Sequence record: MN158206.1
DNA: 46,880 bases
Source: Escherichia phage BEK2
Strand: one strand, 5' to 3'
Each line of letters begins with the position of its first letter. Position 1 is the first letter of the stretch. This document shows positions 1-46,880 of this stretch, in pieces. The notes under the pieces are model-generated. The model had not been told where the DNA came from. It searched no databases and was given only the letters and a program-made list of their open reading frames with translations. The translations under genes were made by a program, and so were the position numbers.

Positions 1-507
1 ATGAGCAAAGCAGCATTAAAGATGGGCGAAGGAAATTTCAAGGCGCTCTACAACAAGAAGTATGGCGATATTGCTATGGTGGCAATCAACCGCAAGTACA
101 CGCCTGAGGAAGTTTTCGATTTTGCGGTGAGATACTTCTCTTGGGCTGAAAGTGAGGTAATCAAAGCTATTGAGACGGCGGCTTTCCATGGCGTGGTTAG
201 TGAAAGCCTTGTACACAAACCGCGAGTGTTTACATTAACCGGGCTGGCGCTCTTTATGGGTGTTAACATCAATAGATTCGCTCGATGGCGCACTGAGGCT
301 GGATACTCTGATGTGATGGAATTTATTGATAACGTAATCTACGAGCAGAAGTACCAGCTTGGAGTTGCGGGTATCATCAACTCTACCATCGTTGGTAAAG
401 AGCTTGGTATTGATAAACCGCAGGAGATTAAGATTAGCAACAACTCCACAGCTAATGACGTTGATAGTATGAAGGAAGCACTGGAGTCCGTGATTAGTAA
501 GCTATAG
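1..507 (+). CDS. terminase small subunit (putative)
   Basis: 168-aa ORF directly upstream of the HNH/terL pair. ATG at nt 1 is served, across the window junction, by AAGGAGG (46868-46874) and a TGgTATAAT promoter (46847-46855). Assignment by size and position only. Confidence 0.55.
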   Translation: MSKAALKMGEGNFKALYNKKYGDIAMVAINRKYTPEEVFDFAVRYFSWAESEVIKAIETAAFHGVVSESLVHKPRVFTLTGLALFMGVNINRFARWRTEAGYSDVMEFIDNVIYEQKYQLGVAGIINSTIVGKELGIDKPQEIKISNNSTANDVDSMKEALESVISKL

Positions 508-547
508 CACTTATTGTTAAAAGAAGAGGCCCAATCAATGAGATAAT
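504..547 (+). promoter_or_regulatory. box promoter cassette P0
   Basis: ATAGCACTTATTGTTAAA (504-521), 21-nt spacer, GATAAT (542-547). The terS stop TAG (505-507) lies inside the box. A GGCCCA/TGGGCC hairpin spans the spacer. Drives the HNH gene. Confidence 0.55.
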
Positions 548-575
548 GGGCCCAACAAACTAGCGAGGTGGCGAT

Positions 576-1088
576 ATGAATTGGCATGATTATTTTGAAT
601 ACAAAGATGGGAAGATTTACTGGAAAGATTACGATAGCGAGAGGCTTGGAAGGAGAAGGATACAGCGAAGATTCATAGGGAAAGAGGTTGGCGGCATTGA
701 TAAAAGCCTAGGGTATGTTAGGGTAAACATGCCTGGTAAAAAATATTGGGTTCATAGAATAATCTGGGAGATGCATAACGGAGTAATACCAGAAGGTATG
801 CAAATTGACCGTATAAATCATGTTAGAAATGTTAATAGGATAGAAAACCTTAGGTTAGTTACAATTCAGGAAAATAGAAAGAATCAGTCAATAAATTCGA
901 GGAATAAGACCGGGGTTACCGGAGTCTGCATAGTATCTAGGACTGGCAAATATGCAGCTCAAATAAAAAAGGATGGAGAGAATATTCACTTGGGATTCTT
1001 TGATAATATTCACGACGCGTCGATTGTCAGGGCGAGGGCTGAATTTATTCTTGGGTATCATAAAAACCACGGGAGGAAAGATGAGTGA
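576..1088 (+). CDS. HNH-family homing endonuclease with AP2-like DNA-binding domain (HNH core degenerate)
   Basis: VHRIIWEMHNG...IDRINHVRNVNRIENLRLVT fits the phage HNH_3 pattern, but the usual D-H is D-R. TGVTGV...GKYAAQI...HLGFFD is AP2-like. Inserted between terS and terL; its stop overlaps the terL start (ATGAGTGA). Confidence 0.8.
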   Translation: MNWHDYFEYKDGKIYWKDYDSERLGRRRIQRRFIGKEVGGIDKSLGYVRVNMPGKKYWVHRIIWEMHNGVIPEGMQIDRINHVRNVNRIENLRLVTIQENRKNQSINSRNKTGVTGVCIVSRTGKYAAQIKKDGENIHLGFFDNIHDASIVRARAEFILGYHKNHGRKDE

Positions 1089-2652
1089 TTTAATCGTATG
1101 GGATGAGCTGACATACGCAGAAAAGATGGCTATCAAGGCCATCTCTGAGCATAGTTTCGAGGGGTTCTTGCGGTGTTTCTTCCAGATAACTCAGGGCGAG
1201 AGATTCAAAATGAATTGGCATGCGAAGTACCTATGCCGTGTTATAGATGAGATTCTCGAGGGAAAGAGAAAGGATACCATCATAAACGTAGCTCCCGGAT
1301 CAGCCAAAACCGAACTTTTTAGCATTCACTTCCCTGTGTATAGCATGATTAAGATTAAGAAGGTCAGGAATCTTAGTTTGTCGTTCTCTGATTCATTGGT
1401 TAAGCGCAACTCCAAACGCGTCCGTGACCTTATTAAGTCAAAGGAATTTCAGGAGCTCTGGCCTTGCACCTTTGGAACGTGCAGGGATGACGAGATTCAG
1501 GTTCTGGATGAGAATGGCAAAGTTAGGTTTGAGTCTATATCCAAGGCGATGGCAGGACAGGTGACGGGAAGCAGGGGAGGCTACATGACTGACGATTATA
1601 GTGGTTGCATAATGCTTGATGACCCACTAAAGCCTGATGACGCGTTAAGTAATGTAAGAAGAGAGGCTGTCAACATGCTTCTCAAGAACACAATTCGTTC
1701 ACGTCGAGCTAGCTCAGTAAAGGGAAAGGAAACGCCAATACTTTCCGTGCAGCAAAGACTTCATGTTCTGGACACTAGCCACTTCATGGAGTCAGGGCAA
1801 ATGGGCATAAAGTTCGACGTAGTGAAAGTTCCAGCCATAGTCACAGAGGATTACGCCGACACGCTTCCTGATTGGATCAAGCAACAATTTATTGATGATG
1901 TTCTTTCATCACCATTTGTAGAGCGGGATGGGGTTAAGTATTACAGCTACTTTCCGGCAAAGGAGTCAATAGAAGACCTGATGGCCATGTGGGATGCTGA
2001 CCAGTACACGTTCCTTAGTCAGTATCAACAAGAACCAGTAGCACTTGGCGGCAATCTGATTAACGTGGATTGGTTCCAGCGCCTTAGCGATACATTCAGA
2101 CCTCCCGCTAAGTATGATTATCGATTCATCACATGCGATACTGCGATGACTACAAAGAGTTATAGTGACTTCTCTGTACTTCAGTTGTGGGGCTATAAGG
2201 ACGCCAAGATTTACCTGATAGACCAGCGCAGAGGTAAGTGGGAGGCGCCAGAGTTGGAAGCTGAACTGCTGGACTTCGAGAAGAAATCAAGGGCAACCAG
2301 TCAGGCAGATGGCATCCTCCGAAAGATTATCATCGAGAAGAAAGCCTCTGGTATCGGTCTTATTCAATCGGCAGGTAGAGTTATGCGAACACCGATAGAG
2401 CCATACGTGCCGGATAACGACAAGCTAACTAGGGTAATGAGCGCATTGCCACAGATTAAAGCTGGTAACGTAGTTCTTCCCGAGTCAGCGTCGTGGTTAA
2501 ACGGATTGCTTACTGAGGTTGCGGCTTTTACGGCAGATGATTCGCATAAGCACGATGACCAAATTGATACCATGACAATGGCAATCAACCTGGTTCTGAA
2601 CATTGCGGACGATCCTAAGGCGCGACTAATGCGCATAGCGGGAATTAAATAG
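1081..2652 (+). CDS. terL: terminase large subunit
   Basis: Walker A-like VAPGSAKT and Walker B-like CIMLDDPLKPDD. C-terminal acidic nuclease-type motifs (ITCDTAMT, HKHDDQIDT). GGGAGG SD before ATG 1081. The 973 start in the ORF track lies inside the HNH gene. Confidence 0.85.
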   Translation: MSDLIVWDELTYAEKMAIKAISEHSFEGFLRCFFQITQGERFKMNWHAKYLCRVIDEILEGKRKDTIINVAPGSAKTELFSIHFPVYSMIKIKKVRNLSLSFSDSLVKRNSKRVRDLIKSKEFQELWPCTFGTCRDDEIQVLDENGKVRFESISKAMAGQVTGSRGGYMTDDYSGCIMLDDPLKPDDALSNVRREAVNMLLKNTIRSRRASSVKGKETPILSVQQRLHVLDTSHFMESGQMGIKFDVVKVPAIVTEDYADTLPDWIKQQFIDDVLSSPFVERDGVKYYSYFPAKESIEDLMAMWDADQYTFLSQYQQEPVALGGNLINVDWFQRLSDTFRPPAKYDYRFITCDTAMTTKSYSDFSVLQLWGYKDAKIYLIDQRRGKWEAPELEAELLDFEKKSRATSQADGILRKIIIEKKASGIGLIQSAGRVMRTPIEPYVPDNDKLTRVMSALPQIKAGNVVLPESASWLNGLLTEVAAFTADDSHKHDDQIDTMTMAINLVLNIADDPKARLMRIAGIK

Positions 2653-2692
2653 CACGAATTGCTAAACATAAAAGCCAGGGATGGCTTATAGT
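2649..2692 (+). promoter_or_regulatory. box promoter cassette P1
   Basis: ATAGCACGAATTGCTAAA (2649-2666), 22-nt spacer containing an AGCCA/TGGCT hairpin, TATAGT (2687-2692). The terL stop TAG is inside the box. Confidence 0.65.
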
Positions 2693-2727
2693 TACTTCAC
2701 ACAAACGAGATGAGAGGAGATAAACAA

Positions 2728-3111
2728 ATGGGACGCACTTCAAAGGTTGTATATCTTGGAAGCAACACTGGAGAGTGTGGTGGTTTTACAGTAGGAAAGG
2801 AATATAAGGCTTACAATTATAATACTGAATATAATTACATTTCAACTTATGATGATAAAGGTAGCTATCGTCAAATCAAGAACGGAGCATTCCACCACTT
2901 CAAACTCCATGATGAGGATGACCATTTTGTAACTGAGACTGAGTGCGCAGTCATGCAGCCCAGCGAAGATAAAAAACCATCTCTAATATATTGCATAAAC
3001 GGTCATGAAGTTGACATGATTGAGTTTGAAAATGTGCGCCATAAGGTTCTAGAGCTTGATGCTTATGGCGTAAAATGCGACACAATCAAGTTCGAAGTAA
3101 AATTCGAGTAA
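2728..3111 (+). CDS. hypothetical protein (insulated cassette between terL and portal)
   Basis: 127 aa; GAGAGGAG SD before ATG 2728. Bounded by P1 and terminator 3133-3155. N-terminus carries the FTVGKEY...YDDKG small-domain signature seen in other cassette-first genes. Confidence 0.6.
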   Translation: MGRTSKVVYLGSNTGECGGFTVGKEYKAYNYNTEYNYISTYDDKGSYRQIKNGAFHHFKLHDEDDHFVTETECAVMQPSEDKKPSLIYCINGHEVDMIEFENVRHKVLELDAYGVKCDTIKFEVKFE

Positions 3112-3132
3112 TCAAAAACTGTGTGATAAACT

Positions 3133-3155
3133 AGCCCCTAAATGGGGCTTTTTTT
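3133..3155 (+). terminator. rho-independent terminator
   Basis: AGCCCC-TAAAT-GGGGCT followed by T7. Confidence 0.8.
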
Positions 3156-3168
3156 ATTGGAGAAAAAC

Positions 3169-4437
3169 ATGGTTAAGACAGACAGCTACGCCAATATATT
3201 TCTCGGCGGCAGTGATGGTAGTGAGATTTACGGGAGCTTACAGAATCAGGAACCTACAATTCTGGGTTCGCTTTATGCAAATAATGCCATAGTGCGTAGA
3301 ATTATCGACACAATCCCTGAGACAGCATTAGCGGCAGGATTCCACATTGATGGCATTGATGATGAGCCTGCCTTCTGGTCACGCTGGGATGATCTAGAAA
3401 TGACGCAGAATATTAACGATGCTTGGTCTTGGGCTAGATTATTCGGTGGAGCCGCTATTGTCGCTATCGTTAAGGACAATAGGGCGCTAACAAGTCCTGT
3501 CAGAGAAGGTGCCGAACTTGAAACTGTTAGAGTTTACGACCGCACACAAGTAAAAGTACAAACTCGCGAGGAGAATCCCCGTAACGCACGTTTTGGTAAG
3601 CCACTAACCTATCGCATTACCACAAATGAGAGCGATATGTTCTATGATGTGCATTACAGCAGAATTCACATCATTGACGGAGAGCGAATTCCTAACGTAA
3701 TGCGTCGGCAAAATGACGGCTGGGGCCGCAGCGTTCTATCCAGTGACATTCTTGACTCAATCAAGGATTACACCAACTGCGAACGACTGGCTACGCAACT
3801 ACTGAGAAGAAAGCAGCAAGCAGTGTGGAAAGCCAAAGGTCTGGCTGAGTTGTGTGATGATAGCGAGGGATTTGGTGCCGCAAGGTTGCGCCTAGCACAG
3901 GTTGATAATAATAGCGGAGTTGGTCAGGCGATTGGGATTGATGCAGAATCTGAAGAGTATAGCGTTCTAAACTCTGACATTGGCGGGATTGATGCGTTTC
4001 TGGATAAGAAGTTTGACAGAATCGTTGCTCTGAGCGGTATTCATGAAATTATCCTCAAGAACAAAAACGTTGGCGGCGTGTCATCAAGTCAAAACACTGC
4101 ACTTGAGACATTCCACAAGCTAATTGACCGCAAGCGTAACTCTGAGCTGCTTCCTGTTCTTGAGTTCTTAATTCCGTTCATCGTTAACGTTGACGAATGG
4201 TCGGTTGAGTTTAACCCCTTAGCTCAGGAATCAAGCAAGGACAAAGCGGAGATTCTGGAGAGGAACGTAAACAGCATCGCGACGCTAATTGCATCTGGCG
4301 CTATGGATATTGATGAGGCGAGAGATACATTGCGTACAATCGCTCCAGAGGTTAAGATTAGTGACGGTTCAGTAGAGACAGAGGTGACAATTAGTGAAAC
4401 CAGTAACGACCCGCTGGAAGTATCCGCAGACAATTGA
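3169..4437 (+). CDS. portal protein
   Basis: 422 aa, located between terL and the Mu-F-like head protein. GGAG SD before ATG 3169 (the 3142 ATG lies inside the terminator hairpin). Acidic C-terminus. Confidence 0.75.
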   Translation: MVKTDSYANIFLGGSDGSEIYGSLQNQEPTILGSLYANNAIVRRIIDTIPETALAAGFHIDGIDDEPAFWSRWDDLEMTQNINDAWSWARLFGGAAIVAIVKDNRALTSPVREGAELETVRVYDRTQVKVQTREENPRNARFGKPLTYRITTNESDMFYDVHYSRIHIIDGERIPNVMRRQNDGWGRSVLSSDILDSIKDYTNCERLATQLLRRKQQAVWKAKGLAELCDDSEGFGAARLRLAQVDNNSGVGQAIGIDAESEEYSVLNSDIGGIDAFLDKKFDRIVALSGIHEIILKNKNVGGVSSSQNTALETFHKLIDRKRNSELLPVLEFLIPFIVNVDEWSVEFNPLAQESSKDKAEILERNVNSIATLIASGAMDIDEARDTLRTIAPEVKISDGSVETEVTISETSNDPLEVSADN

Positions 4438-5122
4438 GAGCCAGGTTAACCGCAATCTAAGTATTGCGGTAACTGAGTTAATTTCAGCAATGAAGGAGTC
4501 AGCAACAAGGCTTAAAATTGATACTGCGGAGGAACTGGAGGAGGAGGATGGATACCTTGATGGGGTAATTGCGGCATTGGTGGCTTCCTTTATATCAACA
4601 ATCCCAGCCATAGGGGCGGCGATATACAGATACAATAGCTCTCAATTTCTTGCGCTTGCAATCAAGACCGGAGGAAGATCCAACCCTAGCGTTCTAGACC
4701 TTGAAGTTAATGGCATTAATGGCGATGAGCCGTGGTATAATGATGACCTTAATCAGTGGGTTTACACCACAAACAAGTCAGCGATTAAATTACTGAATAA
4801 CATTAAAGATGACTTCATTCAAACGGCATCAACAGCACAGAATGGTGACTACGTTGAGTTATCAGATAGGTACAAAACATACAGAAAGCGAACGGCAAAC
4901 ATCGCATCTGGGATTGTGTCAAGCCTAAACTCTACACTTATGAGGCGGAGGATTGATGATGCTGGCGTTAGTCGTTACATCTGGCATGGTATGCTGGACG
5001 ATAGGGAGCGCCAGTCTCACATAGCAAGAGAAGGCCTTAGCTTTAAACTTGGTGGTAACGATATATTTCCAGGTCAAGAATACGGCTGTCGTTGTTGGTC
5101 TGTTCCAGATTGGGAATCATAA
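4394..5122 (+). CDS. head morphogenesis protein (Mu F / SPP1 gp7-like)
   Basis: C-terminal WHGMLDDRERQSHIAREG...PGQEYGCRCW matches the Mu F-type domain signature. GTG start with GAGGTG SD overlaps the portal 3' end; alternative ATG at 4492. Confidence 0.65.
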   Translation: MKPVTTRWKYPQTIESQVNRNLSIAVTELISAMKESATRLKIDTAEELEEEDGYLDGVIAALVASFISTIPAIGAAIYRYNSSQFLALAIKTGGRSNPSVLDLEVNGINGDEPWYNDDLNQWVYTTNKSAIKLLNNIKDDFIQTASTAQNGDYVELSDRYKTYRKRTANIASGIVSSLNSTLMRRRIDDAGVSRYIWHGMLDDRERQSHIAREGLSFKLGGNDIFPGQEYGCRCWSVPDWES

Positions 5123-5134
5123 TAGGAGAATTAA

Positions 5135-6223
5135 ATGAGTAAAATCCGCTATGATAGCGCGAAGGTGAAGGCTCGATTTGATGAAAACGGCTTTCTGGTT
5201 GATACCCCGATTGTTGCACGCGTCGGGGTGCAAACCTACTACCTTCCAGATGGCACAGAACGCAGAGAATTTAGACCAGCCTCGGAGGTCTTTAAGCCTG
5301 ATTCTCTGGATAGTTATCAGGGCAAACCAATTACATTAGGTCATGTATTTGTTAACTCAGATAATGCTAAAGAGGTCGTTGTAGGCGCGGTGTCTGGCTC
5401 AGCAATGCGTGAAGATTCAAATGTGATTGTTCCACTAACTGTTTACGACAAAGAATCAATCGAGAAGGCCAAAAATGGAATTGCTGGTGAGCTATCTGTA
5501 GGGTACTCAACTGTTGACGTTGAGTCCAAAGGCTGGGGTAGTAACGAAACTGGTGAGTATAAGCTAGATGGTGAGTATCAATCACAGGATGAAATTCCTC
5601 CTGACTGGGTTAGATTCGATGCGCTGCAAACTGAAATTAAAGTAAACCATGTCGCGCTGGTATACAAAGGAAGAGCGCAAGTAGCAAAGTTAAATTTTGA
5701 CGCTCAACAGGAAAACCCGTATACTACTGACGTTGATATCAATAAAGAGGATAAACAGGAAATGATTAAGATTAAACTCGACGGCGCGCAGGAATTCGAA
5801 GTTGCACCGGAAATCGCTTCTCACATCGAAGCACTGAACGCAAAGGCTGACACTGCAATCGCAGAGCGCGACGCACTGAAAGCCAAGGTTGATGCAATGC
5901 CTGCTGAAATCGAAGCTGCAGTTGCTAAAGCGAAAGCTGATGCTGATGCCCTGGCCGCTCTGGTTGCCGTTGCCGCTGAAGCTGGTGTCAAAGCTGATGG
6001 TCTGGATTCTAAAGGTATTAAAGTTGCCTACGTTAAAGAAATCTCCGGCCTTGATGTTAGTGAGAAGTCTGACGCATACATCGACGCGGCATTCGACATT
6101 GCCAAAGAATCTGATAAAATGGCTGAAGTACGTAAAGCGACTACCTCTTCCGATAAATCTGACAGCGCCGATGAGCCTAAGAAATTAGATCCGCGTGCTC
6201 GTTTAGCTAAAATTAAGAAATAA
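5135..6223 (+). CDS. head scaffolding protein (putative)
   Basis: 362 aa. Globular N-terminal part, then an Ala/Lys/Glu-rich helical tail (AERDALKAKVDAMPAEIEAAVAKAKADADALAAL). Position is between the Mu-F-like and capsid genes. AGGAG SD. Confidence 0.5.
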   Translation: MSKIRYDSAKVKARFDENGFLVDTPIVARVGVQTYYLPDGTERREFRPASEVFKPDSLDSYQGKPITLGHVFVNSDNAKEVVVGAVSGSAMREDSNVIVPLTVYDKESIEKAKNGIAGELSVGYSTVDVESKGWGSNETGEYKLDGEYQSQDEIPPDWVRFDALQTEIKVNHVALVYKGRAQVAKLNFDAQQENPYTTDVDINKEDKQEMIKIKLDGAQEFEVAPEIASHIEALNAKADTAIAERDALKAKVDAMPAEIEAAVAKAKADADALAALVAVAAEAGVKADGLDSKGIKVAYVKEISGLDVSEKSDAYIDAAFDIAKESDKMAEVRKATTSSDKSDSADEPKKLDPRARLAKIKK

Positions 6224-6235
6224 GGAGTTATAAAC

Positions 6236-6757
6236 ATGGCAATTCGTTCCGTAGCACTGGCTGGTATGATTTCTGATACTTCGCTCTATAACATCGACGG
6301 CGCTTGCGTGGTTGGCGGTGCAGCACCAATTCCGGTTGGCACTTTTGTTGGCGTAACTTCAGCTCAGCCTGTAGATGGTCACAAGGTTGTTGGCCTACCA
6401 GTCGTAACTGGCTCGGCAGTTAAACCTTATGGTGTTGTTGTTAAATCTCATTACGAGACTCCAGATGGCACAGCTCGCGTAAATGAAGCAGTTAACGTAA
6501 TGACTCATGGTCGAATCTGGGTTCGTACAACTCTAGCGGCTGCGCCAGTTTTTGGTAGTAAGGTTTACGTAAACGCGAGTGGCGTTGTTACTACTGAGGT
6601 TGCTACCACTACTTGGGAGACTGGCTTTACATTTGCTGGCGGTTATGTGTCGGCTTACGCTGGCGGCGCTGACCCAATTAAGCAAGGTGAAAGCGTTGAT
6701 GGCGCACTGGTTGAAGTTCAGTTGATTCAATCCGCAGACTCAACCGTCGCCGCTTAA
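6236..6757 (+). CDS. capsid accessory/decoration protein (putative)
   Basis: 173 aa, Gly/Val/Ala-rich, AAGGAG SD. Lies immediately upstream of the major capsid unit and is followed by a strong terminator. Function inferred from position only. Confidence 0.4.
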   Translation: MAIRSVALAGMISDTSLYNIDGACVVGGAAPIPVGTFVGVTSAQPVDGHKVVGLPVVTGSAVKPYGVVVKSHYETPDGTARVNEAVNVMTHGRIWVRTTLAAAPVFGSKVYVNASGVVTTEVATTTWETGFTFAGGYVSAYAGGADPIKQGESVDGALVEVQLIQSADSTVAA

Positions 6758-6775
6758 TAATTAAGATATATAAAG

Positions 6776-6796
6776 CCTCCTTCGGGAGGTTTTTTT
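6776..6796 (+). terminator. rho-independent terminator (UUCG loop)
   Basis: CCTCC-TTCG-GGAGG followed by T7. Confidence 0.85.
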
Positions 6797-6802
6797 ATAC
6801 CA

Positions 6803-6830
6803 TTGCGTGGGCTAAAAACTCGTGTATAAT
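6803..6830 (+). promoter_or_regulatory. sigma70-type promoter for the capsid gene
   Basis: TTGCGT (6803-6808), 16-nt spacer, TATAAT (6825-6830). No palindromic box. Confidence 0.6.
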
Positions 6831-6868
6831 GAATCCGTAGACACCTAACCGAAAAGGAACAATAAAGA

Positions 6869-7813
6869 ATGGCCATTAAATTTGATGCAGAACAAGCAAA
6901 AATCACCGCTCATCTCGAGCAAATGGGCGTAGATAAGGCCGATGCCGCAGGTATCTGGACCGTTAGTCAGCTAACCGCATCTCTGAAACGTGCTTACGAA
7001 AAAGAGTATGCAGACAACTCAGTTGTTAACATTTTCCCTGTAACCAATGAAATCCCTGGTCACGCGAAGTATTTCGAATATCCAGAGTTTGATGGTGTTG
7101 GTATTGCTCAGATTATCGCTGATTACTCTGACGACCTGCCGCTGGTTGATGCATTCATGACCGAGAAGCAAGGTAAAGTGTTCCGTTTCGGTAACGCATT
7201 CCTGATTTCTACTGATGAAATTAAAGCTGGCGCCGCAACTGGTCAATCACTGTCAACTCGCAAGCAGGCGCTGGCTTTCGAAGCGCACGACAACCTGCTT
7301 GATAAACTGGTTTGGTCTGGCTCCACTCCGCACGGTATCCCAAGCGTATTCGATCAGCCGAACATCAACAACGTTGTTGCAACTCCAAACTGGAATTTGC
7401 CGCAGAACGCAATTAATGACGTCACCGCTATGATTGATGCGGTTGAGAGTGCAACTCAAGGCCTCCATCATGTGACTGACATTCTGCTCCCGGCCTCTGC
7501 TCGCCGAGTAATGCAGCAGCTAGTTCCGAATGCCGCCCTGAGCTACGGTGAATTGTTCACTCGTAACAACCCAGGTCTGAATATTCGTTTCTTGCAGTTC
7601 CTGGATAACTACGATGGTGCGGGTGGAAAAGCCGCTCTGGCGTTTGAGAAGAATCCGCTTAACGCTAGCATCGAGATTCCAGAGGCTACTAACGTACTTC
7701 CTGGCCAAGTGAAGGATTTGCATATCAAATACCCCGTAACTTCCAAATCGACAGGCTTGGTAATTTACAGACCTTTAACATTTGCAGTTATCAAAGGCAT
7801 CACCTTTGCTTAA
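6869..7813 (+). CDS. major capsid protein
   Basis: 314 aa; a stand-alone expression unit with its own promoter and strong terminators on both sides. Position follows the scaffold gene. AAGGA SD. Confidence 0.7.
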   Translation: MAIKFDAEQAKITAHLEQMGVDKADAAGIWTVSQLTASLKRAYEKEYADNSVVNIFPVTNEIPGHAKYFEYPEFDGVGIAQIIADYSDDLPLVDAFMTEKQGKVFRFGNAFLISTDEIKAGAATGQSLSTRKQALAFEAHDNLLDKLVWSGSTPHGIPSVFDQPNINNVVATPNWNLPQNAINDVTAMIDAVESATQGLHHVTDILLPASARRVMQQLVPNAALSYGELFTRNNPGLNIRFLQFLDNYDGAGGKAALAFEKNPLNASIEIPEATNVLPGQVKDLHIKYPVTSKSTGLVIYRPLTFAVIKGITFA

Positions 7814-7819
7814 TAAATC

Positions 7820-7842
7820 GCCCTCTTCGGAGGGCTTTTTTT
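7820..7842 (+). terminator. rho-independent terminator (UUCG loop)
   Basis: GCCCTC-TTCG-GAGGGC followed by T7. Confidence 0.85.
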
Positions 7843-7847
7843 ACGTC

Positions 7848-7876
7848 TGTACCAAATGGAATTGTTGGGTTATAAT
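7848..7876 (+). promoter_or_regulatory. possible sigma70-type promoter
   Basis: TATAAT at 7871-7876 with only a weak -35 candidate (TGTACC) 17 nt upstream. Confidence 0.3.
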
Positions 7877-7906
7877 CACTCAATCAGATAAACAAAGGAG
7901 ACAAAA

Positions 7907-8152
7907 ATGATTCGCTTAGAACACACTGGCGCTTGCCTTATCGTTTACAAGGGTGAGAAATATTTGCCTGGTGACACTTTTGAGGTTGATGTAATTTGCG
8001 ACGGACTCAAGCGTTTAATCGCAGAGGGTAAACTCACCATTGAGGGTGACGCCAAAGCAACCAAACAGATCGCGCAAGAAGTTGTTAGCAAGAAAAAGCG
8101 CAAGGAACCGAAAACCATCTCCGAAGCTGAGAGTGGCAACGAGTACAAATAA
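7907..8152 (+). CDS. hypothetical protein
   Basis: 81 aa, AAGGAG SD, Lys-rich C-terminus, followed by a terminator. Confidence 0.55.
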   Translation: MIRLEHTGACLIVYKGEKYLPGDTFEVDVICDGLKRLIAEGKLTIEGDAKATKQIAQEVVSKKKRKEPKTISEAESGNEYK

Positions 8153-8158
8153 CAAACA

Positions 8159-8180
8159 GGGCGCTTCGGCGTCCTTTATT
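8159..8180 (+). terminator. rho-independent terminator (UUCG loop)
   Basis: GGGCGC-TTCG-GCGTCC (one G:U pair) followed by TTTATT. Confidence 0.6.
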
Positions 8181-8193
8181 GTATGGAGCTAAT

Positions 8194-8595
8194 ATGAATG
8201 ATGCAATTTTGGCGTTTATGCGCTCTCTTGTTCCTGCTCTCAAAGCGGTGGATGACGAATCAATTAATGTATGGATTGATTTGGCACGTCTATACGTATG
8301 CGAAAGCAAGTTTGGCGCAGACAAAGATAAGGCCGTAGGACTTTACGCACTACACCTAATGCTTGCTGATGGCGCGTTTAAGGGTGAGAGTGAAGGGCTG
8401 GAAACATACAGCCGTAGAATGGCAAGTTATGCACTGAGCGGTGAATTCTCTATCACCTATGATAGCCAATCAGCAATCCAAGGTGATTTATCATCTTCCT
8501 CCTGGGGGCGCATGTACAAAGCACTGCTCCGCAAGAAAGGTGGCGGCTTCGGTTTAATTACTTCCGCTGGTGGCGGTGGGTGCGGTTGCCGATGA
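8194..8595 (+). CDS. head-tail connector protein (putative)
   Basis: 133 aa. ATG 8194 preceded by GGAG. First of four short, translationally coupled genes between the capsid and tube genes. Confidence 0.45.
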   Translation: MNDAILAFMRSLVPALKAVDDESINVWIDLARLYVCESKFGADKDKAVGLYALHLMLADGAFKGESEGLETYSRRMASYALSGEFSITYDSQSAIQGDLSSSSWGRMYKALLRKKGGGFGLITSAGGGGCGCR

Positions 8596-8963
8596 ACTAC
8601 AACGAAATAGAATCAATTACTCGCGCTGGTATTAACTTCTTTAGTGATGCAAATGGTGTTTATGAAATGAGCACCGGAGCCGGTTATGTTGAAATCGTTA
8701 ACGGCGTTGAGGTAGAGGTTCCTTCGCAGACATCCCAGATAAAAGGATTGGTGCGAGAAATCAAGACGCGCGATATTGATGGCGAGTTTATCCAGTTTGG
8801 CGATAAGCGCGGAATCTTCACGGCACAGGTGGAAATTAAGCAGGGTTATCAGATTAAGGTTGATGGCGAGACTTTCGTTGTTATTGACCCACGGCCCGTT
8901 AAACCAACCGGAACAGTTGTTGGGTATAGACCGATTCTTCGTAGGGTGGCTACTTATGGCTAG
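8592..8963 (+). CDS. head-tail adaptor/closure protein (putative)
   Basis: 123 aa. ATGA start/stop overlap with the upstream gene. Function inferred from position. Confidence 0.4.
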   Translation: MNYNEIESITRAGINFFSDANGVYEMSTGAGYVEIVNGVEVEVPSQTSQIKGLVREIKTRDIDGEFIQFGDKRGIFTAQVEIKQGYQIKVDGETFVVIDPRPVKPTGTVVGYRPILRRVATYG

Positions 8964-9405
8964 TTTTATACCGAAGGCTAATGGCGGGGTTATTGAATTT
9001 AGTCGCTCCATTTCTGAATGGATAGATAAGGTTGAATCTGGAGTTGATGGGGTTGTTGCAGGAACCATTATCAAGACAGCTAATGGCCTGGTAGATCAGT
9101 CACCAGTTGACACTGGTAGATTTAAAGCCAACTGGCAAATAACAGCAAACTCCCCGGCTCAGCAGTCAGTAATTGACTATGATAAACTTGGAACAGAGAC
9201 CAAAAGAGCACTCGCAAGACAGGCAAGGGCGGTAGCCAGAGCAAAGGGAACAAAGGTCATTTACATAACAAGCAGGCTTGATTACTCAATTCACCTTGAA
9301 TATGGCGGCTCGGGTCAGGCGCCAAACGGCATTATTAGGATTGTTCAGATGCGGCTTGGTCGATACTTCCAGGAAGCAGTAGAGGAGGCTAAACGTGCAC
9401 TATGA
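8956..9405 (+). CDS. neck/tail-completion protein (HK97 gp10-like, putative)
   Basis: 149 aa from the in-frame ATG 8956 (overlaps the upstream stop). DTGRFKANW resembles the gp10-family motif. Confidence 0.45.
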   Translation: MASFIPKANGGVIEFSRSISEWIDKVESGVDGVVAGTIIKTANGLVDQSPVDTGRFKANWQITANSPAQQSVIDYDKLGTETKRALARQARAVARAKGTKVIYITSRLDYSIHLEYGGSGQAPNGIIRIVQMRLGRYFQEAVEEAKRAL

Positions 9406-9796
9406 ATTGTCTATAGCTGCTAGGAAATATGTTAATGATTTGCTGGTGAGCAGCTTCCCAGTCAGATATCCGGTATCTTGGGAAAACGTTGCTTTCACTC
9501 CTCCAGCAGATGGCTCTATCTGGCTAAAGTATGACTACATCGAGGTTGACACCGCAACATACGGGCTGAGCAGGAAGTGCAAATACTACGTAGGCATGGT
9601 GCAGATTTCTGTTTTCTTCAGTCCGGGAACTGGAATTGATAGGCCAAGACAAATCGCTAATCAATTGGCAGAATCTATCGTTGATGGTACAATGCTTGAC
9701 AGCGGGACCATTTATGAGTCTGGAGTTGTTAACCCGGTTATCAAATCCAAGTCTGGGTGGTTTATCCCGGTTCATTTTTATGTTCGTCTAGACTAA
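9395..9796 (+). CDS. tail terminator/completion protein (putative)
   Basis: 133 aa. GTG start with GAGGAGG SD. Last gene before the tube gene. Confidence 0.4.
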   Translation: MHYELSIAARKYVNDLLVSSFPVRYPVSWENVAFTPPADGSIWLKYDYIEVDTATYGLSRKCKYYVGMVQISVFFSPGTGIDRPRQIANQLAESIVDGTMLDSGTIYESGVVNPVIKSKSGWFIPVHFYVRLD

Positions 9797-9811
9797 CAAA
9801 AGGAAAAATAC

Positions 9812-10468
9812 ATGGCTCATTTATCAAACGGCACTCAGGTGTTCGTAGAGGGTTCTCGTGGCGAAGCTGTTGCGGTTACAGCAATCTCTAACGCAGCAAG
9901 CCCTGTTTTAACCGTAGCTGACAGCTCTGGTATTGAGGTTGGTAATCACCTCCTGTTTACCGCGTCTTCCTCTACACTGCTTGCTGACAAGCACGTTCGA
10001 GTTACCGCAGTTACTGGTACATCAATCACAGTTGAAGGTATCGATACTTCTAACACCACAAAATTCCCGGCGGGGTTGACTGGTGAGGTGGTTAAGATTA
10101 TTTCCTGGTTCGAGGTTCCGTGCGTTCAGGACGTTTCCACTGACGGCGGCGAGCAGCAATTCGTTAACTTCCAATGCTTGTCCGATGACCGTGAGCAGCA
10201 GATTCCGACTTATAAATCTGCCGTAACTAACACCTTTACCTTTGCTCATGAGTACACCAACCCGGTTTATCCGGTTCTGCGTAACTACGATGAGTCAGGA
10301 CAGGTTGTCGCAATTCATCTGTATGTTCCACGTGCACAGGAGATGCGTTTGCAGTCCGGCACTATCGCTTTCAACGACACGCCAACCATCGGTGTTAACG
10401 AAATCGAAACGGTGTCCATCTCGGTATCAATTCGTGGTCGACTGTCCTCTGTGGCAGCACCAGTTTAA
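9812..10468 (+). CDS. major tail tube protein (putative)
   Basis: 218 aa, AAGGA SD, followed by a strong terminator, upstream of the chaperone pair and tape measure. Confidence 0.65.
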   Translation: MAHLSNGTQVFVEGSRGEAVAVTAISNAASPVLTVADSSGIEVGNHLLFTASSSTLLADKHVRVTAVTGTSITVEGIDTSNTTKFPAGLTGEVVKIISWFEVPCVQDVSTDGGEQQFVNFQCLSDDREQQIPTYKSAVTNTFTFAHEYTNPVYPVLRNYDESGQVVAIHLYVPRAQEMRLQSGTIAFNDTPTIGVNEIETVSISVSIRGRLSSVAAPV

Positions 10469-10476
10469 AGCACAAA

Positions 10477-10496
10477 CCCTCTTCGGAGGGTTTTTT
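10477..10496 (+). terminator. rho-independent terminator (UUCG loop)
   Basis: CCCTC-TTCG-GAGGG followed by T6. Confidence 0.85.
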
Positions 10497-10501
10497 ATTG
10501 C

Positions 10502-10545
10502 ATAGCACTTTTTGCTAAAGCACTTATCCAATCTTCCTGTATAGT
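10502..10545 (+). promoter_or_regulatory. box promoter cassette P2
   Basis: ATAGCACTTTTTGCTAAA (10502-10519), 22-nt spacer, TATAGT (10540-10545), then leader CATCGAAACGAAA (10551-10563). Confidence 0.65.
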
Positions 10546-10578
10546 TAACTCATCGAAACGAAATGAAGGAATTAAGAA

Positions 10579-10827
10579 ATGAATAACGTTAAAAACATTA
10601 TCAAACTTACTGCGGTTCTGGTTGCTTTTTATGCGGTGGTTCAGATTGTTAACCCAACGGGTGAGGCTGATGCAAATAGCAAGGCAAACAAATATACCGT
10701 TGAGTTTGCCAAAGCCGAGCGAGCATGCCAGGAACTTGTAGGTGGTAAGGTTGATCAAATCATGAAGTATGGTAGTGAGATTTGCAAGGATACCGCCGCT
10801 AAGATTGCAAAAGAAAACACTAAGTAA
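10579..10827 (+). CDS. small secreted/membrane protein (moron inside the tail module)
   Basis: 82 aa. N-terminal hydrophobic signal (IIKLTAVLVAFYAVVQIV...ADA), two Cys in the mature part, AAGGA SD. Has its own terminator-promoter cassette upstream. Confidence 0.6.
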   Translation: MNNVKNIIKLTAVLVAFYAVVQIVNPTGEADANSKANKYTVEFAKAERACQELVGGKVDQIMKYGSEICKDTAAKIAKENTK

Positions 10828-10865
10828 TAGAATACATACTCACAAACAATAAGAGGATTAACAAA

Positions 10866-11180
10866 ATGGCAAAGTTCAAACTTTCACTGGCGGCACTCCC
10901 GGACTTTAAGCTACCAGTAAAATTTAAGCTGGCTAACGACCAGGATGTAGAGGTTATTTTTACAGTCAAACACAAGAAAACATCTGAGCTTCAGGAATTG
11001 CTCAGCAAGGAAGATTTGAGCACCAAAGAACTTATTATGGCAATTACCTCTGATTGGGATTTGGAAGAGGAATACAACGAGGATAACGTTAATGAGTTCT
11101 CAGACCTGTTCCCAGCCTCAACCGTAGCGCTAACTACCGCTTATATGCAAGCACTGGCTGGTCAGCGAGTAAAAAACTAA
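10866..11180 (+). CDS. tail assembly chaperone (G-like)
   Basis: 104 aa acidic protein immediately upstream of the tape measure. Ends just after the slippery heptamer. Confidence 0.7.
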   Translation: MAKFKLSLAALPDFKLPVKFKLANDQDVEVIFTVKHKKTSELQELLSKEDLSTKELIMAITSDWDLEEEYNEDNVNEFSDLFPASTVALTTAYMQALAGQRVKN

Positions 11181-11500
11181 AACGAGCGGTGTACCTCCAG
11201 TACCAGTCAGAGCCAACTGATGCCGAACTGGAAGCTATTGGGATGCGCCGCTCTGATTACGAAGATGAAGAGCCTGAGGTTTTACACTTTGACGATAACA
11301 TGATGAAGGCGTGGGACATTTATTGTTCAATGGCTACACAATGGAGAGTCGGAGCTAACGGAGCAACTGGCCTAGATTACAACGTGCTAAATTTCCTCTT
11401 TAGAGTGTATAATGTTTCTGAAGAAGAATTGGTGCTCAGCGATTTACGCATCCTTGAAGCTAAGGCTCTTGAGATGATGGATAACCTGAGAAAAAAATAA
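10866..11500 (+). CDS. tail assembly chaperone GT-like fusion (via -1 frameshift at 11171-11177)
   Basis: The frame of 11189-11500 equals the frame of 10866 minus 1, with no stop between the slip site and 11189. Arrangement is the same as lambda G/GT. Confidence 0.6.
11171..11177 (+). promoter_or_regulatory. -1 programmed frameshift slippery heptamer A_AAA_AAC
   Basis: The zero-frame codons are AAA AAC, followed by TAA. The -1 frame is open from here into ORF 11189-11500. Confidence 0.7.
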
Positions 11501-11518
11501 CCCGCTTCGGCGGGTTTT
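11501..11518 (+). terminator. terminator/attenuator hairpin (UUCG loop)
   Basis: CCCGC-TTCG-GCGGG followed by TTTT, between the chaperone and tape measure genes. Confidence 0.6.
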
Positions 11519-11535
11519 CTATTATGGAGGCTTAG

Positions 11536-14520
11536 ATGGCAACAAATGAATTAGCCGGAATCACGCTAGCCGTAGACGTCTCGCAGGTAGACAGGGGAAC
11601 GCAATCCCTACAGAAGTTCAGACAGGCCAACCAACAGGCTGCCTCTGGGATTAGTGAGTTCGTCAATGCTGAGCAGGTAGCAAAAACTCAGGCCAGAGAC
11701 ACGGCTCGCGCACTTGCTGAGCAGCAAGCATCACTTGCTAAGCTGCAAACGGCTATTGATCCAACTGCGGCAAAGTTCCGTAAACTCCAGGAGGCTGCTG
11801 TAGGTCTGGATAAGGCTTTCGCGGCTGGCGTAGTTCCTGATGAGGAGTTTTTCCGGTTAGGTGAGGCACTTGAAACGCAGAACGCAAAACTTGCCCGATC
11901 ACGTGCGGCGCTAACTGAGGAGGGAAGGGCGGCAGCACAGGCTGCAAAGGATAAGGCAAAAGCAAAGGCAGAGGCTGACAGATTTATCGCATCACTTGAG
12001 CGCCAGGCTCAAGCGGCAACATTGACGCGTGAGGAGTACTTAAAGTTACAGGCTGCTCAGCTTGGGGTAAGTTCTCAGGCAGCGCCTATTATTGACAGAA
12101 TCGCCGATGCATCACAGAAGGCAAACACCCAGTTAATTGCCCAGAGCAAGGCTTTTCAACGCTCTGGCTTAAGCGCAGGTCAATACAAGGCTGCAATCTC
12201 TCAATTGCCAGCGCAGATTACAGACATTGGCACATCACTTGCTGGCGGCATCCCGATCTGGCTTATTGCAATTCAGCAGGGTGGGCAAATTAAGGATGCA
12301 TTTGGTGGTATTGGCAACACCTTTAGATTCGCGCTCGCAGCCTTAAATCCATTCAATGTTGCTGTTGGTGTTTTGGGTGGGGCGCTTGTAGCTCTTGGTG
12401 TCGGTGCAGCTCAGGCTGAAAGTGAATTCAGGGCGTTAAACTCAGCTATTGCATTCTCCAACAACTCTACAATCGCATCAATCTCGCAGGTTAGAGAGTT
12501 GGTTAGCTCTGTTTCTGATGCAACAGGTGCCACCAGAGGGCTTGTGACTAGCATCGCAACAAGCCTTATTGAGCAAGGGAACCTTACGCTGACGCAGATT
12601 GACAAGATTACCAAATCAACCGCCAGATGGGCGCAGCTTACCGGAAAAGATGCAAAGGAAATTACTGGTTACTACAACCAGATTGCGAGCGACCCAATCC
12701 AGGGTTTGGTTGATTTGGATAAGCGCTTTAACTTCCTCACCAAGGGGCAGTTAACGACAATCGAAAACCTTAGGAAGACAAAGGGAGAGGTTGAGGCTGT
12801 TACCGCCGCAATTGACATTTTCAGTAAGTCCCAGGAAGCCAACCTTAACGACATAGCAGCGCAGTTAACTCCACTTGAGCTAGCCTGGAATGATTTCAAA
12901 AAGTACATCTCCGATATCTGGGATGCAATTAGTCGCAGAACAGTTGGGGCACTGAACCTGTTTGTTGACGTAATCGCCGGAACAATTGAGCAGATCAGGG
13001 TATTCATTAACCAGGGGGATGCCCTGATTGGTGAATTCGTAATTAGCGCAACTCAGGCATTGCAGAATATCCCCGGCCTTGATGGTGTCGGTGATGATGT
13101 AATCAAGAGTCAGCAGAAGATTATCGATGCCGCCAAGAAGCAAAACCTTGAGTTAGAAAAGTCTATCAAGGAGCGCGATGCCAGAATCAGGGAGGGAGAG
13201 CTTGGTTACGTTACTCGCAGAGAAAATCAGAATACCAATGAGCAGTCAGGCACGGATGAGGAGTTTGCAAAAAGGAAGAAGGCGCTTCAGGATGAACTTG
13301 ATGCGATCAAGAAAAACAGAGCCGAGGAGAAGGGTAGGGTTAAAGAGCAAAGGGATCTAACGATAGGTTATGAATCTGGCGTGCTGGCACTTCAGGCCCA
13401 ACTCAAGGCTCTTAAGGAAAACAGGGATGTCGGCGCAGTAATAAGCAATGAGAGCAATCAGTATCGTCAGGAGGTTGCTAAATTCCAGATTCTTGAGCAG
13501 AGGCAACTTGATGGCTCAATTACCAAAGAGCAAGCAAGGCTTCTCATTGAAAAGGATAAAGTTCTTGAGTTGGCTAGGCAGAAGGCTGAACTAGGTGACC
13601 AGATTGTTTTGCAGGAGCGAGCCAATAAGTTAGCTGAAGATAACCGCAAGAAGATTCTTCAGATTAACAATGAAGCAAATAACATTGATTTGGGTGCTGG
13701 CCTGTCTTCTCGTGAACAGCAGAGAGCTAAGGAGATTCAGGCTCTTCAGTCCAATCAGGTTAATGCTGGTGGTTCTGTTGATGATGTTGATTTTCAGCAA
13801 TTGCTGGAAGCAAGAAAGGAATACTACAAGCAGGAGGATAATCTTAGGTCAGACTGGCAAGCTGGCGTAACGTCAACCCTCGCTGACTTGACTGAGAAGT
13901 ACACTGATTACAACCAGATTGCTAAGGACTTGACAGTTGCGGCATTCGATGGAATTACAGACCAGATTACAAACCTTGTAACCACTGGTGAGACCAACTT
14001 CAGGGAGTTCACCGCAAACATCCTCAAAATGATTGCGAAGATTGCAACTCAGTTACTTTTGGTTAAGGCTATTGAATCTACAATCAAGAGCTTTGGTGGT
14101 GACACTGGTGCAGGTAGCGCTTTCGAGTCAATAAAGTCAGCAATTGGTTTCGCTGGCGGCGGCTACACTGGTGACGGCGGGAAGTATCAGCCAGCAGGTA
14201 CGGTGCATCGCGGGGAGTTTGTATTCACAAAAGAGGCAACTAGCCGAATTGGTGTGAAAAACCTTTACGCACTAATGAAGGGTTATGCAAACGGCGGAGC
14301 GGTTGGCGGTCCATCTGGTTATGCTAATGGCGGCTTGGTTTCTGGTGGTGCTGATGTTAATGTTAGTGGCATCACTGTTAACGTAAACTCGGGTGTAGGT
14401 AGCGATCCGGAGCAAGCTAAGGCACTGCAAAATGGCGTCAAGGCTATCGTAGCGGAAGAGATTTCTCAGTCCTTCCAGCAAGGCGGAAGAGCTTATCAGT
14501 ACCTTCGAGGATTCAACTAA
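11536..14520 (+). CDS. tape measure protein
   Basis: 994 aa. Long Ala/Gln/Glu-rich helical regions, a central hydrophobic segment (GGIPIWLIAIQQGG...VGVLGGALVALGVGAAQA), Gly-rich C-terminus. GGAGG SD. Confidence 0.9.
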   Translation: MATNELAGITLAVDVSQVDRGTQSLQKFRQANQQAASGISEFVNAEQVAKTQARDTARALAEQQASLAKLQTAIDPTAAKFRKLQEAAVGLDKAFAAGVVPDEEFFRLGEALETQNAKLARSRAALTEEGRAAAQAAKDKAKAKAEADRFIASLERQAQAATLTREEYLKLQAAQLGVSSQAAPIIDRIADASQKANTQLIAQSKAFQRSGLSAGQYKAAISQLPAQITDIGTSLAGGIPIWLIAIQQGGQIKDAFGGIGNTFRFALAALNPFNVAVGVLGGALVALGVGAAQAESEFRALNSAIAFSNNSTIASISQVRELVSSVSDATGATRGLVTSIATSLIEQGNLTLTQIDKITKSTARWAQLTGKDAKEITGYYNQIASDPIQGLVDLDKRFNFLTKGQLTTIENLRKTKGEVEAVTAAIDIFSKSQEANLNDIAAQLTPLELAWNDFKKYISDIWDAISRRTVGALNLFVDVIAGTIEQIRVFINQGDALIGEFVISATQALQNIPGLDGVGDDVIKSQQKIIDAAKKQNLELEKSIKERDARIREGELGYVTRRENQNTNEQSGTDEEFAKRKKALQDELDAIKKNRAEEKGRVKEQRDLTIGYESGVLALQAQLKALKENRDVGAVISNESNQYRQEVAKFQILEQRQLDGSITKEQARLLIEKDKVLELARQKAELGDQIVLQERANKLAEDNRKKILQINNEANNIDLGAGLSSREQQRAKEIQALQSNQVNAGGSVDDVDFQQLLEARKEYYKQEDNLRSDWQAGVTSTLADLTEKYTDYNQIAKDLTVAAFDGITDQITNLVTTGETNFREFTANILKMIAKIATQLLLVKAIESTIKSFGGDTGAGSAFESIKSAIGFAGGGYTGDGGKYQPAGTVHRGEFVFTKEATSRIGVKNLYALMKGYANGGAVGGPSGYANGGLVSGGADVNVSGITVNVNSGVGSDPEQAKALQNGVKAIVAEEISQSFQQGGRAYQYLRGFN

Positions 14521-14550
14521 TTAATGGGGCTTCTGCCCCTAGGGATTTTT

Positions 14551-14901
14551 ATGGCTATTGATACTTTTAACTGGTGCACGCAAGTCCAGGGTGGATCAGC
14601 ATCATTCAGCAATACGAACAACGTGCGAATTGTTAGCTTCGGGAATGGTTTTGAGCAAAGAGGGACTGGTGGTTATCGCAGCAACAAGCGAAGCTACCAG
14701 ATGACCTATACTAACAATGACTGGCGAGAGGTAATGGAATTTTGCTTCAACCACATCATTACCCCGTTCTTCTGGACTACGCCTCAAGGTGACACATCAA
14801 TGTTTGTTATTCAGCAGGATAGCATTAGCGTCACGCCGCTCAGAAAGGATGTTCAGACTGTAAATATGCAATTCGTGGAAGTATTTAGCTCAATGCGTTA
14901 A
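14551..14901 (+). CDS. minor tail protein (lambda M-like)
   Basis: 116 aa from ATG 14551 (the 14524 ATG lies in a GGGGC/GCCCC hairpin). First gene after the tape measure. Confidence 0.6.
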   Translation: MAIDTFNWCTQVQGGSASFSNTNNVRIVSFGNGFEQRGTGGYRSNKRSYQMTYTNNDWREVMEFCFNHIITPFFWTTPQGDTSMFVIQQDSISVTPLRKDVQTVNMQFVEVFSSMR

Positions 14902-14905
14902 ACTA

Positions 14906-14927
14906 AGCCCCTATGAGGGGCTTTTTT
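14906..14927 (+). terminator. rho-independent terminator
   Basis: AGCCCC-TATGA-GGGGCT followed by T6. Confidence 0.75.
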
Positions 14928-14940
14928 ATTGGAGAAATAT

Positions 14941-15696
14941 ATGCTAAGTCCAAAGTTTGAGAATCAGTTGCAAAGCCTTTTCCCTGGCGAGATTGTGACA
15001 CTAATCCAGGTTGACGGAACCTCCTTCGGAAGTCTCGTTTACAACTTCCACAATGAGAACATTTCATACACGCCAGAAGAGATTATGATGGCTCAAATGA
15101 ATGGGGAGCCACTACCAGAGAAGACTATTACATTTCGCGGTGAAGAGTATGGTCCTAGACCTTTCGGTATCTCTGGCATCAATATGACTTCTGACGGCAA
15201 AGCCAACAAAGTAACGCTAACAGTATCAAACGTAGACCAGCGTATTAGCGCACTTATCCGTACTTACAATGGATTGGTTAAAGCTAAGGTTACTATCTGG
15301 ATTACTACGCGTGATAACATCAACGAAGACGGGAGCATCGCTGATGGGGACTATCGCAGATTCGTTTACTTCATTGAGCGACCAAAGCAGGTTGACTACA
15401 AAACCGCATCATTTGAGCTAAGTAGCCCAATGGATATGGATGGAATTTATATCCCAGCGAGACTTGTTCAGTCTGTTTGCTATTTCGCCTCTAGGGGTTG
15501 GTATCGTAGCGGTAATGGCTGCGCTTATGCTGGCAATAGATACTTCAACAAGGATGACGAGCCAGTGTCAGACCCATCATTAGACTTCTGTGCAGGAACT
15601 GTTAACAGTTGCAAACTTAGATTTGGTGAGAATAATCAGTTAGATTTCGGTGGTTGTGCTTCAGCAAGCCTTCAGGCTAAAGCCAACCAGAGTTAA
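14941..15696 (+). CDS. minor tail protein (lambda L-like)
   Basis: 251 aa. ATG 14941 with GGAG SD. C-terminal Cys cluster (CYFASRGWYRSGNGCAYAG...CAGTVNSC) as in L-type tail-tip proteins. Confidence 0.75.
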   Translation: MLSPKFENQLQSLFPGEIVTLIQVDGTSFGSLVYNFHNENISYTPEEIMMAQMNGEPLPEKTITFRGEEYGPRPFGISGINMTSDGKANKVTLTVSNVDQRISALIRTYNGLVKAKVTIWITTRDNINEDGSIADGDYRRFVYFIERPKQVDYKTASFELSSPMDMDGIYIPARLVQSVCYFASRGWYRSGNGCAYAGNRYFNKDDEPVSDPSLDFCAGTVNSCKLRFGENNQLDFGGCASASLQAKANQS

Positions 15697-15706
15697 GGAG
15701 AAATAA

Positions 15707-16465
15707 ATGTTAACACCAAAAGTTAAGCTGGAAATCTTCCAGCACGCAAAGGAAGTGTACCCGCAAGAATGTTGCGGGGTTGTTACCCAGAAGGGTAGGG
15801 CACAGAAATACCACAGAATCAAGAACGCCAGCAAAGACCCCGAAAATGAGTTTGTGCTTGATTCAAATGAGTATTCTGATATCGCATTTGGCTTAGCTGA
15901 TAATGAGTCAATTGTTTACATAGTTCACTCACACACGGGAGATGGTGCGACAACAAGACCTAGCCCGGCTGACATTTGTAGCTGCAATGAATGCGAGATT
16001 CCTTATGTTATCGTCAGCATTCCGGAGGGAGATATGCGCATCCTTGATCCATCAGCTATGCCACTGATTGGTCGCCCGTGGGGTTTGGGTAGCTTTGACT
16101 GCTGGGAGCTGGTGATGGCATTCCACAAGAAATACGGCGTAAAACTGAATGACTACCGCGTTAATTACCCGTGGTGGGAGAAACGGTACAATGAAAATAT
16201 CTATGAAGACAACTGGATTAAGGAAGGATTTGAACTGGTAAAAACTTCAGATATTCCGATTGGCTCAATGATTATGATGCAGGTGCAAAGTGAGGTGGCA
16301 AACCACGCTGGAATCTACATTGGCAACAACAGATTCATTCATCACCTTTATGGTAAAATGAGTTCAGTTGATATCTACTCCGATTACTGGCGAGAGCGCA
16401 CTGTGCGAATCGTTCGCCATAAGGATTTACCAGAGGATGTAATTTATGACCCAGAAACTGATTGA
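15707..16465 (+). CDS. tail tip assembly protein (lambda K-like; JAB/MPN + NlpC/P60)
   Basis: JAMM-type HSHTGDGATTRPSPAD motif, then an NlpC/P60-like FDCWELV...NHAGIYIG...IHH. AAGGAG SD. Confidence 0.8.
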   Translation: MLTPKVKLEIFQHAKEVYPQECCGVVTQKGRAQKYHRIKNASKDPENEFVLDSNEYSDIAFGLADNESIVYIVHSHTGDGATTRPSPADICSCNECEIPYVIVSIPEGDMRILDPSAMPLIGRPWGLGSFDCWELVMAFHKKYGVKLNDYRVNYPWWEKRYNENIYEDNWIKEGFELVKTSDIPIGSMIMMQVQSEVANHAGIYIGNNRFIHHLYGKMSSVDIYSDYWRERTVRIVRHKDLPEDVIYDPETD

Positions 16466-17018
16466 TATTAAGTTAGGCCTATCTTTAGGGCGTAAGTTTG
16501 GCAAGATTCACAAAATGGCAGTGAGCAGCGTTCCTGAAGCAATGCGAGCGCTTTGCTCACAAATTCCTGCTTTCAAGGAGTTCATGAACAGTCATGTTGG
16601 TCAAAACACAAGGTACGCCGTGTTCGTTGATGGTAAAAATGTGAATGAGCATCGAATCTCTGATTTTGGCGCCGTTCAGGAGATACGAATCTTACCAATC
16701 CCGCAAGGTCGTAAGTCTGGCGGCTTGTTTCAGACTATTTTAGGCGCCGCTCTTATCACGGTTGGCATCTTTACCGGGCAGATTTATCTTGTTGGCGCTG
16801 GTGTTTCTCTGGCTGCTGGCGGTATTGCTCAATTACTCTCGCCGCAAGCGACTGGATTAAAGACCCAGAACAACCAAACAAGCAACCGCGCATCATACGC
16901 ATTCGGCTCCGCAGTAAACACGGTGGCAGCTGGCTATCCGGTTTGCCTTCCATATGGCTATCGAACGGTTGGCGGCTCTGTGTTTAGTGCAGGCAGTTAT
17001 TCCGAAGACATTGCTTAA
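16446..17018 (+). CDS. tail assembly protein (lambda I-like)
   Basis: 190 aa. Overlaps the K-like gene. Gly/Ala-rich hydrophobic C-terminal half, as in I-family proteins. Confidence 0.65.
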   Translation: MTQKLIDIKLGLSLGRKFGKIHKMAVSSVPEAMRALCSQIPAFKEFMNSHVGQNTRYAVFVDGKNVNEHRISDFGAVQEIRILPIPQGRKSGGLFQTILGAALITVGIFTGQIYLVGAGVSLAAGGIAQLLSPQATGLKTQNNQTSNRASYAFGSAVNTVAAGYPVCLPYGYRTVGGSVFSAGSYSEDIA

Positions 17019-17025
17019 ATATCAT

Positions 17026-17047
17026 ACCCGCCTAGTGCGGGTTTTTT
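17026..17047 (+). terminator. rho-independent terminator
   Basis: ACCCGC-CTAGT-GCGGGT followed by T6. Confidence 0.75.
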
Positions 17048-17059
17048 ATTTAGTGTAGA

Positions 17060-20000
17060 ATGGCACAAATGATCAAAACAAACATGAGGCTTTGTGATAT
17101 GGCTGAAGATATTAAGATTTATGGTGCTAAGGGTGGTAGTCAGAAGCCGCATCAACCGGTGGAGCAGGAAGATAACCTCATTTCACTAAACAAGGTTAAG
17201 GTGTTGCTTGCTGTCGCTGACGGAGAGGTTGATTCAAACTTCTCAATGAAGGATTTATACCTTGCTGACGTTCCGGTGCAAAACCAGGATGGTAGCTACA
17301 ACTACGAAGGTGTTCGCGCTGAGTTCCGTGCTGGAACGCAGTATCAGGACTATATCGCTGGCCTTGATGGTGCAAACTCAGAGATTCAGGCATCAAGGGA
17401 AATCAAAAACGATACCCCGTACATCATTGCGGTTAACAATACTCAGCTATCGGCGATTCGTGTAAAACTATATTGGCCTCGACTGGTTAAGCAAGAAAGC
17501 AATGGAGACCTGAACGGAACAACTTGTGAGTACGCAATTGACCTGTCTGTTAATGGTGGAGCGTATCAGGAATACACTCGAGGAGTTGCTAACGGGAAGA
17601 CAACTACAGGTTACGACCGCAGCATTCGTGTAAACCTTCCGGCTGAATTTGATAGCGCATTGGTTCGCATCAGAAAGATTACGACAGATTCGACGAGTAG
17701 CACATTGGTTAACGGGATGCAGATTACAACCTATCAGGAAGTAATTGACGCTAAATTCCGCTATCCGCTTACAGCTCTTGTTTACGTTGAGTTTGGCTCT
17801 GACCTTTTTCCTAACGGTATCCCGACAATCTCTATCAAGAAGCGATGGAAGTTGATTCAGGTTCCTACAAACTATGACCCTGAAAGCAGAACTTATAGTG
17901 GCACATGGAATGGTATATTTAAAATGGCATGGTCAAATAACCCTGCGTGGGTTCTTTATGACTTAGTGACAAACCGCCGATATGGTCTTGATCAGAGAGA
18001 GCTTGGTGTAGAGATTGATAAGTGGGGTCTGTACGAAGCTGCGCAATTCTGTGACCAAATGGTTCCAGATGGAAAAGGCGGCATGGAGCCGCGCTACCTG
18101 TGCGATATGGTTGTGCAGAATAAAGTTGAGGCTTACACGCTAATTCGTGATATCTGTTCGATCTTCCGTGGCCTGACTTTCTATGATGGCGAAAAGATTG
18201 GTATCGTAGTTGATAAGCCTCGTAATCCATCTTACATCTTCACGAATGATAACGTTGTAAACGGATTGTTCAGCCGCACCTTTGCCAGTGATAAAAGCCT
18301 TTACACCACGGCAAACGTTCAGTTTGATGATGTTGAGAACAACTATCAGCAGGATATTGAACCAGTATTCGAATTAGAGGCAACTCGTCGTTTTGGATTT
18401 AACCCTGTAGATTTAACTGCGATTGGATGTACTCGCAGAAGTGAAGCAAACAGACGTGGCAGATGGCTACTGAAAACCAACCTGAGAAGCGAAACCATCA
18501 GCTTCACTACCGGGTTGGAAGGTATGATTCCGATGATTGGTGAGGTTATTGCGGTCAATGACGCGGCATGGTCGAGCAACTATCAGTTAAACCTTTCCGG
18601 TCGCATTGAATCAGTCCAGGGATTGCAGGTTTTTACCCCGTTTAAAGTTGACGCAGCGCCTGGCGACAGGATTCTTCTGAACAAGCCTGACGGAAATCCA
18701 GAAGCAAGAACTATTGCAAGCATTTCGGAAGATGGTAGGACGATTAACCTAAACACGGCGTTCAGCTTTGTAGCTCAGCCTGATACTGTGTTCGCAATTG
18801 ATAAGGATAATCTGGCACTTCAGCAGTATGTTGTGACCGGTATTCAAAAAGCAGATACTGATGGTAAGGACTCATTCCAGTATACGATTACTGCGGTAGA
18901 GTACGACCCTAACAAGTATGACGAGATTGACTACGGCGTTAACATTGCTGACCGCCCGACTTCAATTGTGGAACCTGACAGATTGTCGCCACCAGAAAAC
19001 CTGACCGTTTCAAGCTATAGTAAGGTTGTTCAGGGATTATCAGTTGAGACGATGGTAATTGGTTGGGATAAGGCGCCATACGCTAAAACTTACAATGTTC
19101 AGTGGAGGAAAGAGAACGGCAACTGGATTAACGTACCCAGAACAGCTAGCACAGAGGTTGATATCGAAGGTATTTACGCAGGAATCTATGACGTCAGGGT
19201 TCGCAGCGTATCAGATACTGAAAACGTTTCTGCCTGGTCTGACATTGTAACTGTTTCGCTAACTGGCAAGATTGGTCGACCATCTGCGCCTACGGTTATC
19301 ACTGCGTCAACTGATGAAGTATTTGGTATCCGTGTTAAATGGGGATTCCCTGAAGGCTCTGGCGATACTGCTTACACTGAACTTCAGCAGGTTCCAGATA
19401 ATGGTGATGGTACTTACAATCCTGATAGCGCCAGTCTGTTAACTTTGGTCCCGTATCCTCAGTATGAATACTGGCACACACCGATTCAACCAGGCAAGGT
19501 GATTTGGTATCGCGCAAGATTGATTGACAGAATCGGCAATACCTCTGATTGGTCTTATTTCGCTAGAGGCATGAGTACTGACGACGCCAGCATCATCAAC
19601 GATTATATCAAGGTTGATATTGAGGGTTCGGAAGGATTCAAATACCTCGAGCAGAATGCGATTCAAAAGAATCAGGACATTCAGAATCAAGCTGAGGCAA
19701 TTATCGAGAACGCATTGGCTAATGATGGTGATGTTCGTCGCATGACAAAGGAGAACGGCAAACGTAAGGCTGAATATGTTCAGGCAGTTAATCTCATAGC
19801 CGATGAAACTCAGGCGCGTGTAGAGGCTCTCACGCAGCTTAAAGCGCAGATAGATGATGAAATTGTTGGTCAGATTACAACAATTGAAACAGCGCTAGCT
19901 ACAGAGACTGAAGCCAGGGCAACAGCTGACACGGCTTTAACCGCAAGGATTGGTGATAACGAGGCGGCAATAAACCAGAAGCTAGACGCGTTCTCTAATG

Positions 20001-20485
20001 CCACATCAACTGGCGTACAGTACGGAATTAGTTTGGGCCTTAAATACAATGGGCAGACTTATTCATCGGGTATGAGCATGGAACTTGTTGGCACTGGTGA
20101 CAATGTTCGCAGTCAATTCATTTTTGACGCAAACAGATTCGCGATCAGTAATGGCATTGGTTCTGGTTCCGGTCAGTGGCAACTCCCCTTCGTTGTCGAG
20201 AATGGAAACGTGATAATCCAGAGCGCAGTAATCGCCGATGGCTCAATCAGTAACGCTAAGATTGGTAACTTTATTCAGTCTAGTAATTACGTGGCTGGCT
20301 CAAATGGTTGGAGGATATCAAAGGATGGAGCAAGTGAATTCAATAATGTGGTTGTTAGGGGCGCCCTATACGCATCCGAAGGTAACTTTGCTTTTAACGG
20401 AACAAACAATACGGTACAGATTAACGGGAACGGAATCACTGTTAACTTACCTGGAGGAGGAAGAGTTGTGGTAGGTACGTTCTAA
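17060..20485 (+). CDS. tail tip / host-specificity protein (lambda J-like)
   Basis: About 1140 aa. The N-terminal GAKGGSQKPHQPVEQEDNLIS parallels the J N-terminus. FN3-like repeats lie around aa 640-800. Start is ambiguous (ATGs at 17060, 17069, 17085, 17099). Confidence 0.85.
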   Translation: MAQMIKTNMRLCDMAEDIKIYGAKGGSQKPHQPVEQEDNLISLNKVKVLLAVADGEVDSNFSMKDLYLADVPVQNQDGSYNYEGVRAEFRAGTQYQDYIAGLDGANSEIQASREIKNDTPYIIAVNNTQLSAIRVKLYWPRLVKQESNGDLNGTTCEYAIDLSVNGGAYQEYTRGVANGKTTTGYDRSIRVNLPAEFDSALVRIRKITTDSTSSTLVNGMQITTYQEVIDAKFRYPLTALVYVEFGSDLFPNGIPTISIKKRWKLIQVPTNYDPESRTYSGTWNGIFKMAWSNNPAWVLYDLVTNRRYGLDQRELGVEIDKWGLYEAAQFCDQMVPDGKGGMEPRYLCDMVVQNKVEAYTLIRDICSIFRGLTFYDGEKIGIVVDKPRNPSYIFTNDNVVNGLFSRTFASDKSLYTTANVQFDDVENNYQQDIEPVFELEATRRFGFNPVDLTAIGCTRRSEANRRGRWLLKTNLRSETISFTTGLEGMIPMIGEVIAVNDAAWSSNYQLNLSGRIESVQGLQVFTPFKVDAAPGDRILLNKPDGNPEARTIASISEDGRTINLNTAFSFVAQPDTVFAIDKDNLALQQYVVTGIQKADTDGKDSFQYTITAVEYDPNKYDEIDYGVNIADRPTSIVEPDRLSPPENLTVSSYSKVVQGLSVETMVIGWDKAPYAKTYNVQWRKENGNWINVPRTASTEVDIEGIYAGIYDVRVRSVSDTENVSAWSDIVTVSLTGKIGRPSAPTVITASTDEVFGIRVKWGFPEGSGDTAYTELQQVPDNGDGTYNPDSASLLTLVPYPQYEYWHTPIQPGKVIWYRARLIDRIGNTSDWSYFARGMSTDDASIINDYIKVDIEGSEGFKYLEQNAIQKNQDIQNQAEAIIENALANDGDVRRMTKENGKRKAEYVQAVNLIADETQARVEALTQLKAQIDDEIVGQITTIETALATETEARATADTALTARIGDNEAAINQKLDAFSNATSTGVQYGISLGLKYNGQTYSSGMSMELVGTGDNVRSQFIFDANRFAISNGIGSGSGQWQLPFVVENGNVIIQSAVIADGSISNAKIGNFIQSSNYVAGSNGWRISKDGASEFNNVVVRGALYASEGNFAFNGTNNTVQINGNGITVNLPGGGRVVVGTF

Positions 20486-20489
20486 AACA

Positions 20490-20509
20490 AAGGCCCCGAA
20501 AGGGGCCTT
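20490..20509. terminator. bidirectional terminator between convergent genes
   Basis: AAGGCCCC-GAAA-GGGGCCTT. Confidence 0.75.
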
Positions 20510-20513
20510 ATCT

Positions 20514-21449
20514 TTAATACATGTCAGGAAGGTAAGGAAGTGGTGTTGATATTGTTACGTCAGGCCTATTCCCTATCTCGTATCTGACAATCCTTGAACC
20601 GGTTCCTGAGCGAACATAACCATTGCTCATCACGATTCCTTTGTTTCTCAACTCCTTATATGCTGGTATTGCCCTTGTGTTAAATCCACATCTAAGTATT
20701 GGGAAGTAAGAGTCACCAATGTACTGGTTGCTACCTGATAGGTTTATGAATCCAGAAACAACCAATGGCCTTGTGACGGTTGATAAAGTGCAGGCACCAT
20801 TTGAGTTAAATATGTTAAGTCCCGGACCAGGGGTTGGTGCTACCATCTGAAAAATAATCAAGTCCATAGTGACACTTCCTGGGGTATCACCAGTATCTTC
20901 AGTATTTATGTTTGTACATATTAACTGATTGCTCCCATTGTACTCAACTGACACACCGGAGTTGCTCCACTTTCCAAATGGAATTCCATAAATTGGCAGC
21001 GTGTAAGTGTCGGTGAAAGATATACTCTGAGCAAACTTGCACACCAACAACCTGTCAGTGGTGGTTATCGAAGTAAAATCAGTACTATTCGCAACATAAA
21101 TACCCTGGCCAGCCGATGCTCTTAGTACCTCAACAACAGTGCCAGAAAATTGCGTTATACGGTCAGAGTATCCATTCTCGTAACCAATTGATATTGTTCC
21201 GCTTGATTCTGTTGATGAAAATCCATTTATGTAGTAAATCTCAACTCCCCTATCAAGTTCGAATGAGTAGGCGCCATTGTTAGGGATAAGGAACCTTGAC
21301 GCTCCTTCATTGCCCTGAATTGAAAATGTCTTACTAAACCCGCCGCTAGAAACGTTGAAATTGCCAGCGAAATTCAATGCCCGCATCCCTGCGGTAATTG
21401 TCATTGGCTTCCTTCCATCATTGAGGTCTATATAAATACCTTGAGCCAT
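20514..21449 (-). CDS. hypothetical protein; candidate receptor-binding protein
   Basis: 311 aa from ATG 21449 (AAGGAG SD; TAATG overlap with the lipoprotein gene). Gly/Ser/Thr/Asn-rich, beta-type composition. Convergent with the J-like gene. Confidence 0.45.
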   Translation of the reverse strand: MAQGIYIDLNDGRKPMTITAGMRALNFAGNFNVSSGGFSKTFSIQGNEGASRFLIPNNGAYSFELDRGVEIYYINGFSSTESSGTISIGYENGYSDRITQFSGTVVEVLRASAGQGIYVANSTDFTSITTTDRLLVCKFAQSISFTDTYTLPIYGIPFGKWSNSGVSVEYNGSNQLICTNINTEDTGDTPGSVTMDLIIFQMVAPTPGPGLNIFNSNGACTLSTVTRPLVVSGFINLSGSNQYIGDSYFPILRCGFNTRAIPAYKELRNKGIVMSNGYVRSGTGSRIVRYEIGNRPDVTISTPLPYLPDMY

Positions 21450-21679
21450 TAATTCCACTCCTTAGAGCCATAATCACTAACAGATCCACCGGAGCCTTTA
21501 ATACCAGCGTAGCGAATATCAACCTCACCAGCAGGAACAACTACACCACCTTTCCACTTAGACACGCACACGCCGTTTGCTTGCGTTGCACACCAACCAT
21601 CCGGGCGAGGACCAGAAGAACAACCAACTGCCATGATTACTGCTGCTGCGATGATTGCTGATTTGATGAAGTTATTCAT
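21449..21679 (-). CDS. small lipoprotein, Cor-like superinfection-exclusion candidate
   Basis: 76 aa from ATG 21679. Signal peptide plus lipobox ([12 protein letters not shown]). AAGGA SD. Location next to the tail-tip genes matches cor in T1/phi80-type phages. Confidence 0.55.
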
Positions 21680-21714
21680 TTTGTATTCCTTAGTAATTTC
21701 GTTTCGATGGAGTA

Positions 21715-21758
21715 ATAGTATCGCATCCTTGCGATCAGTGTTTAGCAATTAGTGCTAT
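21715..21758 (-). promoter_or_regulatory. box promoter cassette P3
   Basis: Minus strand: ATAGCACTAATTGCTAAA (21758-21741), 22-nt spacer, TACTAT (21720-21715), leader CCATCGAAACGAAA. The box encodes the last five residues (NSTNC) and the stop of the methyltransferase. Confidence 0.65.
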
Positions 21759-22431
21759 TCGCCAAAAATACAGCTCTTGCAAATCCACGAGGTGTAAGAC
21801 TGCGAATTACCTTTGTTTTCTTGCTCTTCCCGCCTAGCTTCTTGTGCTGGTCTGAGTATCCATCATTAACGTCAACTGGTGAGGCTTGAGGCCATTTAAA
21901 CCCATTGCCAGACCAAATGCACGTCTTCTTAGGATATGCGTCTCTTGGCTTTATTAGGTCGCTAAAAAACGGGTGTAAATCATCTTCCGGCAAATAGCCT
22001 CCGTATTCGTAAGGGTGAAACGTGTTATCAGGTTTACTCCAGAGCGATGACAGCACGCTGACTGGGTTCTCAATCATGTATGGAACTCCGTATTTTTCAG
22101 CCAGTTTAAAAGCAACCTTGCAAGTCTCTGCCGCCTCAATTTGGAAGTTTTGGTTGGCTAGGCGCTTACGCTCAAAGTGTGCTGCCCCGCTCACGGCTAA
22201 ATCCGTACAGGGCGGGAATGCCATGATAAAATCAGGCTTCACATCAAAATCAAAACTGGAATCTATCCAGGCATTAACGTATGTAATGTTCTCATGCTCA
22301 ACCTTTGCATTTAAGTCACTGTAGCTCCCGTGGTCGGAATCATCAAAGTTGAAGCAGCAGCATGTGTGGCCAGCTTCAGCCCAATCATTTACAGCCAAAC
22401 CAGAACCATCAAATAAAGACCAGATAACCAT
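21742..22431 (-). CDS. DNA (cytosine-5) methyltransferase, compact form
   Basis: Motif I SLFDGSG, motif [13 protein letters not shown], motif VI MIENPV, C-terminal [11 protein letters not shown]. Only 229 aa. Confidence 0.75.
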
Positions 22432-22460
22432 TTCAAAACCCTCTTCGTTAAAGTGCGGCG

Positions 22461-22504
22461 ATTATACTGCACAAAATTTATTGTTCTTTAGCAATTCGTG
22501 CTAT
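22461..22504 (-). promoter_or_regulatory. box promoter cassette P4
   Basis: Minus strand: ATAGCACGAATTGCTAAA (22504-22487), 22-nt spacer, TATAAT (22466-22461). The Rha stop TAG is inside the box. Confidence 0.65.
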
Positions 22505-23172
22505 TTCTTTTCCAGCAGCAGCTTGATGTCAATGCCGAGATTATTCTCAATCAATCCGGTCAGCGCATCATTCTTTTCTTTAAGAGCGAAGCATTGCGCT
22601 TCATACTTAAATCTTTCCTCCATCTCATTCGAGCGACTAGCCCAACACTGGCGAGCCTCACAAGCCAGCATATCGAGTTTTTCATCGGTATTCTTATCCA
22701 TGAGTAAGATCTCATTTATTCTTTGCTCTGCAACAATGCGCTGGCTCAGGTGTGCATTTTGCGCATTAGCCACACCAAGCATCATTCGAGCCTCTTTTAG
22801 CTCATCAATGCTTACCATCCGGCTGATTACTTCTGCTTGTTTTTTAACTAACGCCTCGAGCTCATGAAGTCGACGGATAACTCTGCGACGAAGAACTACG
22901 CTGTAGCCAGTGATTAGCGTTTCGGTGAGTTCCTTGTTGAGTAAAATCTCAGATGTATAGCCTCGATTATCCGTAAGTACTTGATAATCATCATGACCCA
23001 AATCTGGGGCATCGTTATAATGTAACAATTCATTGATCATTTCCTTTGTGTCGCGAACGACGTGATCATGACGCTTACCTGTCAATTCAGCAATTTCCTT
23101 CGTGCTCATCATGGTTTTTGGCTGTTCTTTGTACGCTTCAATTTTCATTTTAGTCTCTCTTATGCTTTTCAT
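22501..23172 (-). CDS. Rha-family phage regulatory protein
   Basis: STKEIAELTGKRHDHVVRDTKEM is the Rha-domain signature; coiled C-terminal half. ATG 23172 sits in the 3' arm of an 8-bp hairpin (ATGGCTCA/TGAGCCAT), so ATG 23148 or 23112 may be the real start. Confidence 0.7.
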   Translation of the reverse strand: MKSIRETKMKIEAYKEQPKTMMSTKEIAELTGKRHDHVVRDTKEMINELLHYNDAPDLGHDDYQVLTDNRGYTSEILLNKELTETLITGYSVVLRRRVIRRLHELEALVKKQAEVISRMVSIDELKEARMMLGVANAQNAHLSQRIVAEQRINEILLMDKNTDEKLDMLACEARQCWASRSNEMEERFKYEAQCFALKEKNDALTGLIENNLGIDIKLLLEKK

Positions 23173-23252
23173 GGCTCAGATTTGAGCCATCGCTTGGTTT
23201 TGCTCTACCGATTTTCGGTAGACCAAGCAGCACCATTGCCACCATGCGACTA

Positions 23253-23296
23253 AATATACCTAAAGATAGTCAGTTGTCTTTAGCAATTAGTGCTAT
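23253..23296 (-). promoter_or_regulatory. box promoter cassette P5
   Basis: Minus strand: ATAGCACTAATTGCTAAA (23296-23279), 22-nt spacer, TATATT (23258-23253). Confidence 0.6.
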
Positions 23297-23320
23297 TTAT
23301 CGCCAATTTCACCACAAATC

Positions 23321-23645
23321 ACAGTTACACGTAACCGATGTAACTCGATGTATACAATCTCATTCGCGGAAAATGATATACGCGCCGTTACGCAAATTTA
23401 CGCAATAGTTACATTAAAATATCTATATATATCAACCTTTTACTATTATTATTATTATATATATTACTGTGTATATCATGTAACTACTGTTCTGGAGTGT
23501 TCCGGTTATAATTTTAATATCATGTGGATTTATACAGTATTGTGTGGCAGCCATACCAATGCACCCCCCGCAAGAAACGGTATACACGATATACACGATG
23601 GTTACATTGAGCTATATCTGGGCTGAGATGCCATTTTACGTAACA
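23321..23645. repeat. non-coding iteron/AT-rich region A (homolog of 41906-42231)
   Basis: More than 8 copies of GTAAC/GTTAC (often CGTAAC). (TA)n and (TAT)n runs (23443-23466). TATACACGA x2 (23581-23598). A 42-nt block (23603-23644) is 36/42 identical to 42189-42230. Only junk ORFs (poly-Tyr). Confidence 0.8.
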
Positions 23646-23699
23646 AGTTGCAATGCCTACACGGAATTACAAGTATTCACGCGTAAGTTTAAATCAACG

Positions 23700-23743
23700 A
23701 TTGGCAAAACCAATTGGACTGGCTACGGTACCGAATATATAGT
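23700..23743 (+). promoter_or_regulatory. degenerate box promoter cassette P6
   Basis: ATTGGCAAAACCAAT inverted repeat (23700-23714) at the box position, TATAGT (23738-23743), leader CATCGAAAGCAAGC (23749-23762). Confidence 0.45.
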
Positions 23744-23780
23744 TACCTCATCGAAAGCAAGCAACCAGAGAGATACAGAA

Positions 23781-23975
23781 ATGACCTACTACATTATCAA
23801 AGAGAAAAACAACGCACTGTTCGGCGATTGCTACTTTGGAGGCGAGGCCGGTTACACCACCGATAAGAATGAGGCAGACCGATTCGATACCAAAGAAGAA
23901 GCCAGGGATGTGCTGACTGGTTACTTCACTGAAGAAGATTTGAAGTCTGTTAAAGTAGTTAAGGTCAAGGGGTGA
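23781..23975 (+). CDS. hypothetical protein
   Basis: 64 aa from ATG 23781. The upstream part of track ORF 23544-23975 is non-coding region A plus the promoter. Confidence 0.55.
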   Translation: MTYYIIKEKNNALFGDCYFGGEAGYTTDKNEADRFDTKEEARDVLTGYFTEEDLKSVKVVKVKG

Positions 23976-23978
23976 GTT

Positions 23979-24944
23979 ATGAGCTTTAAGGTTTTTACAA
24001 GGGAGGAACTATCAAACTCGGAGTACCACGCTGAAACTGAACACATCTCAGGTTCCTCACTTGTCGAGATTATTCAGGGTTCACCAGCCAAGTGGAGGTT
24101 TAAGCAACGCAATAGCGATAGCAAGGCTCTTAAGTTTGGAACGCTGAGTCACACGTATATCCTAGAGGGTGACATGTTTGATAAAGAATACCTTCGAGCT
24201 ACAGACCTTGATGCGATTGATGGATTAATTACAAGCCAAGCAGGATTATCAGCAGCACTTAAAAAAGTTGGTGTAGCTGGCACGTCCGGGAAGGGGTATA
24301 GCGAGCTCGTAGAAATGATGTATCGTTCTGGTGAGGATTGGCCTGTTAAATGGTTAATTGAGCAGCAGGAGGGCGCGCAGGCGCTCGTGGAGGGTAAGGA
24401 GTTGGTTAGCGCCGCAGACTATGACAAAGTGATAGCTATGCGTGAGGTTCTTTGCAACATTCCGGAATATGATGCAATTGTGAACAGCGAGACGGCGCAG
24501 AAAGAGTTATCAATATTCGGTGAGATTCTAGGTGTTGGAGTTAAGATTCGAATCGACCACGTAGATGTTATTGATGGTGTGGTTCGGATCACAGATTATA
24601 AAACGACAGCGGACGCAAGCCCAGAAGGATTTGGTAAATCAGCATTCAATCACGGATACCTTGCAAAAATGGCATTACAGCGTGATCTATTTGTTAAGGC
24701 ATTCAACGAGAAGCGCAAGGTTGTTGTAGGATTGCTGGCACAGGAGAAGGTGGAGCCATACTTACCAATGCTGTACACCTTAACTGACGAACAGCTTCGA
24801 ATCGGTAGGTTGCAGTATCTTGAGGCGCTGGCTACTTACAAGAAGTGTAAGGAGCTAGATAGCTGGCCAGGGTACTCTAATGGCATTACAGAGCAAGAGC
24901 TATTAGTTCCTGAGTGGGCATTAAAACAATATAAAGAAATCTAA
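23979..24944 (+). CDS. PD-(D/E)XK recombination exonuclease (RecE/YqaJ-like)
   Basis: IRIDHVDV...VRITDYKT has the D...(D/E)xK arrangement. Sits immediately upstream of ERF and SSB. AAGGGGTGA SD. Confidence 0.7.
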   Translation: MSFKVFTREELSNSEYHAETEHISGSSLVEIIQGSPAKWRFKQRNSDSKALKFGTLSHTYILEGDMFDKEYLRATDLDAIDGLITSQAGLSAALKKVGVAGTSGKGYSELVEMMYRSGEDWPVKWLIEQQEGAQALVEGKELVSAADYDKVIAMREVLCNIPEYDAIVNSETAQKELSIFGEILGVGVKIRIDHVDVIDGVVRITDYKTTADASPEGFGKSAFNHGYLAKMALQRDLFVKAFNEKRKVVVGLLAQEKVEPYLPMLYTLTDEQLRIGRLQYLEALATYKKCKELDSWPGYSNGITEQELLVPEWALKQYKEI

Positions 24945-24988
24945 ATAGCACGAATTGCTAAAACAAGGTGGGATAGCTGAGGTATAGT
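24945..24988 (+). promoter_or_regulatory. box promoter cassette P7
   Basis: ATAGCACGAATTGCTAAA (24945-24962) directly after the stop TAA, 22-nt spacer, TATAGT (24983-24988). Confidence 0.65.
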
Positions 24989-25020
24989 TATACCATCAAC
25001 AACGGACGAGGTTAAAGAAA

Positions 25021-25200
25021 GTGAGAATATTTGAAAGTAAAAGCTGTAGCGACATTGAGATATTCGTTAATGAAAATGATGGATTAATTCAAACAATAGA
25101 CATATACCAAGATGGAGATGTTGTCGTTATAAGTGAAAAATGTAAGGCGATAGAGATTGCAGAATATATTTTAAAAATTTCAGAATACCTTGAGGACTGA
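25021..25200 (+). CDS. hypothetical small protein
   Basis: 59 aa, below the ORF-track cutoff. GTG start with GAGG about 10 nt upstream. Stop is 1 nt before the erf ATG. Contains IDIYQDGDVVVI, resembling the small-domain family. Confidence 0.45.
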   Translation: MRIFESKSCSDIEIFVNENDGLIQTIDIYQDGDVVVISEKCKAIEIAEYILKISEYLED

Positions 25201-25201
25201 C

Positions 25202-25852
25202 ATGCAAATTTCAGAATCATGCAAATCAATTTTAAAGGCGCTTCACACTGCAAAGGCTATGTTTGCAAAAGCGGAAAAAACAAAGTGTAACAATCACCTA
25301 AATAATAGATATGCAACTTTAGAAGACGTACTAGCGGCTGTTGAGCCTGGTTTAGATGAGTGCGGGTTGGTGATGTTCCAGAGTGTTCTTGATGATGAAC
25401 AAACGAATCGTATGAAGGTTGAAACTAAGTTGTTTCATGCAGAATCTGGAGAGTGGGTCAGCTTCTTAATGATTGTCCCAATCAGTAAGAATGATGCACA
25501 AGGTTATGGCTCAGCTTTAACATACGCTAGACGTTACGGAATCACGGCTGCCCTTGGTCTTAGCCAGGCAGATGATGATGGAAATCTGGCGGCTAAGGGA
25601 GTTAAAGACTTTAAACGAGAACTCGAGAAATGCAACACTCTTGATGAGCTTCGTAGTGTATGGAAGGAGGCCAAACAATCACTTGATGCGGCAGGATGGA
25701 AGGTTTTTGAACCTCACATTATCGAGCGAAAAGCAGAGATAGAGGCTAATGCAGCAACTGGCTTCAACCCAGCCACACCTAAGAAAGTTGCAGAAAAAAG
25801 TAGTGATAAAGAAAAGAATGAAGTAGAATCACAACAAATCGACACATTCTAA
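25202..25852 (+). CDS. erf: ERF-family single-strand annealing protein
   Basis: 216 aa from ATG 25202 (GAGGA SD). N-terminal core NNRYATLEDVLAAVEPGL...YGSALTYARRYG resembles ERF. Lies between the exonuclease and SSB. Confidence 0.7.
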   Translation: MQISESCKSILKALHTAKAMFAKAEKTKCNNHLNNRYATLEDVLAAVEPGLDECGLVMFQSVLDDEQTNRMKVETKLFHAESGEWVSFLMIVPISKNDAQGYGSALTYARRYGITAALGLSQADDDGNLAAKGVKDFKRELEKCNTLDELRSVWKEAKQSLDAAGWKVFEPHIIERKAEIEANAATGFNPATPKKVAEKSSDKEKNEVESQQIDTF

Positions 25853-25893
25853 TTTAATAGGGGCCTCGGCCCCAACAAACAGAGAGATAAAAT

Positions 25894-26319
25894 ATGCACG
25901 TAATTACTGGTCAGATTCGCCGCGCTCCATTCACTAAAGAAGGTCAAAACGCCAATGGTAACTGGAAAATGTTCGCGGTTGATTTGAGTGAGCGATACAA
26001 AGATAAAGATGGTCAATCGCAATATACGAATTACAGAGCCGTCTTCTTCGCTAAAGAATCCATGTTAGACTGGTATAATGAAGCATTTCAAGAGGGTAAG
26101 ATTGTTAGTGTTAGCTCTGAAAGCCTGGCTGTTGATGTTCGTGATAAAGATAGCAAGACTTACGTAACTGTTAACATGAACAATCCTCGTCTTGAGTTTA
26201 GCCAGCGTGGCGATACAGCACCACAACAGCATGGGCAAAAGCAACAACAGAAAACTCAGCAACAGCAGCGTCAGCAACCTCAGCAACAACAACAGGTTGA
26301 AGACGATATTCCCTTCTGA
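25894..26319 (+). CDS. ssb: single-stranded DNA-binding protein
   Basis: OB-fold-sized N-terminus, Gln-rich linker, canonical acidic tip DDIPF at the C-terminus. Confidence 0.85.
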   Translation: MHVITGQIRRAPFTKEGQNANGNWKMFAVDLSERYKDKDGQSQYTNYRAVFFAKESMLDWYNEAFQEGKIVSVSSESLAVDVRDKDSKTYVTVNMNNPRLEFSQRGDTAPQQHGQKQQQKTQQQQRQQPQQQQQVEDDIPF

Positions 26320-26350
26320 TAAAAGATAAAGCCACTTTCTGATTTTGATA

Positions 26351-26374
26351 AAAAGGAGCCTTACGGCTCCTTTT
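26351..26374. terminator. bidirectional terminator
   Basis: AAAA-GGAGCC-TTAC-GGCTCC-TTTT between convergent genes. Confidence 0.8.
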
Positions 26375-26379
26375 ATTAC

Positions 26380-27588
26380 TTAAACACCAGTCAGTCTAGA
26401 TAACTCCCTACGTAGAAGCGCGCACTCTAGAGCGAGGCACTCCTCCATTCGAACCATCCATATTTCTCCAGCATCCTTACTTTCATCGGCATCCCATTTT
26501 TCGTGAATAAGTATTCCGTAATCACATGCGTCCAGACCTGCTTTAAGGAACTTGTCTCTGATGTCTTGAGCAATTACACCAATGTGTAGACGAGCTTCAT
26601 TGTCTCCCTTCTCAGAAACTGCCCTCTTCATTTTCCACTGCTTGTAATTTACTGTACTCCAGGCATCAAGAACTTCGTCAGGAATATCACCTATAAAAAC
26701 CTTGTGGTTTTCATCGGAAACAACTGTAGGTGCGTTCTGAAAATACGCATTGTTATATGTCAGTGATGCATATCCAATGTTATGCGTCGCGGTAACGTCA
26801 GGTGCAAGTGTTCTTGTTCTAAGTATTCCCGACACATTACCTCCTCCGAAGTTTACAGCAGCAGTAGTATTTAGCTCTGCACCACTTACGAACTCCTGAA
26901 TCCAGGGGCCTACCGAAGATGAGGATATTTGTCGACGCCACCCCGTCTGCGATGCGCCATTAGTTCGCAATGTTTGTATGGTGTCGTTATTACCTATAAG
27001 GTACTCAACATCCATAATTGATGCACCAGTGCCTCTAGTTGGTACATCTGTGAACACAGAGAATACGGAGCCTGGAATGTAATATCGACCTGGTGTTTTT
27101 ATGTTAGACAGAAGGTTTCCGTTTGATGATGCACTAGAAGCCGTCATGAACTCGATCAATCCAAACTGAAAAACTTTATGCCAACCAGAATCCACGTAAT
27201 TAGCAGCGGCAGATCTATTTATGTGACGTGACCAAAGACCGTTTTCGTTCTGGTAAAAAAAAGAAATCTTATTGTTAGCCTCAAGTGAAGCGTAAACAGT
27301 TAGACGACCAGAAAGTCGTGCGCCGTTGGTTAGAGAAGGCATATCAAATTCTGTGTTTACACTCTGTGCAATCTCCGTCATAAATATGGCGTTATTTGGC
27401 ATTCTGGTAGCAATCAGAGACACAGTCGCTTCATCTGCGGTAATACCTAGTTCAGCAAGTTTAGTCAGAGTCATTACACCGGACTGGTCGTTGAGTCTAC
27501 CTATCTGAGACTCTATCATCATTAAGGCTTCGTCGAGGGAGTCTTTATTGGCAGTAAGAATGTTGGCATCGAGGGTTAATTTTTCCAT
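26380..27588 (-). CDS. tail fibre protein with C-terminal intramolecular chaperone (S74-type) domain
   Basis: The C-terminal ~110 aa (DEVLDAWSTVNYKQWKMK...RLHIGVIAQDI...LEECLALECALLRRELSRL) match the self-cleaving chaperone-domain pattern of endosialidase/T5 pb1-type fibres. Confidence 0.75.
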   Translation of the reverse strand: MEKLTLDANILTANKDSLDEALMMIESQIGRLNDQSGVMTLTKLAELGITADEATVSLIATRMPNNAIFMTEIAQSVNTEFDMPSLTNGARLSGRLTVYASLEANNKISFFYQNENGLWSRHINRSAAANYVDSGWHKVFQFGLIEFMTASSASSNGNLLSNIKTPGRYYIPGSVFSVFTDVPTRGTGASIMDVEYLIGNNDTIQTLRTNGASQTGWRRQISSSSVGPWIQEFVSGAELNTTAAVNFGGGNVSGILRTRTLAPDVTATHNIGYASLTYNNAYFQNAPTVVSDENHKVFIGDIPDEVLDAWSTVNYKQWKMKRAVSEKGDNEARLHIGVIAQDIRDKFLKAGLDACDYGILIHEKWDADESKDAGEIWMVRMEECLALECALLRRELSRLTGV

Positions 27589-27598
27589 TTTAATATCC

Positions 27599-29116
27599 TT
27601 AAATTGTGAGGTCTACGTATAGTGGTTTGTGGTCACCTATAGCGAGAGGTGTATCTACAGAGCCATATTCACCTTGTTCTGAAAAACCTTTGTGGAATAT
27701 GCGATCAAGATACCATGTACCGCCGTTATTGCTGGTATTAATCTCCCCATTCCGGTTAACCATTGTGAAACCTGCGTCTATGAATGGTTGAAAATCAGAA
27801 TCGTTGTTGGTGTTCCAGTCACCCATCAATACGACATGGCTGTGTGTTTCTGCTGCAGCCATGCTTGCTAACTCGGTTATCATGGCACTAATGCGTTCCT
27901 GTGATAGCGCTAGATGAGTATTATAAACTACAACCGTTGTGCCGTTAACTTTCATCTCAGCTCTTACATAACTCCTGTATTCTGTGTCGCCTACTGTTGG
28001 TTGAGATAAGAAACGGGATCCGGTGACATTGGTTAGCGGTCGAGTTGAAGCTACCATGTTCCCGTAGTTTCTACCGAAGCTGAACCACTCTGAAGTTGAC
28101 TGGAAACCCGATCCGTAAGGGTAAAGCGCTAATTCGGATGCTCGCAAGTTGGGTACAGTATAGCTTTCCTGGCCGCCAACAAAATCCGCACCTATCCGTA
28201 GCCACCAAGTATTAATGTCAACGATTCGCTGCCTGTTAGCGTAGTCACCACCGAAATATCCACTTATACTGCCGGCTCCCCAGTTGTTCCAAGTGACGAA
28301 ACGAACCTTGTTAGAAGTAATTGCGTCTTCGCGCTCTCGAATCATCTGGCGTACGTTATCAGTTGAAGTTGCGACGATCTGTTCCCTAAGGGTAGCATCT
28401 GTTAGGCCAATCCATGCTGTCGGGCCTATTCCGCCAGTCGAATCCACGGTTGAGTTTGCTGGAACAACCTTAGGAAGTTCACCTCCCCACACGTAAGATG
28501 CTGCATTGCCATCTTTAATATCTATTATTTGCTGTGTTTTTGATTCAATTGTAACGCCATCCTGAAAGCTACCAATTAAGGCACCAGAAACAGAAGCGGC
28601 ACTTGCTGCGGCCTGTTGCGCAGATGTGGAAGCTGATGATGCGCTCAATTCGGATGATTGCTTATCCTGTGATACCTGATAAGCATCACTTGATACTTGA
28701 GCGCCAATGGTGACAATTTCTCCATATTGTGTGTTAATTTGGTTAACATCATTTGAAAATTTATCCTGATCAAAATCCTTAAAAACATCAACAGCTGTTG
28801 CAACTTCCGTTTCACGTGACTGGTAGTAACGAAGAGTTTCTGCAACATCCTGAGCCAAACCTTGAACGGTAATCCCATCGTGCGCAAGGATTGCGTAACC
28901 AGTTCCAGCAGGAACGGTTTCAGAGTTGGGGTTGTAAACATTAATCTGCGTATCGCTGATAATTTCTGAGATGGTGTAAATCTGTACCGGCTCTGTTTTA
29001 AATACAATGGTTGCACCAACTCTGATCAGTGTAAGTGGTGCCTTCCATGTTGTACCTACGCCAATAACCTCGCCATTTGCGGCCAGCGAAGCTGTTCCTA
29101 AGTCATAAATTGCCAT
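27599..29116 (-). CDS. tail fibre-like protein with C-terminal endonuclease/exonuclease/phosphatase (EEP) domain
   Basis: 505 aa from ATG 29116 (AAGGAG SD). Fibre-like N-terminus and a Ser/Ala-rich linker (SSELSASSASTSAQQAAASAASVS). EEP motifs: VTWNNWG, GGQE, VYNTHL, GDWN, LDRIF, GDHKP. Confidence 0.7.
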   Translation of the reverse strand: MAIYDLGTASLAANGEVIGVGTTWKAPLTLIRVGATIVFKTEPVQIYTISEIISDTQINVYNPNSETVPAGTGYAILAHDGITVQGLAQDVAETLRYYQSRETEVATAVDVFKDFDQDKFSNDVNQINTQYGEIVTIGAQVSSDAYQVSQDKQSSELSASSASTSAQQAAASAASVSGALIGSFQDGVTIESKTQQIIDIKDGNAASYVWGGELPKVVPANSTVDSTGGIGPTAWIGLTDATLREQIVATSTDNVRQMIREREDAITSNKVRFVTWNNWGAGSISGYFGGDYANRQRIVDINTWWLRIGADFVGGQESYTVPNLRASELALYPYGSGFQSTSEWFSFGRNYGNMVASTRPLTNVTGSRFLSQPTVGDTEYRSYVRAEMKVNGTTVVVYNTHLALSQERISAMITELASMAAAETHSHVVLMGDWNTNNDSDFQPFIDAGFTMVNRNGEINTSNNGGTWYLDRIFHKGFSEQGEYGSVDTPLAIGDHKPLYVDLTI

Positions 29117-29139
29117 CGTGTAAAGTCTCCTTTTGTAAA

Positions 29140-29157
29140 ATAGCACGAATTGCTAAG
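29140..29157 (+). promoter_or_regulatory. orphan box copy, antisense to the local operon
   Basis: ATAGCACGAATTGCTAAG on the + strand between two minus-strand genes. Nearest -10-like hexamer is TATAAA (29180-29185) at 24 nt, and it runs straight into the terminator hairpin. Confidence 0.5.
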
Positions 29158-29182
29158 TTGGATTGTAGCATCTTTCGGGTAT

Positions 29183-29204
29183 AAAAAACCTCCCGAAGGA
29201 GGTT
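29183..29204 (-). terminator. rho-independent terminator (UUCG loop on minus strand)
   Basis: Minus strand: AACCTCC-TTCG-GGAGGTT followed by T6. Overlaps the primase stop codon. Confidence 0.8.
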
Positions 29205-30126
29205 AGCTATTCAATAAGTCACTTGCCTTATATATCTTCTTCCTGATGCCGCTCTTGAATGAGTATTCATCATTTGGTATTACCACGTCAATACACCTGT
29301 CATCCGCAACGCAAAGCAACTCTCTGTCAAGTTTGCACGCCACTCTCAGCTTTTGGTTTCTAAGCGCGTAAGCAACCATTTCCATGTTGTAACTGGAGTA
29401 GCAAACAAGCACACAGCGGTTGCCAGTAGCAATGTGAACACGATAGCCGTCAATGAGATTATCGACCAGATAAGCGAACTCACCATCCTTAAGGGAACCA
29501 ATAACAGCCACAGACTGGCGAGTGTAATCTTTTGCGGCATAACTAACATCTCCTTCTTCATTGATAAACATTACATTGCACATTTCTTCTGATATACCAT
29601 CACCATAAGCCATGAAGCAAGGTATTGCATGGATTAATTCACCTGATTTTGCTCTACCAACATCAAAGCCAAACTCGCTATAGATTCCCTCGTATATACT
29701 GAGTGGGGTTGATTCTACTCTTTCCGTCCTTCCCATTATCTCTAAGCATCTTTCGTGGTCAATTTGAGCGCCCATTTTGTAGAGCTGGGTTCTTGATGCT
29801 TGCTTGTTTGCCTTGTTGACAACCTCAACCGGGATAAGGTTTAGCCACTCACCGAGAACGTCGATACACTCACTGAATGACTCGCCTCGCAGCTTCTGGA
29901 CCCAGAGAATTCCATCCCCTGAGCCGCACTGGTTGCAGATAATGCCACCATCACCATCTTCGCTAACCTTGTTTGTCCATCTCGCGCGATCGTTTCCACC
30001 GCAATAGATGCATGGCTTGTGCTTCTTGGTCTGGAAAAACTTAGGATCTGCGCCGCAGATGTTTATAAGCGCCTTATCCCACAGTCCGCGCATTCTTGGT
30101 AGAACCTCTTTCTTATCGTAGTGCAT
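29203..30126 (-). CDS. DNA primase (zinc-ribbon type)
   Basis: N-terminal CIYCGG...CNQCGSGDG zinc-binding pattern as in P4-alpha/T1-type primases. Lies in the replication gene neighbourhood. Confidence 0.6.
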   Translation of the reverse strand: MHYDKKEVLPRMRGLWDKALINICGADPKFFQTKKHKPCIYCGGNDRARWTNKVSEDGDGGIICNQCGSGDGILWVQKLRGESFSECIDVLGEWLNLIPVEVVNKANKQASRTQLYKMGAQIDHERCLEIMGRTERVESTPLSIYEGIYSEFGFDVGRAKSGELIHAIPCFMAYGDGISEEMCNVMFINEEGDVSYAAKDYTRQSVAVIGSLKDGEFAYLVDNLIDGYRVHIATGNRCVLVCYSSYNMEMVAYALRNQKLRVACKLDRELLCVADDRCIDVVIPNDEYSFKSGIRKKIYKASDLLNS

Positions 30127-30164
30127 ATTAATCTATCTCTTAACAAATAAAAAAGGATGTACCT

Positions 30165-30209
30165 ATTATGGCACATCCAATTCTTTACTCTTTAGCTTTT
30201 CGTGCCAAT
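30165..30209 (-). promoter_or_regulatory. box promoter cassette P9 (variant box)
   Basis: Minus strand: TTGGCACGAAAAGCTAAA (30208-30191) right after the stop TAA, 22-nt spacer, CATAAT (30170-30165). A GGATGT/ACATCC hairpin plus a T-run overlaps the -10. Confidence 0.5.
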
Positions 30210-30397
30210 TAAATAACAAAGTGATGAGTCATTCTTCGCGACAAAAAAGACTCAAGATATTTTTCAATTACGTCCTTTTTACCAGTTTTTTTGTTGTAGG
30301 CGTATGGAGTTCCGCTGGTGTTATCAACTTTACCAACAAATTTGTCGCCATCAACGTTAAAGATTGCTACGAATTTACATTTAGGTAATTTGTTCAT
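30209..30397 (-). CDS. hypothetical small protein
   Basis: 62 aa, AAGGA SD. Confidence 0.55.
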   Translation of the reverse strand: MNKLPKCKFVAIFNVDGDKFVGKVDNTSGTPYAYNKKTGKKDVIEKYLESFLSRRMTHHFVI

Positions 30398-30438
30398 TTT
30401 GTATATCCTTGTTTAGTTTATCGGCTTTCGATGTGTTA

Positions 30439-30482
30439 ACCATACCTCATCCATGAGAAATGTCTTTAGCTTTTCGTGCTGC
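30439..30482 (-). promoter_or_regulatory. box promoter cassette P10 (inside coding sequence)
   Basis: Minus strand: GCAGCACGAAAAGCTAAA (30482-30465), 22-nt spacer, TATGGT (30444-30439), leader ACATCGAAAGCCGA. The box is translated as AARKAK near the C-terminus of the HTH protein. Confidence 0.5.
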
Positions 30483-30932
30483 CTCGTTAGCGGCCTTAAT
30501 CTTGCGCCATGAGCGACACTCTGGCTTGGTGGCTAATTCTGCATCAGTGACCACGCGCAGCATGTGACGTTTTTTGCAGCGCAGGGTTAGAGGCTTGCCA
30601 TTGCCGTCGAATTGCAGATCTGGTCGGCAGAATGTGGCTCTAAAACCTTCCCCGGTTCGTTTGTAGTAGTTGTGCGATAACTGAGCACCACGTGCGGAAA
30701 TCATGCCGCGCTTAAACCATTCTTCTACAGCCTGTGGTGTTACCTTTAGCTGCTTTGCGATATTCGCTTTTGTGCCGAAGAAATCAAGAACTATATCTAG
30801 TCGCGCGCGTAGTCCGGCTCTTACTTCATCTTTTAAAACGTAGTAGCCTGAAGGTCGTTTGCGTTGTTTTTTGTCTTCAGTGCGGATAGTTCCGTTGTTC
30901 CCGTTGATTGTTCGCTTGTCGACTGTATTCAT
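30447..30932 (-). CDS. HTH DNA-binding protein (Cro/YdaS-like), candidate transcription regulator
   Basis: GTKANIAKQLKVTPQAVEEWFKRG is a helix-turn-helix segment. Basic N- and C-termini. GAGGT SD. Confidence 0.6.
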   Translation of the reverse strand: MNTVDKRTINGNNGTIRTEDKKQRKRPSGYYVLKDEVRAGLRARLDIVLDFFGTKANIAKQLKVTPQAVEEWFKRGMISARGAQLSHNYYKRTGEGFRATFCRPDLQFDGNGKPLTLRCKKRHMLRVVTDAELATKPECRSWRKIKAANEAARKAKDISHG

Positions 30933-30944
30933 TTCATTACCTCA

Positions 30945-30987
30945 GTAGCATTTTTTGTTAAAAGTCATTCTGATTTGATGGTAGTAT
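30945..30987 (+). promoter_or_regulatory. box promoter cassette P11 (variant box) for the helicase operon
   Basis: GTAGCATTTTTTGTTAAA (30945-30962), 21-nt spacer, TAGTAT (30982-30987) with TG two nt upstream. Confidence 0.5.
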
Positions 30988-31014
30988 TGTACTCAATTAA
31001 ACGCTACAAGACAA
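30986..31014 (-). promoter_or_regulatory. sigma70-type promoter for the HTH gene
   Basis: Minus strand: TTGTCT (31014-31009), 17-nt spacer, TACAAT (30991-30986). Its -10 overlaps the -10 of P11 by 2 bp. Confidence 0.5.
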
Positions 31015-31033
31015 TTTTTATAGGAATTTAGAT

Positions 31034-33028
31034 ATGTTGCCTATCGAGAAGCTGGTTGCCAACTTCGACAAAGAAAGAATCAAGCAGATTCAGAAAGACT
31101 ATCAGTTTGGTGAGATAACCCCTTACGAATTCCAGTGTGTAACATTTGATGCAATTGGCAAGGCTATTGGGAAGTACGAGGCCCCATTTATCGCTGACCT
31201 TTCAGTATCTGCGGGTAAGACAATCATTCTTGCCATGATTGGTAAGCGCATGGAGCAATTGGGGTTGCCTTATATGGTGCTCTCTCGCCAGTCAGAGATA
31301 ATCGGTCAGAACTCGGAAGAACTTCGCAATTTCGGCATCCGTAACAGCGTCTATTGCGCTGGCCTTAACGTTAAATCAGTTTACTACCCGACTATAGTGG
31401 CTAGTGAAGGCACTGCGGCTAACGGCTTGTTTAAGGGGCTTGGTGACTATGTTCCGGCAGTTATAGCTATAGATGAATGCCACATGGTAGATCACATGGA
31501 TATCGTGGAAGCAGAGGAGAACGAAGAAACATTTGAGCAAATGAGCACAAAGAAAGGCGAGATGGTTTTCAAGGATGGCGTTAATACCGGATTGCTTGGC
31601 ACTGGTCGCGCACAGTACACGCTAATAATTATTGAGATGAAGCGCCGATGCAAAGAAAAGTACGGTCGTGAGCTTCGTATCTTTGGCCTTACTGGCAGCC
31701 CGTATCGTAACAATGATCATATTGTCGTTAGCAATCCAAATGTTCGTGGATTCTGGCGCAAAACAGTGATTCAGGTTCCAACGAATTACCTTGTTGATTT
31801 GGGGTTTGTTGTACCAACCGTTTACGGAGAGGTTGGTGATTTGGGTTACGACCTTAGCGAATTTTCGCCAGACGGTAGTGATGGTGTGAAAGACTTTAGT
31901 AAGAAAGAAATGGATGCGATGACTGCGAAGATTCACGACAACCAATCCATGACTCAAAAGATAATGCAGTTTGTCGTCAAAATACTGGAGACTCGCAACG
32001 CCGCATTGGTCACCTGCGCTGGAAAACTCCATTGTGATGAGGCTGCTGCGGCATTGCCGGATGGATACCCTTACGCCATTATCACCGATTCTACCGGAGA
32101 GAGGAAGCGCAGAGAGATTCTTGCAGATTGCCAGACTGGAAAGTACAAGATTATCTTTCAGATTGGATGCCTAACTACGGGCGTAAACCAACCGCTGTGG
32201 GATACTAGCGTCATACTACGCAAGATTGGCAGTCTAACATTAATGATTCAGCTTCTTGGTCGTGGCATGCGAAAACTAAAAAAGGCGCACATAGATGCTG
32301 GGTTCAAGAAGGAAGACCACTTGGTATTAGACTTTGCCGGAGCGCTTGATGACATGGCAGAGCTTTACTTTGACCCAATAATTGAAGAGATTCAGGCTGA
32401 AAAGTTTAAATCCTCAAGAAAAGGTGGTGGTGAGGTTCGCCAGTGTCCGCAATGTGGATATGAGAACTCGCCATTTGCTAGACGCTGTAGCAATAAGATT
32501 GATGGTGTTAGATGCGATCACTTTTTCCAGTTCACAACATGTGATGATATTACCGACCAACAAACAAAGGCAGTAATCAAGAAAGGTTGTGGAACTAAAA
32601 ATGACATAGCAGCAAAAGTTTGTCGTGAATGCGGAGAAATGCTTAAAGACCCAAACGCTAACCTGACTGGAAAGATGTATCGTCGCGGAGACTATTTGCG
32701 TGTTTATGACTTCCAGGTTGGATTGAGCAAAAATCAAACTGGCATAGTAGTTAAGTATAATATCATGGCGCACAACGGAGAAAGATTTAACGCTTGGGAG
32801 TTCTTTAATCCAGAGTCTGACCATCGAGTTTGTAGTGTGCTGTGGAAAAACTTTTGCCTTTCTCATATTGAGAATCGCACAGAAGCAGCACGAATTGGCA
32901 GACTGAAGAATGCCAGAATGATTATGACTAACGCAGATAAGTTTCGTGCGCCAGTCCAGGTGACACACCGCAAGAATGGCAAAGGAAAGGACGTGATCGC
33001 TTTTAAGAATTTTGGAGAATTGTTATGA
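31034..33028 (+). CDS. SF2 DNA helicase with C-terminal zinc ribbons
   Basis: Walker A SVSAGKT, DEAH-type AIDECH, motif VI-like LLGRGMR. Two CxxC...CxxC ribbons (CPQCGYEN...RRCS; CGTKND...CRECG). Confidence 0.85.
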   Translation: MLPIEKLVANFDKERIKQIQKDYQFGEITPYEFQCVTFDAIGKAIGKYEAPFIADLSVSAGKTIILAMIGKRMEQLGLPYMVLSRQSEIIGQNSEELRNFGIRNSVYCAGLNVKSVYYPTIVASEGTAANGLFKGLGDYVPAVIAIDECHMVDHMDIVEAEENEETFEQMSTKKGEMVFKDGVNTGLLGTGRAQYTLIIIEMKRRCKEKYGRELRIFGLTGSPYRNNDHIVVSNPNVRGFWRKTVIQVPTNYLVDLGFVVPTVYGEVGDLGYDLSEFSPDGSDGVKDFSKKEMDAMTAKIHDNQSMTQKIMQFVVKILETRNAALVTCAGKLHCDEAAAALPDGYPYAIITDSTGERKRREILADCQTGKYKIIFQIGCLTTGVNQPLWDTSVILRKIGSLTLMIQLLGRGMRKLKKAHIDAGFKKEDHLVLDFAGALDDMAELYFDPIIEEIQAEKFKSSRKGGGEVRQCPQCGYENSPFARRCSNKIDGVRCDHFFQFTTCDDITDQQTKAVIKKGCGTKNDIAAKVCRECGEMLKDPNANLTGKMYRRGDYLRVYDFQVGLSKNQTGIVVKYNIMAHNGERFNAWEFFNPESDHRVCSVLWKNFCLSHIENRTEAARIGRLKNARMIMTNADKFRAPVQVTHRKNGKGKDVIAFKNFGELL

Positions 33029-33444
33029 AAATTACAGACAAAGTTGACTACATTGAGTTTTACCATGGCCCGGTTAAGTCTTGCCCGAAAGAGGATGACG
33101 AGCAAATCTTTTGCTCTGATTGGGTTAAGTATAACTATCCAGAGATGGTATTTTTCCACTGCGTGAATGAGGGTAAGAAAACCATTGGTCAGGCAAGAAA
33201 AGACCAGGCCAAGGGGCTTCTCAAAGGCGTATCAGACTGTATGTTTCTTATTCCCGAATCTATCCGAGGAAAGTACCCTTTCGGAGCCATAGAGCTAAAG
33301 AGGGCTGGGAAGACGCAGGCTAGTCCGGTCAGCGACGAGCAGAAGTCATTCCTTAAAAGCGTAAGAGAATCAGGAGGTTTTGCCGGGGTAGCCTACGGTC
33401 GCGAGGGTTTTCTAGCGGCGTTTAAAGAAATGATTTCAAAATAG
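33025..33444 (+). CDS. VRR-NUC domain nuclease
   Basis: GVSDCMF...GAIELKRAG has the D...ExK arrangement. ATGA overlap with the helicase gene. Confidence 0.7.
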   Translation: MKITDKVDYIEFYHGPVKSCPKEDDEQIFCSDWVKYNYPEMVFFHCVNEGKKTIGQARKDQAKGLLKGVSDCMFLIPESIRGKYPFGAIELKRAGKTQASPVSDEQKSFLKSVRESGGFAGVAYGREGFLAAFKEMISK

Positions 33445-33484
33445 CACGAATTGCTAAAGACGTTTCGTTGAGTTGGTGTATTAT
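33441..33484 (+). promoter_or_regulatory. box promoter cassette P12
   Basis: ATAGCACGAATTGCTAAA (33441-33458; stop TAG inside), 22-nt spacer, TGtATTAT/TATTAT (33479-33484), leader CATCGAAACGAAACG (33490-33504). Confidence 0.7.
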
Positions 33485-33522
33485 CTATTCATCGAAACGA
33501 AACGCACAAAGAGAGAAAGAAA

Positions 33523-33723
33523 ATGGCTACTATCTTTACTGGTAAAATCTACGAATCACGCAAAACTGGTTATGAATATGAGTTGGTTATCACAGAAGAT
33601 GGTTACATACTTACTGATACTGATGATATGTCTTACGCATTCGAAGTTAGCCCGACTTACAAAGATGACCTGGAAACTGTTAAAAACGCATTTGGCGAAA
33701 AATTTGATGAGGTATTCGAATAA
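33523..33723 (+). CDS. hypothetical small protein (FTGKIYE...ITEDG family)
   Basis: 66 aa. Preferred over overlapping ORF 33473-33742 because it follows the leader/SD and couples (TAATG) to the next gene. Confidence 0.6.
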   Translation: MATIFTGKIYESRKTGYEYELVITEDGYILTDTDDMSYAFEVSPTYKDDLETVKNAFGEKFDEVFE

Positions 33724-33944
33724 TGGCAATTTTTACATTTGAAAATCAATGGGAAGTTTTCCAGGCGATGGCGGCTAAGGAGTTGCATAAAGCTGGGTAT
33801 AAATATAATGGCTGGGATATGGTTTGGTGCCTGGACATGAGTTTTGAACATGATTACCTGAACACAGATATCGAAACATGGCGTGACCGTATGGTTGCAG
33901 ACATTACTGAAATGAAAAAAGATTGCCCAGAGGATTTTGAATAA
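33723..33944 (+). CDS. hypothetical protein
   Basis: 73 aa, TAATG coupling at both ends. Confidence 0.6.
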   Translation: MAIFTFENQWEVFQAMAAKELHKAGYKYNGWDMVWCLDMSFEHDYLNTDIETWRDRMVADITEMKKDCPEDFE

Positions 33945-34069
33945 TGAAAATTGCAGACAAAGAGATGTTCGAGATCGCACAGACTTATGCAAGTTACGCA
34001 GTTAAAACTGGTTCAGAATATTGCTGGATGTGCGCTAAAGAATACCTAAAAATGGCTTACGGACTATGA
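33944..34069 (+). CDS. hypothetical micro-protein
   Basis: 41 aa, not in the ORF track. It exactly fills the gap, with TAATG and ATGA overlaps to its neighbours. Confidence 0.45.
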   Translation: MKIADKEMFEIAQTYASYAVKTGSEYCWMCAKEYLKMAYGL

Positions 34070-34314
34070 TAGTTGAAACAGGACGAGCCGCAGTATGGGC
34101 GCACTGCGGAGAGGCGGGAATCCAGGATGACATTAAGCAGATCTCTCGCTTCTTTGACATAAAAGATATTAGCGTTGTGTTCAATGGTAAATTCTCTTAC
34201 ATGGATGATCGACCAAGAAAATACGTAAGAGTTAAGCCAGGTGTCGGGATTGATGTTAATGAGTTCCTCAAATCTGAGGGATACAAGTTTAAGATAAAGA
34301 AGCCTAAGGATTAA
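34066..34314 (+). CDS. hypothetical protein
   Basis: 82 aa, ATGA coupling. Confidence 0.6.
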   Translation: MIVETGRAAVWAHCGEAGIQDDIKQISRFFDIKDISVVFNGKFSYMDDRPRKYVRVKPGVGIDVNEFLKSEGYKFKIKKPKD

Positions 34315-34316
34315 GC

Positions 34317-34568
34317 ATGTTGGGTTTAGATTTTCAGCCAGAGCATTACGATTTAGTGCATGGGAAAAGTGGCACAAAGTTTAGAGCGATACCTATTACT
34401 GACTGGTTTCCTCCTGATTATGTGGATGTGAATGCAAAAACTAAAGAAGGTAAGTGGGTGCAGATTTATCATTCTCCAGCATGCGGAAACCTGTGCATGA
34501 CTGACCTTGACCAGAAGTTAACAATTAGTGCTGATTTAATTGACTACTGGTTAAAAGAAGTTGAATGA
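34317..34568 (+). CDS. hypothetical protein
   Basis: 83 aa, AAGGA SD. Confidence 0.6.
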   Translation: MLGLDFQPEHYDLVHGKSGTKFRAIPITDWFPPDYVDVNAKTKEGKWVQIYHSPACGNLCMTDLDQKLTISADLIDYWLKEVE

Positions 34569-34650
34569 AGATCATAATACTAGTAGCATTAGTCCCACTG
34601 TTTAGCTCTACTATCTTATACTTTATCGTAATGAATTAAGGAACTTATAA

Positions 34651-35781
34651 ATGGCAACTGCAAAGATTAGCAACGAACAACTACGCGAAGAACTGGCAAG
34701 TGGCATGACCAACAAGGCAATCGCAGAGAAGTACGGAATGAACATTCGCAATGTTGAATTGCGTCGTAGTAAATTGGCTAAGAGCGGGGAATTGCACGGG
34801 AACCCAGGCATCAAGAAACTAGTTCCTGACGGTTATATGGTTAAAGGCACATCAACAATGATTGACGCGGAAGGTAACGAGAAGATCAGATGGGTTAAAA
34901 CTTCAATAGATAATGAGCGACTTGAGGTTTTAATGGAGCAAGCGCGTGAGGCTTTTTGCTCTGATTTGCCAAAGGCAGATTCGGTCACCCACTCAGGTAA
35001 TGAGGTAAATTCTGAATTAATGACTCTTTACCCGATTTTTGATATCCATATCGGCATGATGGCTCATCGACATGAGTCTGGTGAAAATTATGACACCAAT
35101 ACCGCAGAGAAATTAATGGAATCATATTTCGATCATGCAATTTCTGTATCACCATCATCAGAGAAGGCTGTGATTTTGGTTGGCGGTGATTTCCTTCACT
35201 CTGACGGACTGGAGGCTGTAACTCCAGCAAGTGGGCACTGCCTTGATCAAGATAGTCGATATGCCAAGTTAGTTTATGTGGCAATTCGCTCAATTCGCGG
35301 TGCGGTAGAGAAGATGCTTAAGAAACACAAGGAAGTCGAGATTCAAATCATAGAGGGAAATCATGACCAAAGTGGTATGATTTGGCTTCGTGCGGCAATG
35401 GCTGCATTTTATGAAAGCGAGAGTCGCGTGTTTGTTGATACCAGCCCGGCAATCATGCACAAAACACGATTTGGCTCAACACTACTTGGTTACACGCACG
35501 GTCACACGATGAAGAAAGCAGAAGGCAGGCTTGCAGCTATGGCAACTGATTACAGGAAAGATTTTGGTGAGTGTGAATTTGTTTATTGCCACTCCGGGCA
35601 TTTTCACCACGCAACTGTTACAGAGTGCACTCTTGGGATTGATGAGGTTCACCCAGCTCTGGCTAGCAAGGATGCATATGCCGCTCGAGGAGGGTGGCGA
35701 TCATATCGCCAAGCGGCTGCAATTGTTTACCACAAGAATTTTGGCGAGGTTGGTAGACACATTTATCGCCCAGGTATGTAA
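34651..35781 (+). CDS. HTH-domain / calcineurin-like metallophosphoesterase fusion protein
   Basis: N-terminal GMTNKAIAEKYGMNIRNVELRRSKL (HTH). Phosphoesterase motifs DIHIG, GGDFLH, GNHD, THGH, GHFHH. Confidence 0.7.
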   Translation: MATAKISNEQLREELASGMTNKAIAEKYGMNIRNVELRRSKLAKSGELHGNPGIKKLVPDGYMVKGTSTMIDAEGNEKIRWVKTSIDNERLEVLMEQAREAFCSDLPKADSVTHSGNEVNSELMTLYPIFDIHIGMMAHRHESGENYDTNTAEKLMESYFDHAISVSPSSEKAVILVGGDFLHSDGLEAVTPASGHCLDQDSRYAKLVYVAIRSIRGAVEKMLKKHKEVEIQIIEGNHDQSGMIWLRAAMAAFYESESRVFVDTSPAIMHKTRFGSTLLGYTHGHTMKKAEGRLAAMATDYRKDFGECEFVYCHSGHFHHATVTECTLGIDEVHPALASKDAYAARGGWRSYRQAAAIVYHKNFGEVGRHIYRPGM

Positions 35782-35825
35782 ATAGCACTTTTTGCCTAAA
35801 GCATGCCGTAGAAATGCGGCATAAT
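35782..35825 (+). promoter_or_regulatory. box promoter cassette P13 (1-nt insertion variant)
   Basis: ATAGCACTTTTTGCCTAAA (35782-35800) directly after the stop TAA, an ATGCCG/CGGCAT hairpin in the spacer, CATAAT (35820-35825). Confidence 0.5.
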
Positions 35826-35866
35826 TACCACATCTAAACGAGATGAACTAAACGAGGAAACACAAA

Positions 35867-36043
35867 ATGACTAAAATGATTTATTGCACCAAAAACAATT
35901 CCAAGACCCTGCCATTTACAGTTAACCAGCCGTACAACGCAGAGTACCAGGGCGATGGATATTACAAGATTTATGGAGACGATATGAAGCACATCTTAGC
36001 GCCGATTGATGGTTCGTTGGTTGAATTTATTATCGCTGACTAG
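35867..36043 (+). CDS. hypothetical small protein (FTVNQPY...YGDD family)
   Basis: 58 aa, below the track cutoff. Follows P13 and is followed by a strong terminator. Confidence 0.5.
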   Translation: MTKMIYCTKNNSKTLPFTVNQPYNAEYQGDGYYKIYGDDMKHILAPIDGSLVEFIIAD

Positions 36044-36070
36044 CGCAGCAAAAACATAGTGTTACGAACG

Positions 36071-36095
36071 GGGAGCCTTTTGGCTCCCTTTTTTT
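36071..36095 (+). terminator. rho-independent terminator
   Basis: GGGAGCC-TTTT-GGCTCCC followed by T7. Confidence 0.85.
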
Positions 36096-36173
36096 ATGCT
36101 TCTTTTCCTAGCGGTGCTAATGTATCATTCTTTTATTAACTTAAACATTGACAAATACATAAAGGTGGATCAC

Positions 36174-36389
36174 ATGAGGGAGGTAATTAACGCCGCTACG
36201 GCATCAACTGGAGGCGCTGCGGTAACTGGCGCGGCAACTGGTCAAATGACTATAGCAATAATCAGCCTTATCGCTCTAATCATTTTTGGAGCCTGGGGTG
36301 CTTACTGGAAGTATAAGGATAGTCAAGCTATTCGTCGAGCCCTTGAGTCTGGCGACCTGAAAACGGCAATCAATATAAGGAGCAAGTAA
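36174..36389 (+). CDS. holin (pinholin-like)
   Basis: 71 aa from ATG 36174 (AAGGTGG SD). A weakly hydrophobic Gly/Ala-rich segment, a strong TM (MTIAIISLIALIIFGAWGAYW), and a charged C-terminus. Immediately upstream of the SAR endolysin. Confidence 0.65.
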   Translation: MREVINAATASTGGAAVTGAATGQMTIAIISLIALIIFGAWGAYWKYKDSQAIRRALESGDLKTAINIRSK

Positions 36390-36875
36390 ATGAAGCAGAA
36401 GCTGGCCATTAGTGCTGCGACAGCTGCGGCAATATACATAGCAGCGCCACTTATTGAGCTTGTGGAGGGTGTAGAGAATAAGCCGTATATTGACATTGCT
36501 GGGGTGAAAACAGTTTGTTCAGGGATCACTGGCAACGACGTAGTTTGGGGTAAAACTTACAGTAACAGGGAATGCAGAAACCTGCTGGAGAAACACATTC
36601 AGATTCATGGGAAGCATGTTCAGGATGCTGTAACCTACCAAATTGCACCGCAGACAAGGGCGGCTTTAATCAGCTTTAGCTACAATGTTGGCGGCTCTGC
36701 GATGAGGAAGTCTACGGCTGTTAAATTAATTAACCAGGGCAAGATTGAGCAAGGTTGCAAGGCTCTCGGGATGTGGGACAAGGCTCGAGTTAACGGGAAA
36801 CTGAAGGTAGTTAAAGGCCTGGTGAATCGCAGGAATGAGGAGATTAAGTTATGCTTAAGTGGATTGCAGCGTTAG
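36390..36875 (+). CDS. SAR endolysin (T4-lysozyme/GH24 type)
   Basis: N-terminal signal-anchor AISAATAAAIYIAAPLI. Catalytic E-x8-D-x5-T spacing in EGVENKPYIDIAGVKT. Overall pattern as in the P21 R family. Confidence 0.8.
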   Translation: MKQKLAISAATAAAIYIAAPLIELVEGVENKPYIDIAGVKTVCSGITGNDVVWGKTYSNRECRNLLEKHIQIHGKHVQDAVTYQIAPQTRAALISFSYNVGGSAMRKSTAVKLINQGKIEQGCKALGMWDKARVNGKLKVVKGLVNRRNEEIKLCLSGLQR

Positions 36876-37240
36876 TGATGTGCGTAGCTTTATCTGGATG
36901 CTCAGCAACATCTGCTCTGACCGGGTTAATTGGCAGCAAGCCAGAGATTAGCGCACAGGCTGGAGCAGAAAACAACAATGTTGGAGTTGGGTTAACGAAT
37001 AAGGTTGACCACAGTAACTCCAGCGATGCCACCGTCAAAGATTCTAAGGTTGGTTCACTAGATAGCTCGAGCGGGAAAAAGACTTCTGATAACTCTATTA
37101 AGGCATCAACAATCACGGCAGAAAAGATTGAGATTACAAACAACGAATCATCAGCGCTTCCGTGGGTTGGAACTGGGGCTATGGGGTTACTGGTTTTTGT
37201 TCTCCTGGCCGTAATCTTAAGACGTAAAAAAGCCTCCTAA
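36851..37240 (+). CDS. unimolecular spanin (u-spanin)
   Basis: Lipobox LSG-C at the N-terminus plus a C-terminal TM (WVGTGAMGLLVFVLLAVIL) in one 129-aa chain, as in T1 gp11. Overlaps the endolysin 3' end. Confidence 0.75.
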   Translation: MLKWIAALVMCVALSGCSATSALTGLIGSKPEISAQAGAENNNVGVGLTNKVDHSNSSDATVKDSKVGSLDSSSGKKTSDNSIKASTITAEKIEITNNESSALPWVGTGAMGLLVFVLLAVILRRKKAS

Positions 37241-37258
37241 TGGAGGCTATGCTTTTCT
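37226..37258. terminator. bidirectional terminator
   Basis: AGCCTCC-TAAT-GGAGGCT flanked by an A-run and T-runs, between convergent genes. Confidence 0.7.
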
Positions 37259-37265
37259 TTTCTAT

Positions 37266-37463
37266 TTAATCTCTTTCAACCGTGAAAGTTTTGCTAAATT
37301 GCTCATTTGTCATAGTTACAAATCCATTTCTGTGCTTAACCTTCATGTTTTCACTTCCGGCATACATATACTCATATACTCTACCGACAGTAAAGTAAAT
37401 GAAGCACATTTCCTCTCTCTCACTCAGGTTTGCAAAAGACATGCCTTTATATTTGGCCTTCAT
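37266..37463 (-). CDS. hypothetical small protein (FTVGRVYE family)
   Basis: 65 aa, AAGGA SD, first gene after P14. Confidence 0.55.
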   Translation of the reverse strand: MKAKYKGMSFANLSEREEMCFIYFTVGRVYEYMYAGSENMKVKHRNGFVTMTNEQFSKTFTVERD

Positions 37464-37499
37464 GATAATTTCCTTTCTCTTCTTAGTTTATATGGATTA

Positions 37500-37543
37500 A
37501 TAATAACAAAAGCCCACAAGGGGCTTTTAACAAAAGGTGCTAT
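37500..37543 (-). promoter_or_regulatory. box promoter cassette P14 with nested terminator
   Basis: Minus strand: ATAGCACCTTTTGTTAAA (37543-37526) right after the stop TAA, a 22-nt spacer holding a hairpin plus T-run, TATTAT (37505-37500). Confidence 0.55.
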
Positions 37544-37879
37544 TTAAGAGAATAACTCGTCGTCCGTCATTGTTCCTATATTCATCATCTCTTTTATGTA
37601 CTTGCTCTCATACCCGCTAAGTGCCTCGAAATTGAAATCAAACGGCCTCTTCAGGCTACCCTTGCTAACAAACTCACCACACTTACCATTAATGTAACCC
37701 GCACTCAACATCTTCGCGCAAAACTCCTTTGAAGCAGCGCTGCAAAATTCCCTATGCGACAACCCGGCGGCTTTGCTAAATCTCTGAGAGTCCTTGTGTT
37801 GGTAGATGAATCGCGCCAAATGCTGCCGTGTGAAATATGAATACGACTCGCAGAACTTAAATATATCTAGCAGGAACAT
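37544..37879 (-). CDS. hypothetical protein
   Basis: 111 aa. Start lies 4 nt after the stop of the P-loop gene (GGGGTG SD). Confidence 0.6.
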   Translation of the reverse strand: MFLLDIFKFCESYSYFTRQHLARFIYQHKDSQRFSKAAGLSHREFCSAASKEFCAKMLSAGYINGKCGEFVSKGSLKRPFDFNFEALSGYESKYIKEMMNIGTMTDDELFS

Positions 37880-37882
37880 TCA

Positions 37883-39466
37883 TCACCCCAGCAGTCGCGG
37901 ATTAATGTAAACCTTATCACCAATCAGGCACGTGTAGTTTTTCTCGTCAAGCATTGGCAGTAGGTGATCTTTAATCTTCGTCATTACCCCAGCCTGAGCC
38001 TCGAACGGCTTAACCTTTCGAGCAGCTTCATATAATGAGCGAATACCAACTACACCCTTGCCGTTCTTTCCTTGCTTGATCAGGATATCAATCAGCTTAT
38101 TCATCTCGGCATTATCGCCAGCGTGACCAGCGGCGTTAGCAGATGAAAGATAAGTCTTGCTAAGTTCATTGAACATAATTACAGCTTCTTGCATGGTATC
38201 AAGCTCAATCTCTCTTGACTTCTGTGGACTCCCGCCATTTGGGTTAAACCAGTTACGCACAGTGTGAAGAACCGCCGCAATCCTGATGGCCTGCTTATCG
38301 AACTTACCCAGGGCGCCGCGCAACATTGTGTGGGAATACTTCCCGCCGTCCGCAAGGTGAGGCTCCATCTCCTGACGTGCGCGGTTAAGATACTTCATTG
38401 CTGAGTTGCTCACTGTCAACTTAACATCTTGCTCATTCATTATTTCATGAACTAATCGGAAATAGTCGGCCTTGAGTCCACCATCAATTGGCTCATATGT
38501 TGAATCTCCATTCTCATCAACAAACACACGCTCGCCCAAAAATGACTTTTCACGCACAAGCAGAAATCGCTCCGACACACCGATACCACGTGCGCCAGCG
38601 TTCATGATTGCATTGATTGTTTCGTCTTGCGCAATTACTGAGATGCAACCCATAGCAACGAAGCTCATGTTGTTCTCTGCGTTCGCACGCGCAATGGACA
38701 CGTTACCAGCATCCCATGCCTTCAGTACAAGTTCGCTGTTCGTCTTCTTGGATCCGTCACCGTACGTCATACCTAGCAGTGAGTTGACGCTCGTCGCCTC
38801 ATCAGAGATAACCGCGAAGTTACCTTGTCGGTTGTTTATTCGTGCCAGACCTTCCGGCGTGGTGTCGGATACAGGGAAAACGATATCACAAAGTTTCTCG
38901 AGCTTTTCCTCAAGCTCCTCCTTCTCCTCAAAAAGAGAAGCCATCTCTGAAGGAGATTTCTCCTGCTTCATCTCTTTGGATAATGCAGATAGTTTGGCCA
39001 TGATCTTCTTGCGCTCACGCTTGCGAACTTCATTAAGACGCTCAGTCTCAGCAATCATTGGAGCAATCGATAGCGAGTTAATTGCTGATTTACCAGTTGA
39101 TGGCGGCTGGCTTGTCACGACGTAGAGCGCAGTTGGTTGTTGGGTTCCATGATACTCAACTGTAAATCGGCCCAGCATCGCAGCGGAAATACACCCCAGG
39201 AAGTGCATGTATGCGGACGACTCAGGAAACTGAACCGAACGAGCTATGTTAGATGACAGTTTGCCAACAACATCAATATCATTACCTAGTGAGATTACGG
39301 GATACTTGTCATTAGCTGCATCAATCTCGACCGGAGCCTTCCAAAATGATTGAGAATGACGATAGCCATTGGCATTGATAGCGACGCGCAGGGGTGGGAG
39401 GTTGTCCGCAGCAGCAATTGCCATAACCTGTTCAACAGACAGTTTATCTTCGTTGAAATCAAACAT
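37883..39466 (-). CDS. P-loop NTPase, DUF3987/YfjI-like (candidate replication initiator/helicase-type protein)
   Basis: 527 aa. Walker A SQPPSTGKSA, Walker B NFAVISDEAT. N-terminal 42 aa and C-terminal ~70 aa are paralogous to ORF 42798-43322. Family name is from recollection and needs an HMM search. Confidence 0.6.
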   Translation of the reverse strand: MFDFNEDKLSVEQVMAIAAADNLPPLRVAINANGYRHSQSFWKAPVEIDAANDKYPVISLGNDIDVVGKLSSNIARSVQFPESSAYMHFLGCISAAMLGRFTVEYHGTQQPTALYVVTSQPPSTGKSAINSLSIAPMIAETERLNEVRKRERKKIMAKLSALSKEMKQEKSPSEMASLFEEKEELEEKLEKLCDIVFPVSDTTPEGLARINNRQGNFAVISDEATSVNSLLGMTYGDGSKKTNSELVLKAWDAGNVSIARANAENNMSFVAMGCISVIAQDETINAIMNAGARGIGVSERFLLVREKSFLGERVFVDENGDSTYEPIDGGLKADYFRLVHEIMNEQDVKLTVSNSAMKYLNRARQEMEPHLADGGKYSHTMLRGALGKFDKQAIRIAAVLHTVRNWFNPNGGSPQKSREIELDTMQEAVIMFNELSKTYLSSANAAGHAGDNAEMNKLIDILIKQGKNGKGVVGIRSLYEAARKVKPFEAQAGVMTKIKDHLLPMLDEKNYTCLIGDKVYINPRLLG

Positions 39467-39496
39467 TACTTCTCTCCGTATTGTTTCTGAGCGGAC

Positions 39497-39539
39497 ATTA
39501 TATCAACGACCGCTTATAATTCATTATCAATTTTGCTAT
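39497..39539 (-). promoter_or_regulatory. box promoter cassette P15 (variant box)
   Basis: Minus strand: ATAGCAAAATTGATAAT (39539-39523) right after the stop TAA. TTGATA is followed by a 22-nt spacer and TATAAT (39502-39497). Confidence 0.55.
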
Positions 39540-39893
39540 TTACAGGTATTGCGCCTCAAAATGGTACGTCTGGCAAAGAGTGTAAAATCCAACATCCTCG
39601 CTGCGGTAAAGCTGCCAAGCATTACCATCCTCATCGTAAATGTAACCGGCATTTTGCCCTATCCCGGCATGCATAGATACCTGGTAGCGCTTTCCTTCTT
39701 TAAAGTCTTTTTTAACTCCTGACTTGTGGTTAACCTTTGTGCAGTAAAGCGTCTTAGTCTTGACGTACTTACCGCGCTCTTCGAGGTTAACCCATTTGCC
39801 ATCTTTCTTAATCTGCTCCACACCATCTTTAACGCGAGCTTTGTAGAGTACGTTTTCGTTGCTGATCCAGCTTTTAGTAATCGTAGTGGTCAT
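39540..39893 (-). CDS. hypothetical protein (FKEGKRY...YDEDG family)
   Basis: 117 aa, AAGGA SD, first gene after P16. Confidence 0.6.
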   Translation of the reverse strand: MTTTITKSWISNENVLYKARVKDGVEQIKKDGKWVNLEERGKYVKTKTLYCTKVNHKSGVKKDFKEGKRYQVSMHAGIGQNAGYIYDEDGNAWQLYRSEDVGFYTLCQTYHFEAQYL

Positions 39894-39929
39894 TTTGTTT
39901 TCCTTTTCGTGTTTCGTTTCGATGAGATT

Positions 39930-39973
39930 AATATACAGGAAAAGCCCCGAAGGGCTTTAGCAATTAGTGCTAT
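39930..39973 (-). promoter_or_regulatory. box promoter cassette P16 with nested terminator
   Basis: Minus strand: ATAGCACTAATTGCTAAA (39973-39956), a 22-nt spacer containing AGCCC-TTCG-GGGCT, TATATT (39935-39930), leader CATCGAAACGAAAC. The box encodes NSTNC plus the stop of the upstream gene. Confidence 0.65.
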
Positions 39974-40208
39974 TTATTTCCTTGAGTCCAAGTGGCGTTA
40001 TCACTACCTTATACCAAGTTCCAATCTCTGGCTTATTTACATTATATGCCAGCTCTACATAACCTAGCCGAAATAGTTTTGGTATACCTCTGGATGACTT
40101 GCCACAATCACGAATCCTGCCGCGATTAAGGTCATAGCTTATTTGATGAATCTCTCCATTATGAATACAGTGGAGGGTTTTTATTGCGGATTCAGAAATT
40201 TTAATCAC
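39957..40208 (-). CDS. hypothetical protein
   Basis: 83 aa. GTG start in a GTGA overlap with the upstream micro-ORF. C-terminus NSTNC is encoded by the box. Confidence 0.5.
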   Translation of the reverse strand: MIKISESAIKTLHCIHNGEIHQISYDLNRGRIRDCGKSSRGIPKLFRLGYVELAYNVNKPEIGTWYKVVITPLGLKEINSTNC

Positions 40209-40375
40209 TTATTTTCACCGTTAATATTCTTCGCATTCTCTATCGCCTTGAGCATAATTTCATGACTCTCAAGCAAGTCCTCGCGGAACCAGTCGCCGCA
40301 AGGCCAGCCCTTACCAGACATCTTTGACACAACTTCAAAATCCCAATAACTCAAATCTGAAGGTAATAGCATCAT
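40205..40375 (-). CDS. hypothetical micro-protein
   Basis: 56 aa (MMLLPSDLSYWDFEVV...), translated by hand. ATGA and GTGA overlaps with both neighbours. Confidence 0.45.
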   Translation of the reverse strand: MMLLPSDLSYWDFEVVSKMSGKGWPCGDWFREDLLESHEIMLKAIENAKNINGENK

Positions 40376-40611
40376 TTCACCTCATCAAAAGTTGCAATCC
40401 CAGGAATAAACATTCCAACCTTCCATCCTGCAATGGCAATCCAGCCAGAATCGTTCTTGTGCGGTCGCTCAGCGCCTTTAATTAACCATTCGTTCGGGAT
40501 TGTCTTGCCGTTAATGATTAGTGGCTCAGCGTCGTACATAGAGCCTTTAACGAACGGTGTCAAAACCTTCTTATCGGTACTGGTAATAACGTTAGTGCAG
40601 CGAATTTTCAT
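40372..40611 (-). CDS. hypothetical protein
   Basis: 79 aa, ATGA coupling at both ends. Confidence 0.55.
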   Translation of the reverse strand: MKIRCTNVITSTDKKVLTPFVKGSMYDAEPLIINGKTIPNEWLIKGAERPHKNDSGWIAIAGWKVGMFIPGIATFDEVK

Positions 40612-40781
40612 TGCACCACCTCAAACTCACCAGGGTGAATAACAAGCGGTTTAGATGTGCCATCCATTATTACCACCCTACCATCTCCGCAATCCATGAA
40701 TACATCGTAAACTTCGCCAATCTCAATGCCGTAATAATCTGTTGTGTAAATCGTGTCAAACTTAACAATCTTAATTTTCAT
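40608..40781 (-). CDS. hypothetical micro-protein
   Basis: 57 aa (MKIKIVKFDTIYTTDYYGIEIGEVYDVF...), translated by hand. ATGA overlap downstream. Confidence 0.45.
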   Translation of the reverse strand: MKIKIVKFDTIYTTDYYGIEIGEVYDVFMDCGDGRVVIMDGTSKPLVIHPGEFEVVQ

Positions 40782-40791
40782 ATCTCAATCC

Positions 40792-40968
40792 TCAAAATGG
40801 AATGCAGTCTTGGCAGCCAAGTCCATCGCAGCACAGGAATTCATCCTCTGACTGGAATTGCTTAGCCAGATCAATATCTATTCGTCCGCGGACAACCATT
40901 TCGGTGTAATCTTCGTTAAGACCAATCAGTGCGCATTCGTGACGTAACTTATCTTTATCAATCTTCAT
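40792..40968 (-). CDS. hypothetical micro-protein (Cys-rich C-terminus)
   Basis: 58 aa (MKIDKDKLRHECALIG...LCCDGLGCQDCIPF), translated by hand. Weak SD. Confidence 0.4.
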   Translation of the reverse strand: MKIDKDKLRHECALIGLNEDYTEMVVRGRIDIDLAKQFQSEDEFLCCDGLGCQDCIPF

Positions 40969-41022
40969 ATCTATACCATCGTTTGGTTTGTGCCGGATGT
41001 CGTCCGGCGGCGATATAATTTA

Positions 41023-41262
41023 TTAGTGCTGCTTTGCTGTGTAAAACTTCCAGTCATCCTGGACTTCAATCAATGTCCCGTTGGCTATCATTGCACTAAG
41101 GCTATCTTCAGTAAGGAGAGTTCTCAGCCAGGTATATTTGTTTCCTACGCGAACATTGCCACAGTTATTAAACACGCTACCGTTTACCAGCATCATCTCA
41201 ACGCCTTTTGAGCCAGGCTTAGTGAAGAGGCGTTTTTCTGTTTTAGTGGTCTGGATGCTCAT
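41023..41262 (-). CDS. hypothetical protein
   Basis: 79 aa, GGAG SD, first gene after P17. Confidence 0.55.
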   Translation of the reverse strand: MSIQTTKTEKRLFTKPGSKGVEMMLVNGSVFNNCGNVRVGNKYTWLRTLLTEDSLSAMIANGTLIEVQDDWKFYTAKQH

Positions 41263-41300
41263 TTTTATCTCCGGTGTGTTCGTTTCGTTTCGATGAAGTA

Positions 41301-41344
41301 ACTATACGCCATCCGTGGCGGTGAGTTTTAGCAATTCGTGCTAT
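41301..41344 (-). promoter_or_regulatory. box promoter cassette P17
   Basis: Minus strand: ATAGCACGAATTGCTAAA (41344-41327), a 22-nt spacer with a CGCCA/TGGCG hairpin, TATAGT (41306-41301), leader CATCGAAACGAAACG. The box encodes NSTNC plus a stop. Confidence 0.7.
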
Positions 41345-41633
41345 TGCGTTCGATGTATGCATTAATTTCTTCAGCAGTTTCCATTGCGGAGCGGAAAGCG
41401 CCTTTTGCGTGGCGAGAATCTCGGAATGACTGGAAAAATTTACGAGCAACGTTTGCGAACATCGCGCCAGTGATACGAGAATCACCGAAATTAGTTTCGA
41501 TTGAGTTACTGATGCCATCACGGAACTCATTCTCAGCCATGAACATCTCAGCCATTTCTGCGGTGGCGAAAAGGTCTGCCAGTGCTTGCATGTTTTCGTG
41601 GTCAGCTTTAGTGAAAAGGTTCATGTTAATCAT
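41328..41633 (-). CDS. hypothetical protein
   Basis: 101 aa, helical/acidic, GGAG SD. C-terminus NSTNC is encoded by the box. Confidence 0.6.
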   Translation of the reverse strand: MINMNLFTKADHENMQALADLFATAEMAEMFMAENEFRDGISNSIETNFGDSRITGAMFANVARKFFQSFRDSRHAKGAFRSAMETAEEINAYIERNSTNC

Positions 41634-41670
41634 TTTTGTGTCTCCGTGAGTTCTTCGTTTCGATGGAGTA

Positions 41671-41715
41671 ATAATAGCGAATCACACCCGATCGGTCATT
41701 AGCAAAAAGTGCTAT
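41671..41715 (-). promoter_or_regulatory. box promoter cassette P18
   Basis: Minus strand: ATAGCACTTTTTGCTAAT (41715-41698), 23-nt spacer, TATTAT (41676-41671), leader CCATCGAAACGAAG. Confidence 0.6.
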
Positions 41716-41728
41716 TCGTTAGATTTAT

Positions 41729-41816
41729 GGATTGTTGCAGATATTGCAATGATTCACATAATTATTGCACATACAGCAATATTGCTTCAGATGCAATGAT
41801 GTTTTTGATTGTTGCG
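41729..41816. repeat. cluster of ATTGCA/TGCAAT-type short repeats and palindromes
   Basis: GATTGTTGC x2 (41730, 41807), TGCAATGAT x2 (41745, 41792), palindromes ATTGCAAT (41744-41751) and GCAATATTGC (41776-41785). Non-coding. Confidence 0.7.
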
Positions 41817-41905
41817 AAAAGTGAAATGAAGTGGGGAGTGAGCGAATGAAAGATGGATGGACTACCATACAAGTTGATTTTGATTCTGGCTGGGCCATTT
41901 TCACG

Positions 41906-42231
41906 CCTACACGTAACGCCAGTAGCGCGATGTAAGCCAAGGCCAATCGTTACGTGAGTTACGCGCAGCTACGCCCGGACTTACACTATAAGTGCTTAAT
42001 ATATATATATATCTTCTTTCTATTATTATTATTAATATTAATATTATTGTATGTAAGTCGTGTAACGTGGGTCCTAGCGATATCTATATGTTTTTTCCTA
42101 TCAGAATACATTATTGCTATTTTATGTGGGATTTAGCCAGTATGGGGCCATTGCACTCATTTGCCTCGTTACACGCACGACACGAAACTACATTGAGCTA
42201 TAGCTGGGCTGGTGTGCCATTTCGCGTAACG
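41906..42231. repeat. non-coding iteron/AT-rich region B (homolog of 23321-23645)
   Basis: CGTAACG/CGTTACG copies at 41912, 41948, 41958, 42062, 42167, 42225. (TA)n at 41998-42012 and (TAT)n at 42021-42048. A 42-nt block (42189-42230) is 36/42 identical to 23603-23644. Confidence 0.8.
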
Positions 42232-42258
42232 ACCCCCAAAAGTTACCAAAAATTACAC

Positions 42259-42287
42259 TTGACTACATGTGTAAGTCGGGATATGAT
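42259..42287 (+). promoter_or_regulatory. sigma70-type promoter
   Basis: TTGACT (42259-42264), 17-nt spacer, TATGAT (42282-42287). No palindromic box. Confidence 0.65.
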
Positions 42288-42318
42288 GGACTCAACTTAA
42301 ACGAGAGGAGTGATAGAG

Positions 42319-42798
42319 ATGAACGAGAAGGTAACATTAGGCCAAGTGATTCGTGAGATGGTAAAGGCGGCGCTTAAGTCTGAGGATAAGCAGATCAGCG
42401 TGACACTCAACAAGATTGAGAGCCTTATTGGCGCAGAGGAGGGTGGTCTACATAAGCTTAAGAGCTCATACATCTATAATACAACGGCTCGCATGCCTGA
42501 GTTGAGAGATGCCGGACTGAAGGCGACCCACCATTATGATGAGGATGAGGGTGATAGTGAGTTTGGTGAAACCACTCTGGCTGGGGAAAAGAAGTTAGTT
42601 ATCAAGCTGATTCCTGGAGCTGCAAACATTGGAATCAGGAAGAAGACCAACGACGCGATCAAGGATGAGGCAATCAATGGGTTCAAGGCCAAGATTTCGA
42701 AGGTGATGCCAGACCTCTCTGAGTATGAGGGTGAAGCGCTTGCAGCCGCCATGAAGGCCATTAAGGATTACCGTTTAATTATTGAGGAGATTAAGTAA
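42319..42798 (+). CDS. hypothetical acidic protein
   Basis: 159 aa from ATG 42319 (GAGAGGAG SD). TAATG coupling to the truncated P-loop paralog. Confidence 0.6.
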   Translation: MNEKVTLGQVIREMVKAALKSEDKQISVTLNKIESLIGAEEGGLHKLKSSYIYNTTARMPELRDAGLKATHHYDEDEGDSEFGETTLAGEKKLVIKLIPGAANIGIRKKTNDAIKDEAINGFKAKISKVMPDLSEYEGEALAAAMKAIKDYRLIIEEIK

Positions 42799-43322
42799 TG
42801 TTTGACTTTAACGAGGATAAACTGACAGAAGAGCAGGTTATGCAAGTAGCCATGGCAGATAGCCTTCCACCACTACGTGTTGCAATCAGCGCTAACGGGT
42901 ATCGACAGTCAACGGCGTTTTGGGGTTCGATTGATACCTCAGAGGTGTATAGTGGTGATGAGCTTGGTGTACTGATTAAAATCATCAGGAAAATGGGAGT
43001 TAACGGCAAAGGAGTTGTCGGCATTAGGTCTCTATACGAAGGTGCTCGCAAGGTTAAGCCCTTTGAGGGTAGCAATGGAATCATGGCGCGTATTAAGGAT
43101 GAGCTCATCCCAGCTCTAGAGGAAATTAATATCGCTTGCCTAATTGGAGATAAGATTTATGTCCACCCAGCTATCATTGATGAGTACTGGCAACCCAACT
43201 TCAAAACTTACGAAGGTGAGCACCCCAGTAGACTACCACACCACTTGCGATACAGTGACGATGAGATAATAAAGGCGATTCGGTTCTACTGGGAAGCTAA
43301 ATCACTGCTTAGCGGCGGATAG
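42798..43322 (+). CDS. domain-deleted paralog of the 37883-39466 P-loop protein (N- and C-terminal modules only)
   Basis: First 42 aa are 32/42 identical to the full-length protein. NGKGVVGIRSLYEGARKVKPFE matches its C-terminal module. No Walker motifs. Unique 45-aa tail. Confidence 0.7.
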   Translation: MFDFNEDKLTEEQVMQVAMADSLPPLRVAISANGYRQSTAFWGSIDTSEVYSGDELGVLIKIIRKMGVNGKGVVGIRSLYEGARKVKPFEGSNGIMARIKDELIPALEEINIACLIGDKIYVHPAIIDEYWQPNFKTYEGEHPSRLPHHLRYSDDEIIKAIRFYWEAKSLLSGG

Positions 43323-43362
43323 CACGAATTGCTAAAAGGGGATTCATCCTGACTGGTATAAT
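43319..43362 (+). promoter_or_regulatory. box promoter cassette P19
   Basis: ATAGCACGAATTGCTAAA (43319-43336; stop TAG inside), 22-nt spacer, TGgTATAAT (-10 at 43357-43362). Confidence 0.7.
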
Positions 43363-43392
43363 CCCCACATCAACCACGCGAATGGAAGTTAA

Positions 43393-43524
43393 GTGACCAT
43401 ATACGAACATAGATTCAGCAGCAGGGGTATTGATATGCTTCTGCACTATATAGACGAAAAATACGCAAAGCTCATGCTTAAGACGCATGGCGGCACAATA
43501 ACGAGGATTAACAAAAATGGCTAA
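43393..43524 (+). CDS. possible micro-ORF
   Basis: 43 codons from GTG 43393, ending in a TAA that overlaps the next gene's start region. Weak SD; speculative. Confidence 0.25.
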   Translation: MTIYEHRFSSRGIDMLLHYIDEKYAKLMLKTHGGTITRINKNG

Positions 43525-44149
43525 AATTATCATTCTTAACGGACCCGCTTCTATTGGTAAGGACACTATTGGCAACGCGTTATGCTATGATTACCGATGC
43601 ATCAAAACCAGCCTTAAGCGTCCAATGTTTGAAATTGCCGAGTCAATCCTGGGGGTGGAGGCATTCAGTAAGTTCATCACGGCTTATGATGACCGAGATC
43701 AGAAAGAGATGCCTCAGAGCTTCCTTGGTGGCAAGACCTGCCGCGAGTTCATGATCTGGATTAGCGAAACGGTAGTCAAGCCTCTATTTGGCAACCAGCA
43801 ATTCGGTAAGCTGATGAGCGAACATATAAATCTGTGTGATGAAGGATTCACGTTCGTTTGCACTGATGGCGGGTTCACTGATGAAGTCATAAAGCTTGTT
43901 GAAGATGGTCACGATGTTACCGTTGTGCGTCTATTTATGGATGGCAAGACCTTCGCAGGCGATAGTCGTAATTACATCCACATTGAAGAATCTCAGTTCC
44001 ATTACTGCTCGTGGTATCAGGAGTGTGACGTGCATCTAATAAGTGGTGACATTGATGGCGGTGTCCTGGCGGTGGCTGAGGCTTGCGGTATTAGCTCATC
44101 AGTCCCAGAGGTTGATGTTTACGAGTGGGAAGATGGATTGCCCTGGTAA
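43517..44149 (+). CDS. P-loop kinase-like protein (possible dNMP kinase)
   Basis: N-terminal ILNGPASIGKDT Walker A, typical of small nucleotide/nucleoside kinases. GAGGA SD. Substrate not inferable. Confidence 0.5.
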   Translation: MAKIIILNGPASIGKDTIGNALCYDYRCIKTSLKRPMFEIAESILGVEAFSKFITAYDDRDQKEMPQSFLGGKTCREFMIWISETVVKPLFGNQQFGKLMSEHINLCDEGFTFVCTDGGFTDEVIKLVEDGHDVTVVRLFMDGKTFAGDSRNYIHIEESQFHYCSWYQECDVHLISGDIDGGVLAVAEACGISSSVPEVDVYEWEDGLPW

Positions 44150-44193
44150 ATAGCACTTTTTGCCTAACCCTCTTCGGAGGGTTTTGTTATAGT
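44150..44193 (+). promoter_or_regulatory. box promoter cassette P20 with nested terminator
   Basis: ATAGCACTTTTTGCCTAA (44150-44167), CCCTC-TTCG-GAGGG-TTTT (44168-44185), TATAGT (44188-44193), leader CATCGAAAGCAAAC. Confidence 0.6.
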
Positions 44194-44231
44194 TATCCCA
44201 TCGAAAGCAAACAACCAAACGGAGCTACAAA

Positions 44232-44324
44232 ATGATTTCTTTACTGATGATTATCCCTGCTGTTATCGCCCTGGGTCTGATGGTTAGTGCTGGTGAGTTC
44301 TACGTCCCAGTCAACAAGAAATAG
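44232..44324 (+). CDS. possible 30-aa membrane peptide
   Basis: MISLLMIIPAVIALGLMVSAGEFYVPVNKK. GGAG SD 8 nt upstream. Stop TAG lies inside the next box. Confidence 0.35.
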   Translation: MISLLMIIPAVIALGLMVSAGEFYVPVNKK

Positions 44325-44363
44325 CACGAAATGATAAGCCGCTCCGGCGGGTTTTGTTATAGT
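44321..44363 (+). promoter_or_regulatory. box promoter cassette P21 (degenerate right half) with nested terminator
   Basis: ATAGCACGAAATGATAAG (44321-44338), CCGC-TCCG-GCGG-GTTTT, TATAGT (44358-44363). Near-duplicate of P20. Confidence 0.5.
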
Positions 44364-44392
44364 TAGTTCACACCAAGCGAGAGGAAAGAGAA

Positions 44393-44485
44393 GTGAAGCA
44401 ATACCCATCAAGCAATCACCATAACGGTCACATCATGCAGTTCTATCGCCACAATCTGAAGACTAATGGAGTATTTGGAAAATGA
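44393..44485 (+). CDS. possible 30-aa peptide
   Basis: GTG start after GAGAGGAAAGAG. ATGA overlap with the next gene. Confidence 0.3.
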
Positions 44486-44721
44486 TTACAATTAACCTGT
44501 CAGATAAAGACGCAGAAATGCTAAAGAGTATTATTATGAAACCAATGTACTCCACGCTCTCATTCGAGCAGATGCGAGTAGTGAAAGAAGTTGGCACACA
44601 GATTAATAATCAGCAGTTCGACGTTAGCGACTTCGATTCATCTCGTCAATACGAGTCGCTTAGCGTCAATGCTGCGTACATTGATAAAGCAGTATGGGAA
44701 AAGGCGAGAAATAAAAAATGA
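44482..44721 (+). CDS. hypothetical protein
   Basis: 79 aa, translationally coupled at both ends. Confidence 0.55.
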
Positions 44722-44855
44722 TTTACATCCACACGTACTACACTGGTAAGTTTAATAGCGTTAAGCATGCTCGAGTTCACGATAGCTACGATAGTGCAAA
44801 GGCTCAATGGTTGGTTCTTGGTGGTGATATTAATTCATATAGAGTCGCTGAATAG
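44718..44855 (+). CDS. hypothetical micro-protein
   Basis: 45 aa. ATGA overlap upstream; stop TAG inside box P22. Confidence 0.45.
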   Translation: MIYIHTYYTGKFNSVKHARVHDSYDSAKAQWLVLGGDINSYRVAE

Positions 44856-44895
44856 CACTAATTGCTAAAACAGTATTGGGGTAATTTGTTATAGT
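44852..44895 (+). promoter_or_regulatory. box promoter cassette P22
   Basis: ATAGCACTAATTGCTAAA (44852-44869), 22-nt spacer, TATAGT (44890-44895), leader CATCGAAACGAACG (44901-44914). Confidence 0.7.
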
Positions 44896-44925
44896 TACCC
44901 CATCGAAACGAACGAGGAAGCAGAA

Positions 44926-45105
44926 ATGAAATTCCAACAAGGCGACCCCAAGCTCCAGGCCAACCACTTCGATGGCTACGCAACATTCATCATCGCCCAG
45001 GCATGCGGAATGTGTGAAGAGCCTCAGGTTCACACAATCCACTTAACCGAAGAGCAAGCCCGAGAGCTGGCTTACGAAATTCTAGAGCAATTGAACCGAA
45101 TTTAA
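44926..45105 (+). CDS. hypothetical small protein
   Basis: 59 aa, GAGGA SD, first gene after P22. Antisense ORF 44830-45042 rejected. Confidence 0.5.
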   Translation: MKFQQGDPKLQANHFDGYATFIIAQACGMCEEPQVHTIHLTEEQARELAYEILEQLNRI

Positions 45106-45156
45106 CGCGCCTAAAGCGCATTCTAACGAACGATAATTTAAGTAAGGTGATTCATC

Positions 45157-45288
45157 ATGGAAGTACAAGAAAGCCCAGTAGGGTGGTGTAAGAGAATGCA
45201 GGACGAAGCTAAGACTGGTGAAGAGGCAATGGCTTACTACGAACTGGCGCAAATGTGGATGGAACGGGAGAAGAAGAGAAATGACTAA
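45157..45288 (+). CDS. hypothetical micro-protein
   Basis: 43 aa, AAGGTGA SD. 8-nt overlap (ATGACTAA) with the next ORF. Confidence 0.4.
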   Translation: MEVQESPVGWCKRMQDEAKTGEEAMAYYELAQMWMEREKKRND

Positions 45289-45433
45289 CACTTGTGTATT
45301 TTTTTATGACGGTGAATTTATTGATGACTTAATCTACTTCAATGAAAAGTATGGCGACACATTCGAATGCGACGGCGACAATCTCGAGGTTCTGTCAACT
45401 TTCAATAGGGGTGGAAAAAATGAACTTCACTGA
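45281..45433 (+). CDS. hypothetical micro-protein
   Basis: 50 aa from the internal ATG of track ORF 45218-45433. Confidence 0.45.
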   Translation: MTNTCVFFYDGEFIDDLIYFNEKYGDTFECDGDNLEVLSTFNRGGKNELH

Positions 45434-45572
45434 ATATGTGATTGCATGTGAACGACTGGTTTTCGATATGAAGACTTTCCACTGGTTCATCATTAAGGAT
45501 CTAATTAAGCCTTATAAGCAATGCGTTACGCCAGAGGCATTTATAAAGAACTTCTATAGCACTAAAAGCTAA
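45420..45572 (+). CDS. hypothetical micro-protein
   Basis: 50 aa from ATG 45420 (GGGGTGG SD). The C-terminal YSTKS plus stop is encoded by box P23. Confidence 0.5.
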   Translation: MNFTEYVIACERLVFDMKTFHWFIIKDLIKPYKQCVTPEAFIKNFYSTKS

Positions 45573-45599
45573 ACGCAGTCGCCACGGATGGCATATAAT
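45556..45599 (+). promoter_or_regulatory. box promoter cassette P23 (variant right half)
   Basis: ATAGCACTAAAAGCTAAA (45556-45573), a 22-nt spacer with the same CGCCA/TGGC hairpin as P17, TATAAT (45594-45599). Confidence 0.6.
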
Positions 45600-45629
45600 T
45601 ACCATATCAAAACAAAGAGAGATTGAGAT

Positions 45630-45740
45630 ATGACAAGTTATGGTTCTTACACACTTGGTGAGCTATATGACGCTTATTACTCATGGGGTTCAGCATCAGA
45701 ATGCGATGCAGACACAAAGGCAGTAATAATTGAGGATTGA
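45630..45740 (+). CDS. possible micro-ORF
   Basis: 36 aa, weak SD, first ORF after P23. Confidence 0.35.
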   Translation: MTSYGSYTLGELYDAYYSWGSASECDADTKAVIIED

Positions 45741-45743
45741 GAT

Positions 45744-45983
45744 ATGTTCGGACTAAACGAGTCAATGTTCAATGCGGTAAAGCGCCAGGCTAAAAAGCTC
45801 AACGATAAGTATGAGTCATTAAGCAAACTGGAACGCAAGAATGATAAGTTTGTTGCGTGTGTAATCACTGAAGTTTGGGAGCCAGTTTCTACGGTAATCA
45901 GCAGAGATCGCTTTGTCTGGGTAGCTGGTTATTTGCGAGGCCGCGTTGGTCATGACGAGAATGGGGATAGTCTTTATGAGTGA
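45744..45983 (+). CDS. hypothetical protein
   Basis: 79 aa, GAGGA SD. Confidence 0.55.
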   Translation: MFGLNESMFNAVKRQAKKLNDKYESLSKLERKNDKFVACVITEVWEPVSTVISRDRFVWVAGYLRGRVGHDENGDSLYE

Positions 45984-46044
45984 ATTAACAATCTGGTTTA
46001 TCGCGGGGCTGATTGCTTGGGGTTACTTTATGGTGGTCGCATGA
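45976..46044 (+). CDS. possible 22-aa membrane peptide
   Basis: MSELTIWFIAGLIAWGYFMVVA bridges two genes with overlapping start/stop codons. Speculative. Confidence 0.25.
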   Translation: MSELTIWFIAGLIAWGYFMVVA

Positions 46045-46283
46045 GAACACTTAGGCAGATCTTGAACGGTTGCAAGAAGCATCATTATGTATTTAACAAG
46101 TCTAGAGTGCCCCAGGGTCGTATTGGTTGTGATGAGTACTTTTGCATAAAATGCTTGCACATAATTCACATAAACCATAGGCCATTAAGCTTAAGAAAGC
46201 CTAAGATAGAATCCCTATACGGATACCAGCCGAAAGATAGTGGACATATGTGGGTGATTGGAAAACCGCCAGTTAAACGGTAA
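46041..46283 (+). CDS. hypothetical protein (Cys-containing, possible zinc ribbon)
   Basis: 80 aa from ATG 46041. Contains GC...GCDEYFCIKC. Confidence 0.5.
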   Translation: MRTLRQILNGCKKHHYVFNKSRVPQGRIGCDEYFCIKCLHIIHINHRPLSLRKPKIESLYGYQPKDSGHMWVIGKPPVKR

Positions 46284-46297
46284 TTGTTAAAAAGAGC

Positions 46298-46326
46298 TTG
46301 CATCACTGACTGGAATTATCTAACAT
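46298..46326 (+). promoter_or_regulatory. sigma70-type promoter upstream of the tRNA
   Basis: TTGCAT (46298-46303), 17-nt spacer, TAACAT (46321-46326). Confidence 0.5.
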
Positions 46327-46492
46327 TAACCACGTAGACAAACGAGCCATCCAAGATGGAACGGCGCACGGAGCGCAACTACTAAGTCCGTTGCTCATTA
46401 TGTAGCTCATGCGGCATTAAGACCTAGCGCAAATAGGCATATTAACCGGCTGTATCAGGCAGCCCCGGAGCCGTAACCGGGACTCATTCAAA

Positions 46493-46569
46493 GCTCGAGT
46501 GGCGAAAGTGGATATCGCAAGAGACTTCTAATCTCTAGATTGCTGGTTCGAATCCAGCCTCGGGCGCCA
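46493..46569 (+). tRNA. tRNA-Arg (anticodon UCU), CCA encoded
   Basis: Hand-folded cloverleaf. Acceptor GCTCGAG/CTCGGGC (one G:U). D stem GCGA/TCGC. Anticodon stem AGAGA/TCTCT with loop CT-TCT-AA (anticodon at 46527-46529). 5-nt variable loop. T arm GCTGG-TTCGAAT-CCAGC. Discriminator G plus CCA. Confidence 0.9.
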
Positions 46570-46584
46570 ATAAAGGAGTTCATT

Positions 46585-46767
46585 ATGTGGGATGTGAAGT
46601 TGTCCATTCGCTTAATGGGCCGCTCGTGCAAGAATTGCACTCAAGATTATATCGCGTCAGTTGCCGCAATCAGCGCTGAGGATGCGGTAGCGAAAGTAAA
46701 AGAGATGTCAGGCGCTGACCCTGATACTCACAAATTCCTGGTTGCTTACGTTCGTGAGCGAAAGTAA
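46585..46767 (+). CDS. hypothetical protein
   Basis: 60 aa from ATG 46585 (AAGGAG SD). The upstream part of track ORF 46540-46767 is the tRNA 3' end. Confidence 0.55.
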   Translation: MWDVKLSIRLMGRSCKNCTQDYIASVAAISAEDAVAKVKEMSGADPDTHKFLVAYVRERK

Positions 46768-46811
46768 AAAGTGTTATACCCTCGTTAAGTTTCGTTTCTC
46801 TCGTTGTTTTT

Positions 46812-46835
46812 AGCCCTCGCTTGAGGGCTTTTTTT
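46812..46835 (+). terminator. rho-independent terminator
   Basis: AGCCCTC-GCTT-GAGGGCT followed by T7. Confidence 0.85.
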
Positions 46836-46846
46836 CGCCTGCAATA

Positions 46847-46855
46847 TGGTATAAT
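46847..46855 (+). promoter_or_regulatory. extended -10 promoter (TGgTATAAT) reading across the window junction into terS
   Basis: TG at 46847-46848, TATAAT at 46850-46855, followed by AAGGAGG (46868-46874) and then the ATG at nt 1. Confidence 0.55.
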
Positions 46856-46880
46856 CTGACCTCAACAAAGGAGGATTAAC

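Follow-up and report, generated by a model that had tools for sequence, protein, structure and literature searches.

Packaging sites with repeated elements are familiar from SPP1 (pacL and pacR), P1 (pac, with arrays of TGATCA/G hexamers) and lambda (cosB, with its R sites), in all of which a stretch of about 100 bp next to the point of cleavage holds several short repeated binding sites. The pac of P22 is a single asymmetric 22-bp sequence, GAAGATTTATCTGAAGTCGTTA, located inside the gene of the small terminase, TerS (quoted in PMC11447400). For T1-like phages, the SU57 paper places pac in the untranslated region that joins two divergent sets of small genes, and restriction mapping of TLS puts it in the same untranslated junction region of T1-like genomes (PMC11447400). 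Published guesses at the signal itself are an AGATTT word, chosen by its similarity to P22 pac, and ATATA repeats (PMC11447400; PMC8421802). In the literature that we searched, the T1-like pac is described as unidentified or is guessed at, and a four-site architecture is not described.

Described binding elements outside packaging also resemble the locus reported here. A 21-nt promoter-associated repeat, aaATAGCACnnnTTGnTAAAA (the P-box), has already been described for TLS and other T1-like phages (PMC11447400); it has the same core spacing as our sites, T[AT]GC-N7-GC[AT]A, and one copy lies directly beside them. The operators of Escherichia coli CytR share with the locus TGCAA/TTGCA pentamer half-sites of flexible spacing and orientation (PMC3454398).

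The window analysed is a stretch of 46,880 nt from Escherichia phage BEK2 (record MN158206.1). A sequence-only reading had picked out a dense cluster of ATTGCA/TGCAAT repeats next to promoter P18 and taken it for an array of binding sites, either a regulatory array for P18 or an accessory origin element. Our analysis indicates that an initiation region for headful packaging explains the stretch better than control of P18 or replication does.

Results

The repeat cluster is specific to one of two paralogous hubs

The window phage belongs to the Braunvirinae (Drexlerviridae) and is T1/Rtp-like. The repeat cluster sits in a 680-bp non-coding gap between divergent sets of small genes (Table 1), the rightward set of which continues into the small terminase, an HNH endonuclease, the large terminase (TerL) and the structural genes. 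On its left the cluster is bordered by the P18 box, a copy of the P-box that is essentially invariant in an alignment of 20 relatives. The P-box core, TAGCA-N5-TGCTA, matches 21 times in the window, where 1.9 matches are expected (repeat family D3).

The P-box palindromes (21 copies, for example at 44851-44908 and 41697-41719) are centred about 41.5 bp upstream of the inferred promoter start, and the promoters have an extended -10 element (TGnTATAGT) and no -35. In this geometry they resemble the sites of class II activators, for instance CRP or FNR.

There are two hubs, A (23276-23790) and B (41695-42330), which may serve as origins or as hubs of early divergent promoters. Each combines a P-box pointing leftward, iteron-like repeats (TACGC/GTAACG), a (TA)n/AT-rich tract and a promoter pointing rightward. 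Global alignment shows them to be collinear paralogues, in which 41695-41716 pairs with 23276-23297 (the P-boxes) and the sequence from 41901 onward with that from 23319 onward (60-85% identity). Between these blocks, 41717-41900 is the sole large B-specific segment, replacing about 21 nt of hub A. The repeat cluster is thus essentially this insertion, and the statement of the sequence-only reading that region A has no counterpart is correct.

Four palindromic sites form a symmetric array

All the words that had been listed for the cluster are present: GATTGTTGC at 41730 and 41807, TGCAATGAT at 41745 and 41792, the palindrome GCAATATTGC at 41776-41785 and ATTGCAC at 41764-41770. The palindrome ATTGCAAT is there too, one base away from where it had been placed (41743-41750, not 41744-41751). 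The words are far above chance, and repeat finding groups a 23-nt unit, GATTGTTGC-N7-GCAATGA, as repeat family D1. The tetramer TTGC/GCAA occurs eight times in 41725-41830, against a mean of 1.34 per 106-nt interval of the genome, and no 106-nt interval outside the repeat region reaches eight anywhere in the whole genome. For ATTGC/GCAAT the count is six (genome mean 0.43; maximum of four in 2000 shuffles).

Taken together, the ATTGCA/TGCAAT words make up the arms of four palindromes of 15 bp, with the form TTGC-N7-GCAA (TTGCN-N5-NGCAA), denoted sites S1 to S4 (Table 1). The right arm of S4 is degenerate in the window phage and in DTL; among the 18 other phages aligned it is GCAA in 17 and TCAA in C119. 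With their centres at 41742, 41772, 41789 and 41819, the sites are spaced 30, 17 and 30 nt apart and are dyad-symmetric about 41780.5, which is at the same time the centre of a perfect 12-bp palindrome, AGCAATATTGCT. Clustered or paired TTGC-N7-GCAA sites occur in the window genome only at 41735-41826. On our reading of the sequence, no -10 element stands at promoter distance from the array sites.

One isolated exact TTGC-N7-GCAA site, TTGCTATGGTGGCAA, lies at 71-85 within the TerS gene, and Braunvirinae relatives retain it; it may be due to chance or may simply be conserved coding sequence.

Table 1. Features of the proposed pac region and of its genomic surroundings (positions in the window).
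Feature	Coordinates	Strand	Basis or remark
Small terminase (TerS) gene, P22 gp3 family	1-507	+	Candidate array reader; ~5 kb downstream in packaging direction
HNH endonuclease ORF	576-1088		Between, and overlapping, the TerS and TerL genes; Pfam HNH_3
ORF containing large terminase (TerL)	973-2652	+	phrog_38, E = 5e-105; Pfam Terminase_6C
Leftward small genes, left of gap (last CDS)	41328-41633
P18 box	41697-41719	-	Copy of Drexlerviridae 21-nt promoter-associated repeat, aaATAGCACnnnTTGnTAAAA; left border of cassette
P18 box core palindrome, TAGCA-N5-TGCTA	41700-41714
B-specific conserved cassette, proposed pac region	41717-41900	.	A/B alignment and BLAST conservation
23-nt unit GATTGTTGC-N7-GCAATGA, copy 1	41730-41752	+	Contains S1; repeat family D1
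Site S1, TTGCAGATATTGCAA	41735-41749	.	Exact match; cores conserved in 20 phages
Site S2, TTGCACATACAGCAA	41765-41779	.	Match and 20-phage core conservation
Perfect 12-bp palindrome AGCAATATTGCT (AGCAAT/ATTGCT)	41775-41786	.	S2 right arm and S3 left arm
Site S3, TTGCTTCAGATGCAA	41782-41796	.	Match and 20-phage core conservation
23-nt unit GATTGTTGC-N7-GCAATGA, copy 2	41807-41829	+	Contains S4; starts 77 nt after copy 1
Site S4, TTGCGAAAAGTGAAA	41812-41826	.	Right arm degenerate in window phage
Zone homologous to relatives' first-headful terminus (pac cut)	41857-41865	+	Msk, UDF157lw, Rao1; packaging rightward
Conserved block GTTGATTTT (GTTGRTTTT in relatives)	41873-41881	.	Packaged side of cut; conservation profile
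Rightward small genes, right of gap (first CDS)	42319-42798

The array is conserved in register

BLAST finds the segment from 41695 to about 41900/41915 at 80-96% identity in more than 100 Drexlerviridae records, with flanks that differ. We aligned 20 phages with TerS proteins of 64-98% identity. Conservation amounts to 97% over the 32 TTGC/GCAA core positions, 78% over the spacers within the sites and 87% over the sequence between the sites. When the core mask is slid along this alignment, conservation is maximal at register 0, and no indels occur across 41720-41828. The array is thus conserved in related genomes, a check that the sequence-only reading had proposed, and core conservation together with fixed spacing is a phylogenetic footprint of what appear, from the alignment, to be protein-binding sites under a strict spacing constraint.

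The packaging terminus of relatives lies beside the array

For phage Msk, PhageTerm identified pac-type packaging with a single forward-strand terminus at 36,862 (p = 1.6e-9) and a forward packaging direction (PMC8421802). Since Msk 36855 aligns to window position 41858, the terminus corresponds to window position 41865. For UDF157lw, whose record was deposited PhageTerm-reorganised and described as 'headful with a preferred pac site' (PMC10838988), the first position corresponds to 41858; the Rao1 record opens one base to the left of this, at 41857. Our literature search found no paper explaining the start of the Rao1 record, and the papers on Ro145clw and SH6 give no termini for T1-like phages. 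The three positions come from relatives, not from the window phage, and were taken from short statements in papers and from record starts; as they fall within 9 nt in genomes of about 45 kb, chance coincidence is very unlikely. The packaging start of this phage group therefore falls inside the interval picked out by the sequence-only reading.

About 40 bp separate S4 from the cut zone on its right; the array falls on the side not packaged first. Within the segment 41695 to about 41900, several records of relatives in GenBank have their start or their end, and those of T1 and TLS open in the homologous cassette. In T1, base 1 of the record is left of both sites rather than right of them; if this is a true end, the geometry is not conserved.

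Comparison with P22 and other packaging systems

TerS of the window phage matches Pfam PF16677 (GP3_package, E = 5e-13) and phrog_606 (terminase small subunit, E = 8e-56), and tblastn aligns it with P22 gp3 at 27.6% identity (E = 6e-12). The window phage and P22 thus have the same TerS family (PF16677), and both systems are headful and unidirectional with a preferred start site. Whereas the P22 signal is asymmetric and intragenic, the candidate array of the window phage consists of four palindromes, is symmetric and is located in a non-coding hub, with TerS about 5 kb further downstream. The 22-bp pac of P22 is not matched here (11 of 22 positions at 41719-41740) and contains no TTGC-N7-GCAA. 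A P22-pac-like 8-mer at 41721, AGATTTAT, the basis of the published TLS assignment, was rejected: it occurs 10 times in the window genome and is therefore uninformative.

The array is like SPP1 pacL in lying on the unpackaged side of the cut and, again as in SPP1, overlaps a promoter region. It differs from the signals of SPP1, P1 and lambda in its motif (TTGC-N7-GCAA palindromes), and the TerS of the window phage is of a different family. No Dam (GATC) or IHF sites are present in the array.

Two further genes may be mentioned. The HNH endonuclease ORF of the window has merely an HNH-like remnant as its counterpart between the small and large terminase genes of RobRod40. Beside the primase, 30447-30932 (minus strand) encodes a 161-aa protein with a sub-threshold Cro-like helix-turn-helix (HTH) match (PF14549, 26.6 bits against a cut-off of 30.2), and the syntenic gene beside the RobRod40 primase is annotated 'transcriptional regulator'. 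This 161-aa protein is a candidate for reading either the P-box or the array.

Cassettes of other Drexlerviridae lineages

Across the family the cassette is found in a constant place, right of the last P-box that points leftward, with TerS 4-9 kb downstream. Four TTGC-N7-GCAA sites are found in Braunvirinae and Rogunavirinae, whose TerS proteins are 64-98% identical to that of the window phage. T1 and Webervirus-like phages have two such sites, 30-31 bp apart, at the same genomic position, and TLS-like and other lineages have GATTG/GATTTG repeats and other palindromes there. T1 has two copies of the 23-nt unit, Klebsiella phage K50 one. The centres of the P-box and of the first site are 35 bp apart in the window phage, against about 77 bp in Webervirus-like contigs and about 102 bp in T1.

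The P-box is essentially unchanged across lineages whose cassette repeats differ. Lineage-specific cassette repeats beside a constant P-box imply that the reader of the cassette is lineage-specific, as TerS would be, and a reader that varies with lineage is easier to reconcile with a terminase subunit or another phage protein than with a host protein or the factor that reads the P-box. The cassette motifs do change with the TerS lineage, but so does every lineage-specific factor, and covariation therefore cannot single out TerS. Two Webervirus-like IMG/VR contigs have a second exact site pair, 31 nt apart, inside a head-morphogenesis ORF (14094-14139), which counts against assigning the sites to pac; the window phage has no equivalent of this second pair.

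At the array position of the TLS record (about 49793-49822) there are two tandem copies of another 14-bp palindrome, AGACCGATTGGTCT, followed by GATC-rich sequence and then by GATTTG repeats at the record start. A purine-rich box at 41831-41846 reads GTGGGGAGTGAG in the window phage and GAGAGGGGGGAT in T1, with GGAGGGG or AGGGGAG in others; in every Drexlerviridae lineage inspected, including T1 and K50, it comes after the lineage-specific repeats and just upstream of the cut zone.

Alternative explanations for the array

It is barely conceivable that the stretch encodes a small protein, whether the 40/46-aa Cys-rich product of a plus-strand ORF (41727-41849) or a 73-aa product of the minus strand, and that the repeats are a by-product of codon usage. 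The sequence-only reading had named the minus-strand frame (41725-41946) as the only ORF across the stretch, and here it was mistaken, as a plus-strand ORF (41709/41727-41849) spans it as well. Both are open in the window phage, about 100 nt run without indels, and a counterpart of the plus-strand ORF is annotated in the GenBank records of some relatives (as a hypothetical or membrane protein in AKS96, Opt-79, CEB_EC3a and Phagiculus). However, the plus-strand ORF has a premature stop or no start in 10 of 20 phages (Rtp, JeanPiccard, e4/1c, C119, Jk06, Rogue1, UDF157lw, ETEP102, IME542 and EB49), and stops interrupt the minus-strand ORF in Msk, IME542, Rao1, CY1, e4/1c and GaoY1, among others. 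Substitutions in the plus-strand ORF are distributed 19/20/29 over the three codon positions, with no clear third-position excess, the TTGC motif recurs in two different reading frames, and inspection of the sequence finds no Shine-Dalgarno element and no room for a promoter. PHROGs gave no match for the ORFs overlapping the array. As both ORFs are broken in several relatives, the array is to be regarded as a DNA element; conservation, the broken ORFs and the A/B alignment together support the earlier description of the stretch as a putative non-coding array of binding-site-like repeats specific to region B. A structured RNA was rejected, the only Rfam match being ES003 with 22 bits against a gathering score of 37 (E = 0.08), and the 'terminator-like' hairpin at 41728-41756 is the palindrome S1, situated between divergent promoters. 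An accessory replication-origin element in hub B, with initiator or DnaA loading sites beside an AT-rich tract, is very improbable. The (TA)n tract and the iteron-like TACGC/GTAACG repeats that would suit it lie about 150-250 bp to the right of the array, but they are common to hub A, which is without the array; of two one-mismatch DnaA boxes, at 41750 and 41763, the first has a CACA that is not conserved in relatives. Nothing in the analysis links the array to replication, and this part of the sequence-only reading was not supported. Among the candidates tried in the array, CRP, IHF, Dam and DnaA sites are either absent or not conserved, and a sigma-54 promoter of the TGGCAC-N5-TTGC type was rejected, the GC-to-GC spacing being 2 nt too short for the known consensus.

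The main alternative, a serious one although we consider it less likely, is that the four palindromes are operators for a dimeric regulator of the early divergent hub, acting on P18 and/or the rightward promoter. The reader could be the P-box factor, its paralogue, the Cro-like HTH protein (30447-30932), for which the genome provides a weak, sub-threshold match, or host CytR; other parts of the cassette, for instance the purine-rich box or the GATTG/GTTGATTTT words, would then set the nearby pac cut. The array is immediately adjacent to the P18 box, and its 15-bp palindromes share the P-box spacing, with half-sites one base apart (TAGC and TTGC). This architecture (TAGCA-N5-TGCTA against TTGCA-N5-TGCAA) speaks against a packaging signal, and palindromic sites fit a dimeric HTH regulator better than a ring-shaped TerS, which is expected to read direct repeats. 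TLS-like phages, moreover, keep GATTG-type repeats near the mapped end and have no TTGC-N7-GCAA. P-boxes, in contrast, are directional and are followed by a -10 element about 22 bp later, whereas the array sites have no -10 partner and occur at one locus only. Promoters are laid out in the same way in the paralogous hub A, where the array is missing, the distance between P-box and array varies by lineage as given above, and the P-box is invariant while the cassette motifs change between lineages, which argues against one shared reader. As for CytR, the half-site equals its consensus (TGCAA/TTGCA), and AGCAA-TA-TTGCT agrees with TGCAA-N2-TTGCA in 8 positions out of 10. The array is, however, mainly TTGCA-N5-TGCAA where CytR operators are TGCAA-N2-3-TTGCA, and natural CytR operators lie between two CRP sites; no such flanking pair is found at the array, where the best CRP-like match is a single one at 7 of 10. 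TLS-type E. coli phages are without the sites, so a host factor is not generally required. Of the earlier proposal, the array of binding-site-like repeats is supported; its assignment to P18 is not supported as it was put, given the varying P-box distance, the absence of a -10 element and the relatives' terminus inside the interval.

Discussion

We conclude that 41717-41900 is probably the pac cassette of a headful T1/Rtp-like phage, with the TTGC-N7-GCAA array as its putative terminase-recognition element. Properties expected of a pac site and of its phage were found: a preferred DNA end beside the element in relatives (41865, 41858 and 41857), a headful-type terminase (TerS and TerL), and uniqueness, with the site cluster present only at 41735-41826 and the cassette absent from hub A. 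Clustering of the sites at a single locus is as expected of a single pac site.

The array would be read by the packaging machinery, and TerS is presumably the protein that binds it. We suggest that TerS would assemble on the array, possibly with an accessory dimeric DNA-binding protein, and that the array, on the unpackaged side of the cut, would position the large terminase for cutting, much as SPP1 pacL, P1 pac or lambda cosB do. The terminase would make its first cut on the concatemer at about 41857-41865, some 40 bp to the right of the last site, after which packaging would proceed to the right, first across the small early genes and then in the direction of the terminase and structural genes. 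It is possible, and we put this forward tentatively, that the four palindromes are themselves the pac recognition determinant of T1/Rtp-like phages, read by a P22-gp3-family TerS in a symmetric multi-site mode, with an architecture derived from or shared with the P-box.

A pac region is a well-known kind of element, and the four-site array appears to be new in the literature searched. T1-like phages are common laboratory and fermentation contaminants, generalised transducers and candidates for phage therapy. If a cassette of some 185 bp is defined, including four sites open to testing and a cut zone that has been mapped, packaging specificity and transduction could be examined directly. A defined cassette could also let genome records open at a biologically meaningful position, serve in pac-plasmid or phagemid tools, and allow one to ask how a P22-type small terminase reads a multi-site signal. 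If the palindromes are indeed a pac determinant with P-box-related architecture, cis-elements for transcription and for packaging would be linked in these phages.
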